Positions 1 to 55,141 of a stretch of DNA of 55,141 nt are shown here, in pieces. The notes below the pieces were generated by a model, which ran no database searches, was not told the origin of the DNA, and saw nothing but the letters and a program-made list of their open reading frames with translations. The stretch covers positions 1-55,141 of the IMG/VR virus record IMGVR_UViG_3300010413_000041; one strand, written 5' to 3'. Made by a program: the position numbers and the translations under genes. Position 1 is the first letter of the stretch. Each line of letters begins with the position of its first letter. This DNA is from a virus. Its lineage: Duplodnaviria > Caudoviricetes.

Positions 1-405
1 ACATTGCAACTGCACCGGACAATATCCCAATAGTTCCAACGTCTCTCTTCTCTCCTCTTCCCCGATATGCCACAACACATCTTTATAATCCTGCTGGGTA
101 CTGACCGTTATAGCCAGATCCCACCCATCCTCAATCATCTCAAACCCTGCGGAGAGATCCCCTCGTACTCTCGTATCCGCATCCATATATAAAGTCCTAG
201 TGAATGGGCTCACTTTATCTAAATTCACCTTCGCCCATCTCCCTCCCCCATCGATCCTTGCCATATCTATAAACTCAACCCCCAAGATCCCATCAATCCT
301 GACATCTCCTATCAATACCACAGGCAAACTCGGATGATATCTCCGCAGAGATGCTATCGACATCTCTGCCTCTCTTCTAGCACGATCCCCATAGGCGATA
401 TACAC
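1..405. repeat. Left copy of imperfect terminal direct repeat (circular/permuted genome overlap)
   Basis: 1-405 matches 54752-55141 apart from a 15-bp indel and about ten substitutions. Confidence 0.95.
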
Positions 406-426
406 AACCCCGTTATGGTCTTGCAT
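1..426 (-). CDS. GT-A glycosyltransferase (nucleotide-diphospho-sugar transferase/GT8-like), 5' part; continues across the circular join to 54533
   Basis: ATG at 426 (MQDHNGVVYIAYG); DxD motif RTLYMDADTRVRGDLS; frame continues into 54751-54533, ~214 aa in total. Confidence 0.8.
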   Translation of the reverse strand, partial: MQDHNGVVYIAYGDRARREAEMSIASLRRYHPSLPVVLIGDVRIDGILGVEFIDMARIDGGGRWAKVNLDKVSPFTRTLYMDADTRVRGDLSAGFEMIEDGWDLAITVSTQQDYKDVLWHIGEEERRETLELLGYCPVQLQC

Positions 427-1063
427 CCCCTGACACCCATGTCATTGGCAACGCCAATATCAACGGCTTGACCATATATAAAGCGACCAAAAACGCCAAC
501 CTCTTATGCATCCCCTCATCGATCTTCCCCCTCCATATGGCTATAAGATCCCTTGTCGCTGGCACATCCCGGCAAAACATCAACCTTGTGTCATACTGTA
601 ATACTCTGAGATCCCTGAGCACTTCCTTGGCTTTTAGCCGATCTTCCACCGTACCACAACTCAACGCCAGTTGGTCATAATCATATAACGGAACAGCGAT
701 ATCCCATCGATCCAAGAAGGACAACCCAACCAAAAAAAGCTCCCTTCTCACAGAGAGCGACATGTCCCATATAATATTTTGCTTGAATGCGATTTGCGGT
801 TCTCCTTCAATAATCCCAGACCACACCATTAAAGGCTCAACCACCTTCTTAGCTATCCCCCCAGATCCTAATACAACCAACCCCGCATCAGGACTTATAA
901 AATCTTTATATTTGTTGATGTTCGGTATCTCTGCTCCCCCCGTTGATAACCACAGGGAGGCTAAGTTCTTCGATACCTTCACCCAATCACCGGGATACTT
1001 GGTTACATTCTTGCCATTCTCTTCAACATACTGGACAGTTAGTAACCTGACCCAAACTGCCAT
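413..1063 (-). CDS. Small N-terminal domain fused to a degenerate glycosyltransferase-like domain
   Basis: C-terminal half aligns by eye with neighbouring GT (WDIAV...YDTRLMF...W...RLAFLVALY vs WDLAI...LQCGVMYF...W...DQGAFLRAIW) but lacks DxD. Confidence 0.5.
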   Translation of the reverse strand: MAVWVRLLTVQYVEENGKNVTKYPGDWVKVSKNLASLWLSTGGAEIPNINKYKDFISPDAGLVVLGSGGIAKKVVEPLMVWSGIIEGEPQIAFKQNIIWDMSLSVRRELFLVGLSFLDRWDIAVPLYDYDQLALSCGTVEDRLKAKEVLRDLRVLQYDTRLMFCRDVPATRDLIAIWRGKIDEGMHKRLAFLVALYMVKPLILALPMTWVSGDARP

Positions 1064-1093
1064 AATCTAACTCCACTCCCAGATATAAGCTGC

Positions 1094-1135
1094 AGGGGAA
1101 GAGTGGTAACCGGGAGATTAAACCCCTCTTCCCCT
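1094..1135 (-). terminator. Stem-loop downstream of decoration gene (attenuator/terminator or mRNA stabiliser)
   Basis: AGGGGAAGAG...CTCTTCCCCT inverted repeat; no strong U-tract. Confidence 0.45.
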
Positions 1136-1176
1136 TTAACTGGAGGCTATACCACCAACAGATCAGCAATAATCAA

Positions 1177-1620
1177 CTAATCAACAATCTCCGACCAGTT
1201 GGTAGTGGGAACGGGTGCGTAACGGGGTTCGATCCCATAAAGTACAGCACTAAACTCTACGGCGTTGGTCGCAACAACCGCCTCAAAATAAACATAATCA
1301 AACCCACCTGACACATCGAGTTCTTCTGTTCGAAGTTCGATGCATACAATCTCGTTCCCATCCCCTCCAGCTTGTGTAAGCTGGGTGATTGCCTTCCCGG
1401 TAATAGCCTTGGTAGTCGTGCCAGCCGCATCGTCTGATTGCTTTATCGATGCATCAAACGTCGCCCCTGCCGCCATATCTCCAACATCTACCACCAACAC
1501 AGCCCGGTGATAATTCTCCAAACTTACCTTCGTGCCGGATACCGTTCCTGCTGCCTGACTGTCTGCGTGAAAACTGTCAAGGGGATAGCAAACCTCTGAA
1601 AATCGTTTTGTGAATGCCAT
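1177..1620 (-). CDS. Putative capsid decoration/cement protein
   Basis: Directly downstream of MCP; beta-rich 147 aa; likely start MAFTKR after GGAG RBS. Confidence 0.6.
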   Translation of the reverse strand: MAFTKRFSEVCYPLDSFHADSQAAGTVSGTKVSLENYHRAVLVVDVGDMAAGATFDASIKQSDDAAGTTTKAITGKAITQLTQAGGDGNEIVCIELRTEELDVSGGFDYVYFEAVVATNAVEFSAVLYGIEPRYAPVPTTNWSEIVD

Positions 1621-1697
1621 TATCATCAACTCCTTGGAAGGGGAGCGCAATTTATTAACCGCACTCCCCACCCATAAATTTTATATTCCACTAAATC

Positions 1698-3014
1698 TTA
1701 CGTACTCTTGGCACCAAGAATAACGAATGGCGACACCTGAGTAGTACCATCCTGATAAGTCAGGGGAGCACTTAACCAAGGTTGACCATCCACCCGGTGA
1801 ACAACACGCCAAGAGGTCTTATCATAGCGCCACAAATCGTACTGGGTACTCTCGACTGTGGTTGCCTGCCGATCTCCAATCAGATAATATTTCCAATCTG
1901 CCAAGATCGCATCACCCGCAGTTCCGATCCTCGGGTTCTTCTCCGAGAATGTGACCGGATATCCCAGAAGAGTTGCAGGACCACCGCTGATCGCAGATCC
2001 CCAGATATAAGATGGATTGCCCGCAGGACCTTGTAACTGCAGAAGGGAGCTCAAAGCCGACTGAGTTAGCGTCCACGATCCCGTACCAGAAGGTAAGAAT
2101 GCCTCAACCATATCGCACAGATCCCCATAACCAATCAGGTTCTTTGCAGCCCGATTTACAGTTATGGTTGCCCCGGCGTTGATGACACCCAAGGGTTGAC
2201 CAACCCCAGATCCATTAATGAAGGCGTAATCTTCCATCCACGATACGCCACCCGCAAATCCTAGCGGACCTGACAGGAAATCTCCCAGAGATATAGCCGC
2301 ATCATCCACCAACTCATCACTCGCAGTTGTGTAACCGATCAGCTTATGAGCCGTTAATACAACTTCACGGAATGAGGCATCACTAACCGTCTTCTCGGTC
2401 GCCTCCTCCGCCCAGTAAAACAAAAGCCCACCAAACCAATGTGGCACTCCTGCGGTCGTTCCGGTTTGATCTAATACCGGAAGTGAGATCTGCCTTCGGC
2501 GCATACGGATAACCGTTGCACCCCTGCTCCTCACAATAGAGTTATTGGCGATAACTCCCTGTAATTCAGCCATCTGCTCCAAGGGAACCAAAAAGCCACC
2601 CGAAGCACCAGTACCCTCGGTCATGACTTTCGTCTCTAACTCTGACATCCCATCCTTAGGCTCTTCCTTAAAGTAAACCAACCGGGGATCAGTTTTCCGG
2701 AATGATCCATCTTTGTGGTTGGCACGCCACGCAGAATATAGGAAATCCGACCAATCCGCAAACTTCTTCTTCCCTCTCTGCTCCGGTTCTCCGTCAACTT
2801 CCTCAGATCTCTCGGCACCATGCTTAGCCAGGATATCATCGAAGCTATCCGAGATCTCCTGTAACTGAGCCGCCTGCAACTTCAACGCTCGCCCCTCTTC
2901 CATCAACCCTTCAACCCTACCCTTATCCTCAACCGTAGAATTGGGGTCTAACAGGAGAGCCCGAGCCTCAGCAAATTTAGCCTTTGCCTCATCAAGCTTT
3001 GCTTGGTAATTCAT
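1698..3014 (-). CDS. Major capsid protein, HK97 family
   Basis: Coiled-coil delta domain, GGFLVP, F..V.L.AHKL, G.G.GQPLG, LLGYPV, R.DG motifs. Confidence 0.95.
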   Translation of the reverse strand: MNYQAKLDEAKAKFAEARALLLDPNSTVEDKGRVEGLMEEGRALKLQAAQLQEISDSFDDILAKHGAERSEEVDGEPEQRGKKKFADWSDFLYSAWRANHKDGSFRKTDPRLVYFKEEPKDGMSELETKVMTEGTGASGGFLVPLEQMAELQGVIANNSIVRSRGATVIRMRRRQISLPVLDQTGTTAGVPHWFGGLLFYWAEEATEKTVSDASFREVVLTAHKLIGYTTASDELVDDAAISLGDFLSGPLGFAGGVSWMEDYAFINGSGVGQPLGVINAGATITVNRAAKNLIGYGDLCDMVEAFLPSGTGSWTLTQSALSSLLQLQGPAGNPSYIWGSAISGGPATLLGYPVTFSEKNPRIGTAGDAILADWKYYLIGDRQATTVESTQYDLWRYDKTSWRVVHRVDGQPWLSAPLTYQDGTTQVSPFVILGAKST

Positions 3015-4318
3015 GTCAATTCCTCCAAAATATCTAAATCCATCAATTCATTATCAATAACGTTCAACAGTTCTTCTTCGAAGGTGGGTGGTTGGTCATT
3101 CTCAGCCTCCGTCCCGACCTCTTCATGCTCCCCTGTTTCTGTCTCTTCTTCGCTACCATCGGTTTCGGAGAGATCCCCCACTTCTTCCACCTCTTCCACC
3201 TCAATAGCACCGATATCAATATTAGCAATATTCTCAGGAATAGTCAAGCATAATTCTGCCAATCGCTCATCCATCTCTGAAATAAACTTATACTTCTCTT
3301 CCTCTTCGATCCCCTTGACCAACTCCTTAACAGATGTCTGGATATATCCGACCAACCCAGAATACAGCCGATCAGCAAAGCGATCCTTGACCTCTTCCCC
3401 CCCATCTTCCCCCTTCTCGAAAGGACTTGTCAAGGTATCATCGTCAAACTCCCTCCTCATCCGAGCATAATAGGAGTTTACCTTCCCCTTGATTGCCTCC
3501 TTATCGCCCGGGGGAATATCCGCAGCATCCACCCCCCTTCCGCCCGCTACAGCGAAGATCCCTCGTGGGATTGCATATAACGTTCCATCAATCACATCCG
3601 CAAAAGGCAATTTATAGGCACCAAAATTATCAACATTATCAGGGTCATAATAGAAAAAACCGGAGCGATACTTCGAGTTCGGCACATCTTCCGCACCCGC
3701 CCAATCTCTCATCCTGCGGACTGCCGATGTGGCATCCCATGGGCGATCTCTTGGCGCAAGAGGTAATGAAGTTGATCCCGATACCGCCTTGGCAGACAAC
3801 GTCATTGTCGCAGGGTTCATTCCCCAGATAACAGGACCATACTCCCATAATCGGAGCGTTCTGAGGTGGCGAATATCTTGGATAGTCTTCCCATCTTCCT
3901 CACTCCTCTCATAATCAAAATCAAGAGCATCATAACCAATCGACCATTCATCTACCGCCCCTGCCTTGATCCTCTTGAATGCTCCCAGACCTTCAGGAGT
4001 ATCTAACAGGAATTGGGTTTTAGCCCACAAAGCCCCATCTGCATCCGGATACTTATCCAAGATCTCCGCAGGGAGTTCACCTCGGGATATCTCCCTCATC
4101 TGCACAGGTTTACCAACAACCCTCAACACACTATCGTAATTGTGGTTATCAAGCACTCTAATCTTCCCACCCCTCTCGCTGATTGTCTTGGTGAACGCTC
4201 CGCTGTGGATGACATCCCCACCCATATCAACGTTGCCCATAACCGCAATAATATGCTCAACTATTCCAGTCTCATTATCAGCCTTCAAATATATCGAAGG
4301 CACTGTTTTCTTCTCCAT
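3011..4318 (-). CDS. HK97-type prohead protease with extra central domain and acidic tail
   Basis: D.GGDVI..GAF, LDNH, WSIGY, L.EYGPV.WGMN motifs; ATGA-coupled to MCP. Confidence 0.9.
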   Translation of the reverse strand: MEKKTVPSIYLKADNETGIVEHIIAVMGNVDMGGDVIHSGAFTKTISERGGKIRVLDNHNYDSVLRVVGKPVQMREISRGELPAEILDKYPDADGALWAKTQFLLDTPEGLGAFKRIKAGAVDEWSIGYDALDFDYERSEEDGKTIQDIRHLRTLRLWEYGPVIWGMNPATMTLSAKAVSGSTSLPLAPRDRPWDATSAVRRMRDWAGAEDVPNSKYRSGFFYYDPDNVDNFGAYKLPFADVIDGTLYAIPRGIFAVAGGRGVDAADIPPGDKEAIKGKVNSYYARMRREFDDDTLTSPFEKGEDGGEEVKDRFADRLYSGLVGYIQTSVKELVKGIEEEEKYKFISEMDERLAELCLTIPENIANIDIGAIEVEEVEEVGDLSETDGSEEETETGEHEEVGTEAENDQPPTFEEELLNVIDNELMDLDILEELT

Positions 4319-4424
4319 AATTCACCTCTCCTCTTGAGTATAGCAATATCCATCACATTCCGCAACCGCATCCAATCTTCTCCCTGCGTTGTCAGGAACG
4401 ACGCTAAGCGATTTAAATCCATCT

Positions 4425-4715
4425 TCATATATCATATGTCTTCCTCTTCCCGTTACCGCTCTTCCTGCCCTTCTCAAACAACCTCAGCGATATCATTCCT
4501 CTCCCGTGTACCTTCTCCCCAATCTCATTCAATAAACCGAGATCTCCCCCGATCTCACAAATAAAGTTCCCTGCCAATCTCCACAGAGCACCCACATAAC
4601 CACACCTTCTTATCAATATATCCCGGTCTAACACATAATCGCTCCCCAATATCGATCTCGCAATATCCTCTGCCCTATCGACCTCGGACAGCACTTGATC
4701 TATCGGTATTCTCAT
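4425..4715 (-). CDS. Hypothetical protein
   Basis: ORF in coding-strand operon with overlapping start/stop. Confidence 0.5.
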   Translation of the reverse strand: MRIPIDQVLSEVDRAEDIARSILGSDYVLDRDILIRRCGYVGALWRLAGNFICEIGGDLGLLNEIGEKVHGRGMISLRLFEKGRKSGNGKRKTYDI

Positions 4716-4939
4716 AGTCGCCTTCCCTTCACTTCCGTAGGACCAACTCTATCCCCCACCCGTACCAGATAATAATTATCACTAGCCCCACCAATGGCTA
4801 TATCAACTCTCCCCCCACACAATTCGCAAATCAATACCCTTATCCCTCTACCATCACTATAACTCCCCCACCTGTGAGCACATCTCCCCCCGATCCCTTC
4901 TGTCGTAACATTCAACTGGATATCTAGTTCTCTTGGCAT
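4712..4939 (-). CDS. Small Cys/His zinc-binding hypothetical protein
   Basis: CAHRW...CELCG motif; RBS present. Confidence 0.55.
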   Translation of the reverse strand: MPRELDIQLNVTTEGIGGRCAHRWGSYSDGRGIRVLICELCGGRVDIAIGGASDNYYLVRVGDRVGPTEVKGRRL

Positions 4940-4980
4940 AACCTTCTTCCAACCTACATTGTCCTAATTATGCACCTAAA

Positions 4981-5196
4981 TTAATCTTCTGACAATGGTT
5001 GTATCTCTTCTTCATAATAGCCTACCCTCTCACCATTCTCATATAAAGCGACATCTCCGGTTATCTTCCCCAACTCTATATTTAACATAAAATCAACATC
5101 ACTCCGGGAGATCCCCAACTGACGCTGGCATACCAAGTAAACCCGCTCCATATCACCATCCAATGCATCTACTATCTCTTTAATCATTCTGTCCAT
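4981..5196 (-). CDS. Small acidic protein overlapping MuF stop (possible partner/immunity)
   Basis: Overlaps 3' end of the MuF gene. Confidence 0.5.
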   Translation of the reverse strand: MDRMIKEIVDALDGDMERVYLVCQRQLGISRSDVDFMLNIELGKITGDVALYENGERVGYYEEEIQPLSED

Positions 5197-6770
5197 CCTA
5201 ACTTCGCAAATAGATTATCTATTGCATCCATTATCTTAGCAAAGTCCTCATCTGACCAATATACCGAGTTCCCATAAATCTTATCCGATCTCACCAATGC
5301 AAGCTCCCCCAATAACACAGCATCATTGCTCTTCATGGCAACCCATTGACTGTAAGCCCTAGCCCACAGTTCATGCGATTGCAGACAGTATTGAGCATAC
5401 TCTGGAGAAGGATATACCGTCTTGGTCAAACCACCAATCTCCATTGATGTCTCAAACCTATGTGGTACTCTATATTGAAGGAATAATGTCTTATAAGCCT
5501 CCGTCTCCCTGATAGTTTCCATAACTTCCTTCATGTCCAGATAGTCATATATCCTTGACGCAAACATATCTTCATATCTCATAAACTCCCCCTTCCCGAT
5601 CCCAGAGAGATCCAAGAAGTGACCAGTTTCGTGCGCCGAAGTCAAGCCGGGGTGGTCAGATCCCTTGGAGAGCTTTATATTCAACGGTCTAAGTCTCTGC
5701 TCCCCCTTCACTTCAAAAAAGTCACACCCTAACTCCCCATGCCATCCAACATCCTTAGGAACACTATAGGCAGGAATTTGCGGTAGTTCTATCTCCCCTG
5801 TTCCATGTAACTCATCAATAATATCCAACGTCCTCTGGTAATTCTCCTGCATAAATCTGCTATCTTCAACCGATATCGCCTCACTAACCCTCTTCCCTCC
5901 CGGCTGTGGTGCTCTGACAATATCTATGGGATCGGGAGCTCTAAAGGGTTCGGGTTCGGGCTCAACTTCCTCCCCACCAACAACCTCCTTCGGGAAGAAA
6001 GGCGCAGTCGTACATCTGCAATTGCAAAAGTTCTTTGGAGATCCCGCAGGGTCATGCGGATACATCAACTCTTCCCCCATCACTATAAATGGCTGATCTA
6101 TCGGAATAGGACCAATGCTCCCCCCTTCCTTGTACTCAGATCCTGCCGTCATGTGTTCCGGTCTTGCCCGATCATCATATGTCGCCAACCACTCCTTCCA
6201 CCCCACTCCCCACATCTTATGGATCTCATGAGATCCAGCATTAGCCGCCCTCAATGTCTCGGTTCTGGCTATATTCTCAGTCCTGTGTCTGGGTAATCTC
6301 TCTTCATACCATGCCCACTCATCTGGATCTAACGTCTCTCCCTGATATGCCCTAAACATTGATGTCAAATAATTCTGAGTTTCGGATAACGTCTTACCAC
6401 TCCTCTTCACACCCGCCAATAACCTTCTTATATCATTGTTCGTGGTATCACATATCGGCTGAGCAAATCTCAGGGTGTACTTATTAAACCAATCCCTTGC
6501 TTGCAGGTTCTGGACATCAAACCTAAACCCAAACTCTGCCAGATCCTTAGCCATCTCCTCCCCCCTGCGGATGACCAACTTTGTGATCATTGGCTGAAAC
6601 TCCCTGCGCCATTGTTCCCATGCCTCCCTGTCAAAATACTGTTGAGCCATCGACCGGATGTAATCATAATCAGGACTAGCCTTCTCCCTGAGCGACTTAT
6701 CTTTAGCCTTCTTCAATATAGCCAACATTGCCCGAAGATCATTGTCAAATGCCCTATCCGCAGCCTTCAC
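5184..6770 (-). CDS. MuF/SPP1 gp7-like minor head protein with C-terminal HExxH (zincin-like) extension; probably expressed as a portal fusion
   Basis: IARTET..A.N, KEW....D.R.R..H, PHDP...NCRC; AHETGH and ELWARAY; frame open to ~6930 without another start codon. Confidence 0.85.
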   Translation of the reverse strand: MKAADRAFDNDLRAMLAILKKAKDKSLREKASPDYDYIRSMAQQYFDREAWEQWRREFQPMITKLVIRRGEEMAKDLAEFGFRFDVQNLQARDWFNKYTLRFAQPICDTTNNDIRRLLAGVKRSGKTLSETQNYLTSMFRAYQGETLDPDEWAWYEERLPRHRTENIARTETLRAANAGSHEIHKMWGVGWKEWLATYDDRARPEHMTAGSEYKEGGSIGPIPIDQPFIVMGEELMYPHDPAGSPKNFCNCRCTTAPFFPKEVVGGEEVEPEPEPFRAPDPIDIVRAPQPGGKRVSEAISVEDSRFMQENYQRTLDIIDELHGTGEIELPQIPAYSVPKDVGWHGELGCDFFEVKGEQRLRPLNIKLSKGSDHPGLTSAHETGHFLDLSGIGKGEFMRYEDMFASRIYDYLDMKEVMETIRETEAYKTLFLQYRVPHRFETSMEIGGLTKTVYPSPEYAQYCLQSHELWARAYSQWVAMKSNDAVLLGELALVRSDKIYGNSVYWSDEDFAKIMDAIDNLFAKLGWTE

Positions 6771-6819
6771 GAAATCATCAACAAACTCATTGGCTATATC
6801 ATCGTTCTTCTTAGCATAT

Positions 6820-6881
6820 GCCCGTTTTTGCTCAGGGGTTAGGCGCCCCTCTAGTCTTTTTTTCGATCTTCCCCACCCTCC
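6820..6881 (-). other. Predicted -1 programmed ribosomal frameshift signal (portal to MuF)
   Basis: GGAGG (6881-6877), A-AAA-AAA (6863-6857), 6-nt spacer, stem AGGGG/CCCCU with loop GCCU able to pair with downstream GGGC. Confidence 0.65.
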
Positions 6882-8416
6882 AAGATCCCATCTATCAACC
6901 CAGATGTACCCGATATCCCTTCTTGGGATATATCAGGATAACTCCAATTCCCGTACTCATCTCCTTTACCTTCCTGCCACCACCCCTTCCCCAGATCTTC
7001 GCTCTCTTCCTCTGCCTCAGGCTCAGGAACACCCTCATCCGCTCCCCCTGCCTCATCCGTACTCTCCTCCATATCTCCTTCTTCCACCTCGCCATCCTCA
7101 GTTCCATCACCCGCCTTCCCCATCGGCACTAGTGTTGAGATCATGTAGATAGTATCCCCATCCGGAAGATCCCCGATATCTAAATTCAATAAACTCGCAG
7201 CTCTGTGCTTTGGCACTCCATAGGATACCAACTGGGTAAAAGCAACAACCATCTCTGGTTTGTTTACCTGTAACGCTGGCACATCTGAGAAGTCGAACGC
7301 AACCCACTCCTTCCCATCTCGATCCTGCAAATAATACTTGTAATCATCCTCAAATAATAAGATCTCCGGTATCTGGACATCCTCCCAGAATGCTCGCCTT
7401 GCATGCTCCCAATTCTCATACGTTGATCTCTTCAACCCGATCCTTGTTCCTATCAATATCGGAGGAACGCCCAAAGGACCTAGTATGCGGCTCTCGTTGC
7501 GCTCATCCTGCGTCTCAAACCCCATCTCATCAAACCCCATCCCAATCCTCTCATAACTTCCACCCCGATCTAATACCCCGACCTCATCCCAATTCTCATA
7601 GCCTCCATAAGTCTCAGCCCACCTTCTCTTAATCTCATCCACAACCTCATCCTTCATAGCCGTTTCAAACCGTAAGATCCCCGGCACTATTGCTCCCCTC
7701 TCAAAAAACAATTTTATAAAATTGGTCACCATATTATCCACATCCGCAGACCTCGACATAGGAGCGACCGGAGATAACCCATAACCAAACCCATCCAACT
7801 CATCCCCGGGGTTCGGTAACTTCACATGGCTTACATCCTGCGCCAACATCGGGATACCATCCCTCGCCTGTTTACCCTCGGGAACATATAAATATCCCCG
7901 GATATCCCTTGACGCGTCCCTTCCCGGCACTATAAAAGTCCTGTCGGGTCTGAGTGCGTACATGGCTACCGGAAGACCACCCCCCCTCGGTCTCTGATAA
8001 TACGTGTATGCGTTCCCGTCCAGATTGAAGTATACGGTCTGCAATATCTGAAATTCACGCCAACTCGTAGAAGGGTTCGGGCGAGCTACCAACTGTGATA
8101 GTGGTCTATCCGGAGATAATGGCTCAGGATTATCCACATCCCCAGAATAAGCCCTCAACTTGACCAACCCTGCCGATCTTGCCTTATACATGATCGCAGA
8201 ATATATCAGGGAGTTTGCATCAAACCCCTCTTCAACATAACTGTCATAATTGACAATATGCCATTGTGGCGTACCCTCCCTGTAATCAGGATACAACATT
8301 GGGAATTGCTTACCCTCGATCCCAGATCCCCAATATTGCGACCTAACCGGAGATCTCCCAGACCGGAAGTAATCAATCGCCATCTTCAATCTCGTCATAA
8401 ATGTAGGTTTTCTCAT
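6851..8416 (-). CDS. Portal protein, HK97 family
   Basis: RPN, L.GNAY, LRPDR, G.GLSP, F..GA.PG, LGVPP.LIG; acidic C-terminal tail. Confidence 0.93.
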   Translation of the reverse strand: MRKPTFMTRLKMAIDYFRSGRSPVRSQYWGSGIEGKQFPMLYPDYREGTPQWHIVNYDSYVEEGFDANSLIYSAIMYKARSAGLVKLRAYSGDVDNPEPLSPDRPLSQLVARPNPSTSWREFQILQTVYFNLDGNAYTYYQRPRGGGLPVAMYALRPDRTFIVPGRDASRDIRGYLYVPEGKQARDGIPMLAQDVSHVKLPNPGDELDGFGYGLSPVAPMSRSADVDNMVTNFIKLFFERGAIVPGILRFETAMKDEVVDEIKRRWAETYGGYENWDEVGVLDRGGSYERIGMGFDEMGFETQDERNESRILGPLGVPPILIGTRIGLKRSTYENWEHARRAFWEDVQIPEILLFEDDYKYYLQDRDGKEWVAFDFSDVPALQVNKPEMVVAFTQLVSYGVPKHRAASLLNLDIGDLPDGDTIYMISTLVPMGKAGDGTEDGEVEEGDMEESTDEAGGADEGVPEPEAEEESEDLGKGWWQEGKGDEYGNWSYPDISQEGISGTSGLIDGILEGGEDRKKD

Positions 8417-9798
8417 CTAAAATACACTCCTGCAACCCTCGAATTATAAGCCAAAGCACCCGCAGCGATACTATCTGGGAGGTGTCCAGACCCATAAATA
8501 TCATCCACACTCGCCAATCTATGCTCATTCTCCATAAATTCAATATAGGGGCTCTCGATCTCCCCCCTCTCGATCCCCGCTATGTACTGAGATAACAGGT
8601 CGGATCTCCTTCTTCCCACCATCACTACGGGTTCAATGCCGGGGGATTGCAAATAACCATCCACGACATCCCCCAAACCCGTTCCATCATGTGATCCCGA
8701 TCCCCCATATCTCGCCACCCTCTTATCCAACTCTCCCACCATGACATCCCAAGGCATCCTCCCCATTCTCTTGAACGCCACCAACCTTATCGGATTTACA
8801 TCCACTCGAAAAGTGATAATAACTGTCCAGTCCTGCTTGCGAGCCCAATCCGCACCATGAGCATAATCCGCACCTTCCTCCGGTTCCTCGATCTCAATAT
8901 ACTCATTATTAGCCCCAACAAACTCCCCCAACCCTCTTCGGAACATCTTGCCAACCGCCCGACCATCGATCGCCCTGCTCTCTGGGGAGGGGTCTTGCAA
9001 TTCATACTCATTCAACCACATAGCCTTGGTTACTTCTGTTCTCTTCCTAGCAACCTCTTCCTTATCCAACCATCCTACCGGATCTGCCGAGGTTTCACGA
9101 TAACACCATTGGTATACCCCCCACCCCAATCCCTTGGCTCTCTTCAACACCTCAGTCATTGTTCCCGCAGCGTATTGGTGCGTTGATGACATAACCGTCT
9201 GGGAGCGGATATCCCCCTTCCCCATCGTCTGCCCCTGCGCCGCCTCCAAGATCCTTAAATCCATCTCGTCTATCTCATCCATTCTCAATCTCTGAGGGTG
9301 CGGACCTCTCACAGATGACATGGATGCCATCAAAGCCCGGATATTACAACCCCAACCTAATCTCGTCTCCCTCTTTATCGGGTCAGACGCCAATAAAAAC
9401 CTCGGAGCGTTGTCATAATTCCAAAATTCCTGCATGTAGGAGTGAACCCTCTCAGATTGCAAACCTGAGCCACCAAGTATGTTTACATCTGCCTTCAGTG
9501 TAACAGCTTCGGTTAAACCTAATAAAGCCAACAGATAACTCTTCCCCCCAAACCCTCGGGATGCCTTCCACACCGATACCGGATCTATCGCAAAATAAGC
9601 ATCCGAGAATGCACGCCACGGTGATACATGCCCCTCGCACACCTGTATATCCGGTATCCTGACACCCCAAGAGAGCCAGACAAACTCCCGGAGATCCTCT
9701 TCACTCTTAATCGGGAGCGAAAATCGATGCATCCTCGGTTCTGACAGAACACCAACATTAACTGCCGTGTTCGATAATGCTGATAAACCCAGACCCAT
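8413..9798 (-). CDS. terL: Terminase large subunit
   Basis: Walker A-like SRGFGGKS, RG, Walker B RMDEID, nuclease GADWA..D.TV, D.TGLGD, HLPD. Confidence 0.9.
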   Translation of the reverse strand: MGLGLSALSNTAVNVGVLSEPRMHRFSLPIKSEEDLREFVWLSWGVRIPDIQVCEGHVSPWRAFSDAYFAIDPVSVWKASRGFGGKSYLLALLGLTEAVTLKADVNILGGSGLQSERVHSYMQEFWNYDNAPRFLLASDPIKRETRLGWGCNIRALMASMSSVRGPHPQRLRMDEIDEMDLRILEAAQGQTMGKGDIRSQTVMSSTHQYAAGTMTEVLKRAKGLGWGVYQWCYRETSADPVGWLDKEEVARKRTEVTKAMWLNEYELQDPSPESRAIDGRAVGKMFRRGLGEFVGANNEYIEIEEPEEGADYAHGADWARKQDWTVIITFRVDVNPIRLVAFKRMGRMPWDVMVGELDKRVARYGGSGSHDGTGLGDVVDGYLQSPGIEPVVMVGRRRSDLLSQYIAGIERGEIESPYIEFMENEHRLASVDDIYGSGHLPDSIAAGALAYNSRVAGVYFR

Positions 9799-10291
9799 AT
9801 AACCGCTCTCCCTTGGAAGTCATATCAAACTTTGTCTCCGCATCCAACCCCAATATCTTCGTCCTCTTCTCGATGCACCATTGCACCCCTGCAAGATATC
9901 TCGGGTCGCCATCTCTACCGACCATCGTGGTTCTCCCCTTGGATATCAACCCATTATTCCCTTCTTCCAATCCACCACCCTTCTCAATAACCTCTTGCAT
10001 CTGAGTTTCGGTTGGTTGTTTCGATCTCTCCCATGCATCCCAATAGGTTCTCTCTAATTTATCGATCTTAGCCAACTCAATACTCTTCTTCTCATCGAAG
10101 TTCGAGATTGCATCCTGCATCCATTCCTTCTGCAACTGCTTGATGTCTCTACTAACAGTCGCAGGGGATATATTCAACACCTCCGCAATCTCCGATTGTA
10201 GACGCCCTTGAAGGTAGAGATCCGCAATTATTTTGCGATCCCGAGCCAACTGACCGTTTGACCTCCTCTTGCCCTTGTGTTTTTGCACCAT
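9758..10291 (-). CDS. terS: Terminase small subunit (N-terminal HTH)
   Basis: HTH QSEIAEVLNISPATVSRDI; R.KILGLD; directly upstream of TerL. Confidence 0.8.
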   Translation of the reverse strand: MVQKHKGKRRSNGQLARDRKIIADLYLQGRLQSEIAEVLNISPATVSRDIKQLQKEWMQDAISNFDEKKSIELAKIDKLERTYWDAWERSKQPTETQMQEVIEKGGGLEEGNNGLISKGRTTMVGRDGDPRYLAGVQWCIEKRTKILGLDAETKFDMTSKGERLYGSGFISIIEHGS

Positions 10292-10309
10292 ACTTTCACC
10301 TAAGCATTC

Positions 10310-10334
10310 ATTATAGGGTATCCATACCCTATAA
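10310..10334 (-). promoter_or_regulatory. Palindromic operator overlapping a TATAAT -10 box upstream of terS
   Basis: TTATAGGGTA-TCCA-TACCCTATAA; minus-strand TATAAT at 10315-10310. Confidence 0.55.
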
Positions 10335-10458
10335 ACACCTTATATTCTTATATCTACACGCAACAATTTATCTTCAAATAACGTACCAGTAATCACCATA
10401 TGATCCAATTCAGTTCAGATTATCTCAATTATAGTGCAATCTGCTCCATAATTGACCT

Positions 10459-11226
10459 TTAACACCCCTTGATAGGGATGGAAACATTGCTGTTCAAAAT
10501 GTTTTTTCCAGTTGCCGCCTTCCCACCCACAGTGCCGCCAATTCCTCTAAACACCGATCTTCCCCATTTATTAGCCATATAATCTGCGCCATTTAACTCC
10601 CAATCCAATGTCCTAATAACACTAAGCCCCCCTCTCTGTTTCTCCGCTGGTCTTCGGTAATGATACTTGTTTACCCTGAAAGTTCGGTGATATTTAGCAA
10701 TATTTTGTAACCAAAAATCATAGTCTTCCTTCCCGCCCGTATTCTCGTCATACCTCAATACCGGATTAAGATGACCACCAAAAGGACCTAAAATTGGAGC
10801 GAGTAGAGCAAACGGGGTCATAGTCCTATAAAACATACAATCAGTAGCTTGGTTGATGCCCCAGAGATGCACGCCGAGTTGATCTGCCATCTCGAAATAA
10901 TGGACAAAAAACAACTTCAAAAAACCTTCGTCACACCAAAAATGGTCACCCCTCTCCCAATAGCCGATCCCCGATATATCATCGTCTAGCATCAATATCC
11001 ATGGAGTTTCAGCATGGTTCAATATGGCGTTAGCCTTCTTCTGGAGAGTTCCATCTTCATCGTCTGGAATGGTTACAACTCTTCCCGGATAATGTTTTTC
11101 GTACTCATCCTTCTGTTTTTCTGGAACCCAGATCTCAGCAAAGGGGACTGTATTTGCCGTCAATACATTCCCAGCCCTTCCATATGACCTTATAGCGACC
11201 GTAATCCTCTCATCTATCCTATCCAT
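10459..11226 (-). CDS. GT-A glycosyltransferase, TET-associated (TAGT/GREB1-like) type
   Basis: I.SYGRA, MLDDD, KEDYD..LQ, GG motifs; adjacent to ParB-like gene and terminase. Confidence 0.7.
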   Translation of the reverse strand: MDRIDERITVAIRSYGRAGNVLTANTVPFAEIWVPEKQKDEYEKHYPGRVVTIPDDEDGTLQKKANAILNHAETPWILMLDDDISGIGYWERGDHFWCDEGFLKLFFVHYFEMADQLGVHLWGINQATDCMFYRTMTPFALLAPILGPFGGHLNPVLRYDENTGGKEDYDFWLQNIAKYHRTFRVNKYHYRRPAEKQRGGLSVIRTLDWELNGADYMANKWGRSVFRGIGGTVGGKAATGKNILNSNVSIPIKGC

Positions 11227-11353
11227 TATCCATCCTCAATCTCAACTGTCTCATCTTCCCACACCGATCGCAGACCATAACCCATTTATTAGCCCTGCGG
11301 ATTAAATGCTGTCTCCAATTATGCCCAAACAATAAACACCGGAAGGACACCAT
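11219..11353 (-). CDS. 44-aa zinc-binding protein (DUF1660-like)
   Basis: Hand translation MVSFRCLLFGHNW...VCDRCGK; below the ORF-track cutoff; couples to both neighbours. Confidence 0.6.
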   Translation of the reverse strand: MVSFRCLLFGHNWRQHLIRRANKWVMVCDRCGKMRQLRLRMDNG

Positions 11354-12039
11354 CACTCTTCCTCCTCTTGATCCAATCTGCCATCTACCAACAACTTCCC
11401 GTTTAGTACCCTTCCCATCCCCTTCTGTTTGAGAGTTTTCGTGCCAACTTGGGCAGTCAATACCGTCTCAACTCCAAACTTCTCACATGCCACCAACCAG
11501 TCAAACTCATTCTCAAAATAAAAAACCAAATAGTCCTGCCTCTCATATAACTCAGGACTTATCTTGATCTCCGGTTCGTCAGTAACCCCCGCCTCAACTC
11601 CTGATGTCTTAGCATGCTTTTTTAGCATGTCCATAATCGGCTTAGATTGAGTTTTTACCTTATCCATCAACTCTCGTAACTTCAATTTATCAACCCCAGC
11701 GAGCCCGGTAGACATATCGAAAACCGCCAACGCCAACGCCTCTTCTTCTTCCGTCAAGTCCACATAATCAACCGGAACGGGGGTATCATCTCCCTTCCTG
11801 AGAGCCAGCGTTGCTCTAAGATGACCATTGACCACAACCCCAGTGTTTTTATTGATTGTCACCCCATCTATCCATCCAATATCATTCAAACTATCAGCAA
11901 CAACTTCCTGTTGGAACCTCGGATGTATACGATAATTCGCAGGGTTCGCCAATAACTCGCTAGCCGGGATGACATCATGCCCAACTATTCTGTTCTCCCA
12001 ATCTGGATCTCCAACGCCCGGTAATTTACCGTCTATCAT
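11353..12039 (-). CDS. ParB/Srx-like N-terminal domain protein
   Basis: NPANYR.H, SL..IGW, VVNGHLR, VPV.YVDLTEEEE. Confidence 0.8.
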   Translation of the reverse strand: MIDGKLPGVGDPDWENRIVGHDVIPASELLANPANYRIHPRFQQEVVADSLNDIGWIDGVTINKNTGVVVNGHLRATLALRKGDDTPVPVDYVDLTEEEEALALAVFDMSTGLAGVDKLKLRELMDKVKTQSKPIMDMLKKHAKTSGVEAGVTDEPEIKISPELYERQDYLVFYFENEFDWLVACEKFGVETVLTAQVGTKTLKQKGMGRVLNGKLLVDGRLDQEEEE

Positions 12040-12058
12040 TTATTATCTCCTTCTCCCA

Positions 12059-12373
12059 TCAAGTAGTGGTATTCAACTCTTCAACATCAAAATAATCTTC
12101 CCCTCCGGTCTTCCCCGTACCCTCGGAAAACCATCGATAATAGTGCCTTCCCTCTTGAGTTACCTCGATGTCCATATAATAAGATCCCACAGCCGTTTTC
12201 TTCACTTCGACATCAACCCCATATTGGAATACGTGAAGCCCCCCGCTGGGTAACCTCCGATAACTACAAAATACACTCGTTGGGTCAGTAGCAACCCCAT
12301 CCTTATCTGTGAAGTCGCCATAAACCCGGACAATATCTCCAATATCATAAACGTTCGCTGCCATATCAATCAT
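12059..12373 (-). CDS. Ig/BppU-like small virion protein (possible fibre anchor)
   Basis: Y.IGD.V....F.D.DG...DP, G.YY.D, G..YYRW pattern. Confidence 0.55.
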   Translation of the reverse strand: MIDMAANVYDIGDIVRVYGDFTDKDGVATDPTSVFCSYRRLPSGGLHVFQYGVDVEVKKTAVGSYYMDIEVTQEGRHYYRWFSEGTGKTGGEDYFDVEELNTTT

Positions 12374-15104
12374 TCCTCAATCTGACATTATTTGCGGCAT
12401 TATCCCGCAGGGTGACAATCGTCAAAACCTCATTATTCAACACGACATTATATAACGCATAATCCCCGATATCCACATAGCCGGGGGATACCAACGCAGG
12501 AGCATCTACACTCAACTGCCGACCATTCAACACTACCAAAGCCAGACCCAACAAAGTTATCACAGATCCCACAGTCACATTGGATTGCAACCCTGCTATT
12601 GCGATCCCCCCCAGACCCAAATTAATGGTCGCATGACTGTAGACAACCAACTGTTGCCCGGTCGCTGATAAACTCCCCATCCCCATCGGTAGTGCGATCC
12701 CCCCCGGCGTTACAACCAACTGCCTTCCCGATGCGAGAAGAGATCCCAAACCAAGATCCAAACTGCGAGCCCCCGGGATGACATCCAACTGTAATCCACC
12801 CATCCCCAGAGATGCATAACCCAGATCTATCAATAAAACCGCACCAACAGAGAGCCTCAACCCAGAGATTGTTTGTGAAGCTACCCCTAACTCCACGCCT
12901 ACAGCCCCGGGAACAACACTAAGCGACTTTCCGGATGCTACTATACTTCCATACCCTAAATCGAGCGAAAATGCCCCAGGAACAATTGTGAGAGTTTGAC
13001 CGGAGATAGTTAGTGATCCATACCCCAGACCAACCCCAATCCCACCCGGTACAACATCCAATTGCAACCCTGATGCAGATAATTGACCATAACCCAAAAA
13101 CACCTCGGTTATCGCACCTATTGTTATCGGTTGCCCATCAATCGATAATCCCCCATAATTCAGACCAACTCCCACAGCTCCCGGCACCAACAATGCTTGC
13201 AATCCGGAAATGGACAATCCACCCAGACCCAACCCAATCCTCGTCTCCCTGTTTACAACCAACTGCCTACCGGATATGGATAGTGATCCCTGACCTAATA
13301 AGATCTCCGTTATAGCACCTACCGATAATTGCAACCCATTGATGCTAACCCCCCCATACCCCAACTCTACCGCAACCGCACCGACCACAACCGCAGCCTG
13401 TAACCCGCTAGCCGAGATCCCCCCGTAACCAAGTTCGATCGCCATCGATCCCGGAACAACATCTAATTGTTGACCAATAGAAGAGATCCCCCCATAACCT
13501 AACCCGATCCCGATTGCACCGGGAATAATAGATGATTGTTGACCATCAACCGATACTGCCCCATAACCAAGATTAATGTTGGTAGGCGCAATCCCCAGAT
13601 TATCAGCCTCAAAATCATCCCCATATGTATTAAGATTGTTCCACCCGGCAACTCCTGCATACCCAGCCGTTGTGATCCTATCTCCGGAGCTGTCATTATA
13701 TGTGCCGTTTGTACCGATGTCTGTGATTAATGACCCATTCCTGTAACAGGTCAATGATACTGTGGCACCTGTGCCAACTACAGCCAGCTTGAGCACATCC
13801 CCTCCCGATATTGTGCCTCCTGTTACACTATCCAATGTGCTCCAAGATCCAGCAACCACTCTCCCCAGATATATATCTGCAGTATCAGCATAAAGCGCAT
13901 AATATGTCGCAGCCCCACTCTGGCACCTCACCGCAGGACCAATGAACCCTCCCCCTGTCACAGCATCCAGCTTTAATTGAGCAAAATAATCCGCACTATC
14001 TGGTGCGACATCCGCTCTCACACAACTCTCGTTATTTGCGGCATTGCCCTTAACTACATTATCCCCAGAATTATCTACCACATAAATATTGGAATTAACA
14101 GCAACCCAGACACCCTGCCCACCTAATACCGCTGAAGCTGTATATGCCTCAAAATCATCCGAGTACGGCCACGGAACACCCGCATCTACACTCAACTGTT
14201 GCCCGGTAATTGACACAGCCCCAGAATTAAGATCTGTTCCCACTGCACCCGGGATGACATCTGACTGCAACCCTGTGACAGCAAGAGATCCCAACCCTAA
14301 ATCAACACTTGTGGTCGGAGGAGGGGCGCTGATATCAGCCTGTAGTCCGGTTACACTCGCAGATCCAACCCCCAATCCCACAGACACAGCACCGGGAACA
14401 ACATCCAATTGTTGACCTGTCGCAGACACAGCCCCATAACCAAGATTTACATTGATTGGAGCCGCACCCTTATCTACCGTTATCTGCGGTCTTTGGTTAT
14501 AGGCATTTAATGCGCCTCCCCCAGACTTCCGCAACTCGATCAGGATAACCTTTGCATCCGCCACATCCGCATCAATGAGGTAATAGCAAAATTCACATTC
14601 TGTGTACTGACCATTCATCTGTACGCCAGTTTCCACAGCCCCATCGTCATCCCATCTACCCGTTGTAAATGAGCCAGCATAACCTAATCTTGCTGTGGTG
14701 GCATCCTCATCCGTACACGTCCACCCAGAATTAAATGATCCAATCGATCTCACTATGCTGGAGGATGTTGTTACATGAAAATACGCTCCCCCATCATATG
14801 ACGCCCAGATCTCGAAATATTGAGTTTCCGTTTTATTCCCGGTCGTCTCTTCAACCACAACCCTGATACGTTTTCGATTATCCGTGCCAGTCTGTTGGGA
14901 TACAGGAGAATTATTGCCAGCTCCTTCCAGAGTACCAGAATTGGCGGCACCATCGTCGCTCACAAACCGATATGCTTGCTGGGCATAGCTATTCGATCCC
15001 CCACCGGATATAGGCGCAATCACCCTCCCCGTTTCTACGTTATACCACCATGAGCCAATCAGTATCCATCCGCTCTTGTGGGAACTTATTATCTTATCTC
15101 TCAT
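12366..15104 (-). CDS. Large repeat fibre protein with ~20 x ~23-aa repeats and inserted beta-sandwich/lectin-like domains
   Basis: Repeat consensus V.LG.G.LS.SG.QL.VVPG; 4 repeats, ~190-aa insert, then 16 repeats. Confidence 0.7.
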   Translation of the reverse strand: MRDKIISSHKSGWILIGSWWYNVETGRVIAPISGGGSNSYAQQAYRFVSDDGAANSGTLEGAGNNSPVSQQTGTDNRKRIRVVVEETTGNKTETQYFEIWASYDGGAYFHVTTSSSIVRSIGSFNSGWTCTDEDATTARLGYAGSFTTGRWDDDGAVETGVQMNGQYTECEFCYYLIDADVADAKVILIELRKSGGGALNAYNQRPQITVDKGAAPINVNLGYGAVSATGQQLDVVPGAVSVGLGVGSASVTGLQADISAPPPTTSVDLGLGSLAVTGLQSDVIPGAVGTDLNSGAVSITGQQLSVDAGVPWPYSDDFEAYTASAVLGGQGVWVAVNSNIYVVDNSGDNVVKGNAANNESCVRADVAPDSADYFAQLKLDAVTGGGFIGPAVRCQSGAATYYALYADTADIYLGRVVAGSWSTLDSVTGGTISGGDVLKLAVVGTGATVSLTCYRNGSLITDIGTNGTYNDSSGDRITTAGYAGVAGWNNLNTYGDDFEADNLGIAPTNINLGYGAVSVDGQQSSIIPGAIGIGLGYGGISSIGQQLDVVPGSMAIELGYGGISASGLQAAVVVGAVAVELGYGGVSINGLQLSVGAITEILLGQGSLSISGRQLVVNRETRIGLGLGGLSISGLQALLVPGAVGVGLNYGGLSIDGQPITIGAITEVFLGYGQLSASGLQLDVVPGGIGVGLGYGSLTISGQTLTIVPGAFSLDLGYGSIVASGKSLSVVPGAVGVELGVASQTISGLRLSVGAVLLIDLGYASLGMGGLQLDVIPGARSLDLGLGSLLASGRQLVVTPGGIALPMGMGSLSATGQQLVVYSHATINLGLGGIAIAGLQSNVTVGSVITLLGLALVVLNGRQLSVDAPALVSPGYVDIGDYALYNVVLNNEVLTIVTLRDNAANNVRLRND

Positions 15105-15454
15105 CTCTTCTCCCACCAAGCAAATCCGGACTTCCTGCCAACTTGGAGATCATCCAACACCCTCCTGCTGATCTCCTCATACTCATTATCACCGATCCAA
15201 GATCCAACCAACACCTTCTTTAGCCCGATCTCACGCATATAAGTCTGGTATCCAGCATAATCACAACAACGCCATTTTGCGATCCCATCCCTGACATCCC
15301 AGATAAAATAATCACTCCCAGACAGAGCAACCCAGACATGCTTGGGGTCTTCCTGCGCTATAAACTGCACTCCCACTACCGGAGCCTCAGCAACCCCAAC
15401 CCCATCTTCCCCTGTGTATATCGATCCATCCGCATAATAGATGCACCACCTCAT
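15101..15454 (-). CDS. Hypothetical protein
   Basis: MRWCIYYADGS start; coupled to fibre gene. Confidence 0.6.
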   Translation of the reverse strand: MRWCIYYADGSIYTGEDGVGVAEAPVVGVQFIAQEDPKHVWVALSGSDYFIWDVRDGIAKWRCCDYAGYQTYMREIGLKKVLVGSWIGDNEYEEISRRVLDDLQVGRKSGFAWWEKR

Positions 15455-15559
15455 ACTATCTATCCCCCAGACAACACAACCGGGAATGCAAATATCCCCC
15501 AATGCATTCCCAGTATTCATTTTGGATTTTAGGGAAGGACATTATCCCATCCCTCCCAA

Positions 15560-15997
15560 TTAACTTACCTGTAAGATCCCACCAGCATTAAAGTTCAGAC
15601 TGTAATCACCACCATTGCTATCTGTCTCAATAACAAAATGCACACACAGAGGCTTAGCCACCGGAGTTGTGATTGTGTCATCATAAATTATCGCATTATC
15701 AATCACCGCAGTCGCCAGACTGCTCCAAGTGACATTCCCCGCATCCCATTTTGCATAATCCCCTGTGTCATTCTGAGTAACAGTCAGCCCGGTTAGCGTT
15801 TCTCCTCCTGCGCTGTACCCGGCGGTTGGGGAGATCTCCTGCGCAGACACATTGGCATAACCATTATTCCCATCCGGAGAGAAGGAATAACCTGCCCCCA
15901 ATAGCATGATCTTAAATGTGTCTCCACTACAATCTATCGCTCCCAATAAAATCTGTTCTTTAAAATGGTTGTAAATTGATGCATCACCTTCAGCCAT
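15560..15997 (-). CDS. Small structural protein of fibre module (bead-subunit-like)
   Basis: Y..FK...G.ID...DTFK..L, GY.AGG..L, DA.NVTW, NGGD...FNA.G family commonly paired with repeat fibres. Confidence 0.65.
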   Translation of the reverse strand: MAEGDASIYNHFKEQILLGAIDCSGDTFKIMLLGAGYSFSPDGNNGYANVSAQEISPTAGYSAGGETLTGLTVTQNDTGDYAKWDAGNVTWSSLATAVIDNAIIYDDTITTPVAKPLCVHFVIETDSNGGDYSLNFNAGGILQVS

Positions 15998-16018
15998 ATT
16001 AACACCTTCCTTATCTAA

Positions 16019-16336
16019 TTATCTTGGCACGATCCCCTTTATTTTAGCAGGTTTTAAACCGATTGCAATAGCCTCGGGTTTCTCCAACCCCTTATCATCC
16101 CATCTGCGCTTTTTCAGTTCGGCACCAATCCTCTCTTGTTGCTCTTTATACCGATCTATAACGCCATGAGGGTCGCCCTGCTCCCTGACAAACCGGATCG
16201 TAGCTTTAACTAACTTCATTCTAAATATCAACTCATTTAGCCCCATCTCTGCCAGTTCCTTCTTCTTAGGACCTTCTTGCTCTATTCCAATCTCATCACT
16301 CATAGTTATTCCTCTACCATCTGTTATCTTCTTCAT
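16019..16336 (-). CDS. Hypothetical protein
   Basis: ORF in operon. Confidence 0.55.
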   Translation of the reverse strand: MKKITDGRGITMSDEIGIEQEGPKKKELAEMGLNELIFRMKLVKATIRFVREQGDPHGVIDRYKEQQERIGAELKKRRWDDKGLEKPEAIAIGLKPAKIKGIVPR

Positions 16337-17189
16337 AACCCAATATTATAAGCCAATCATCAGCCAACTTCTTAAAGATCTTCTTGTGTTGATCAGTAAA
16401 CTCCTCCTTCCAGCTCCCCACCTTCCCCCTGCGGAAACTGGATGATAAGTCAGTTCTCCCCATAATATCAACCGCATAATTGAAAGCATTATGGATGTTG
16501 CTCGTCAATAACATCTTAATCCCCGGCTCATCCTTAAGAGATCTATTGAGCACAAAATCAATTATCCCACTTGCAACCCCCTCCCTGTCTCCTATCATAT
16601 CTTCATACCTGACCGGATAAACCCAATCATTAAACACCCACTCGGCATATAACTCCCATCTCTCTATTATGCCAGCATACTTCCCAAGTCCGGTTATAAC
16701 CTTCTCGATCCTGTCTTCATGAGATCCCAGATCCATAAACTCAGCCTTCCCCGGATGCTTATATAAATTGTCATCGGGGTTCTCGATGTGGTAAACCTGT
16801 GACACCACCACATCCCGAAGATCCCGGTAGACGAATATCACCGCAGTTCCCATCTCTCGCAGAGCACTATCAATCTCAGGCTTATAACCAAGATGACCAT
16901 TCATCCACGTTCCCGGAGGTTGAGCCTTGATTATCCCTACCGTATAATCGACATCCACCCAATCCGTACTCCAACTATTATCATGGAACGTTCCCACCCA
17001 ATGTTGTGGGGTCTGTCTCTCGGCTAGATGCGAAGTGACCAATATAGCCAGATGAGTACCGCTCTTGGGAAATGAGTTTATCAATATCCGAGGGGTAATG
17101 GCAACGGGTTCTATCGCTCCCCCGTACATCTCCCTTACATTATCCATAAACTTCTTTGCCCCCGGTGAGATCCCATCTTTATCATTCAT
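16314..17189 (-). CDS. PAPS-dependent sulfotransferase domain protein
   Basis: 5'-PSB NSFPKSGTH, 3'-PB YRDLRDVVVS, RYEDM, FRRGKVGSWK. Confidence 0.88.
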   Translation of the reverse strand: MNDKDGISPGAKKFMDNVREMYGGAIEPVAITPRILINSFPKSGTHLAILVTSHLAERQTPQHWVGTFHDNSWSTDWVDVDYTVGIIKAQPPGTWMNGHLGYKPEIDSALREMGTAVIFVYRDLRDVVVSQVYHIENPDDNLYKHPGKAEFMDLGSHEDRIEKVITGLGKYAGIIERWELYAEWVFNDWVYPVRYEDMIGDREGVASGIIDFVLNRSLKDEPGIKMLLTSNIHNAFNYAVDIMGRTDLSSSFRRGKVGSWKEEFTDQHKKIFKKLADDWLIILGYEEDNRW

Positions 17190-17535
17190 CTTCCCTCCCC
17201 ATAGTCCTGTTCCGTAAATTCCATTGTTTGATTATGTCTTCTTTGCCCTTCCCCGGACATAACTTGTAAACCACCACATTCCTGTGGTTCACGATCTCAC
17301 TTCTCTTTGTCATGATCCCCTTGTGAACCATCGATGTCAAGAAATGGTAAAGTTTATTGCGATCCAACCCATATTGCTCAACCATCATTGGCACAGTTAC
17401 TTCGTTCTCCTCGAGCTTATATGGTTTCATTAACTCATACAACTCATTAGCAAGATCCATATCTGTTATCCCATCAACATCTATCTTCTCTTCCATATCT
17501 TCCCTCGGACTGCCCAATATCGGAATAACTCCCAC
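17182..17535 (-). CDS. Hypothetical winged-HTH-like protein
   Basis: TVPMMVEQYGLDRNKLYHFLTSMVHKG pattern. Confidence 0.45.
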   Translation of the reverse strand: MGVIPILGSPREDMEEKIDVDGITDMDLANELYELMKPYKLEENEVTVPMMVEQYGLDRNKLYHFLTSMVHKGIMTKRSEIVNHRNVVVYKLCPGKGKEDIIKQWNLRNRTMGREDE

Positions 17536-18308
17536 TTATACTCCCCACCTTCACACAGGACCACCACACTCCCAAACTGAGGTCTTTTGTTGACCGCTCC
17601 CCTATTCATTAAATATGCCGGCGCATTCTGCCACGCAGGAGTAAAGATAACCCGTACTGGGTGGTTTCTCCCACTATCGGCAAACCTGTGCATGTGAGAT
17701 CTAATCACCAAATCAGGGTAAGGCTCTCCCCATTCGTTATAATCGGACATAGTCTCATATGCCAATCTCAATGCAGCGTTCGGACCTGTCCACGGAAGAG
17801 ATCCCATGGATGTGTAATGCGAAATATCAAACTTCACTCCCCCAAACTCCGCTCTCAATTGCCACCATGAATATGTTTTATCTTTACCATTCTTTACCGC
17901 CCCCAGATCCTTTGCAATCTCTTCCTCAGCCCATCCACTCCCCCCCGTATGATAATCCGTTCCCCTGATAACAAACAAGTCACCATCTATATGTTTTCTC
18001 AATACAGGCTCAATTAACTCCACCGCATTTGTGATCGCATCTGTCGGATTTATTGACAAATATTGCGATCCATTCTTGCCGGGGTAAAGGTCTACCAGAT
18101 CCCCATTAATTGCCATCGACCTCCTGTATCCTTTAGTATATGCCTCGATGTCATCCCAGTTCTTCTCCCACGCCTTCAGTAGAAATCTCCTGCTATCATT
18201 CAACCCAACTTCTTCTCCGTCATCTCTCTTATACTTTGGTGGGGATAATCCCTTGGAATGATTAACATGTAAATCCGATACTATTATTATCGCCTCTTTA
18301 TCCTTCAT
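17481..18308 (-). CDS. Calcineurin-like metallophosphoesterase
   Basis: SDLH, NGDLVD, RGTDYH, SH, RSHMH motifs. Confidence 0.85.
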   Translation of the reverse strand: MKDKEAIIIVSDLHVNHSKGLSPPKYKRDDGEEVGLNDSRRFLLKAWEKNWDDIEAYTKGYRRSMAINGDLVDLYPGKNGSQYLSINPTDAITNAVELIEPVLRKHIDGDLFVIRGTDYHTGGSGWAEEEIAKDLGAVKNGKDKTYSWWQLRAEFGGVKFDISHYTSMGSLPWTGPNAALRLAYETMSDYNEWGEPYPDLVIRSHMHRFADSGRNHPVRVIFTPAWQNAPAYLMNRGAVNKRPQFGSVVVLCEGGEYKWELFRYWAVRGKIWKRR

Positions 18309-18700
18309 TATGTTGCTCTCCCTGCCAACTTTGCGATCCTGTTCCTCAATATCTCTACCTCCCCCTCCAAATCGGCAATTCTCTTATCCCTGTTCTCTAT
18401 CCCCTCTCTTAACAGCTTGATTGTTACTTCGTCTTCCTCTGCCTTATCTTCGAGATCTTTAATCCTCTTGGTGAGTTTTTCTATCTCTGCCCCCTGCCGA
18501 TCTATCTTCACTCTCAAACTATCACAAACCTGTGACCACGCCTTGCCTATCACCTCAGCGGCTTGAGCCTCAAGGACCTCAGCATTGGCATCCCTCGATC
18601 TCCTATTCAGCCACAGATTAATAAGAGTAGATAACGCACCTATCGCAGTAATGAGAGCCGCACCCCCTATCAATAGTTCCTTGATCTCTGTAGTGTCCAT
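18308..18700 (-). CDS. Membrane-anchored coiled-coil protein (lysis-module type)
   Basis: One N-terminal TM followed by a long heptad coiled coil; next to holin. Confidence 0.6.
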   Translation of the reverse strand: MDTTEIKELLIGGAALITAIGALSTLINLWLNRRSRDANAEVLEAQAAEVIGKAWSQVCDSLRVKIDRQGAEIEKLTKRIKDLEDKAEEDEVTIKLLREGIENRDKRIADLEGEVEILRNRIAKLAGRAT

Positions 18701-18725
18701 CGATAACACCCCTCTTCTCTGGGGA

Positions 18726-19115
18726 TTATCCGTAAGGACTGTCCTCGCCCGTAGGCGGTAAACTCTCCCTTCCCAGATCCGGAACAACACCTAACTTCTG
18801 CAAATGTCCTAATATGCTCGCCACAACTGACAAAAACAATATCCCATAAACCGTGTAAGCAAAACCGGACTGAATGTTGGCTATGGCTAAATACTCCGTT
18901 GGGAGCAACCCTAACACCTCTACCGATAACCAACCAATCACCTTGGGAGCATAAGACGCCAAGAAATCAGCCAACTTCTCCCATTTAAATGTCTTATCCA
19001 CTATCGCAACCGTAACCCCAAGGATAAGATCCAATAAAATAACAATCCCCAAAGCCATCGCTAGGGGTGCCAAGTGTTGAGCAAACTGCTCTAATACTTC
19101 AACTGTTATAAACAT
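18726..19115 (-). CDS. Putative holin
   Basis: Three hydrophobic segments, DLILGV..A...F.W..L..F pattern. Confidence 0.65.
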   Translation of the reverse strand: MFITVEVLEQFAQHLAPLAMALGIVILLDLILGVTVAIVDKTFKWEKLADFLASYAPKVIGWLSVEVLGLLPTEYLAIANIQSGFAYTVYGILFLSVVASILGHLQKLGVVPDLGRESLPPTGEDSPYG

Positions 19116-19214
19116 CTAAACCTTCCTTTACATGAATATCATATCTGAGCGATGCCAATGCACACAAAAAGTATAGCATAAATCCCCCTCTTTGCCACTA
19201 TCTAAATCGCCAGA

Positions 19215-19418
19215 TTAACCATGCATTAAAGATACGGTTATAACTATAAACATCCCGATCCCCAGACCCTGCGAGATCCCCAGAATATATCCGACCCAAA
19301 GGGGAATATCTAAATAGTGGAATGATATCAACCCAAAAACAACCACAAACCAAATCAGCATCATTCCCAAGATCCTTCTGCTCCCCCTTATCAACGTTGC
19401 CATCTTCTCTTCACTCAT
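19215..19418 (-). CDS. Small two-TM membrane protein
   Basis: Hydrophobic ORF with AGGAG RBS. Confidence 0.55.
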   Translation of the reverse strand: MSEEKMATLIRGSRRILGMMLIWFVVVFGLISFHYLDIPLWVGYILGISQGLGIGMFIVITVSLMHG

Positions 19419-19433
19419 TTATAAACTCCTTAG

Positions 19434-19554
19434 TGAGGCGGTCAGGATTGGCTACCTGAGGAGGGATACACCCATGCTCGGTTAGGTGCGAAGCCCATTG
19501 AGACTATCCTTATCTAGCGCACAAGGATGCGTGACCCGTCACGCCGCCGCCTCA
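19434..19554 (-). ncRNA. tRNA-like structured RNA (non-canonical, ~121 nt)
   Basis: 8-bp closing stem UGAGGCGG/CCGCCUCA; D-like GCGUGAC/GUCACGC; AUCCUU/AAGGAU; GCACCUA/UGGGUGU; T-like UCAGG-UAGCCAAU-CCUGA. Confidence 0.6.
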
Positions 19555-19562
19555 TATTTTAT

Positions 19563-19760
19563 TTATGCTTCCTGTTCATATCTAAGATGACTCTCTGTCA
19601 TTTGCACTTCTGTAACCTCGTCAAATGTTATCGTGAAAGTATCAGCATGGTCGACACTTACATTGTTTACTAATATTTCTTGTTTGAAATACTTCTCGTT
19701 TAGCCAGTCTTGGCAAATTGTTTTCATTTGTGCTTTATTTACTACAAGCGTTTTGCTCAT
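19563..19760 (-). CDS. AT-rich hypothetical protein
   Basis: AAGGAG RBS; composition differs from flanks. Confidence 0.6.
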   Translation of the reverse strand: MSKTLVVNKAQMKTICQDWLNEKYFKQEILVNNVSVDHADTFTITFDEVTEVQMTESHLRYEQEA

Positions 19761-19828
19761 GTTTGTTTCTCCTTGTAAATAAAAGTTATTAAATTAGGGA
19801 AAATAAATGAGGCGGTGCGGATTAGCCA

Positions 19829-20077
19829 TTATAGCCACCTCTCGATCATATCTGCTACAACCATACCGATTGTATAAGATAACACCAAAAACAACGCAAT
19901 CCCAAGGAACAAGCCAATCTGAGTTACTTGATCTATCCCGGTTCTGTTCTCCACAAACCAAGTAATCCGATCCAATAACCCACACGCTACCACTAATGCA
20001 ATCAAGATCCCGGCACCTATTATGATCTCTATCATCTCCCCCCCTTCTCGATCCTGCCCCGGGGATGATATTCGCAT
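19829..20077 (-). CDS. Small membrane protein
   Basis: Two hydrophobic segments. Confidence 0.5.
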   Translation of the reverse strand: MRISSPGQDREGGEMIEIIIGAGILIALVVACGLLDRITWFVENRTGIDQVTQIGLFLGIALFLVLSYTIGMVVADMIERWL

Positions 20078-20271
20078 TGTTTACCCCGACCATAAAACCT
20101 TCCGCAGCGTTCACAATATCCAAGATCTCTCAAACTGACACCCGGAAGCACTATTATAGTAACATCCCCCTCCTTCACGCCATACAACGGCGATAACGCC
20201 CAATCGACATCCCCACTCGTGAGAGTAGCTAAAGCCGTCAATACAGCACCCAACATATCATCACTACTCAT
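20032..20271 (-). CDS. Small zinc-finger hypothetical protein
   Basis: CERCG...CEYH. Confidence 0.5.
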   Translation of the reverse strand: MSSDDMLGAVLTALATLTSGDVDWALSPLYGVKEGDVTIIVLPGVSLRDLGYCERCGRFYGRGKQCEYHPRGRIEKGGR

Positions 20272-20304
20272 GGTGTATCTCCTATTAACTCGACTTATTT
20301 ATGC

Positions 20305-20820
20305 CTAACTCTTCTCGTCTTCACTCCCACCAAGTAACCTGTGCGCCTTCCTGATAAACTCGATGTTCTTATGTCTGTTCCCGATAATCAAGAGATCTTC
20401 TACATGATCCATAACCCATCGCTCTTCTGTGGGATATCCGTAAATATTGGCATAATATCCCGCAACGTAAGGCTTAATCCAATCTGAATGCTTAAACATC
20501 CACATTTGTTCTATCTTGATCTTCCCTTGGATTATCAGGTGGCAGACCTGACACAAAGCAACTAAATTCCACCACTCAATATTCGATTTATTGTTATCCA
20601 AGTGGTGAACCGTCAGCACTCTCTGTCTCTGTCTCCCATCCCCACCCTTGGCAAATTCAGCATGTTTTGACCTGTCACACCGACTGTCGCAGGGCATTGG
20701 TATACCAACAAACTCCCCCTTATGCCCACACCTGACGCAACGCCACCCGGCACGATCCTTGACCTTCTCCGAGATAACATCCCAATTATCTGGATATGTA
20801 CCCTTAAACTTTAATCGCAT
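20305..20820 (-). CDS. HNH endonuclease-like protein
   Basis: YPDNW, RCVRCG, LTVHHLD.NK.N...NLVALCQVCH. Confidence 0.85.
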   Translation of the reverse strand: MRLKFKGTYPDNWDVISEKVKDRAGWRCVRCGHKGEFVGIPMPCDSRCDRSKHAEFAKGGDGRQRQRVLTVHHLDNNKSNIEWWNLVALCQVCHLIIQGKIKIEQMWMFKHSDWIKPYVAGYYANIYGYPTEERWVMDHVEDLLIIGNRHKNIEFIRKAHRLLGGSEDEKS

Positions 20821-21292
20821 ATCGATATCCCTTAGCCTTCTTTATGTTCACTACGCCGATTTTTGTCATGGCATTATAGGTAAGCAAATAATCAATCTCA
20901 TCCCTGACATGGGAGTAATATCCGTAATCTTCGAGCAATTCAAACTCAATCGCTATATAAGCATAACTCGTGCCACTCAGGTTCTCCGGTTCAAGCTTGT
21001 AATCTCTTCTTGCAATAACTACTGCCATGTTTTCATTGAACTTCCAATGTAAATTAATAAGCACTCTCGCCCCCAGATCCTTAGCAAGCCTCTCTGCCAG
21101 TTCGGTATATTCAAACTCCTTCCGCATCTTCCACCCCCGATTTGCGATCATCAACCACAGCCTCAACCGCCCACCTCTCCCAACCCAGATAGGAAGATTT
21201 ATATCTGTATACTTTCTTCGGTTCTGGTTGGTGGAACTTCTCAACAAGTGACCTAACCACATCCTCCAACTCCATATCTCCCGTAAACTCAT
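20804..21292 (-). CDS. Hypothetical protein (real start probably near 21128)
   Basis: ORF track; overlap pattern. Confidence 0.45.
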   Translation of the reverse strand: MSLREIWSWRMWLGHLLRSSTNQNRRKYTDINLPIWVGRGGRLRLWLMIANRGWKMRKEFEYTELAERLAKDLGARVLINLHWKFNENMAVVIARRDYKLEPENLSGTSYAYIAIEFELLEDYGYYSHVRDEIDYLLTYNAMTKIGVVNIKKAKGYRYAIKV

Positions 21293-21347
21293 ATCTCATC
21301 TTAGGGAGTAAAAGGATGTTCGATGTCTCTATTATGCTGATATCCAT
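21111..21347 (-). CDS. Hypothetical protein
   Basis: GGAG RBS. Confidence 0.45.
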   Translation of the reverse strand: MDISIIETSNILLLPKMRYEFTGDMELEDVVRSLVEKFHQPEPKKVYRYKSSYLGWERWAVEAVVDDRKSGVEDAEGV

Positions 21348-21359
21348 TATTTTTGCTCC

Positions 21360-21620
21360 TTATATCAATTCCATCTGTTGATCCTTATTATTCTTCGATA
21401 TCTTCGCCTTATTAACCACCCTGTCATCAACCAAGATATCACACCAAGGGCGATTGTACTTCGCCCAATCCACAGCCTCTTCAACCTCACTCCACAACAT
21501 TAATTCATTATATTTGTTATAAAACGTCTCCCTTCCCTGCACCAAATAATACCCTTCCCCCTTCTCATGCCATCTCACATAAACCGGATCTGTTATGCTC
21601 ATTTTATCTCTACCTCCCAC
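21360..21620 (-). CDS. Hypothetical protein
   Basis: ORF in operon. Confidence 0.5.
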   Translation of the reverse strand: MGGRDKMSITDPVYVRWHEKGEGYYLVQGRETFYNKYNELMLWSEVEEAVDWAKYNRPWCDILVDDRVVNKAKISKNNKDQQMELI

Positions 21621-22009
21621 CTATCCCCAGATCCCACAGCCATAACCCAGACAAACCAAGGATGTTTGTCGGTCACCGCATTAAACTTGATCCTCCCTTC
21701 CTTATACCCTCTTGCCCTTCTTGAGCCCTTGATCTCCACAAAAACAACTCTACCATCAAGGAGGATATGCATAAAATCCGGTTTATACCTTCCCCCCTCG
21801 AGATAAAAGCTCACAGGCTCATATAACCTCCGATATGTCTTCTCCCCCAACTCATCCTCAAGCACCATATCACCAAATATAGCCCAATCACGCTCGGACT
21901 TCGATCTATATTCATCTTCTGCGGAGGGTAGGTCCACTCTAGCGATAACCATATTATTTGCCTCCATTGTCATCAATTCTAATAACAATCTTGATCTCTT
22001 CAAACCCAA
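21599..22009 (-). CDS. PD-(D/E)XK endonuclease (DUF1064/resolvase-like)
   Basis: YRSKSE, YEP, YKPDF, VEIKG. Confidence 0.8.
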   Translation of the reverse strand: MGLKRSRLLLELMTMEANNMVIARVDLPSAEDEYRSKSERDWAIFGDMVLEDELGEKTYRRLYEPVSFYLEGGRYKPDFMHILLDGRVVFVEIKGSRRARGYKEGRIKFNAVTDKHPWFVWVMAVGSGDRWEVEIK

Positions 22010-22163
22010 TCATCCTGACTGTCTCATATAAAATCTTTGCCCGTTCATATGGCATTGGATAGGATATTAACTCGACCTCAACCCTACAATCATTCTCATA
22101 TAAAACATTCAAGCTATATCCCGATATCTGGAATGAGCCATTTAATTCAACCAATCTCTCCAT
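21954..22163 (-). CDS. Hypothetical protein
   Basis: GAGGAG RBS. Confidence 0.5.
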   Translation of the reverse strand: MERLVELNGSFQISGYSLNVLYENDCRVEVELISYPMPYERAKILYETVRMIGFEEIKIVIRIDDNGGK

Positions 22164-22174
22164 TGTTTATCTCC

Positions 22175-22495
22175 TCAATAATCATAACTGCCGAGATCTT
22201 CTGTATCATTCTCCCAATAATCATCCTCAAGCTCTGGGTGATCTATCCCCGGAGATCCATCGTCATCAACCCATTTATCCTTATAATCCATCACAGCATT
22301 ATCAATCTCCGAGATCCCATTGTGGTATTCTGGATTGCGAATTGTCCATACTTTGCGACCTTCGTCATAATCCCGATCGTAATGGGGAATTGTCTCCTTT
22401 ATCAACAACAAATCATCCCAGAAGTCATCCCCAAACAACCTCAACTCCACATATAAACTATCTTCTTTATATACATCAATAACATCAATCGCCAT
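22175..22495 (-). CDS. Acidic hypothetical protein
   Basis: GGAGG RBS; R.YD...K.W motif. Confidence 0.55.
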   Translation of the reverse strand: MAIDVIDVYKEDSLYVELRLFGDDFWDDLLLIKETIPHYDRDYDEGRKVWTIRNPEYHNGISEIDNAVMDYKDKWVDDDGSPGIDHPELEDDYWENDTEDLGSYDY

Positions 22496-22505
22496 TATCT
22501 GCCTC

Positions 22506-22709
22506 CTAACTCATTATGTCATCCATCTCAGTTATAAAATCGTTCACTAAATTAAAGATCTTATTAAAATGCTCCTTCTCATTATCATCAATGGAGTTCC
22601 ACAACTCCAACCACCCATCCAAACTCCCCCTTATTTTGCACCACTCAAATCTTCTCCTGACCTCCAACATTCTCATAAAATAATATTGACCATCCGTTGG
22701 TATTCCCAT
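22506..22709 (-). CDS. Hypothetical protein
   Basis: GGAGG RBS. Confidence 0.5.
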   Translation of the reverse strand: MGIPTDGQYYFMRMLEVRRRFEWCKIRGSLDGWLELWNSIDDNEKEHFNKIFNLVNDFITEMDDIMS

Positions 22710-22722
22710 GCTAAGCCTCCAA

Positions 22723-22938
22723 TTATCTCCCGTTCTTCCTAATCATCAATATCGTGCAGACATCACACCCCAGATGAGCCCCATTTGTTTTCGTGAAGAT
22801 AATATATGCGATCCTGCCGATCTTTACCCGTTTTCCACAGATACAGCACCTGCGCTCCGGTATACTCCCTAATAACTCCTTCGTCACCTTGAAGCTGTCA
22901 CTAACATTCCTGACATCAATGTCAAAATTCCTAGTCAT
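22723..22938 (-). CDS. Small zinc-finger protein
   Basis: CCICG...CDVC. Confidence 0.5.
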   Translation of the reverse strand: MTRNFDIDVRNVSDSFKVTKELLGSIPERRCCICGKRVKIGRIAYIIFTKTNGAHLGCDVCTILMIRKNGR

Positions 22939-22952
22939 AACCCTTCTCCTTA

Positions 22953-23720
22953 TTATAGAAAACAGTAACCACTATCACAAACATCCGTTGTGTCAAATAG
23001 CTCAGGTTGGATATAACCCTCATCCTCTGGGATTTTCACAGCATCGGGGAGGGGAATGCGTGAAGAATGCACAAATAACGGGGATGGAGGGCATATATCC
23101 CTGACATAATTATCTATTGCCACAGCTTGTTCCCAATCCCTTCCTTCTTCCCTCTTCATATATTCCCAAGCAACATTGGAGTGATAAGGACAAAATGTGC
23201 ATGATGACTTCCCGGGAACCGGAAGATTGTTTTGCTTGAGCCACCATAAACAATCCCTCCGGTGCATCTTGAGTTCCAATAAAGGGAAGCGATTATGTAT
23301 GTATTTAGCCCCACTCGTCTTCGCACGGAACACCTCATCATATGTAATCCCTATCCATACCTCAACACCCTCCCCATCCCTAAACTTATTCCACCATCTT
23401 CGCATGGGTTTGATCTTCCAGTTTGGAGTACATTGGCGGAATAATTGCGCCCTAACCCCTTTGTTGAACGTGAAGAATGGAGGGAAGGTCTTACCCCATT
23501 TATTAATTATTTTGTGATCCTCTCTAATCGCAACCACCTTAACTCCCCGATCTTCCAACCAAGGCGTCCATTGTTTGGCAAACTCATAGGTATAACTCAT
23601 CTCCCATGTAGTATCACTGTGAACCGCATAATCCACAGGCTCAATCTCCCCCAAAGCAACCATCGCAGCCATTGTCCAGCTCTGGACACCCCAACCCAAA
23701 CTTATAACCTTTATAGTCAT
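22953..23720 (-). CDS. PAPS-reductase/adenine-nucleotide alpha-hydrolase family protein
   Basis: SLGWGVQS, DTTWE, RQCT..WKI.P, IGI..DE..R, KSSCTFCPYH, C.SG.CF. Confidence 0.8.
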   Translation of the reverse strand: MTIKVISLGWGVQSWTMAAMVALGEIEPVDYAVHSDTTWEMSYTYEFAKQWTPWLEDRGVKVVAIREDHKIINKWGKTFPPFFTFNKGVRAQLFRQCTPNWKIKPMRRWWNKFRDGEGVEVWIGITYDEVFRAKTSGAKYIHNRFPLLELKMHRRDCLWWLKQNNLPVPGKSSCTFCPYHSNVAWEYMKREEGRDWEQAVAIDNYVRDICPPSPLFVHSSRIPLPDAVKIPEDEGYIQPELFDTTDVCDSGYCFL

Positions 23721-24565
23721 CCCATCTCTCTTCTAGTCAACATCGGTCTTGAGTAAATCCTAGCCAACTTCTTCCAATCGTCCGAGTATTTTATGAGCTT
23801 ATCTGGTGGCTGATATAGCTGGGCAAACGGCATGCACCCGATCTCCCAGACCGCCCTAAGCCTTCTCTCTGCATCCCAGATCTTCTCCCCCCCATAACCT
23901 ATAAGCACATAGCACGATAATTGCTCTCGTGTTAGATGACCCAATTTATTCACCGCATCTTCAAGAGATCCAAGAGATCCCCTAGTATCAGCCGCCATAT
24001 ATAACCTCTTCAATCTTATGCTCTTGATCTGCTCTACAAACCAATCATCAACCAATCTCTTATCAACACCTCCCCTAAACTCAATCTGTTGATCCTGCCC
24101 CCTCAACATCTCGAACACATCCGCTTGATGTTCCCGAGGAGTGGCTAGAAAGTTGTTATCTTGGATGACATTCCCCGGCTTGACATCCAACAACCTCAAC
24201 TCTCCCTCTCGGTCGGGTACCAGACACCAAATACATTTATAAGGACATCCCCTGCTGGTAAAAGTGATCCCATCCTTGACATAAAACCCCGGCTCAAAAT
24301 CTCCCGGAGGTTGAGCATCGATCGCAGGACCACCTATCCTCACATCTTCATAATACTTATCCCACGCCTCGCATAATCTATATCCCTCGCTGATATCCCA
24401 TGTGAAAGTCACAGACACATGCACAGCATCAGCCTCCGGAAGGAATAACTGAGGGTCACCGATATAAATAAGATCCCCTCTCGGCGTATATGATGTCCTT
24501 CTCGGAAATACTCTTATCACCTTCTTCCCATCCATATCAACTCCAATATTCCCGGAACGTATCAT
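23717..24565 (-). CDS. Radical SAM protein
   Basis: TSRGCPYKCIWC.VP..EG (CxxxCxxC), DNNFLA, YVLIGY. Confidence 0.88.
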   Translation of the reverse strand: MIRSGNIGVDMDGKKVIRVFPRRTSYTPRGDLIYIGDPQLFLPEADAVHVSVTFTWDISEGYRLCEAWDKYYEDVRIGGPAIDAQPPGDFEPGFYVKDGITFTSRGCPYKCIWCLVPDREGELRLLDVKPGNVIQDNNFLATPREHQADVFEMLRGQDQQIEFRGGVDKRLVDDWFVEQIKSIRLKRLYMAADTRGSLGSLEDAVNKLGHLTREQLSCYVLIGYGGEKIWDAERRLRAVWEIGCMPFAQLYQPPDKLIKYSDDWKKLARIYSRPMLTRREMG

Positions 24566-25565
24566 TTATATCTTTACTCCCCTCTGCCCTCTCTAACTCC
24601 AACTCATCCAACTTATTGTATGCAGGGTCAAAATAAACCCAGAAGGCTTTGTTATCAGCACCCATCTTCTGCTTTAACACACTAACAAGCATCTGACAGC
24701 TACCCTCAACAACCATCGATCCAAACTGCTCCCCTTCCTTCTTATAATGGCGGGGTCTAACCACACTCATAACCTTATCAGACGACTGCTCAATATTCGA
24801 TGTCCATTGTCCATCGTCCATGCTGGGGATCTGTACTGCCTTCTCATCTACCGATCTCTTGGCTTGCACACCGACCACAAAAGGACAACTGAAAGCGAGA
24901 GCACCATCCTTCAACCGATCTAAATTATCTGACACCCCGATAACCTTGCTCTCCACATCCCCTTCAAACGGTATCCTCTGGAGATAATCTATAAACACCA
25001 TATCGATTGTAAATCTCTGGTTATCCCACTCCTCAATCGCCATCAATGCCATAGCCAAGGCGGAAGCGGTGATCTTCGGTCTCTTCTTCCTGCGCTCCAT
25101 ACTGTGACCAATAAACCACAGAGGCATATCAGTTCGAGCAACCCCGGCTAAATCGATCTTCCCAATCTGCTCATCTGACAACTTCCCCCTAGCCATATCT
25201 GATATGGAGATGGATTGCTCCGCTGCCACATGGAAGGCGTGAAGTTCCTCAATATGCTGTTCATAGGTCACATAAACAACAACCCTATCCAATTCTCCCA
25301 TCCTGACCAACTCCCTAGCACGATGCCTCGCCCATCTCATCATAAACCCTGTTTTTCCGTTCCCCGGTCTTCCAATTATGGATAACATCTCCCCAGACAA
25401 CATTGGCAAAAAATACTCATCAATCGATCCAACCCCAACAGGAACAGCAAGCTCCTTATTATCCCTGCGCCATCTGATATATCGAGCCCCAATCGCACCA
25501 ATATCCGAGGGAGTATATACAATATCCCGAGCATCTTTAGCATCCTTTACTTCATTGTATGGCAT
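24537..25565 (-). CDS. DnaB-like replicative helicase (C-terminal domain)
   Basis: GRPGNGKT, FIDYLQRI, Q..R, IEQ.SD; likely start MPYNEV. Confidence 0.88.
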   Translation of the reverse strand: MPYNEVKDAKDARDIVYTPSDIGAIGARYIRWRRDNKELAVPVGVGSIDEYFLPMLSGEMLSIIGRPGNGKTGFMMRWARHRARELVRMGELDRVVVYVTYEQHIEELHAFHVAAEQSISISDMARGKLSDEQIGKIDLAGVARTDMPLWFIGHSMERRKKRPKITASALAMALMAIEEWDNQRFTIDMVFIDYLQRIPFEGDVESKVIGVSDNLDRLKDGALAFSCPFVVGVQAKRSVDEKAVQIPSMDDGQWTSNIEQSSDKVMSVVRPRHYKKEGEQFGSMVVEGSCQMLVSVLKQKMGADNKAFWVYFDPAYNKLDELELERAEGSKDINDTFREYWS

Positions 25566-25566
25566 A

Positions 25567-26370
25567 TCACACCCCATCCGGGATAGGTCGATTGTCCTTC
25601 TGCCCTCTTGCTCCCCCCACTTTCTGTTGATCCTTCCAAGCCATAAAATCATCCAAACACTTCTGGTAGTTATCATCATTCCGGAGGAAGTATTCGAGTG
25701 TGAACCAACTCTCGACCTGCAGGGTTACGCTCTTGCTAGCCCTAGCGAGAGCAATGCGCCAAGTCTCCTGAAAATGCTTGGAGGACCATCTGGTAGCGGC
25801 TTTTTTCCTGAGTGATTTATTGTCCTTCCTCGGTTGAGGTTTACTGGGGAATAAACTCCCCCACTCATCCAATATCTCTTCATATGGATGCCAGACCTTC
25901 TCCCCCACATCTTCCACATCCTCTTCCTCCCCTTCCGCATACCCTATCAATACCCTATCTATACCTTGTCCACCCTCCCCGATAATCCCAACATCCAAAT
26001 CATCCCCGTAATATTCGAGATAAGCCGTTTTGAGATCCCCATCAGGAATGGATGATATCTCATTCAGTATCCTAATCCTGACAGTATCAGATCTCGTAGC
26101 ATGATAACGCCGAAGGTTCTTAACCCATATAATCCCATCCTCATAATATACCTTCCTATCTTTAGCAAATCTCTTTAGTGCGTCCTCAATGTAGGCTCTC
26201 CTTATCCCTGTCTCGAATACAATCACGCTTATGGAGATCTCGTAAATCCCTGATAAAGTGGACATATCGTTGGTAATGAAATATATAAATATCAACTTCT
26301 CCGTGGGCGTGAGATCTATAAACCACGGATCCTTCCAGATGCTACAATGTATCTGCCTAAAATTAGCCAT
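25567..26370 (-). CDS. Phage replication initiator protein
   Basis: N-terminal wHTH (FRQI...W.D.WF..L...EKL...Y), internal iteron linker, C-terminal W.TLEYFLR; lies between primase and helicase. Confidence 0.75.
   Translation of the reverse strand: MANFRQIHCSIWKDPWFIDLTPTEKLIFIYFITNDMSTLSGIYEISISVIVFETGIRRAYIEDALKRFAKDRKVYYEDGIIWVKNLRRYHATRSDTVRIRILNEISSIPDGDLKTAYLEYYGDDLDVGIIGEGGQGIDRVLIGYAEGEEEDVEDVGEKVWHPYEEILDEWGSLFPSKPQPRKDNKSLRKKAATRWSSKHFQETWRIALARASKSVTLQVESWFTLEYFLRNDDNYQKCLDDFMAWKDQQKVGGARGQKDNRPIPDGV
25938..25965. repeat. Iteron-like 11-bp repeats inside initiator gene
   Basis: CATACCCTATC AATACCCTATC TATACC. Confidence 0.65.
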
Positions 26371-26373
26371 CTA

Positions 26374-27429
26374 TCACCTCGCCATTCTCATCAATCTCTT
26401 GATCCCTTCCCCAGACAACGCACCCGCTAAAATCGCATCGTCTATCTTCATGGGGATATGGATAATCCTGACCCTCGATCTCCCCAATAGGTTAGCTGCT
26501 CTATCGACCGGACTTATAGACTTCTCATCCTTCCCATAGTAAGCATCGGGGTCTAAACACAGATATATCGGCTCATGATCCCGGAAGATCCCAAATATCC
26601 TCTCCTCCGGTTCGACCGCTGGCAACCCTGCTATCTGCAACCTGTCACTATCCAATGTCAAGCACGTCACCATCGATTTAATCTCCCCCTCCAACAACAA
26701 CAAAGGACCTTTATCGATCTCAGGGATGCAGATAAACGGTGACGCAGGGATACCGCACTTCTCTTGTCTGTACCTTGATCCATCCGGAGGCTCATCAATC
26801 AACCTGTGTTTCACATTGACAACATCCCACCCATAATCTCTCACAGGGATAACAAGTGAAGGGGAGTGCCAGTATACTTCCCACCTCCCATCAACCTTCT
26901 TCGATAACTGATAATCCGGACAATACCCCAACTGCCAGAAGTTCACCCAATCTATATTCACCCCCCGATCTTCCCAGATCCTAGCACTCGCCTCATCTAA
27001 CATATCATGATACTTAACCCATGCTTGAGCCCTTCTTAGCTCATCGAGTGCTATTTTTGCATCCTCGATCTTCTTCGATAACTCCTCTTCGACCTTCTTC
27101 GCCCGATCCTCCGCCATCCTTCGAGCCAATTCCGGAGAAGGCATTGGCGGCAACTCCCCATTGTTCAAATATCTGAGTGCATCCACAAACTCTTCCTTAT
27201 GCCACTCCTTCCGCCAATCGAAAATATCACCATGCCTCCCACACCTTCCAAAGCATCTGTACCTCTTCCTATCAACCTTGAAGGACGGAGTATCCTCATT
27301 GTGATCAGGAAACGGACAACACCAAATATAGTCTTCCCCAGACACCCCCATCGGAGCTCCAATATCCCTGACAACTAAATCACGGAGATCAGTAGTCTGT
27401 TTGATCCTGTCCACCACATAGTCATCCAT
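26374..27429 (-). CDS. DNA primase (CHC2 zinc finger + TOPRIM)
   Basis: CPFPDH.E.TPSF...CFGRC; EGEIK; LCLDPD. Confidence 0.88.
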   Translation of the reverse strand: MDDYVVDRIKQTTDLRDLVVRDIGAPMGVSGEDYIWCCPFPDHNEDTPSFKVDRKRYRCFGRCGRHGDIFDWRKEWHKEEFVDALRYLNNGELPPMPSPELARRMAEDRAKKVEEELSKKIEDAKIALDELRRAQAWVKYHDMLDEASARIWEDRGVNIDWVNFWQLGYCPDYQLSKKVDGRWEVYWHSPSLVIPVRDYGWDVVNVKHRLIDEPPDGSRYRQEKCGIPASPFICIPEIDKGPLLLLEGEIKSMVTCLTLDSDRLQIAGLPAVEPEERIFGIFRDHEPIYLCLDPDAYYGKDEKSISPVDRAANLLGRSRVRIIHIPMKIDDAILAGALSGEGIKRLMRMAR

Positions 27430-27973
27430 AATTAACCTCAACTTCAAAACAGATAACCCAGACCCAAGGATTAGTCTCCCACCCAAACCCCTTCTCTTTG
27501 TAAATCTCATCCCATAACTCAATAAATCGCCATCGGGGATCATTGGTTGGGGCATTGGTTTTCTTATAGACAAATCTTCTCAATCCCTCTGCCCACATAT
27601 TAACCAAATTAATATCCTGCAACCTCTCTACCAAAATCTCGGTTATCAATAAATTAAGCCTTGACCATTCCCGCCTCATAAATAGCGGAGATCTCCAATC
27701 ACACTCCAAGATCCCTTCACTATTGGCACGGTATATCACCTTCCCATCTTCCCCCAGACCAAACCCCTCCCTCACCCATAAAATATCCCCCTCAACCCCA
27801 TAAGGACAGGTTATCAATTCATTGCTCTTAAATATATCAACCCAACCATCCCTCCTCCTGTCTATCCTTGTATAGGTCTGCACCTTCAACGGTCGCCTAG
27901 TCTCCCTCTTCCTGCCATCCAATAAAGCCTTAACCATCTCCGAGCTAAATATGATTGGTCGTTCTTTGCTCAT
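27422..27973 (-). CDS. ASCH/PUA-like phage protein
   Basis: ERPIIFS.EMV.A.L.GRK..TRR, CPYG..GD.LWVRE, W.TNPWVWV. Confidence 0.8.
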   Translation of the reverse strand: MSKERPIIFSSEMVKALLDGRKRETRRPLKVQTYTRIDRRRDGWVDIFKSNELITCPYGVEGDILWVREGFGLGEDGKVIYRANSEGILECDWRSPLFMRREWSRLNLLITEILVERLQDINLVNMWAEGLRRFVYKKTNAPTNDPRWRFIELWDEIYKEKGFGWETNPWVWVICFEVEVNYG

Positions 27974-28160
27974 TCTTCTTCCTCTCTTCTGCACCAACTA
28001 AAATCGAATGGATAAATGGGAGATAAACTAACTTATAAAATCGGTATATGTTTTTCCAATCCTCAGCACTCAATAGATTGAAATAGTGGCTTTGACATAT
28101 TTGCCAGTTCTTGGGGATGCAACCTTCCCCAATGTTACTTCCACATACTCTACACTTCAT
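27945..28160 (-). CDS. Small zinc-finger protein
   Basis: CRVCG...CQSH. Confidence 0.5.
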   Translation of the reverse strand: MKCRVCGSNIGEGCIPKNWQICQSHYFNLLSAEDWKNIYRFYKLVYLPFIHSILVGAEERKKNEQRTTNHI

Positions 28161-28452
28161 TCTTGCAATCCTCCCAATGTTTCATAAAACAACGCCCGCA
28201 GTAACATCCTCCGCACCGCTCACATTCCCAATAGCTCCGATCCATTATCTGTTCCCCGCACTTCCCACAGAACACCATGCAAGGACCACCGGACAGAATA
28301 CACAGGAAAACAAACCCGATAAAGGAGAATATTACAAACGTCACCCCGGCAGATCCCGGATTTATAAAATAGGTGATCCCCCCAAACACACCTCCGACCA
28401 ATAATCCCCCTGCTACCAAACTCAACACCTTTATGCTCATGTCGTCCTTCAT
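28150..28452 (-). CDS. Membrane protein with C-terminal zinc finger
   Basis: Two TM segments + CxxC x3. Confidence 0.55.
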   Translation of the reverse strand: MKDDMSIKVLSLVAGGLLVGGVFGGITYFINPGSAGVTFVIFSFIGFVFLCILSGGPCMVFCGKCGEQIMDRSYWECERCGGCYCGRCFMKHWEDCKNEV

Positions 28453-28466
28453 GTCTACTCCCTTCT

Positions 28467-28498
28467 AATAAATAGGTCGGGGATGTAACTCCCCGACC
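28467..28498 (-). terminator. Intrinsic terminator-like hairpin
   Basis: GGTCGGGGA/TCCCCGACC stem followed on minus strand by TATTTATT. Confidence 0.6.
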
Positions 28499-28504
28499 CA
28501 TAAC

Positions 28505-28900
28505 CTAAACGCCAACAATCCTGCATCCCGGATTGCCAACCTTCTTCATTGCCAAGATCTCGGGATGAGCAACCGCATAACCATCTAAAGCACCATTATC
28601 CCAACTTGTCCTCCCCTGCACATAAACCGCCTTCAACCGCTCACCGTTGATTGTCTCCCCCTTCATAACCACCGCATCCTTAATCTTCTGCTCTAATGCC
28701 TCCTTCTTCTTTATCAATCCTGACACCTCCGTCGCCCGTTCCTCTTCGAGATCCCTTATCTTCTCGGCGATATCAACTGGCACTATATCTTCAAATAGCA
28801 TATCGTAATGACTATTGACCAATTCTATGCGATCCCCCAGAGCAACCAAATCGTCCATCATGCTGATTATCTGCTGGGTAAAGTTCATCTGTTCTTCCAT
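28505..28900 (-). CDS. Coiled-coil protein, Gp157/Gam-like
   Basis: Coiled coil followed by GR.SWD...L.GYA..HPE. Confidence 0.5.
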   Translation of the reverse strand: MEEQMNFTQQIISMMDDLVALGDRIELVNSHYDMLFEDIVPVDIAEKIRDLEEERATEVSGLIKKKEALEQKIKDAVVMKGETINGERLKAVYVQGRTSWDNGALDGYAVAHPEILAMKKVGNPGCRIVGV

Positions 28901-28916
28901 TATGTATTCTCCTCGA

Positions 28917-29543
28917 TTAAAGTTTTATGATCTTGTCCAGTAACAGTCGTCGCCAACTCTTATTGGTGACAGGGTATTGAGCATCAATATTCGATAGCAA
29001 ATCCAATGTATTCTCTTCCTTATTCGCCTCAGCTAACTCTTCCTCCCTCGCTCGGCTCAAATTATCTCTGTATCTCTTATACCACTCGTTCCATTCCTCC
29101 GCTCTGATTTTAGCCTGAGCCAGCGCAGGGGATAGCTGCATAAAATACTTCCTCCCATAACTCTCATAGCTATACATGGGCTCTCCCCAATCATCCCCAT
29201 AAACACCCGGAACACAGAAGGGGGTATTGGGATGCAATTGCCATTCCCCCGACTTCTTATCCAAATTGTACATAACCATAATAGGGGCATACCCTTCAAC
29301 CCTAATCTCCCCCGTATTGACCCAAGGTTGGGGCGGTCTATCCTGACCATTAAAGGTGTGATACTCGTGTAAGATCTCAGGAATGTTCGCCTCGAAGCAC
29401 TCCCTAATCCTTCTCCAAGTATCGGCAACATCTACCGCCGATTTATACTGCCGATCCAACCTCTCCAACTCTTCTTCAAGCTCCCTCATTCTCAGAGCGA
29501 TCTTCCCCACTTCTGCAATCTCATTAATTCTGTAAATCGACAT
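28917..29543 (-). CDS. Hypothetical protein
   Basis: 208-aa ORF with GGGAG RBS. Confidence 0.65.
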   Translation of the reverse strand: MSIYRINEIAEVGKIALRMRELEEELERLDRQYKSAVDVADTWRRIRECFEANIPEILHEYHTFNGQDRPPQPWVNTGEIRVEGYAPIMVMYNLDKKSGEWQLHPNTPFCVPGVYGDDWGEPMYSYESYGRKYFMQLSPALAQAKIRAEEWNEWYKRYRDNLSRAREEELAEANKEENTLDLLSNIDAQYPVTNKSWRRLLLDKIIKL

Positions 29544-29578
29544 CTCAAATCTCCCGGATTTTATCTAGTCTCTTATTC

Positions 29579-29718
29579 GGTCTGGGGAGCGGGGGATCTT
29601 CCGCTCCCACAGACCATAAACCATCCCACACCCCCGAAGGAGGGCGGGAGCATGGGCTCACACCATGACCAACACTATACTTCTGCAATCTTCCATATCT
29701 TCTCCCTCGATTATATCA
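29579..29718 (-). promoter_or_regulatory. Extended -10 promoter, short uORF and two GC-rich hairpins (structured leader)
   Basis: TGaTATAAT at 29718-29710; 12-codon ORF 29696-29658; UUCG hairpin; GGTCTG-GGGAGCGG/CCGCTCCC-CAGACC hairpin. Confidence 0.45.
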
Positions 29719-29742
29719 AATCTAACATTATCGTACATCTAA

Positions 29743-30798
29743 CTAAATCCCTAGCCCACTCTGGAAATATGTCGTTTTGACCTTCTCCCAAGCCTTCTGA
29801 GCATCATTTGCACATTCCTTTACCAACTTGTGAGCATCCTCCTTCGAGATCCCCAAAGCATCCGTATTATCATAATAAGTTCGATAATCCCCAAATGCTA
29901 CTGGACTTCTCATCTCGTCCATCTGCCTCTCGGACGGCACTAACTCTCCCTCAACCTTGCCGGGGTGATCTTCCTGAGCAACAACCTCACCATCAACCCC
30001 AACCACATCCTCTTCCTCATCCTCCCCATAATCGACCTCAACCCCATCAACATCAATATCCGAGGGGAGTAACAGATTGGATTTAGCCTCCGGAAGAGTG
30101 TTCTGCTCAATCTCATCAAGCTTTAAACTGACCCATCTAGGATCTGCCTCAATAGATAACATGTACTTGGCTAATCTCTTGTACTCCCCCTCTTTAATGG
30201 GTACTGAGATCATCTTAGGTCGCCTCTTCAACACCAATGGCAACCCGGAGATCCTACCACCATTCAACATTGCAATCGCCCGTAATTGATCGGATATGTT
30301 CGCAATATCATGCCTTGAAGTGGTCATCAATACCAGACACGCAGCCCTACGGAGTTCGGGGATAATAACCCTCATTCTCCCGGCGGGTTTACAAACAATA
30401 TCCTGCCCCTTATAGTCCTTCCCAACACTCATCCCCTCACTATACGGGATGTAGGGCTCTCCGTTCAATACCTTGACGCCTCCCCCATCGGTATCAACCC
30501 AATAAAGGAACCGCTCACCATCACTCCGAGCAATTAACCTCCCGGCTGTGTACCCCTCCAAATAAGCATCCCATTGACGCTCAATATCATCGAAGGGGAG
30601 TATGATGTTGATCTCCCTTGGCTGATCCCCATAAACTTCCCTAAACTTCTCAGCCGCCTCTTCTTCCCCTTCGCTAAATTCGACCCGGAAATAGGTCAAA
30701 TCTTTGCCCGGGGCTTTTTCGGTCTTCGGAGATCCCTTGCGAATAGCACCGATCTCCGGAAATTTTAAACCCCTATCAGTCAAACCCTTTATAGCCAT
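29743..30798 (-). CDS. Recombination-directionality-factor-like (Gp3-like) DNA annealing/recombination protein
   Basis: IG.IRKG, P.DL.YFR, YG..P.EI.I, CKP.GR..V.IPEL, TTS; acidic tail. Confidence 0.7.
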   Translation of the reverse strand: MAIKGLTDRGLKFPEIGAIRKGSPKTEKAPGKDLTYFRVEFSEGEEEAAEKFREVYGDQPREINIILPFDDIERQWDAYLEGYTAGRLIARSDGERFLYWVDTDGGGVKVLNGEPYIPYSEGMSVGKDYKGQDIVCKPAGRMRVIIPELRRAACLVLMTTSRHDIANISDQLRAIAMLNGGRISGLPLVLKRRPKMISVPIKEGEYKRLAKYMLSIEADPRWVSLKLDEIEQNTLPEAKSNLLLPSDIDVDGVEVDYGEDEEEDVVGVDGEVVAQEDHPGKVEGELVPSERQMDEMRSPVAFGDYRTYYDNTDALGISKEDAHKLVKECANDAQKAWEKVKTTYFQSGLGI

Positions 30799-30816
30799 TT
30801 TATGCCTCCAATTTAT

Positions 30817-31278
30817 CTAATAACCAAGATCTTCCAATAATTCGTCCGGTGACTTCCCAGACCTCTCAGCATCGATAATGCCGAGATCTTCAAGCACCCC
30901 TCGGACTTCCATAGCCTCATCCTCTGAAACGGAGCGCTTATACTCAACAAACTTCTTAGTCACTATTCCTTTAGTATCTTCTCCACACCTCCAACATCTA
31001 ATTTTACAAATCCGCTCTTTACCGGGGATATATTCAATCCGCAGATCTCCCCAACATTGGGAGCAAAGATAATGCATAACAGCTCTTTGCCCCATGACAT
31101 CCGTCATAATCAACCCATCCTCTTCCTGCTGGCTCTCAGCATTAAAAGGGGAATAATGCACCCCATCAATAACCACCACCCCTTCCAGATATCCTTGATC
31201 CTTCCCAACTTCCCGGTACTCAACCCCATCGATAATTATTTGTCTAAACATCCCTTCCATATCTGCTCTCCTATGCAA
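30817..31278 (-). CDS. Zinc-ribbon protein
   Basis: CSQCWG...CWRCG. Confidence 0.6.
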   Translation of the reverse strand: MHRRADMEGMFRQIIIDGVEYREVGKDQGYLEGVVVIDGVHYSPFNAESQQEEDGLIMTDVMGQRAVMHYLCSQCWGDLRIEYIPGKERICKIRCWRCGEDTKGIVTKKFVEYKRSVSEDEAMEVRGVLEDLGIIDAERSGKSPDELLEDLGY

Positions 31279-31570
31279 TCTCTACACTAAACAACCGCTT
31301 GATGTTATCCACCCTGATTGTCTGACCAAACCAACCGTAAATTTTATCCATCCCCAACATCAATTCGCCAGTCTCAGCATCCTCAATCATTATCTCGAGC
31401 CCGAAGTCGTGGAGAATGCCCCCATCGGTTATCTTAAATACCAAGATCCCCGACCCAAAGTCAGGACCATTATCCAAGATCTTCTCCTTAAACTCCTTGG
31501 TCACCGATCGCCCCGGCTGTGATGTGTACTCAATCTTCTTATCCTTCTTCTTATTCTTCTTCTTAGCCAT
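31271..31570 (-). CDS. Hypothetical protein
   Basis: Abutting ORFs. Confidence 0.55.
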   Translation of the reverse strand: MAKKKNKKKDKKIEYTSQPGRSVTKEFKEKILDNGPDFGSGILVFKITDGGILHDFGLEIMIEDAETGELMLGMDKIYGWFGQTIRVDNIKRLFSVEIA

Positions 31571-31804
31571 CTAATGCACTCCATTCATTTTGTAATCTAA
31601 AGGACCATCTAACTCTCGCCATCGATATCTCATCTCTTCTTCGAGCTCCGCAGAACGCTCAACCCAATAATCACAACAACATATATCACCATCACCTAAT
31701 TTATGCTGGCAACCGGGAGAATGCTCGCTGAGTGGATGCAGACAATCTGGGCAATCAACTTCACTCTCAATATCTAATACCATTGTCCTACTCCTTCCCA
31801 CCAT
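31571..31804 (-). CDS. Small Cys/His-rich protein
   Basis: CPDC.H...H...C...CCC. Confidence 0.5.
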   Translation of the reverse strand: MVGRSRTMVLDIESEVDCPDCLHPLSEHSPGCQHKLGDGDICCCDYWVERSAELEEEMRYRWRELDGPLDYKMNGVH

Positions 31805-32069
31805 GAGTGTTCCCTACAATCAACACATCTGGATCTTCAAGATCATCTTTGCGATCCCCGACGTATACCCAACTCATCCTCACAGGAGGTTGACCGCCAC
31901 CTTGGATCTCCTTCCCCTTCAAGAAATCGTACCACTCCCTAATTATGATCCTCAGCGAAGCACTAAACCCACGATCCCCCAGACCCAACGCAGATTGCAG
32001 CTCCTTCACGATCTTATATTCATTCTCATTCAATACAACGTTCCTTATAACCTTCTTATCTTCTGCCAT
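31788..32069 (-). CDS. Ribbon-helix-helix-like DNA-binding protein
   Basis: RNVVL...E...V...G....FSA.LR.IIREW. Confidence 0.55.
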   Translation of the reverse strand: MAEDKKVIRNVVLNENEYKIVKELQSALGLGDRGFSASLRIIIREWYDFLKGKEIQGGGQPPVRMSWVYVGDRKDDLEDPDVLIVGNTHGGKE

Positions 32070-32294
32070 TTATCCTCTCCAAAATAAATCCTCTTCTCTG
32101 ATGCTTATCTCAACATATCTAATCTCGTAAGTATCCGATCCAAATATCGCCTTCGTTCCTCCAACATTAATCACACTAACATTCTCAATAGGCTCTCCCT
32201 TCTCATTGACAAGTTCATATATTCTCAACCCTAAACTAAACATCTCCGTTGGGCGCAAATGTATACTAGCCATCAACGCTCCCATCCTGCTCAA
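32070..32294 (-). CDS. Hypothetical protein
   Basis: ORF in operon. Confidence 0.5.
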   Translation of the reverse strand: MSRMGALMASIHLRPTEMFSLGLRIYELVNEKGEPIENVSVINVGGTKAIFGSDTYEIRYVEISIREEDLFWRG

Positions 32295-32526
32295 CTACAA
32301 TATCCGGATCTCTGGTAAACCCAGACGCCCAAGCGAAATCGCTGGCATAAAGCTCAAAATACTCCGATACTCCACGATAATCCATCTCCTCATCCCTGAC
32401 CTTATAAATAAATATGTCAGTTCCGAGATCCCGAGCCATCTTCTTAGCCAACTTGATCGCCTTCTTCTCCGTAATAGTGACCTTATACGTGTCTTCCATC
32501 TTCCACCTTCTCCAATAAAACATCAA
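32266..32526 (-). CDS. Hypothetical protein
   Basis: ORF in operon. Confidence 0.5.
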   Translation of the reverse strand: MMFYWRRWKMEDTYKVTITEKKAIKLAKKMARDLGTDIFIYKVRDEEMDYRGVSEYFELYASDFAWASGFTRDPDIVVEQDGSVDG

Positions 32527-32860
32527 TCAATCTCTTCGAGAGTGCTATCTCATCCCTCAACTCCTTAATCGTATCCTTCAAAACCTGACATACAAATTCC
32601 AGATCTTCTCGGCTATGCTTCTCGGTAAGGTACATTCCATGCCAAGTCTCGCAACTCTCTTTATAATATCGGTCTTGTTCCCTGTGATATTTTGCAGACA
32701 TCTTCCAAACCGCACAAACCTTCTTCGATCGCTCCAACTCTTCATAATATTGGTTCGCATACCTTCTCCAATTCATAGCAACCGCACACCAGTTCCAAAC
32801 ATCTCCGATCTCAGCCATTATCAACCTCCTGTGCCTCAGTATAAGATCCCGGACAAACAA
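32483..32860 (-). CDS. Coiled-coil hypothetical protein
   Basis: Likely start MAEIGD after GGAGG. Confidence 0.5.
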   Translation of the reverse strand: MFVRDLILRHRRLIMAEIGDVWNWCAVAMNWRRYANQYYEELERSKKVCAVWKMSAKYHREQDRYYKESCETWHGMYLTEKHSREDLEFVCQVLKDTIKELRDEIALSKRLIDVLLEKVEDGRHV

Positions 32861-33020
32861 CCTTAACTACTCTCGGTTCTCCCAGACGGTCAAACCCCTT
32901 TATCACCTTGAAATAATGCATCCACGGCACCAACGCCGATCCATCCCCACCCTTGGGAATAATCCCGGCGTACTCTTTGTGACATATCGAGCATCTTACT
33001 CTTGATCTCTTCATAGCCAC
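32811..33020 (-). CDS. Small zinc-binding protein
   Basis: CSIC...H...CPGS. Confidence 0.55.
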   Translation of the reverse strand: MAMKRSRVRCSICHKEYAGIIPKGGDGSALVPWMHYFKVIKGFDRLGEPRVVKVVCPGSYTEAQEVDNG

Positions 33021-33184
33021 TTCTCCTCTAAGGTATCATAGGGAGGGTGTTGACCTTCATAGTGCCAACTCTCTGGATAACTCTCCTCATCCCCCTTCTC
33101 AGCACTATCACAATAACAGGTGAGCCACCCTCCGTAGTCAATAACCTCACTCTCACAGTTCAAACAGAACAACACAGATCCCAT
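33011..33184 (-). CDS. 57-aa zinc-binding protein
   Basis: Hand translation MGSVLFCLNC...TCYC; AGGAGG RBS; below track cutoff. Confidence 0.55.
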   Translation of the reverse strand: MGSVLFCLNCESEVIDYGGWLTCYCDSAEKGDEESYPESWHYEGQHPPYDTLEEKWL

Positions 33185-33192
33185 CTATCCTC

Positions 33193-33513
33193 CTAATACT
33201 CGCTAGCCAATAGAAAAGTCGTAACCGATCTATCACATTCTGTCAGCACATACAATCTCTCCACGATCCCCCCAATCTTGATCTCGTATACTGACAAAAT
33301 CCTAAACCCATGCTCCAAGGAGAAATCGTTTTCTTTTGCATCGTGCTTATCCACATCCCCCCAATCCCCTCTCAAATGCCGTTCGAGATAAGGAGCAAGA
33401 TCCAACCCCTTATCACGGAGGGATAAAGCGCCTTGAGTTGCTACCACCGTTCCCGGTGAGAATTTTGCACCATGAATAAATAACCACTTCTTGAGTGCAC
33501 TATCGTAAGCCAT
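33193..33513 (-). CDS. Conserved plasmid/phage protein (RH..GDWG family)
   Basis: F..G.VVAT.GA, RHLRGDWGD, RILSVY, TE.DRS.TT.LL..EY. Confidence 0.75.
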   Translation of the reverse strand: MAYDSALKKWLFIHGAKFSPGTVVATQGALSLRDKGLDLAPYLERHLRGDWGDVDKHDAKENDFSLEHGFRILSVYEIKIGGIVERLYVLTECDRSVTTFLLASEY

Positions 33514-33745
33514 GATAACCCTCCTGCAAATAATCCCTTCCCCTCACTCCCTTAATGATATCTTCTACCAGATTAAACCCGAGGGGTTTTTCCATCCTTA
33601 TTAGCGGGTTCTCTGTATCGATGTCTAGGACCTGCGCCACCCCGATAAACATATGATTACAACTCTTCATATATACATCAATTTGCAGATCCTTAGCATT
33701 ATAGTCAAACTTGGTATAGATAATCTCATATGGTTTATCACTCAT
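33500..33745 (-). CDS. Hypothetical protein
   Basis: AAGGAG RBS. Confidence 0.55.
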   Translation of the reverse strand: MSDKPYEIIYTKFDYNAKDLQIDVYMKSCNHMFIGVAQVLDIDTENPLIRMEKPLGFNLVEDIIKGVRGRDYLQEGYHGLR

Positions 33746-33765
33746 CTTATCTGCTCCTTCCTCTT

Positions 33766-34017
33766 CTAGTGCCAGTACGGATAATCAATCCCATTCTGTG
33801 GGTCATCTAACCTTCTCTTGACCTCTTCCCGGATGACTTGCAGATAATTGACATATTGCCTGTCACCTGAAAAGTCACCGCTCCGCAAAGCCTTCAACAC
33901 AACCCACTTGTCCTTCTCTACACTATACCCCTCAAGGTACTTCCCGAAGTGCGGAATATATCTAACCCTCAACTTCCAACTAGGGTGTACTCCATAAATC
34001 ACATTCAATCCGTCCAT
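33766..34017 (-). CDS. Hypothetical protein
   Basis: AGGAG RBS. Confidence 0.55.
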   Translation of the reverse strand: MDGLNVIYGVHPSWKLRVRYIPHFGKYLEGYSVEKDKWVVLKALRSGDFSGDRQYVNYLQVIREEVKRRLDDPQNGIDYPYWH

Positions 34018-34028
34018 CTTATCAACTC

Positions 34029-34268
34029 CTATTCTCTATCCTTCCTGATTTTATTAATATCTCTCCCAGACAGGAGAGCAACAACCTTCCCGGTGATCCT
34101 GTCTATGATCGCAAAATCGCTCCTCTGGTAAGGAACTAAATCGTACTTCTCATGCATCACAAACCCCCCAACCGCACCGATCTTCGACATGTGATCCTTC
34201 CCGTACTTCCTAAAGGTGGAGATCCCCCCCAATCTCCCTGCCTCACTCTTCGACATCTTCTTAGCCAT
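34029..34268 (-). CDS. KGG/stress-motif small protein
   Basis: MS.SEAGRLGG..T...YG..HMS.IG..GG. Confidence 0.65.
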   Translation of the reverse strand: MAKKMSKSEAGRLGGISTFRKYGKDHMSKIGAVGGFVMHEKYDLVPYQRSDFAIIDRITGKVVALLSGRDINKIRKDRE

Positions 34269-34828
34269 TATTCCACCCATCCTTCCCCTCTGCACCGGAA
34301 GCAAGTGTAACCAGTATGTTTCCACTCATCACGCCCACCCATCCCCCCACACCGAGGGCAAATCTTCTTCCCCATCTTCTTGATGTTATTCACCTTCTCC
34401 CTAAATTCCTGCCCCTTCCTCATCTCCCTTATCCAATAGGGTAGGCGATAATGCTGATAGCTTGGGTTCCCCATATGATAACCAACCGCATCCCTGACCA
34501 AACTATCGGAATATAACCAATCTCCCAACTTATCAACTGCCTTATACACAGCCTCCACATTGTATGCCCTATCTACGGCAAACATCAACGCAGGGGAGAT
34601 CTTCTCGATCTCTTCATATGCCTTCCTATCATTGATGTCTAATACGATCTTCCGTAACCGATCTATGATCTCGTCCGCCTGTTCACTCAATAACACCGGA
34701 TCTTCTCCCAAGTAATCAGAAGGAACACCCAGACCACCACAAACCCCACATTCCCAGACTAAACCAAATAAGTCCTCGTGGGGGATAATCTCTTTACCTT
34801 TGCACCTATAGCAACTTAGTTCAGTCAT
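34268..34828 (-). CDS. Protein with DnaJ-type CxxCxGxG zinc motifs
   Basis: CYRCKG, CGVCGG.G, CPRCGG.G, CFRCRG.G. Confidence 0.6.
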   Translation of the reverse strand: MTELSCYRCKGKEIIPHEDLFGLVWECGVCGGLGVPSDYLGEDPVLLSEQADEIIDRLRKIVLDINDRKAYEEIEKISPALMFAVDRAYNVEAVYKAVDKLGDWLYSDSLVRDAVGYHMGNPSYQHYRLPYWIREMRKGQEFREKVNNIKKMGKKICPRCGGMGGRDEWKHTGYTCFRCRGEGWVE

Positions 34829-34838
34829 GATCCCTCTC

Positions 34839-35129
34839 CTACATGTAACCCCTGACCGTATAACCACATCGGGTGCATCCATAAACAAAGCTCCCGTTCT
34901 CTGCGTTCCCATCGCAATAATCCATCCGGTGACCAACCAAGGAACAAACCACAACATCCTTAAACTCCCAGATGACAATGGCGATCGCCTTCATTCTGAC
35001 CAACCACGCAGGGATATTCCGCTCATAGTGATATCGATATAAACACCCCTCTGCATGGGCTATATAATCAATCCCTTCCTTGCCTAAATTGGTCTTCAAA
35101 TAATCGATTATCAAACTGCTATCCATCAA
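34839..35129 (-). CDS. Hypothetical protein with DUF1660-like C-terminus
   Basis: CSLVGH...CTRCG. Confidence 0.5.
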   Translation of the reverse strand: MMDSSLIIDYLKTNLGKEGIDYIAHAEGCLYRYHYERNIPAWLVRMKAIAIVIWEFKDVVVCSLVGHRMDYCDGNAENGSFVYGCTRCGYTVRGYM

Positions 35130-35145
35130 CTTATCTCCTTATAGC

Positions 35146-35182
35146 AAAAAAAAATTATTAGGGGTGCGGATGACCACACCCC
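35146..35182 (-). terminator. Intrinsic terminator
   Basis: GGGGTG/CACCCC stem followed on minus strand by TAATAA and T9. Confidence 0.55.
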
Positions 35183-35193
35183 AGACCAATAAC

Positions 35194-35586
35194 CTACCAC
35201 TCCTCATCTCTAAAATCATGGGTCAAATCCGAGATTATCTGCTCACGGTTCTCAAACCTCGATCCATCATAGTGAGCCCTCTCTACAAACCCACCATCAA
35301 TAGCACTCTTCCAAAAATAAACTTCCCCATCAACTCCCTTCAACTCGATTATATAAGCCGGGGGATGTTCCCACCAATTAGGATTGGAAACACTCAAAAC
35401 ATGACCTTCCTTGCAGATCCCACTACAAACTATCCTGACAAAATCCCCAACACTAAGCCGGGGGAACACCATCTCAAACTCAAACTCTTTATCGTCACCC
35501 TGATAACCACAACTGAGGCAATCTGACATCCCACCCCAGCGGACCACCGGAACAATCTTTGTCGAACGGCACTTAGGACAATACAT
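35194..35586 (-). CDS. Zinc-ribbon early protein
   Basis: CPKC...CLSCG. Confidence 0.6.
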   Translation of the reverse strand: MYCPKCRSTKIVPVVRWGGMSDCLSCGYQGDDKEFEFEMVFPRLSVGDFVRIVCSGICKEGHVLSVSNPNWWEHPPAYIIELKGVDGEVYFWKSAIDGGFVERAHYDGSRFENREQIISDLTHDFRDEEW

Positions 35587-35601
35587 GATATCTCTCCTTA
35601 T

Positions 35602-35868
35602 CTAAGTCTTGACAACTATAACGGGCGCCTCATCGATCTTCCTACAAGGAAACGCCCACTTGACCAACCCAATAACATCCTCTAAATCAATCCTGCTCCC
35701 ACACCATCCCCATCCCCAATAGGGAGATCCCTCATACTGGAAGGCGTGATGCAGGATAATCCCAGACCTTCTTTGCTCCCGTATGATGACACATTGACCA
35801 TCCTTCTCTAAATCATCCGGTAGCCTTCTAGTCAACTGTCGCACCTTCTTCTTATTCATAAGTTCCAA
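35602..35868 (-). CDS. Hypothetical early protein
   Basis: AAGGAG RBS. Confidence 0.55.
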   Translation of the reverse strand: MELMNKKKVRQLTRRLPDDLEKDGQCVIIREQRRSGIILHHAFQYEGSPYWGWGWCGSRIDLEDVIGLVKWAFPCRKIDEAPVIVVKT

Positions 35869-35877
35869 TCTCCTTAT

Positions 35878-36108
35878 CTAAGCCCAAACCGTCCAATGTC
35901 TCTCGGCACCGGACTTCTCCAAATAACTCAACAGATCTTCAACCTTCCCCTCAGAATAAACACCATACGGGAACTTGGGGAGAATTAATGACCATTGACA
36001 CATCTTCTCCCCATCCTCTTCCCAGACCTTATCCAAAGTAACCACCCCCTCTCCATGTTCCCGATCCTTGACCGCCCACTTCCTATCTTCGATCTTCATT
36101 AGTTCCAA
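35878..36108 (-). CDS. Hypothetical early protein
   Basis: GGAG RBS. Confidence 0.55.
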   Translation of the reverse strand: MELMKIEDRKWAVKDREHGEGVVTLDKVWEEDGEKMCQWSLILPKFPYGVYSEGKVEDLLSYLEKSGAERHWTVWA

Positions 36109-36347
36109 TCTCCAAATACATTGTGAGCAACCACCTGATTAGGACATCCATTCAAACACTCAAACTCAATCTCCCCATCGGTGATCTCGTCCGCAGATCT
36201 CTTCCAAACTGAGATATCCACACTCTTATCAACCCCAGAGAACACAAACTCATCTATAAACTCCTGAGTTCCCTGATAACTGATAACCCGGACTGCCCCC
36301 TGACAGTCCGGACATTGACCTTCAAACAAACTAAATATCTCACTCAT
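36099..36347 (-). CDS. Zinc-binding early protein
   Basis: CPDC...CLNGC. Confidence 0.55.
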   Translation of the reverse strand: MSEIFSLFEGQCPDCQGAVRVISYQGTQEFIDEFVFSGVDKSVDISVWKRSADEITDGEIEFECLNGCPNQVVAHNVFGDWN

Positions 36348-36348
36348 C

Positions 36349-36723
36349 TTATACTCTCCCTACGAAAACTGCACTAGCATTCCCCTTCGGATCAGGAATA
36401 ACGGTGACCTTATATTTGCGGTCGTAACCCAACTTATAAATCCTCTTCAAACTCGAGGGGGCGACATTCTTATACTCAAAATCCTCAAACCTCCCACTAA
36501 ACTCATACTGCACCCATCTGCAAACTCTGACCTCATTGTCATAGCCCAGATAAACACAAACACTCCAAACCCTCTTGGACATCAACTTCCCATCCCCCTT
36601 CTCCTTATAAAATTCTCTCACACATTTAGCCGAGCAAAAGGGCAACTCCTCCCCCTTCCCATAAACATAATTGTTGAAACTATCAACCTCTCCCCCACAT
36701 TCTCTACACTTGATCCCATTCAT
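36349..36723 (-). CDS. Zinc-finger (TRASH-like) early protein
   Basis: CRECG...FCSAKC. Confidence 0.55.
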   Translation of the reverse strand: MNGIKCRECGGEVDSFNNYVYGKGEELPFCSAKCVREFYKEKGDGKLMSKRVWSVCVYLGYDNEVRVCRWVQYEFSGRFEDFEYKNVAPSSLKRIYKLGYDRKYKVTVIPDPKGNASAVFVGRV

Positions 36724-36746
36724 TCTATATCTCCTTATAATCCAAC

Positions 36747-37073
36747 TTAGAAATCAAACCAATTCGGCAGGCGGCGAAATTCACCAACCCACCACTCACG
36801 GATACTCTCTTCCATATAACCCTCATCTGGGTAAGCTTGAGATAATAATTTATAGAGAAGATTTTTGTTATAAATTGACATCCGAGCAACCCCAGATTGC
36901 AGGAACAAATAAAGGTTGTTCAGTTCGACATAAGCCAAATCTGAAGCAACCCTATTCCTGCGGATCTCATCTTGCCGATCCCATTGCTCCCAAATCTCAC
37001 TCCTGACTTCACACTCTCTAACTGACATTCCGGACCTCCTACGATCCCAAAATACAACCTTCCCGATTGCCAT
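36747..37073 (-). CDS. First early gene, hypothetical
   Basis: GGGGAG RBS just downstream of the early promoter. Confidence 0.6.
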   Translation of the reverse strand: MAIGKVVFWDRRRSGMSVRECEVRSEIWEQWDRQDEIRRNRVASDLAYVELNNLYLFLQSGVARMSIYNKNLLYKLLSQAYPDEGYMEESIREWWVGEFRRLPNWFDF

Positions 37074-37099
37074 TTATCTCCCCCCGCCCTAAATATACC

Positions 37100-37168
37100 T
37101 GATAATACAATACAGTACAATAGTTTTGCTCGTCAAAAATAGCAAACTCTAATCTTGCTCTAATCTTT
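37100..37168 (-). promoter_or_regulatory. Putative sigma70-type early promoter with upstream direct repeat
   Basis: Minus-strand TTGACG-18nt-TATTGT; CTCTAATCTT x2 at 37147-37167. Confidence 0.5.
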
Positions 37169-37188
37169 GGACATTGGATTTTTAAAGC

Positions 37189-37222
37189 AAAACACCACCC
37201 AGACCGTAATGGGTGGTGTTTT
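37189..37222. terminator. Bidirectional intrinsic terminator ending the late operon
   Basis: AAAACACCACCCA-8nt-TGGGTGGTGTTTT. Confidence 0.85.
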
Positions 37223-37240
37223 TAATCGGCTTACGATCCC

Positions 37241-38269
37241 TTATATCTTCTTGATGTAATCCCCATGCACCCAGACCTTATCCCCGATCTCTACCAATAA
37301 CCAATCCCCCGACTTGTCCTTGATTATCACCTTCACTCCCTCCCTGAGTGTCATGGCTAAATTCCTGTTATCAGCATAATAGACAGGAGATGTCCGAGCA
37401 TTCAAGGCATAAACATCGACCAACCCAATCTCATCCTCAGGCTCAGGAGGCTCAGGCTCAGGGGGCTCTGGCTCAGGAGGAACCGTTCCCCCATCCCATT
37501 GGTGCGTCGCAATCTCATTCCACATCTCCCCATCCTTATAACTCTCTGCATGCTCCCAACTCCAATAGTTCACACCCGGCAACTCCAACACCTTGGCGAT
37601 ATTATCAAACTCGTGAAGATCCTGCACAGTCGCAACCCAGACCGGATCATATTTGCTCCCCCTCCAATATGCAGATCCCGCAGGAATTATCGGAAGAGAT
37701 CTCAAATTACGCAACTCAATCACACTCTTGGTCAACTGCTCCCCCGGATTGTGGCTCATCTCCCAATATACCTGTGGCATATGGAAATCACTATACTTCA
37801 AAAACGCAGACCAACAAAACTCAGGATGTAATGAGGGATAACGGAATGATGACAACCCAATCGGGATATCCGGTAAACTCCCCCTCAATGTCACCATCAA
37901 TATCTCTGCCTCCCTATCCATCCCCCTCTTCTTGTATTCTGCCTCAGCATCAACCACCAACCCATCCGGATCGTGCACCCTGACCATATCTATAACCTTC
38001 TGCGCCTCATACTTGGATTGTGATCTCCCCAACCGATCTCTTCCATAAGTATAAAACCAAAACCACACCCGGATATCAGCCCTCTTTAGCGACCTGACCG
38101 CAGGACCTAAATACTGCTCCCAGAAGTAAGCCACCCCATCACAGCATTTAATCACAACATAATCCAACCCCGCCTCAACCGCCATATCTGCCAAAGCCTC
38201 GGGGTCTCCCCCGGCACAGTTAGGTAGGTTCCAAATAAAATATCCCTTCCCTGTCGGATATTTGTTCAT
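37241..38269 (-). CDS. Endolysin: TIM-barrel glycoside hydrolase (GH25-like) + PEP linker + SH3b
   Basis: VIK..DG, W.Y.YG, VDAE.EY, MPQVYW; (PEPE)n; LNARTSP...WVHGDY. Confidence 0.8.
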   Translation of the reverse strand: MNKYPTGKGYFIWNLPNCAGGDPEALADMAVEAGLDYVVIKCCDGVAYFWEQYLGPAVRSLKRADIRVWFWFYTYGRDRLGRSQSKYEAQKVIDMVRVHDPDGLVVDAEAEYKKRGMDREAEILMVTLRGSLPDIPIGLSSFRYPSLHPEFCWSAFLKYSDFHMPQVYWEMSHNPGEQLTKSVIELRNLRSLPIIPAGSAYWRGSKYDPVWVATVQDLHEFDNIAKVLELPGVNYWSWEHAESYKDGEMWNEIATHQWDGGTVPPEPEPPEPEPPEPEDEIGLVDVYALNARTSPVYYADNRNLAMTLREGVKVIIKDKSGDWLLVEIGDKVWVHGDYIKKI

Positions 38270-38281
38270 TAGTACACTCTC

Positions 38282-38875
38282 CTATCTCTTGACCTCTATA
38301 CAGTTCAAAGTCCCAAACTCGCATGTCGAGCAATAACCGCAAACTGTCTTAAATGTGCGATCCCCAACCCATTTGTAAACTTCCCCTTCAAGATAATCGG
38401 GAGGAAGCACCGTTGGGGGAGGATACTCCGGAGGGGGGTAAGTTCCATGCCAATATTCTTCCGTGCACCAATATGTGCCTTCCAAGATCTTCTGAGCCTT
38501 CAACACCAACAACGTGCCATCCCACTCGATCCTATCCACCTGTACTTCATAGCAAAAACCGGGTTTCATTCCAAGCACTTCTACCCCATCCCCAACAACC
38601 TCAGCCCTTCCAACATAAATCCAATCATAACCACCCTCGGCATATATCAAGGTTGGAGTGGGGGTTGGAACAGGTGTTGGAGGCTCAATAGTCGCAGTCG
38701 GCTTTTTAGTGGGCGTCAATGTCGCAGTTGGCTCAACTGTCGGATATCCCCCAGATCCAAACACTATTGGCATAAACAACTTATTCTCCACGACTGCCCC
38801 CGCTAACGCCCTTGCCCCTGTAAATCCAATCACAATCAATACTGCATAAACTGCCAATCTCTTGATCATCATCAT
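38282..38875 (-). CDS. Exported/membrane Pro-Thr-rich protein
   Basis: Signal peptide, LFMPIV motif, PT linker. Confidence 0.65.
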   Translation of the reverse strand: MMMIKRLAVYAVLIVIGFTGARALAGAVVENKLFMPIVFGSGGYPTVEPTATLTPTKKPTATIEPPTPVPTPTPTLIYAEGGYDWIYVGRAEVVGDGVEVLGMKPGFCYEVQVDRIEWDGTLLVLKAQKILEGTYWCTEEYWHGTYPPPEYPPPTVLPPDYLEGEVYKWVGDRTFKTVCGYCSTCEFGTLNCIEVKR

Positions 38876-38879
38876 TCTC

Positions 38880-39491
38880 CTAATAGCTATATGATTTCTG
38901 TATTCTAAAAAATATATTCATTGCATCCGGTCCAGCATCCTCTGTAGTAGAAGAATTGTAAAATTCTAGCAAAACAGTATCATCTGCATCAGGTCCAGTT
39001 GCTCCTAACGCAAAGTTGTTGTACCAGGTAGTATTATTGGTTGCTACTATTTCTCCTGTTTGTCTGTCTACATATCCACCAGAATGTCTTCTGAATTGTC
39101 CAATGAATTCAGCATAATAAGTGTTTCCAATCCAATCACCACCAGATACATGCCCCCAGCAACCAAATGCACCTGTAAGATATGAGCTGAAATAATCTAA
39201 TCGGATACCAGTATCAATTGTATGCCATTCCGCTGCTGCTGCTGCTTGGTGACAATCTATACCAGACAGCATCATTTCAACCATCCAATAATATCCATTA
39301 CCCCAATCTCTAATTATTTTACCTGTGTAAATTGTAGCTGGCTTATAATGGCTCACTACACCATCCACAATTATGTCACCACCAACCTCCAGCTCACTGT
39401 GGTATTTGGTCTCTGCCCTCTCCAGAGCTCTCACTCTTGCTTGGAGATCAGCGATAACTTTAGCCATCTGGGTAATCTCTTTATCACTCAT
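38880..39491 (-). CDS. Minor tail/receptor-binding protein
   Basis: N-terminal L..RV..LER.E coiled coil typical of genes following Gp37-like hubs; variable C-terminus. Confidence 0.6.
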   Translation of the reverse strand: MSDKEITQMAKVIADLQARVRALERAETKYHSELEVGGDIIVDGVVSHYKPATIYTGKIIRDWGNGYYWMVEMMLSGIDCHQAAAAAEWHTIDTGIRLDYFSSYLTGAFGCWGHVSGGDWIGNTYYAEFIGQFRRHSGGYVDRQTGEIVATNNTTWYNNFALGATGPDADDTVLLEFYNSSTTEDAGPDAMNIFFRIQKSYSY

Positions 39492-40579
39492 ACTTCCACC
39501 ATCTCAACATCCAATGTCTCAACCCCATCTTGATCTAAGGACAACACTACTGCATTAATCTTCTTCGTGTCACTCGATCCCGTATCCGGATTTATAACTG
39601 TTACCAGATCTCCGAGATAATAATGTTTGTAATAAGCACTACTCGGGATCTGTAAAACAGTATACTCCAAAGTCTCTTTTGCCATTGTCTCATCCAACCG
39701 TTGATCCCCAATATCCTGCAACCCTGCCGTTGTCTCAGATCCGCTCCCATTTATAAACACCTCTTTATCGTTGCTCGCAGAATAATTCGTGCCAGTCCTT
39801 ATCTCAACTTCTCTATCTCCCTCTTCTCCCTGACCACCCACCAAACAAACGGTAGCCTCATCATTGGCATCTTTAATATACCGGAACACTCCCAGATTGC
39901 CCAACTGTCTGGAAAATTTTACGGTCGCCGTCCTGTCCGTTCCCAACTGCCCGGAATAAAACCTAAACTCCCACGCTTGATCTCCGGTCTTCACTAAATC
40001 GAAATCTCCCCCGGCAACTTTGGCAAGATCCTTCAACGTCTCCAATAGATTGTCATAAGCACAATACCAATCCAAACTGTTCCCCCCCGCACTGTCCGAT
40101 TGCACCGATATCCCGGTTATCGTGCCAGTTCTCAACCTTCCATTCCCCGTAGTTGCGCTACTCCCGGCATTATAACTAACAAGAGTTTTCATTATTGTTT
40201 CAGCCGCCTCACTCGTGAACGCAGATCTATCGGCTGTGTTGGCATACCACGCAACAATTCTCCACCGGAGCATGTCCATAAAACCGGGAACACCCATTAA
40301 CAATATCCCTTCTTCTTCATACTCGAGTTCCGTATATGAATACAATCCCCCAAAATGCCTGTACCAATCTATATCATTCTCTATATCCCTTCTCCACAAC
40401 TCAACTTGGCATAATTGATTTAAATAAGATCTTGCAGGGTGATCAGCATCTAACGTGACCTCCATATATCCCGGCTCATTGACCGCAATTCTGCAAGATA
40501 ACTCATTAAAATCCGTGACGGTTGCCTGTAAAACCCCTGCCGCCGTTTTTATGTCCAGCTTATAAGATCCCATCAACAC
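39488..40579 (-). CDS. Siphovirus baseplate hub, ReqiPepy6 Gp37-like
   Basis: G.DRT..V.FS....N, VGGQGE..DR, Y..HY.LGDLVTV. Confidence 0.8.
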   Translation of the reverse strand: MLMGSYKLDIKTAAGVLQATVTDFNELSCRIAVNEPGYMEVTLDADHPARSYLNQLCQVELWRRDIENDIDWYRHFGGLYSYTELEYEEEGILLMGVPGFMDMLRWRIVAWYANTADRSAFTSEAAETIMKTLVSYNAGSSATTGNGRLRTGTITGISVQSDSAGGNSLDWYCAYDNLLETLKDLAKVAGGDFDLVKTGDQAWEFRFYSGQLGTDRTATVKFSRQLGNLGVFRYIKDANDEATVCLVGGQGEEGDREVEIRTGTNYSASNDKEVFINGSGSETTAGLQDIGDQRLDETMAKETLEYTVLQIPSSAYYKHYYLGDLVTVINPDTGSSDTKKINAVVLSLDQDGVETLDVEMVEV

Positions 40580-40585
40580 TCCACA

Positions 40586-41926
40586 TTAACTATCTGCCGT
40601 GTACCTGACCAAAAATCCATGGAAATAACAAAATGTGCCAATTGTATCCAAGGCATCCCCACCCTGCCTTGATGTGTGCAACCCAACTATATCTCCCTTA
40701 GCGGAAGACGAAAATGTCATTGTATGCCCATTCTTTAATATCCCTGATGTGAATGCGACTGTGCTTGTTCCCCAAGATTGCCCATTCGTGCTAAATGTCT
40801 CTCCAACCGCAGGAGACGCAGCCTGCATGGTTAATCTCATATTGCCTGTCGCTCCTGCATCCCAGATAATATCTACTTCCAAACCTGACGCAAAATCTTC
40901 TGGAACAACAAATACACCATTAAAATTCGTTGTTACCCCATCCGGTGCCTCACACCCTCTATATAAATTAGAGTTGCCATCGTCTGTGTGACTGAAAACC
41001 ATAAACTGCCTAGTGCGATTAGCAATCTTAGCCGCAGTGATCCCACCATCCTTCACTCTAACTTGATCGGAGCTAATCTCGACTGTACTGTTATCCACAT
41101 TCACAGCCAGCGCAGATCCCCCACCACCTGTTAAACCATTCCCGGCAACTGCCGTGTTGATCTTCGCAGACGTAACCCCTGCATCCTTTATCCTCACTTG
41201 ATCGGAGCTTATCTCTATGGTGCTATTATCGGGATTTACCGCTAACGCAGATCCCCCACCACCTGTTAAACCATTCCCGGCGACCGCAGTATTTATCTTC
41301 GCAGACGTAACCCCTGCATCCTTTATCCTGACAATATCTGTATTTATCTCTAAGGTCGAGTTGTCCACATTCACAGCTAACGCCGATCCATCCCCTCCTG
41401 TCAAACCATTCCCGGCTATGCTGGCATCCAACCTATCCTCATCGATCATGGTGGCAAAATGACAATACCCTCTAGCATCCACAACAGTTATCACCCCTCC
41501 GGTTGTGATAGTCAAATTTGCTAAGGGTATCTCCCACGTGACACCTGCGCTCTGCGTCAATGCTGGATAAGCCGAGATCCCATCTGCGGATGATATCAAA
41601 GCTATCCTGACAGTTTGAGCACTATCGGACAACTGCAAAACAACTCTATGCCCGGTCGTTCCAACAACCGGAGTGGAAACAGCGACATTAACACTCGCTG
41701 TGTTCCAATAGAAATATCCATAAACCAAAGCTGCGCCCGTGTTCACAGCCAAAGGAGAACTTGTACCTGTGACCTCCAACCCATTATCTACTAACTTCAA
41801 CACTCCTTCATTGGCTGGGTCACCACCTACCAGATACCGGAATAACCTAGTTGTCTCAGCCTCTGTATAAGCCGCAGTACCATCCCCAGATGTTGGAGCC
41901 GCCCATAACATACTCTTCTCAGTCAT
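40586..41926 (-). CDS. Tail fibre/baseplate protein with three 45-aa repeats
   Basis: V.TG.A.V.GY, P.LTQ....WEIPLA; repeats AGNGLTGG.GSALAVN.DNST.EI..D.VR.KDAGVT.AKI. Confidence 0.75.
   Translation of the reverse strand: MTEKSMLWAAPTSGDGTAAYTEAETTRLFRYLVGGDPANEGVLKLVDNGLEVTGTSSPLAVNTGAALVYGYFYWNTASVNVAVSTPVVGTTGHRVVLQLSDSAQTVRIALISSADGISAYPALTQSAGVTWEIPLANLTITTGGVITVVDARGYCHFATMIDEDRLDASIAGNGLTGGDGSALAVNVDNSTLEINTDIVRIKDAGVTSAKINTAVAGNGLTGGGGSALAVNPDNSTIEISSDQVRIKDAGVTSAKINTAVAGNGLTGGGGSALAVNVDNSTVEISSDQVRVKDGGITAAKIANRTRQFMVFSHTDDGNSNLYRGCEAPDGVTTNFNGVFVVPEDFASGLEVDIIWDAGATGNMRLTMQAASPAVGETFSTNGQSWGTSTVAFTSGILKNGHTMTFSSSAKGDIVGLHTSRQGGDALDTIGTFCYFHGFLVRYTADS
41030..41420. repeat. Three tandem 135-bp coding repeats
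   Basis: T(T/C)AAACCATTCCCGGC at 41131, 41266 and 41401. Confidence 0.85.
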
Positions 41927-41936
41927 ATCTTCACTC

Positions 41937-42827
41937 CTAAATGCCTATGTATCTCACATAATAACTTATAAATAAATCCGTCTCATCAGTCGCCCCAGAG
42001 CAAACCAAATGGATATCATTCACACCACCCGGAGCGTCAGGATGAGCCGCTAAATGCCATGTTGACAAATCGCTGTCGTCGGTGAGAGTTGCTATCTTGT
42101 TAGCTCCATTCTTATCAACCACAGTCTTATATCCATATCGGCAATCGATATCATAATAATCAGATGACGCTATAGTCGTGCCAGTAAAATCGAGCACATC
42201 TCCGGTCGTTATATTGGTCAAAACCGGATCTTCCATAGGACCAACCATCCTTATCCTGTAAGGGAAACTCCTCCAAGATCCAACATAGGTTAGGGGAGTT
42301 ACTTGATCTATATCACTAGCCCCAATCTCCCAAGGTATCTCCCAAGGTATCTCCCAAGGACTTCCCCCACCACCTATTCCAGAATTAAATAACACCGCAT
42401 CGGGGTCATACCATGATGGATCAGGACAAACAAAGGAAATCCCCCCCTTCTGGTTGTAAACAAATCGATCCTCGGATGATAATGTGAAATCAGCCTGATA
42501 ATGACAATCTATCTGGTACTGACTTCCATCGTCAAACGTATATCTCAAATTAACCGGATCATCCGCAGGGGTTAAAAATGCGAGCAAATCAGCCCTTCTC
42601 TCCAAATGGTCATCTTCCTCATCAGCAAATATATAGGTCACTAACTGGATAACCCGAGGGTCTAACCTAAATCCCCTGTCCGTTACCCCATGCTGTTGAG
42701 TACCCCTTGACGAAATCCGATGCACCGGGGACATCCCCAACCCGTCATCACCAATAACCGCATATTTAGCCCCATCGGATATGTCCAGAGTATAAACTCC
42801 CCGGATTAGTTCGATAACTGCCGCCAT
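41937..42827 (-). CDS. Distal tail protein (Dit)
   Basis: Follows TMP; GLGM.PV, G....R.I.L, F.CPDP.WY, G.N.I. Confidence 0.8.
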   Translation of the reverse strand: MAAVIELIRGVYTLDISDGAKYAVIGDDGLGMSPVHRISSRGTQQHGVTDRGFRLDPRVIQLVTYIFADEEDDHLERRADLLAFLTPADDPVNLRYTFDDGSQYQIDCHYQADFTLSSEDRFVYNQKGGISFVCPDPSWYDPDAVLFNSGIGGGGSPWEIPWEIPWEIGASDIDQVTPLTYVGSWRSFPYRIRMVGPMEDPVLTNITTGDVLDFTGTTIASSDYYDIDCRYGYKTVVDKNGANKIATLTDDSDLSTWHLAAHPDAPGGVNDIHLVCSGATDETDLFISYYVRYIGI

Positions 42828-42828
42828 A

Positions 42829-45800
42829 TCATCCTCTTCTCAACATCTCGACCATTCTTATATCATGCATAAGCGATCTCTCATCCTGATATCTCGAATA
42901 ATTGGCACTAAAATAATAATTGTTGTTCGTGCCTCCGGAAGATCCAATAGCCGATAAAGCCAAATCCATATCTCCTCCAACTGCTCCCAGAGATTTAAAC
43001 CACCCGATCCCAACCCCTTCTCCCAACGCCATTCCCCACCTGACACCAACCCCAGACGGAGAGCCGATCTCCAATTTTGCCTCAGCCTTAGCCAATAATT
43101 CGGTCAAAGCGAGATCAGTCATCCTTAGCATATCATCAACACTAGCCCCCAGACCCAAGGTTATCCCTTGGAACAACACCCTCGCATCAATCCCAGCATC
43201 CTTTACCGCCTTAATAAGATCCATCTGTTGTTTCAGGAAATCCAACTGCGCCATCTTTTGCTGGATATCATAAATCCGCATATAACTTTCTAATGTCAGT
43301 TGGCTAGCCTCTGCTGTATCATTCTCCAACTTGGCTCTCAATTGCTCATACTTCAATATATCCCCCTCGATCCCTTTAGCCTCAGCCCAAGATCCAAAAA
43401 ATTCCATCCAACCCAACTCAGTTCTCAACTTCTCTAAGATCCCCCCAACCCCGAGCTTGCCCGCCGCTTTGTCTCCGATCTTCAATATGCCTTGAGCATA
43501 TCTGACCATTGCAGCATCCAACCCCTCCACACCGATATTGCCAGCGATTGTCTTGGCAAATGATCCAAACTTGCTAGCAAGGTCAACAACGCCTTCAAAA
43601 TCGGTCTTCCAATCATCAAATATTCGAAGTATCGGATCCATGTCATTGACTTGATCCATAATATTCTGTAACCCATTGACAACCATCTCGGATGCACTAG
43701 CGACATCCAACAAGGCTTGCTCAAAAGGCGAAGGGGAGTGTTGCTGTAAGATCCCCAACTTCGAGGATGCGATTGCCTTGATCTTCTCCAACACCTTCCC
43801 TAGCCACGTCCAAACCTTCTGAGCAATATCACGCAGGGTTCTGAATTGAGTTACGATCGCAGACAACGCCCCATCCGTGACAGTCTGCACAACAGGACCG
43901 AAAGTATCCGAGATAAACTCAGCAATATCTTCGATAATTGGCAAGAGATCATCTTTTATCACTCCCCAGATTGTTTCCAGTACTGGTTGTAACTTCTCCC
44001 ACGCCAACTTCCCCACCTCAATAGCAATCTGCATACCGATCCCAATAATCTCAGCAATATCTTCCAACACCGGGAATAACTCATCTTGCATAAACCCCCA
44101 TACCGCCTCAAGAGCGGGTTTTAATGTGTTCTCCCAAAAGGAAGATGCCGTGTTGATAGCTGCGGGTATATTCAACTCCAACCAATCCCAGACCTGTTGG
44201 AAGATCGGAAAGATCTTGGTTGAGATAAAATCCCAGACCGTCTGTAACGCTGGTTTTAGTGTGTTCTCCCAATATCCGGAAACAGTAGTTATCGCCGCCG
44301 GGATGTTCACTTCCAACCAATCCCAGACCGCTTGCAATATCGGTACAACCTTCTCCGAGATAAACTGCCAGACCTCCGTCAAGGCAGGCACCAAAGTTCC
44401 GGTGAAGAAATTAGCCGCCCACTCTATCGCCGGGGGAATTTGCTCCAACAACCATTGGATTATCTTCCCCAACACCGGGAGGACATTCTCCGATATAAAC
44501 CCTGCAACTGTTTGAAGTGCGGGTTGGAGGACATTCAACCATAAATCACTCGCCCCTTGAAGGACAATTGGTAAAACATCCCTGAAAGTTGATATGATGC
44601 TGTCTATGGCGGGTTTTATATTCTCATTCCAAATGGTGGCAACAACATCCCTAATCCCACCCCAATTGTTCTGCCAAGCCAGGACTAAAGCTGCCACTAT
44701 CCCGATAATCGCACCTATCGCCAACACCAAAGGACCGGATATCACCCCTACAATCGATCCTATAATCGGCAGTATCGTTCCCAGAGCAGATACCAGAGAT
44801 CCAACCACCAACAAAACAGGACCAATCGCCGCAGCTATCCCCGCAAATATAACTATGATCTTCTGAGTTTCAGGACTTAATGCTGTAAACTTCTCTACCA
44901 GAGAAGATATAAAATTGACAACCTGTTGCACGACTGGCAACAATACCGATCCAAGATTTGCTGCCATATCTCCAAACTGCGCCTTCAAGATCCTCGTACT
45001 ATTGGCTAAACCATCTGATGTTCTAGAGAAATCCCCCTGAGCATTGGTTGTCTGCTCCATTATCAGAGCATAAGCCGCTTGGGTTTTTTGTGCCGGGGTA
45101 AGAGCATCGACCGTACCCGCCAAAGCCTCTTCCACCTTGGTTTGAGCCGCAGCCAGATCAGCATTAGCCAATATTGCCTCCTCACTCGAAGGACCATACC
45201 GGGCAACTACATTGTTGTACTCTTCCTGCGCTTGTGAGGCTTTGACCTGTAATGCCGCCAACTCTGCCGTGTTCACCTCGACATCCACCAACCCCAACTC
45301 CATAGCCTTGGCGGCGATTGTTGCTTGGTTCAGGTTCACCCCGAGGGCTCGCAACGGTTCAACTTCCCCGACCAACCCCGCTCTCAACTTATCCAACACC
45401 TCATCCGGTGACATATTATTAAATGACGCCAGATCCGCAGCTAACCCCAACAACCCCACAGACATATCGGCGGCAACATCAGGACCAATCTCCATTGCTG
45501 TAAACAGGTTGCCATAAGTTCCCGCCGCCTCTAATGCGGATTGTTCTGTCATTCCCAGACTTTTGGCAGATGTCTTCGCATAATCAGTGATAACACTTGC
45601 CGAGTCATCAAAAACAACCATGACCTTGTTATAACTCTCCTCAAGGTCACTCGCCGCATTGATCGCAACTGCACCGAGAGCAACAACGGGAGCTGTCACT
45701 CCTGCCGTCATGGCAACTCCCGCCTTCTGCAATCCCTTCCCTAAACTTTTGAGCTTTTTGCCGACCGCATCCAACCCTTTGGATGTCTTGTCAGCAAATG

Positions 45801-45831
45801 TCATCTCTACGGATAAGGTGTAATCTGCCAT
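42829..45831 (-). CDS. Tape measure protein
   Basis: ~1000 aa helical; ADLASF.N, W/F-periodic repeats, SPS motifs. Confidence 0.93.
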   Translation of the reverse strand: MADYTLSVEMTFADKTSKGLDAVGKKLKSLGKGLQKAGVAMTAGVTAPVVALGAVAINAASDLEESYNKVMVVFDDSASVITDYAKTSAKSLGMTEQSALEAAGTYGNLFTAMEIGPDVAADMSVGLLGLAADLASFNNMSPDEVLDKLRAGLVGEVEPLRALGVNLNQATIAAKAMELGLVDVEVNTAELAALQVKASQAQEEYNNVVARYGPSSEEAILANADLAAAQTKVEEALAGTVDALTPAQKTQAAYALIMEQTTNAQGDFSRTSDGLANSTRILKAQFGDMAANLGSVLLPVVQQVVNFISSLVEKFTALSPETQKIIVIFAGIAAAIGPVLLVVGSLVSALGTILPIIGSIVGVISGPLVLAIGAIIGIVAALVLAWQNNWGGIRDVVATIWNENIKPAIDSIISTFRDVLPIVLQGASDLWLNVLQPALQTVAGFISENVLPVLGKIIQWLLEQIPPAIEWAANFFTGTLVPALTEVWQFISEKVVPILQAVWDWLEVNIPAAITTVSGYWENTLKPALQTVWDFISTKIFPIFQQVWDWLELNIPAAINTASSFWENTLKPALEAVWGFMQDELFPVLEDIAEIIGIGMQIAIEVGKLAWEKLQPVLETIWGVIKDDLLPIIEDIAEFISDTFGPVVQTVTDGALSAIVTQFRTLRDIAQKVWTWLGKVLEKIKAIASSKLGILQQHSPSPFEQALLDVASASEMVVNGLQNIMDQVNDMDPILRIFDDWKTDFEGVVDLASKFGSFAKTIAGNIGVEGLDAAMVRYAQGILKIGDKAAGKLGVGGILEKLRTELGWMEFFGSWAEAKGIEGDILKYEQLRAKLENDTAEASQLTLESYMRIYDIQQKMAQLDFLKQQMDLIKAVKDAGIDARVLFQGITLGLGASVDDMLRMTDLALTELLAKAEAKLEIGSPSGVGVRWGMALGEGVGIGWFKSLGAVGGDMDLALSAIGSSGGTNNNYYFSANYSRYQDERSLMHDIRMVEMLRRG

Positions 45832-45832
45832 A

Positions 45833-46042
45833 TCACTTCTTCCTAGCCTTCTTGCTGGCAAACTTCATTTTGTGATCATGTACCTTATTCTCAATCGATA
45901 TCACCTGTAAATGATCCAATATCTGCTCCCACGGAATATCAGCCAGCTCATTCGGTGTGCAATGGTATATATCCCTGCACAATACCAGTTCTAAATATTC
46001 AATTGGAGGAGCCCCGGAATGAGTGTGTAAATACTTTACCAA
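45833..46042 (-). CDS. Tail assembly chaperone, frameshift extension (gpT-like)
   Basis: In the -1 frame relative to 46051-46398; YHCTP.EL. Confidence 0.7.
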   Translation of the reverse strand: MVKYLHTHSGAPPIEYLELVLCRDIYHCTPNELADIPWEQILDHLQVISIENKVHDHKMKFASKKARKK

Positions 46043-46050
46043 CCTCTCAT

Positions 46051-46398
46051 TCAGGCTTGCTCTTTTTTTTCCTCTTCCTTTGAAACTCTGGTAATGTTTA
46101 TCAAACCCAGAAGGTAATCAAGCTCCTCGATTGGCAAACCCTTTAACACTCCTTCCCCCTCCGAGGGGATAGGCAAGGGTTCGTCATCGTCATCAACCCA
46201 ATTCCATTCCAATATCAATCTCTGTAACAGCTCAAAACCCTGTTCTGCCGTGAAGTTCTGAGATAATGTCACACCATCTTCAGCGAAGAGATCTTGTGCA
46301 TGAGCATAGGTCATCGCACTTATAACTACAAATGATCCCTCTCCCTGAATATCATCTGTCTTGATCCTTCTTCGGGATTTATACCTTCGACTTGGCAT
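46051..46398 (-). CDS. Tail assembly chaperone (gpG-like)
   Basis: I.EWN..DDD.EPLP; between tail tube and TMP; GAA AAA AAA G slippery site at 46071-46062. Confidence 0.8.
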   Translation of the reverse strand: MPSRRYKSRRRIKTDDIQGEGSFVVISAMTYAHAQDLFAEDGVTLSQNFTAEQGFELLQRLILEWNWVDDDDEPLPIPSEGEGVLKGLPIEELDYLLGLINITRVSKEEEKKEQA

Positions 46399-46438
46399 AT
46401 CTTGTCCTCTCTATTCTGTTGATCCCCATCAATCCGGT

Positions 46439-46888
46439 TTAGGTTGACAGGGTTGTATGGGTAACCTCACCATCGGGTAGAAGCTCAGCGGATACCATCA
46501 TTGGATCCCCTTCCCCGGCGGTTGCCGTGAAGGCTAAATTGGCAAGCTTTGCCTCCATTGTATAATGGTCGCTCCCAACATTCTTGTTCGGAAGATATAT
46601 CGAAATAGTCCTGTTCCCCGGAGCATGAGCAAAAAACCATTGCTTTAACAGGTCAAATCCCTCATCCGTCTGGGTTGTGTAAACAACTTGCAGGGTAAAT
46701 GAAGCATCCTTCCCACACTCGGTTCGTCTCTTCCATCTGTTCCCAAAAACAGTATATTCCCCCATCTCATTATCAAAATTAATATCCACCTCATTGGTGC
46801 TCCCAGATATATCAACGGGAGTTCCAGCATCGTCATCGAGCCACACGCTGGCATCACAAGCATTAATTGCGGTAGTAGTTTCAGCCAT
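46439..46888 (-). CDS. Major tail tube protein
   Basis: DISG..NEV.I, TVFG..W, position before chaperones. Confidence 0.8.
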   Translation of the reverse strand: MAETTTAINACDASVWLDDDAGTPVDISGSTNEVDINFDNEMGEYTVFGNRWKRRTECGKDASFTLQVVYTTQTDEGFDLLKQWFFAHAPGNRTISIYLPNKNVGSDHYTMEAKLANLAFTATAGEGDPMMVSAELLPDGEVTHTTLST

Positions 46889-46933
46889 TTTAATCTCTCC
46901 TATAAGATGACCATCTTAATTTATTGTCTAACA

Positions 46934-47269
46934 TCAACCCTTCTTCTCAGGAATTGTAAGCCAATCTATTAACTCCTGTTTCCACCTATCTATCCTCTCA
47001 TCACTCGATCTAAACACTCTCCTTAATTCGGTATTGTCTGCCTCTATAAATTGGTCGGCAGTTTCTATCCCCAATGGCTCAACTCTATTTGCCCTGACCT
47101 TCCATCCGGGCACCTCAACCAAAGGGGGTGCTGATATTATAGCCAACGCTCCCATGTTTCGCAATATCTCTCGGTTAGCATCGGGGAGATCCCCATCACA
47201 AATTATACTGCCCTTCGGAATTATGCGATCCCCCTTGGATAAACTCTTCAATACCCTATCAATAGCCAT
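46934..47269 (-). CDS. Hypothetical neck/tail region protein (HhH-like C-terminus)
   Basis: L..VPGW..RA..V...GI.TA. Confidence 0.5.
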   Translation of the reverse strand: MAIDRVLKSLSKGDRIIPKGSIICDGDLPDANREILRNMGALAIISAPPLVEVPGWKVRANRVEPLGIETADQFIEADNTELRRVFRSSDERIDRWKQELIDWLTIPEKKG

Positions 47270-47270
47270 A

Positions 47271-47720
47271 TCAATATATCCTTACTCGCAAATAAAATCT
47301 CGCCCCAACATAATTATTGTTCCCATAAACAAACTCAACCCGATCCCAATTCCAAGAAAAGCTCTTGATTGCCTCAGATCCAAAATATGGTTTCTTATCC
47401 TGCGCCTCGATTATAGCCGATATCTCATCGATCCCATCAACTAATCTCTCCATATCTTCTCCTATGTGAGATCTCGGTTGAGCATAATAATCCATATGGA
47501 TAACAAGTCTGGTTTGTCTCTGCTGGGCACCAAAGGTTGATCTATCCGCAGTCCCGGTAGGGTCTTGCTCCCCATGCTGGACATAAATCTGCAACATGGG
47601 ATAATCGGTGATACTCTCCTTAATCTCACTATGTTTCAATACCTCTTCAAGATAATCACTCTCGGCAAACGTATCCTTCAAATCCCCTAATATACCTGAA
47701 ATCAATTGTCTAGTTCCCAT
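47271..47720 (-). CDS. Tail terminator/completion protein
   Basis: Position, size, YP...I pattern. Confidence 0.65.
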   Translation of the reverse strand: MGTRQLISGILGDLKDTFAESDYLEEVLKHSEIKESITDYPMLQIYVQHGEQDPTGTADRSTFGAQQRQTRLVIHMDYYAQPRSHIGEDMERLVDGIDEISAIIEAQDKKPYFGSEAIKSFSWNWDRVEFVYGNNNYVGARFYLRVRIY

Positions 47721-47723
47721 CCA

Positions 47724-48218
47724 TCACCTCTTATTCACCACATCTCCCGCAGCCTTCTTGAATAAATCGTGGATAGTCTGTCTCTTCTTCTCAATAGCAT
47801 TCCGGATGTACTTCTTCCCTATTGTTCCCTTCCTTGCTATCGATATCGCTACCAGATAAGCGGATGTATGATGCCTCTCAGCCCATAATGTCAACGCCGA
47901 GATCGGAGGAAAGTGTTTTCGGCAGTCATACTCAACATGGGGAGCATACTCCAACTTGCTCCCAACAATCCCTATAACCACATCTCCTCTAGTGGTGACC
48001 TCAGGTGTAATGGAAGATCTCAAATCTCCCCTATCAACCCCCCCAACCTGCTTGTTTTGCCAAGATACCAGATTATTTTTAGCCTCACCTTCAACCTCGA
48101 GGGTTGATTGCCTCATCGCATCCAGTACGGGTTGTCCATGGAGATCCCTAATCATCTGGTTTATCTTCTCTTGCAACTCGATCTCCCCTTGAACTTTATA
48201 ATCCACCATCTCAGTCAT
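47724..48218 (-). CDS. HK97 gp10-like tail completion protein
   Basis: VDRG.LRSSI, VGS.LEYAPHVEY, GT...YI..A. Confidence 0.85.
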   Translation of the reverse strand: MTEMVDYKVQGEIELQEKINQMIRDLHGQPVLDAMRQSTLEVEGEAKNNLVSWQNKQVGGVDRGDLRSSITPEVTTRGDVVIGIVGSKLEYAPHVEYDCRKHFPPISALTLWAERHHTSAYLVAISIARKGTIGKKYIRNAIEKKRQTIHDLFKKAAGDVVNKR

Positions 48219-48926
48219 TTATAACCTTCTCCCTATCGCTGGCTTAATTAGCCTTGATCCTTCCAGCATCAACTTTATATCCATGTTCTCCCTCTGGTAC
48301 AACATCCTCCCCATCTCCACAGAAGCGAGGGTGTCTGCCCATGCACCCTCCCCCTGCTTAAAAAACCTCGATGTCAATGCTATACAAGCCTCCTTCACTT
48401 GGGTTGGTACTTCTTCACTATACCCCCATCTCGCAGTAACCCTCACTGTTGGCATCCCCCGGGAGATCCCGGTTGTAGGTCTAAATCCACCCCTTGTTGT
48501 AAACTCCCCGGAAGTGAACAACCCATAAGCCCCACTCGGATCTATTAACAATAATGTGAAGGGGAGAATATTAAAATCAGGATAATTCGGATCCCCAGCG
48601 CAAACCACATAATCCCCATCCCCTGCAAACTGAGAAGTAGGAGATGTCCAGACCGTGAATGTACTCATGGTCGGATTAGCCTTGACCGCAACTTCAGTCA
48701 CCTCAACACACTCATCTATCCTCTGATAGGGATAACCACTCCCGGCATAATACTTCGCAGAAGCACTTGTGTCAGCTATAAATCCGTTTGGTCGATTACA
48801 AAGCCCATCAATAACCTCGGACGCCGCAGAGATCAGGAGTTTTAAATTGACATCCGATCCCGGACCATCCTTCCCACTCTTCCCAATCTGAGCCCTTAAC
48901 TCATCTGGACTACAATATTCAGCCAT
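48219..48926 (-). CDS. Head-tail adaptor (gp6/gp15-like)
   Basis: YC..DEL, LISAAS..ID..C.R, V.VTARWGY...VP..VKEAC. Confidence 0.85.
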   Translation of the reverse strand: MAEYCSPDELRAQIGKSGKDGPGSDVNLKLLISAASEVIDGLCNRPNGFIADTSASAKYYAGSGYPYQRIDECVEVTEVAVKANPTMSTFTVWTSPTSQFAGDGDYVVCAGDPNYPDFNILPFTLLLIDPSGAYGLFTSGEFTTRGGFRPTTGISRGMPTVRVTARWGYSEEVPTQVKEACIALTSRFFKQGEGAWADTLASVEMGRMLYQRENMDIKLMLEGSRLIKPAIGRRL

Positions 48927-48929
48927 CTC

Positions 48930-49826
48930 TTATCTCCTAGCCCAATCCGTAACCAAAAACCTCATCAAAATTGTTCGTAACTGTTGAGATCTCACTCGCC
49001 AATTCATTTTATCCTTTACTAAACTATATCCTGCATCGGCGTACAACTCCCAAGATCCCAGATCCATCAACCCATCAATTATCTCAAATAATTTAGCATA
49101 CTCAATATTATAAGTCAAATAATGCACCCCTGCTACTGCAGGTTCGTCGGGTATTGCCGGCGGAGGGGATGACACAACACAAGTTCTGCACCCCATGGCA
49201 TCATATATCCGGTGTGATCTAATCCCCAACCCTCTATTCAAATTTACGGTTATCTTCGACCTATTAAATGCCTTCGCATAATCCACCCCATATCTGTTCC
49301 CACAGGCAAATGTATATCCCCTCTTCTCACAAAATCTCTTCAATTCTCCCAATAATTCCGCTCTCTTAGGACTGTCCTTGGTTCTGCAATGAAATGACAC
49401 ATCAACATCCTTCTTCATTCCATAATCTTTAAACACCCGATCATTGACCGCATAACCAAACCGGGCAATTGGCTTATTCAATCTTCTAAACCTGCTATCT
49501 TGATCCTGTTCTATCAACAATAAATCAGCATTCTTCCCCTCCCTAACCCGATGCATATAATGGGATCTGCTCAATACACTATCCCCGATGTGATAGATAA
49601 TCGGGATAGTCTCCGAGCCCTTCCACATCCCCCAGATCTTAGCATCCTCATAAAATATCAAATCATAATCATTCCCCAACAATCCCCGGTTCAATACAAA
49701 CCCCTTATCAACGGGAATGTGATCCCAGACCATACCACTAACCGGATAACTCCACCAACCGATCATCCTGTTTTTTCCTGCTCTCGGAGAGATCCTATGC
49801 ACTAACGCAATCTTTAACAACTTCAT
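48930..49826 (-). CDS. GT-B glycosyltransferase (Glyco_trans_1_2/CgeB-like)
   Basis: DVDVSF, Y...FNRSKI.VN, R.YDAMGC. Confidence 0.8.
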   Translation of the reverse strand: MKLLKIALVHRISPRAGKNRMIGWWSYPVSGMVWDHIPVDKGFVLNRGLLGNDYDLIFYEDAKIWGMWKGSETIPIIYHIGDSVLSRSHYMHRVREGKNADLLLIEQDQDSRFRRLNKPIARFGYAVNDRVFKDYGMKKDVDVSFHCRTKDSPKRAELLGELKRFCEKRGYTFACGNRYGVDYAKAFNRSKITVNLNRGLGIRSHRIYDAMGCRTCVVSSPPPAIPDEPAVAGVHYLTYNIEYAKLFEIIDGLMDLGSWELYADAGYSLVKDKMNWRVRSQQLRTILMRFLVTDWARR

Positions 49827-49864
49827 TTTACATCCAAGATCATTATGTAGGTTTCCTCAACTTC

Positions 49865-49914
49865 TTAACTATTACTATTCCTTTAACTATTACTATTCCT
49901 TTAACTATTACTAT
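49865..49914. repeat. AT-rich 18-bp tandem repeat (2.8 copies)
   Basis: TTAACTATTACTATTCCT at 49865 and 49883, partial at 49901. Confidence 0.9.
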
Positions 49915-49917
49915 GTC

Positions 49918-50003
49918 ATATGGTATCCATACCCTATCTATACGGTATGCTCGTAAATTCATACCCTATCGATACCATGTCGATAGCTTAGGGGATACCA
50001 TAT
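49918..50003. other. Iteron cluster, candidate replication origin
   Basis: CATACCCTATC at 49928 and 49960 plus degenerate GATACC/GGTAT copies, next to the AT-rich repeat. Confidence 0.55.
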
Positions 50004-50683
50004 ATCTTCTCAGCATACTTCTTTGTCTTATAAAATCCGACCATACCAAACCCAAACTCATCAATAACACTCACATCAAACAACTCCTGTGGGTACTCTT
50101 CCCCCCTCAACCACCCATAAAATTCATTCACTGCATCGTAGACCGGAGCACAAGGACGCCTCTTCGCATCCGCAGGAGCGTAATCATGGAACAACATCAA
50201 CCCATTGACCTTCAACCTGTTCCAATAGGGGAGATCCCCCTTAACCCCTGCGTGATCCCCATCAACAAATATAAGATCCCACAGATCCCCCTTCGTTATA
50301 TCCAAATAATCCGTACTCTTTATCATCCTTGCCTGTACATTGGTGAAGATCCCCAATCTCTTCTTCGCAGGCTCAAATTCAGCCATTTTAGGGTTCAGAG
50401 TGGTAATTCTCCCCAATTTACACGCCTGAGCGAGTATTGACGCAGAATAACCCCACGCAGTTCCGATCTCCAATATCCGAGATCCCGGATAATTATATTG
50501 ACTGGCAAACCAGTAAAGATATAAAGCCTCATATAAATCAATCTCCCTCTTGCACCGAGGCACCACCTGTCTGGCATAATCAAGAGCATAAATCCCCTCC
50601 GGACATGCCTCACAAACAACCCTAATCAAATCTTCCTGCGGAAGATGTAAATCAATCTTAATCAACTTATTCTCATCAACCAT
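49988..50683 (-). CDS. Class I SAM methyltransferase (Methyltransf_24-like O-methyltransferase)
   Basis: ILEIGTAWGYSA, DLIFVDGDH, GLMLFHDY. Confidence 0.88.
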   Translation of the reverse strand: MVDENKLIKIDLHLPQEDLIRVVCEACPEGIYALDYARQVVPRCKREIDLYEALYLYWFASQYNYPGSRILEIGTAWGYSASILAQACKLGRITTLNPKMAEFEPAKKRLGIFTNVQARMIKSTDYLDITKGDLWDLIFVDGDHAGVKGDLPYWNRLKVNGLMLFHDYAPADAKRRPCAPVYDAVNEFYGWLRGEEYPQELFDVSVIDEFGFGMVGFYKTKKYAEKIYGIP

Positions 50684-51881
50684 TGAAGCACCAATATACA
50701 GCTCTAGGATAATTATCGTTGGTCATCCCCATGTAATTTACCGATCTAAATGTGGCTCTCAACCATCCATCATAAGCCTCTTTGGGTAAGCCCCCATGTC
50801 CTTCAAAATACACTATTCCACCACCTTCAACAACGGATAACAGAGTTGTGCTGAGTTTATCACTCACAAATCTGTACTTCTCATCTTCATAGTCGAGCAT
50901 TGACAGAGTTGTGCACTCGTCAAACAGCGAACACCCATCGGAGGACAGTTTATCAGCAACCTTCCGCATTAAATGACCAAAAACCGCCAAAAACATAACC
51001 ACATCAAATCTCCTAATCCCGGTCATCTCGAATAGATAATCCCCCAGATCTTCTCTTGTGGCATCAACCCCGAGGTAATCAATATTCCAGTTCCCCAATA
51101 GATTGGAGATCTCAAATGCTAACTCAGCCTTCTCGGGTTTATCGATCCCGACCACACGCCTAGCCCCATAACCATCAATAATCCTCGAGATCCCCCCAGT
51201 ATTACAACCAATATCAAGGACATCAAGAGCACTCCAATCCCTCTTATCTAATCCCATAAACTCCACTCTGTAATCAAGATCTCTCGCCCCATCGATCTTC
51301 ATAGCCTTGACAGGCTGATAAGCACTATCAAATATCTTCCCCTTCCTTGTCCTAATCCTCTCTGACAACCCCCTCTCATAATCCCCCAGATCTCTAAACT
51401 TAAATCCCCCCAAATCCACCAACATCCCATTCCTCCATGTCTCTTGCTCATTCTGGATTATCTCGATCCTGCGATGCACGATCCCATATCGTTCCATCAC
51501 ACTCAACACCGCTCCGGTATCCTTCTCTCGATCCCCGGGAACAACATAATCGCAGACCTGTGCAGGGTACTTGTCATTCACTCTCACTAAATCATAAACC
51601 CTTGGAGAGATCCCCACCCTCGCAAATATATTCTGCACCATTGACACCTCATCTAAATAAGCCTTCTGCCAGATCTCCTCCCCCTCCGGTATACCATCCG
51701 GATATCTTCTTGATGTCAACAACTTTAAACACAACCCTTCTCTTCCATATATCCCAAACAACAATTCATCTATCGAAGGACTGTATATAACCACACATTG
51801 GCTCGCCTCTCTGGTGGTCGGGTTCTTCTCCAATAAATCATCATAAACCCGCAGTGGTCTATATCTCTTCTTCTTCAACAC
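50676..51881 (-). CDS. Kinase-like domain fused to class I SAM methyltransferase
   Basis: N-terminal LKL...E...QN.FA..G.SPRVY...LVDLG; C-terminal VLDIGCNTG, FDVV.FLAV. Confidence 0.7.
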   Translation of the reverse strand: MLKKKRYRPLRVYDDLLEKNPTTREASQCVVIYSPSIDELLFGIYGREGLCLKLLTSRRYPDGIPEGEEIWQKAYLDEVSMVQNIFARVGISPRVYDLVRVNDKYPAQVCDYVVPGDREKDTGAVLSVMERYGIVHRRIEIIQNEQETWRNGMLVDLGGFKFRDLGDYERGLSERIRTRKGKIFDSAYQPVKAMKIDGARDLDYRVEFMGLDKRDWSALDVLDIGCNTGGISRIIDGYGARRVVGIDKPEKAELAFEISNLLGNWNIDYLGVDATREDLGDYLFEMTGIRRFDVVMFLAVFGHLMRKVADKLSSDGCSLFDECTTLSMLDYEDEKYRFVSDKLSTTLLSVVEGGGIVYFEGHGGLPKEAYDGWLRATFRSVNYMGMTNDNYPRAVYWCFNG

Positions 51882-52662
51882 GGATAGCCTCCACTCCCGG
51901 AATAAACTTCTTGTATATTGTTCCCTTTATCTCCCTCTTGACCTCTTCCCAATTCAATATCGTTTGCGCCGGGGGATAACTAACCTTCCTCATCGAAGGC
52001 GCCAACAAGGGAGCATAACCAACTTCAAGATAATCACAGATCTTCTCCCCCGTTGGAATGGGAATGCCAACAACTTCTCGCCCCTCCTCTCCCACCAAAT
52101 CTTTGTAATCAAGATATAGCACCTCATCATACTCATAAAACTTAATCAACTTCATAACCTCGATCCTGCGAGATCTCATCCTGTCACAGACCTCAACAAC
52201 CTTCTTGGGGTCTATATTGATCTTCCGGAACAACGGTCGCTCATAAAAGGCATGGGTCGGTTTGTACTGTTGATGTCTGACCACCTCACTCAACGCAGAC
52301 AATAAAATATTATCTCTCGTCAAGTGGATTATCTTGATCCCATTGTCCTTCAAATAGGGAGCAACTTCTACCAGATCAGTAAATTGAGTATGACTTATCT
52401 TACACATCGATACCTCGACCTGTGGTCGGTGTAATTCAAAGTCCAATATCTGTTCCGTACTGGCATTAAATATTTTTCTATGCCAACTGTGACCATGTAA
52501 CGGCTCATCTAAACAACAATGGATCGCATAGTGACTGTCCAGACAATGGGATAGGAATGTTCCCCCAGATCTATTGTGCGATATCACCACCGCAGACCTA
52601 ACCGCAGTCTCCAATCTCATCCCCCCGGCTTTGTATACTTTCTTCGGATCAGTTTCTATCAT
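51859..52662 (-). CDS. Sulfotransferase (Stf0-like)
   Basis: SHNRSGGTFL...LDSH, EPL, KIIHLTR.N.L...LS, Y.DL, NWEEV. Confidence 0.8.
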   Translation of the reverse strand: MIETDPKKVYKAGGMRLETAVRSAVVISHNRSGGTFLSHCLDSHYAIHCCLDEPLHGHSWHRKIFNASTEQILDFELHRPQVEVSMCKISHTQFTDLVEVAPYLKDNGIKIIHLTRDNILLSALSEVVRHQQYKPTHAFYERPLFRKINIDPKKVVEVCDRMRSRRIEVMKLIKFYEYDEVLYLDYKDLVGEEGREVVGIPIPTGEKICDYLEVGYAPLLAPSMRKVSYPPAQTILNWEEVKREIKGTIYKKFIPGVEAIRVEEEEI

Positions 52663-54316
52663 CGGGTCTGTTCACCTTCTCCACACGCTCCCACGCCTCA
52701 TCACTATCCGTTCTGCCATATATCAATCCTCCCCACCTTCGAGCCGTCATATTGTGATGTATAACTGCCAGATCCCCCGATGGATAGGGATATCTGTCTG
52801 AGGCATTCCATTGGTTTCCTAACACATAAACCCTCACCGGATCTTCATATAACGCCCTCAATAATGCCCCTTGATCTCTCGCAGCGTACTTGTGCCACTC
52901 ATCCAACCATCTCTCAAATAACCTCTTCGTCCTATCATTCCTTCTAAACCCAAACACGCCCCCGTTGTACTGCATCACTTCTCCCGTTCCGATCTTCCTG
53001 ATAGTTTCGTCAAACTCGGCTTTGTTATCCGGTCTAATCATGTTCCAAGCAACATGATATTTGGACATATCTTTGCAAATCAATATATCCCACCCATCCG
53101 CTAACACCTGAAACAAAAAGGAGAGATCCCCCACAGTCTCCGTATCCGCATCCATGTATAAAATATACTCCCACCCCTCGGGAACAACCTCATAAACTGA
53201 CAACTTCCCCAACCTTCCCCCTATGTCCACATCCGGAAGATGTATAAACAGATCTTCTCCCGCTCCCAACTCCCTTGTTCCTCCAAATGCGATCGGAACT
53301 TCGGGCATATAATCTTTAAATGATCTTATACAGGTCTTGGCACACTCCCTTGACGGAGATCCAAAAGCCACACAATACATTCCAGCTTTACCTTCCCACC
53401 CCCCAGAGATCCGCACCGGATATCTCTCTAACGCTCCTTCATAATCATATATCAAACTCTCTACCGCCACTCTGAAATCAGCACACCAGTTCTCTATACT
53501 ATATTCCGCTACACTCGCCCTCAACTCCTCACCATCCACGATCCCCATTTTAATATCATCACACAATAACTCGGTCTTGCTGATAAGATCTTCGAGATCC
53601 CCCATCCTGTAATGTCTTATCCCCGGTATCTCTGGAAGATCATCCATTATCCCAACCCCAGACGGTATGAGCACCGCAGTTCCACAACTCAAAGCCTCCA
53701 ACGGAGGCATTGGCACTCCCTCAACCCTGCTGGCACATAAATAAATATCGATCCCTTGGTAAAATTCAGCCATATCTTCCCATCTGCGCCACCTGTGGCT
53801 TATCGTCCACCCCCTCCCAGACGCCACCCATTTACATCTTCTCCCTATCGGACTTCTCATCAAACCATCTATCAAATCCTCCCCCTTCCTACCATCCCCG
53901 TAGGAAACGCCCGAAATCCCTATAAGTAAAACGTCATTGTCAGTAGGTTTCTTTCGGGAGAATAGAGTAGCATCAACCGGAGGGCGAGCCAGATACGTGC
54001 TCCCACTCGATTGGAGATCAGGAAGATTGAGTTTTGATGATGTAACCCTGACATCTACCGATCTCTTAGCCAGATCCCACCATCCTTCCTTCTCCTTCCT
54101 GTTGGTATCCTTGTGCGTGAAATAAGCCACCGTCTTGGTGAGATCCCACCCCGGGAACCTCTCCGCATAATCGATGTACGGAAAAAACACATTGACATCA
54201 ACATCTCTTCTCGGGTTTTCACCGATACTCCAACCCAGACCTTCAGCAAGATATCTAGCCTTCCTCGCTAATACTTGATCCCCTAATGGACTGGTGGCAA
54301 CAACATGCACTCTCAT
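52649..54316 (-). CDS. Two-domain glycosyltransferase (GT-B GT4-like + GT-A GT8/77-like)
   Basis: RKG, SRVEGVPMPPLEALSCG; YMDADT, YNGGVFGF, RDQGALLRA; ATG 54316 coupled to upstream stop. Confidence 0.88.
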   Translation of the reverse strand: MRVHVVATSPLGDQVLARKARYLAEGLGWSIGENPRRDVDVNVFFPYIDYAERFPGWDLTKTVAYFTHKDTNRKEKEGWWDLAKRSVDVRVTSSKLNLPDLQSSGSTYLARPPVDATLFSRKKPTDNDVLLIGISGVSYGDGRKGEDLIDGLMRSPIGRRCKWVASGRGWTISHRWRRWEDMAEFYQGIDIYLCASRVEGVPMPPLEALSCGTAVLIPSGVGIMDDLPEIPGIRHYRMGDLEDLISKTELLCDDIKMGIVDGEELRASVAEYSIENWCADFRVAVESLIYDYEGALERYPVRISGGWEGKAGMYCVAFGSPSRECAKTCIRSFKDYMPEVPIAFGGTRELGAGEDLFIHLPDVDIGGRLGKLSVYEVVPEGWEYILYMDADTETVGDLSFLFQVLADGWDILICKDMSKYHVAWNMIRPDNKAEFDETIRKIGTGEVMQYNGGVFGFRRNDRTKRLFERWLDEWHKYAARDQGALLRALYEDPVRVYVLGNQWNASDRYPYPSGDLAVIHHNMTARRWGGLIYGRTDSDEAWERVEKVNRPDDRN

Positions 54317-54540
54317 TGTATAAACCTGTTCCTCTTCCTCAACGGAGGATATCTGTTGATGTTGTTCCATACCATATCTAACCACACCAAATTCGCTAGC
54401 GGACCATAACCCTCTAAATTGGGATCTGCATTAATCATCCTGACCAACTGCTCCCTAGCATCTGCCCCAATCTCATCAAACCTGTGATCATGAGCAATCT
54501 TTATCAACTTATCTATCTTGGGATAATCGATCTCAGGCAT
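54313..54540 (-). CDS. Small hypothetical protein within GT cluster
   Basis: Coupled to both neighbours. Confidence 0.55.
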   Translation of the reverse strand: MPEIDYPKIDKLIKIAHDHRFDEIGADAREQLVRMINADPNLEGYGPLANLVWLDMVWNNINRYPPLRKRNRFIQ

Positions 54541-55141
54541 CTACAATCTCCTTGGCTTTGCCAAATAAATGGGATACCAACTCCCCTCCATTATACGATC
54601 TTCCCAAGATCCATATCTTGATCTTGTCACCCATCTTCCAAATAGCCCTCAAAAACGCTCCTTGGTCTTGATCCTCATACCTCGACCATTCCGCACGCCA
54701 CAAATCGAAGAGATCCAACATAGCCCCAGATCTCCCAAAATACATCACTCCACATTGCAACTGCACCGGACAATATCCCAATAGTTCCAACGTCTCTCTT
54801 CTCTCCTCTTCCCCGATATGCCACAACACATCTTTATAATCCTGCTGGGTACTGACCGTTATAGCCAGATCCCACCCATCCTCAATCATCTCAAACCCAC
54901 GTATTCTCGTATCCGCATCCAAATATAATGTTCTAGCAAATGGGCTCACTTTATCTAAATTCACCTTCGCCCACCTCCCTCCCCCATCGATCCTCGCCAT
55001 ATCTATAAACTCAACTCCCAAGATCCCATCAATCCTGACATCTCCTATCAATACCACAGGCAAACTCGGATGATATCTCCGCAGAGATGCTATCGACATC
55101 TCTGCCTCTCTTCTAGCACGATCCCCATAGGCGATATACAC
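54533..55141 (-). CDS. GT-A glycosyltransferase (same gene as 1-426 across the circular join)
   Basis: YIAYG, S..SLR, LYLDADT, QCGVMYF, QDQGAFLRA. Confidence 0.85.
   Translation of the reverse strand: MYIAYGDRARREAEMSIASLRRYHPSLPVVLIGDVRIDGILGVEFIDMARIDGGGRWAKVNLDKVSPFARTLYLDADTRIRGFEMIEDGWDLAITVSTQQDYKDVLWHIGEEERRETLELLGYCPVQLQCGVMYFGRSGAMLDLFDLWRAEWSRYEDQDQGAFLRAIWKMGDKIKIWILGRSYNGGELVSHLFGKAKEIVDA
54752..55141. repeat. Right copy of imperfect terminal direct repeat
   Basis: Matches 1-405 with a 15-bp deletion and SNPs. Confidence 0.95.

Follow-up and report, generated by a model that had tools for sequence, protein, structure and literature searches.

The portal gene and the MuF-LPD1 gene of this uncultivated phage are probably linked by a programmed slip at a run of seven adenines (A7), which would make a portal-MuF fusion. 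In the window, i.e. the whole stretch of 55,141 nucleotides that was analysed, the two domains lie in frames 0 and -1 and not within a single uninterrupted ORF. According to our model both genes would constitute one recoded unit: the majority of ribosomes would complete a portal of 521 aa ending at TAG 6851-6853, and some would move one base back on A_AAA_AAA and then read the -1 frame, giving a portal-MuF-LPD1 chain of 1077 aa. The slip is most likely ribosomal, aided by a GGGG/CCCC hairpin 6 nt 3' of the run and perhaps by GGAGG 13 nt 5' of it. Portal rings might then contain sub-stoichiometric subunits bearing MuF/LPD1 cargo inside the capsid.

Both products had been proposed in a first-pass annotation, and the proposal is supported by coding in the -1 frame, by fusions in homologues, by a recurrent run and by a conservation peak. 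From these features we infer slippage, its level (ribosome or RNA polymerase), its efficiency and the resulting stoichiometry; the fusion would presumably be the minority product, its proportion set by recoding. The portal-MuF boundary is apparently an unreported recoding site, with a mechanism of known kind.

Layout of the portal-MuF junction

The relevant features of the window are:

6851..8416, minus strand: portal gene, HK97-type, 521 aa (PF04860, 1.1e-37; phrog_12, phrog_2662; ORF list)
6857..6863, minus strand: slippery run A7, CG[A AAA AAA] GAC in the portal frame, proposed -1 slip site
6877..6881, minus strand: SD-like GGAGG, 13 nt 5' of the A7 run, possible upstream stimulator
6834..6850, minus strand: hairpin AGGGG-CGCCUAA-CCCCU, 6 nt 3' of A7, candidate downstream stimulator
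6820..6823, minus strand: GGGC, candidate partner of the loop GCCU (6841-6844) in an H-type pseudoknot, unsupported
6771..6857, minus strand: start-less 29 codons in the -1 frame (RLEGRLTPEQKRAYAKKNDDIANEFVDDF), conserved MuF N-terminal motif (alignments)
5184..6770, minus strand: rest of the MuF-LPD1 ORF from GTG 6768-6770 (PF04233, phrog_2468, phrog_4529)
46063..46070, minus strand: second A-run slip site, GA[A AAA AAA] GAG, tail-chaperone position (frame reading)

Read on the minus strand, the junction is GGAGG GTGGGGAAGATCG A AAA AAA GAC TAG AGGGG CGCCTAA CCCCT GAGCAAAAACGGGC. The portal, whose ATG overlaps the terminase stop (ATGA), has the C-terminus ...EDRKKD and the last codons CGA AAA AAA GAC TAG, and MuF follows in the -1 frame, just as the first-pass annotation had described. 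The other elements that it had listed (GGAGG at 13 nt, the A-AAA-AAA heptamer, a 6-nt spacer and an AGGGG/CCCCU stem) are all in the sequence as well. In the portal frame the A7 run is phased X_XXY_YYZ; GACTAG forms the spacer between run and stem, and the stem arms (6846-6850 and 6834-6838) enclose a loop of 7 nt. The predicted slip product comprises 520 + 557 = 1077 aa, with ...EDRKK/RLEGRLTPEQK... as the predicted junction peptide. Read on the plus strand, the hairpin together with the T7 run is also terminator-like.

The domain assignments of both halves are clear for the portal (PF04860, HK97 type; 130.4 bits, cut-off 39.1) and for MuF (PF04233; 37.7 bits, cut-off 29.6; phrog_2468 at 1.2e-38). 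In the MuF-LPD1 ORF the MuF domain is followed by a PE-rich linker and a C-terminal LPD1-like domain with HETGH. LPD1 (PF18796) reached 20.5 bits, below the cut-off of 27, and in the Atlas 25 of 30 matches fell into the LPD1 set with a score of 0.96. The HE.GH motif is kept in the alignment with P0004, P0005, P0007 and P0025, and no PDB sequence match to the LPD1-like/HExxH domain was obtained at E<=1. Regarding the earlier label 'peptidase', the conserved HExxH stands, the LPD1-like domain scores under the Pfam cut-off, and peptidase activity is a prediction. The closest cultured phages that were found share no more than about 28% identity.

Coding in the -1 frame upstream of the first start codon

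The MuF frame stays open between 6932 and 5184, and the earliest ATG, GTG or TTG in it is GTG 6770, 29 codons past the run, which confirms the open stretch claimed before. These 29 codons are coding. The window sequence RLEGRLTPEQKRAYAKKNDDIANEFVDDF aligns with the RGLTPEAKASMWTKADRLATSWEGKF-type N-termini of MuF homologues, and the homology to phrog_2468 begins at residue 17, i.e. 13 codons before the GTG. Over the same 29 codons none of the seven clade members has a stop in the -1 frame, where mean pairwise identity is 0.67; the other two frames of the seven sequences show identities of 0.49 and 0.51, with stops. Since the codons before the GTG encode the conserved MuF N-terminus, translation must enter the -1 frame at A7.

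Upstream of GTG 6770 no purine-rich SD was found, only ...AATGAGTTTGTTGATGATTTC. The first-pass annotation had set this SD-less GTG against strong SDs of the neighbouring genes. Absence of the SD holds; strong signals hold for two of three neighbours, the portal (GGAG 10 nt before ATG) and the terminase (AGGGAGAG), but the gene after MuF has a weak AGG. The -1 ORF overlaps the slip site, lacks an initiation signal and is coding from the site onward. Lacking an initiation site, MuF would occur in this phage solely as a C-terminal addition to a subset of the portal subunits.

The same situation was observed in relatives. All 16 A-run junctions from IMG/VR lack ATG, GTG and TTG between the run and the conserved motif, and in 13 of them the first such codon comes 78 nt or more beyond the position that aligns with the first residue after the run. 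Possible MuF starts were seen in run-less split relatives, namely SD plus ATG in L113, ATG in L106 and GTG in L123.

Portal-MuF fusions in homologues

The first-pass annotation had stated that in-frame portal-MuF fusions exist in some phages. PF04860 and PF04233 occur in one protein in about 83 of 120 homologues (hand count, among the matches listed), and an in-frame fusion colinear with the predicted product is the commonest architecture. The two ORFs of the window match positions 8-463 and 490-707 of a single fusion profile, phrog_2662. P0125 and P0126 (1033 and 1028 aa) each combine the portal domain PF04860 with a match spanning 93% of the MuF-LPD1 query. Fused relatives have, in the same order, an acidic linker, a K/R patch and G.TPEQK; Pfam domains for ADP-ribosyltransferase, 2'-5' RNA ligase or NUDIX also occur among the homologues. 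Plain fusions without a run were found in 31 of the 61 relatives on the tree, so two products are not obligatory in the family.

Microbacterium phages of clusters EA3/EA5/EA8 and EB contain such in-frame fusions according to the available part of PMC7302621, and in Geobacillus GBK2 and Bacillus phage Silence the MuF match lies within the gene annotated 'portal protein'. Compared with the phrog_2662-type fusion genes, the window has the same domain order and linker layout with colinear ORFs, but it bears a C-terminal LPD1-like domain in addition, and its ORFs are in different frames, so that fusion needs a slip.

A-runs at the boundary in related phages

A conserved slippery run in related phages, named beforehand as a check of the model, was found. 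Among 20 non-redundant split -1 junctions of IMG/VR (L141 was put back into this set by hand) 16 have a run at the boundary, 13 A9 and 3 A7, and four further A7 junctions came from metagenomes or a MAG. Every split A-run junction is in the -1 configuration. The 13,866 junction bases contain 24 runs of at least seven A, and the remaining 414,776 bases contain 16, a difference far beyond chance (Poisson P = 3e-31). A run of about nine or more A/T, the length expected at transcriptional slippage sites of the type of Thermus dnaX, IS elements and mxiE (threshold from PMC1088944) and seen in the 13 split A9 relatives, is not present at the window junction.

All eight split A7 junctions, window included and from at least four assemblies, are phased xxA AAA AAA; the seven related contigs (L082, L083, L094, L163, L170, L171, L172) thus agree without exception. 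Only a ribosomal slip would depend on this phase. From +2 to +62 past the run, nucleotide identity averaged over pairs reaches 0.80-0.82, whereas the next-highest value within 1.5 kb is 0.74; the downstream hairpin lies in this peak, which borders directly on a linker that cannot be aligned. The A7 state, its phase, the hairpin and -1 coding persist where portals are only 55-62% identical to that of the window.

On the tree, split A9 forms fall among the in-frame A9/A10 fusions, which include three fused loci with an A10 run. L131 (A9, split) and L133 (A10, fused) are 98.6% identical, and the near-identical L140 and L141 differ in state by one C indel 70 nt upstream of the run. Such close pairs in opposite states indicate that DNA-level changes also toggle the boundary.

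Candidate stimulatory elements

For a -1 site, a downstream structure 5-9 nt from the heptamer and an SD-like motif about 10-14 nt upstream were considered. The window stem alone is not beyond chance and is thermodynamically ordinary: for the 67-nt stretch the MFE is -12.3 kcal/mol (z = -0.27), a stability equalled or surpassed by 71 of 200 shuffled sequences. Its hairpin has 5 bp and -9.8 kcal/mol, at a locus background fraction of 0.17. L082, L083, L163, L170, L171 and L172 have an equivalent (C/U)GGGG-8 nt-CCCCG hairpin at a distance of 5 nt from the run, and a GGGG/CCCC hairpin with a spacing of 5-6 nt is shared by all eight split A7 junctions. The hairpin position is conserved in seven of seven clade members, and the RNAalifold consensus is a hairpin 5 nt past the run. 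The stem core GC is invariant in all seven, set by conserved Gly and Thr-Pro codons. No covariation was detected in the hairpin across these seven sequences (alifold covariation term +0.29), and in L083 the closing pair is replaced by a C-A mismatch.

When folding was compared with the background of each locus, all nine A7 sites (eight split plus the fused L098) fell into the lower tail, with fractions of 0.04-0.22. The 20 A9/A10 sites ranged from 0.04 to 0.90 without consistent structure, which for the A9 relatives fits transcriptional slippage. A7 sites fold better than A9/A10 sites (Mann-Whitney P = 0.0007; 0.0017 with 6 representatives).

Two of the proposed elements fared less well. The H-type pseudoknot would join the loop GCCU to GGGC by three Watson-Crick pairs and one G-U; GCCU:RGGC pairing is possible in seven of seven, yet the sole change is a one-sided U-G/U-A, with the bases inside conserved codons, and no covariation was found in relatives. 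Alternative folds exist, as RNAfold prefers competing pairings in L082/L083 and L170-L172. The suggested role of GGAGG as a stimulator is not borne out by the close relatives of the window. The motif scan found an SD-like motif in three of five A7 junctions (window, L094, L098) and none in L082 and L083; none was seen by eye in the alignment for L163 and L170-L172, and the scan gave none in the 13 split A9 junctions.

Alternative explanations

Programmed recoding at the level of RNA polymerase has a rather low chance of being correct. An untemplated A added during transcription would give an A8 mRNA fraction that encodes the fusion, with no ribosome shift. Most recoded relatives are A9, which according to the part of PMC1088944 that was available is the length at which slippage during bacterial transcription turns efficient and faces counter-selection; neither consistent downstream structure nor an SD-like motif accompanies these runs, and the interleaving of split A9 forms with in-frame A9/A10 fusions would follow if both genotypes produced mixed mRNAs. 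The A9 relatives look more like transcriptional slippage. The window run, however, is only A7, the eight split A7 junctions keep the sole phase allowing tandem tRNA re-pairing, and the hairpin kept downstream counts against this explanation because an untranscribed structure cannot affect a polymerase on the run. Judged by these sequence features, ribosomal slippage is moderately favoured over transcriptional slippage for the window. A point against the favoured reading is that ribosomes of E. coli reportedly shift far less readily on A_AAA_AAA than on A_AAA_AAG (PMC5009743).

The remaining explanations dispense with programmed slippage. If MuF were translated independently, by initiation or re-initiation at GTG 6770 or a non-canonical codon, the A-run would be an incidental Lys-Lys; gene callers do place a start at the GTG, which yields a protein of 528 aa (P0003), and for P0004 and P0005, the two nearest standalone homologues, the annotated start is at a comparable or later position. 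Such a start would nevertheless drop the 29 conserved codons and use a GTG without an SD, start codons are missing at the corresponding place in 16 of 16 A-run relatives, and the P0004 and P0005 starts, on short contigs, may be the same calling artefact; we regard independent translation as very unlikely. About equally improbable is DNA-level phase variation, in which a hypermutable tract switches between fused and split states, or a recent inactivating frameshift that left a defective allele. The L131/L133 (A9/A10) and L140/L141 (1-nt indel) pairs are what phase variation would produce, but persistence of the A7 arrangement at 55-62% portal identity speaks against it, and such conservation is not expected of a defective allele. 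A7 tracts also mutate far more slowly than A9-A10 tracts. Finally, if a true A8 had been misread in assembly or sequencing, portal, MuF and LPD1 would simply form one in-frame fusion gene, as in most relatives. The contig was assembled from a metagenome, fusion is the commonest state, and homopolymer length does vary between near-identical contigs (A9 in L131, A10 in L133). For a homopolymer error at consensus level, however, A7 is a short run, seven related contigs from several assemblies have the same A7 phase and -1 split, and split boundaries with a run (13 A9 and 3 A7) stand against just three fused A10 loci, so we give this error almost no weight.

Comparison with known systems

The predicted A7 slip resembles that of dnaX, for which the consulted portions of the literature describe -1 ribosomal frameshifting on A_AAA_AAG with an SD and a hairpin in E. 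coli (PMC5009743) and transcriptional slippage on A9 in Thermus thermophilus (PMC1088944). On these partial accounts, both systems have an A-run slip within a coding region that gives two products per gene, and homologues appear to use either a short heptamer with stimulators (here the portal A7 clade) or a bare A9 (here other clades). Unlike in dnaX, an unrelated gene family, the window slip would lengthen the product by fusing a second protein instead of truncating it, the heptamer is A_AAA_AAA and not A_AAA_AAG, and the window is known from sequence alone. In Shigella mxiE, two overlapping ORFs are read as one after transcriptional slippage on a U-run (PMC1088944); as far as that partial account goes, the longer fused product likewise requires slippage, but mxiE is a cellular regulator, and the event occurs at the RNA polymerase on a longer run than that of the window.

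A MuF-domain protein at the portal, with variable C-terminal domains, is common to the window, SPP1 gp6/gp7 and the MuF-toxins. The MuF-family protein gp7 of SPP1 binds the gp6 portal non-covalently at low copy number; the association in the window would be covalent and set by recoding. MuF-toxins are 'polymorphic' cargo proteins, reportedly described by Jamet and colleagues in 2017.

We tentatively consider, with somewhat less than even confidence, that programmed slippage sets the number of MuF cargoes per portal ring across a large uncultivated HK97-type clade via interchangeable routes. If so, these routes would be ribosomal -1 slippage (in-phase A7 plus hairpin), transcriptional slippage (T-A9), possibly CCCUUU-type heptamers, and full fusion; whether an A9/A10 genotype is in frame or out of frame would then make little difference, since both kinds yield mixed products. 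The junction would then be a structural-gene counterpart of dnaX and a way for each capsid to receive a set amount of an LPD1/HExxH effector for injection.

In tailed phages the tail assembly chaperone G/GT is said to be made by a -1 frameshift, reportedly treated by Xu, Hendrix and Duda in 2004. There, too, a -1 slip in a morphogenesis gene gives a minor C-terminally extended product, whereas the pair proposed here is a portal and packaged cargo, not a tail chaperone. The window has A_AAA_AAA_G at the tail-chaperone position as well, and the earlier remark that this run is of the same kind was correct, since the in-phase heptamer A_AAA_AAA is identical. Near its end, ORF 46051-46410 reads the A8 run (46063-46070) as GAA AAA AAA GAG. 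Neither of the two small ORFs at this position has a PHROG match; the -1 ORF that follows the run (45833-46117) lies just upstream of the tape-measure gene 42829-45864, identified by phrog_58 at 1.3e-39.

The portal-MuF junction

A programmed slip at an A7 run at the 3' end of the portal gene (6857-6863; hereafter the run) probably produces a portal-MuF fusion protein in this phage, as judged from sequence comparison. The -1 slip on A7 by which the first-pass annotation had joined the portal to MuF is supported by conserved codons preceding the first possible MuF start, by relatives in which both genes are fused and by the recurrence of an A-run at the boundary. The contig is classed as linear (55,141 bp, IMG/VR; CheckV completeness estimate 71%) and carries the following ORFs in this region.

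8413-9798, minus strand: large-terminase-like ORF, named by position, without Pfam match
6851-8416, minus strand: portal gene (PF04860, 1.1e-37)
6932 to 5184 (open), minus strand: MuF ORF with C-terminal LPD1-like region (PF04233, 37.7 bits, cut-off 29.6)

The portal gene ends ...GAA GAT CGA AAA AAA GAC TAG, with the run phased CG[A AAA AAA], i.e. in X_XXY_YYZ phase. MuF is in the -1 frame relative to the portal, and its first ATG, GTG or TTG is GTG 6770, located 29 codons past the run and preceded by no SD-like purine tract. GGAGG lies 13 nt 5' of the run, and on the 3' side a 6-nt spacer is followed by AGGGG-CGCCUAA-CCCCU; every element of the junction as originally described was found in the sequence. 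Slippage after the second Lys would give a product of 520 + 557 = 1077 aa.

Coding capacity upstream of the first possible MuF start codon

The codons before the GTG encode RLEGRLTPEQKRAYAKKNDDIANEFVDDF, which aligns with a conserved N-terminal motif of MuF homologues (e.g. RGLTPEAKASMWTKADRLATSWEGKF in protein P0012), and the match to phrog_2468 sets in at residue 17 of the extended protein, which is 13 codons 5' of the GTG. In the window's clade, comprising the window with its six closest relatives (L082, L083, L163, L170, L171 and L172), the -1 frame after the run was stop-free in 7/7 sequences with a mean pairwise amino-acid identity of 0.67; the other two frames contained stops and reached 0.49 and 0.51. 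As the -1 frame is coding and has no start codon, translation must enter at the run or before it. Gene callers shorten these MuF genes, and the 528-aa call loses 29 conserved codons.

Mean pairwise nucleotide identity among the seven clade members was highest at +2 to +62 past the run (0.80-0.82). This peak is the maximum of the 1.5-kb alignment (next 0.74) and adjoins an unalignable portal linker. On the plus strand, the junction hairpin and the run, seen in the reverse direction, resemble a terminator hairpin with T7 (6834-6850; AGGGGTTAGGCGCCCCT then CTAGTCTTTT), antisense within coding sequence; this reading was rejected because the flanking conservation tracks the MuF reading frame.

The predicted product has a common protein architecture. 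On the 717-position profile phrog_2662, a fusion family, the portal ORF covers positions 8-463 and the MuF ORF positions 490-707. PF04860 and PF04233 occur together in about 83 of 120 listed MuF-ORF homologues (our count), and in P0125 (1033 aa) and P0126 (1028 aa) 93% of the MuF-LPD1 query is covered and the portal domain is present too. In-frame relatives have the same order as the trans-frame junction of the window, namely an acidic linker, a K/R patch and G.TPEQKAA.WKA.DR.A..WEP.F. Portal-MuF fusions are described for Microbacterium phages as well (PMC7302621).

Portal-MuF boundaries in related loci

Single-sequence scans of viral contigs with MuF or portal gave no matches, and the relatives came from two alignment-based scans of IMG/VR. 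These yielded 95 loci with a portal at least 38% identical to that of the window: 51 fused (one in-frame ORF), 26 split -1 (separate ORFs, MuF in the -1 frame), 2 split +1 and 16 without MuF in the fetched stretch. After de-duplication 76 loci were left (41 fused, 19 split -1, 2 split +1, 14 without MuF); L141, dropped by the duplicate filter, was restored by hand, giving 20 split -1 junctions.

Exactly at the boundary, A9 was present in 13/20 and A7 in 3/20 of these IMG/VR junctions. Runs of at least seven A occurred 24 times in 13,866 junction bases versus 16 times in the remaining 414,776 bases of these loci (Poisson P = 3e-31). Between run and conserved motif, ATG, GTG and TTG were absent in all 16 A-run junctions, and in 13 of them the first such codon lay at least 78 nt past the position that aligns with the first residue after the run in the window. 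Four split -1 junctions lack a run; three of them have a start codon before the motif (SD and ATG in L113, ATG in L106, GTG in L123), and the fourth, L157, has an in-phase C_CCT_TTT heptamer (frames judged by eye). Scans of metagenomes and GTDB genomes added four further distinct A7 junctions: L163 (a MAG contig), L170 (same as L177), L171 and L172.

CCCTTT-based motifs were seen at the same boundary in L114 (~3890-3915), L124 (~3875-3900), L157 (~3760-3780) and at the L086 junction. In L114 and L124, two different contigs, the motif is CCC_TTT_C, with MuF in the +1 frame and no start codon nearby; C_CCT_TTT, in phase in the split -1 locus L157, is also present in the fused L086. They may be alternative slip sites or merely reflect conserved Pro-Phe. 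The portals of L106 (~3940-4036) and L123 (~3820-3970) have a terminal zinc-ribbon-like extension, CxxC...CxxC, and the MuF that follows has a possible start of its own.

A7 and A9 junctions and the proposed level of slippage

In all eight split A7 junctions (window, L082, L083, L094, L163, L170, L171, L172) the run starts at codon position 3, the sole phase permitting tandem tRNA re-pairing. The window's clade shares a (C/U)GGGG-8 nt-CCCCG hairpin 5 nt 3' of the run (6 nt and a 7-nt loop in the window itself), and this hairpin is the RNAalifold consensus for the clade. When the 45 nt downstream were compared with the background of the same locus, 9/9 A7 sites (the eight split ones and the fused L098) fell in the lower tail (0.04-0.22), whereas the folding fractions of 20 A9/A10 sites were spread over 0.04-0.90 (Mann-Whitney P = 0.0007; 0.0017 with six representatives). 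An upstream SD-like motif was found at 3/5 A7 sites first examined and at 0/13 split A9 sites.

At the longer runs, a T stands directly 5' of the run in 13/13 split A9 junctions and in 17/20 A9/A10 junctions overall; the junctions concerned include L006, L008, L013, L097, L109, L126, L131, L132, L136, L141, L142, L151 and L155. In 8/13 split A9 junctions this T and the 5' edge of the run together form a TAA in the -1 frame, and the frame switch is thereby confined to the run.

For the window, ribosomal slippage is moderately favoured over transcriptional slippage, and it is rather improbable that transcriptional slippage at its run makes the fusion. At nine A, transcriptional slippage in bacteria is efficient, and runs of this length are selected against (PMC1088944). 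Taken alone, the window's hairpin is unremarkable (-12.3 kcal/mol for a 67-nt stretch, z = -0.27, 71/200 shuffles equal or better), and GGAGG is not conserved within the clade. All four pairs of the stem core are invariant and are encoded by conserved Gly and Thr-Pro codons; the sole varying pair is the closing one (the window has A-U, four sequences have C-G, L172 has U-G and L083 a mismatched C-A), and the alifold covariation term of +0.29 gives no covariation support. The ungapped alignment (A4) shifts the window's stem by one column, so the pairs counted there for the window do not correspond to its actual pairing. For the H-type pseudoknot of the first-pass annotation, nothing beyond the possibility of pairing was found in its favour: its stem GCCU:RGGC can form in 7/7 sequences, but it varies on one side only and RNAfold favours competing hairpins in several relatives. 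Of the slip site and covarying pseudoknot looked for in relatives, the former was conserved (A7 or A9 at 16/20 split -1 IMG/VR junctions) and the latter showed one-sided change only. In E. coli, A_AAA_AAA is reported to be much less shift-prone than A_AAA_AAG (PMC5009743).

Both levels of slippage occur in dnaX, for which Thermus uses A9 and E. coli a ribosomal heptamer (PMC1088944). With its A7 and A9 classes of sites, the portal-MuF family thus appears to be another case in which homologues rely on one level or the other. The fused locus L098:3763 shares CGA AAA AAA G with the window, in frame, and carries a perfect 6-bp hairpin (GGCCCC-UCA-GGGGCC) 6 nt 3' of its run. A -1 slip there would terminate after 12 codons and give a portal-only product, an arrangement like that of dnaX.

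Changes of the boundary at the DNA level

L131:3547 (A9, split) and L133:3833 (A10, fused) share 98.6% identity over 1400 nt, and their difference reflects natural variation in run length or else an assembly error in one of them. L140:3773 and L141:3772 are 99.97% identical; one extra C in L140, ~70 nt 5' of the A9 run, makes it an apparent fusion via an arginine-rich, out-of-frame-looking linker. The junction contains an in-frame run in nine of the 41 fused loci (A9 in five, A10 in three, A7 in one). In L010 both alternative frames are closed by a stop no more than 20 codons from the run, so that slippage would yield the portal alone. On a quickly built tree of portals (61 rows, LG+G4, SH-aLRT support only) the boundary states were interleaved, with 15 changes for A-run presence, and the starred branches force at least eight changes for the split-A9 state.

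A general sequencing artefact as the source of these states is argued against by the run-bearing boundaries, with 13 split A9 versus 3 fused A10 and a uniform A7 clade. The same distribution is compatible with genuine toggling between boundary genotypes, for which room is left. An A-run at a portal-MuF junction should not be written off as an assembly error or a pseudogene. With separate genes, A7 plus hairpin, A9 and full fusion, the boundary offers a natural series for the gain and loss of recoding sites.

A second A-run site and relation to known recoding

The phage has a further A-run, at a tail-chaperone-type position.

45833-46410, minus strand: tail-chaperone-type -1 site, run 46063-46070, GAA AAA AAA GAG CAA GCC TGA
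46051-46410, minus strand: zero-frame ORF, without PHROG match
45833-46117, minus strand: overlapping -1 ORF, without PHROG match, directly upstream of the tape-measure gene

The tape-measure gene encodes 1011 aa (phrog_58, 1.3e-39), and the run occupies the canonical frameshift position of the tail-chaperone gene pair. With the same heptamer at this site, the phage appears to rely on A_AAA_AAA here also.

A -1 slip site of this kind is mechanistically known, and the portal-MuF gene pair appears to be undescribed for it. Portal-MuF recoding was not found reported in the open literature, of which the supplementary tables of surveys could still hold a case; 'portal' led to no such recoding in the accessible parts of the PRFect paper, a 2025 frameshifting preprint, the GeneTack survey and a 2016 recoding review. 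The copy number of MuF-type minor head or cargo proteins per capsid and their anchoring to the portal are poorly understood. If the proposed slip is true, MuF made only as an occasional portal extension would be a simple, genetically encoded answer to copy number and anchoring in this clade, and we infer that recoding would set MuF stoichiometry.

Hosts, cultured relatives and the C-terminal domain

Among cultured phages, blastn gave no match and tblastn only relatives at about 28% identity or lower, and thus there is no cultured model for this phage. The GTDB-genome scan returned MAG contigs only and no isolate genomes. The bins of L162-L169, contigs that carry relatives, are labelled Planctomycetaceae, Phycisphaerae, Dehalococcoidia, Thermoflexales and Paceibacterota/Parcubacteria, and part of this binning may be spurious.

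The LPD1-like part of the extended MuF protein spans residues 330-557 (PF18796, 20.5 bits, below the cut-off of 27), and 25/30 matches in an Atlas search belong to the LPD1 set. The protein also matches phrog_4529 'minor head protein and DNA pilot' (3.3e-10). Given the LPD1 score below cut-off, a conserved HE.GH motif and no PDB sequence match for the C-terminal domain, this domain is best termed a putative peptidase. The C-terminal Pfam domains of MuF homologues vary, including ADP-ribosyltransferase (PF03496), 2'-5' RNA ligase (PF13563/PF02834) and NUDIX (PF00293), and this variety is consistent with a variable module of packaged cargo.
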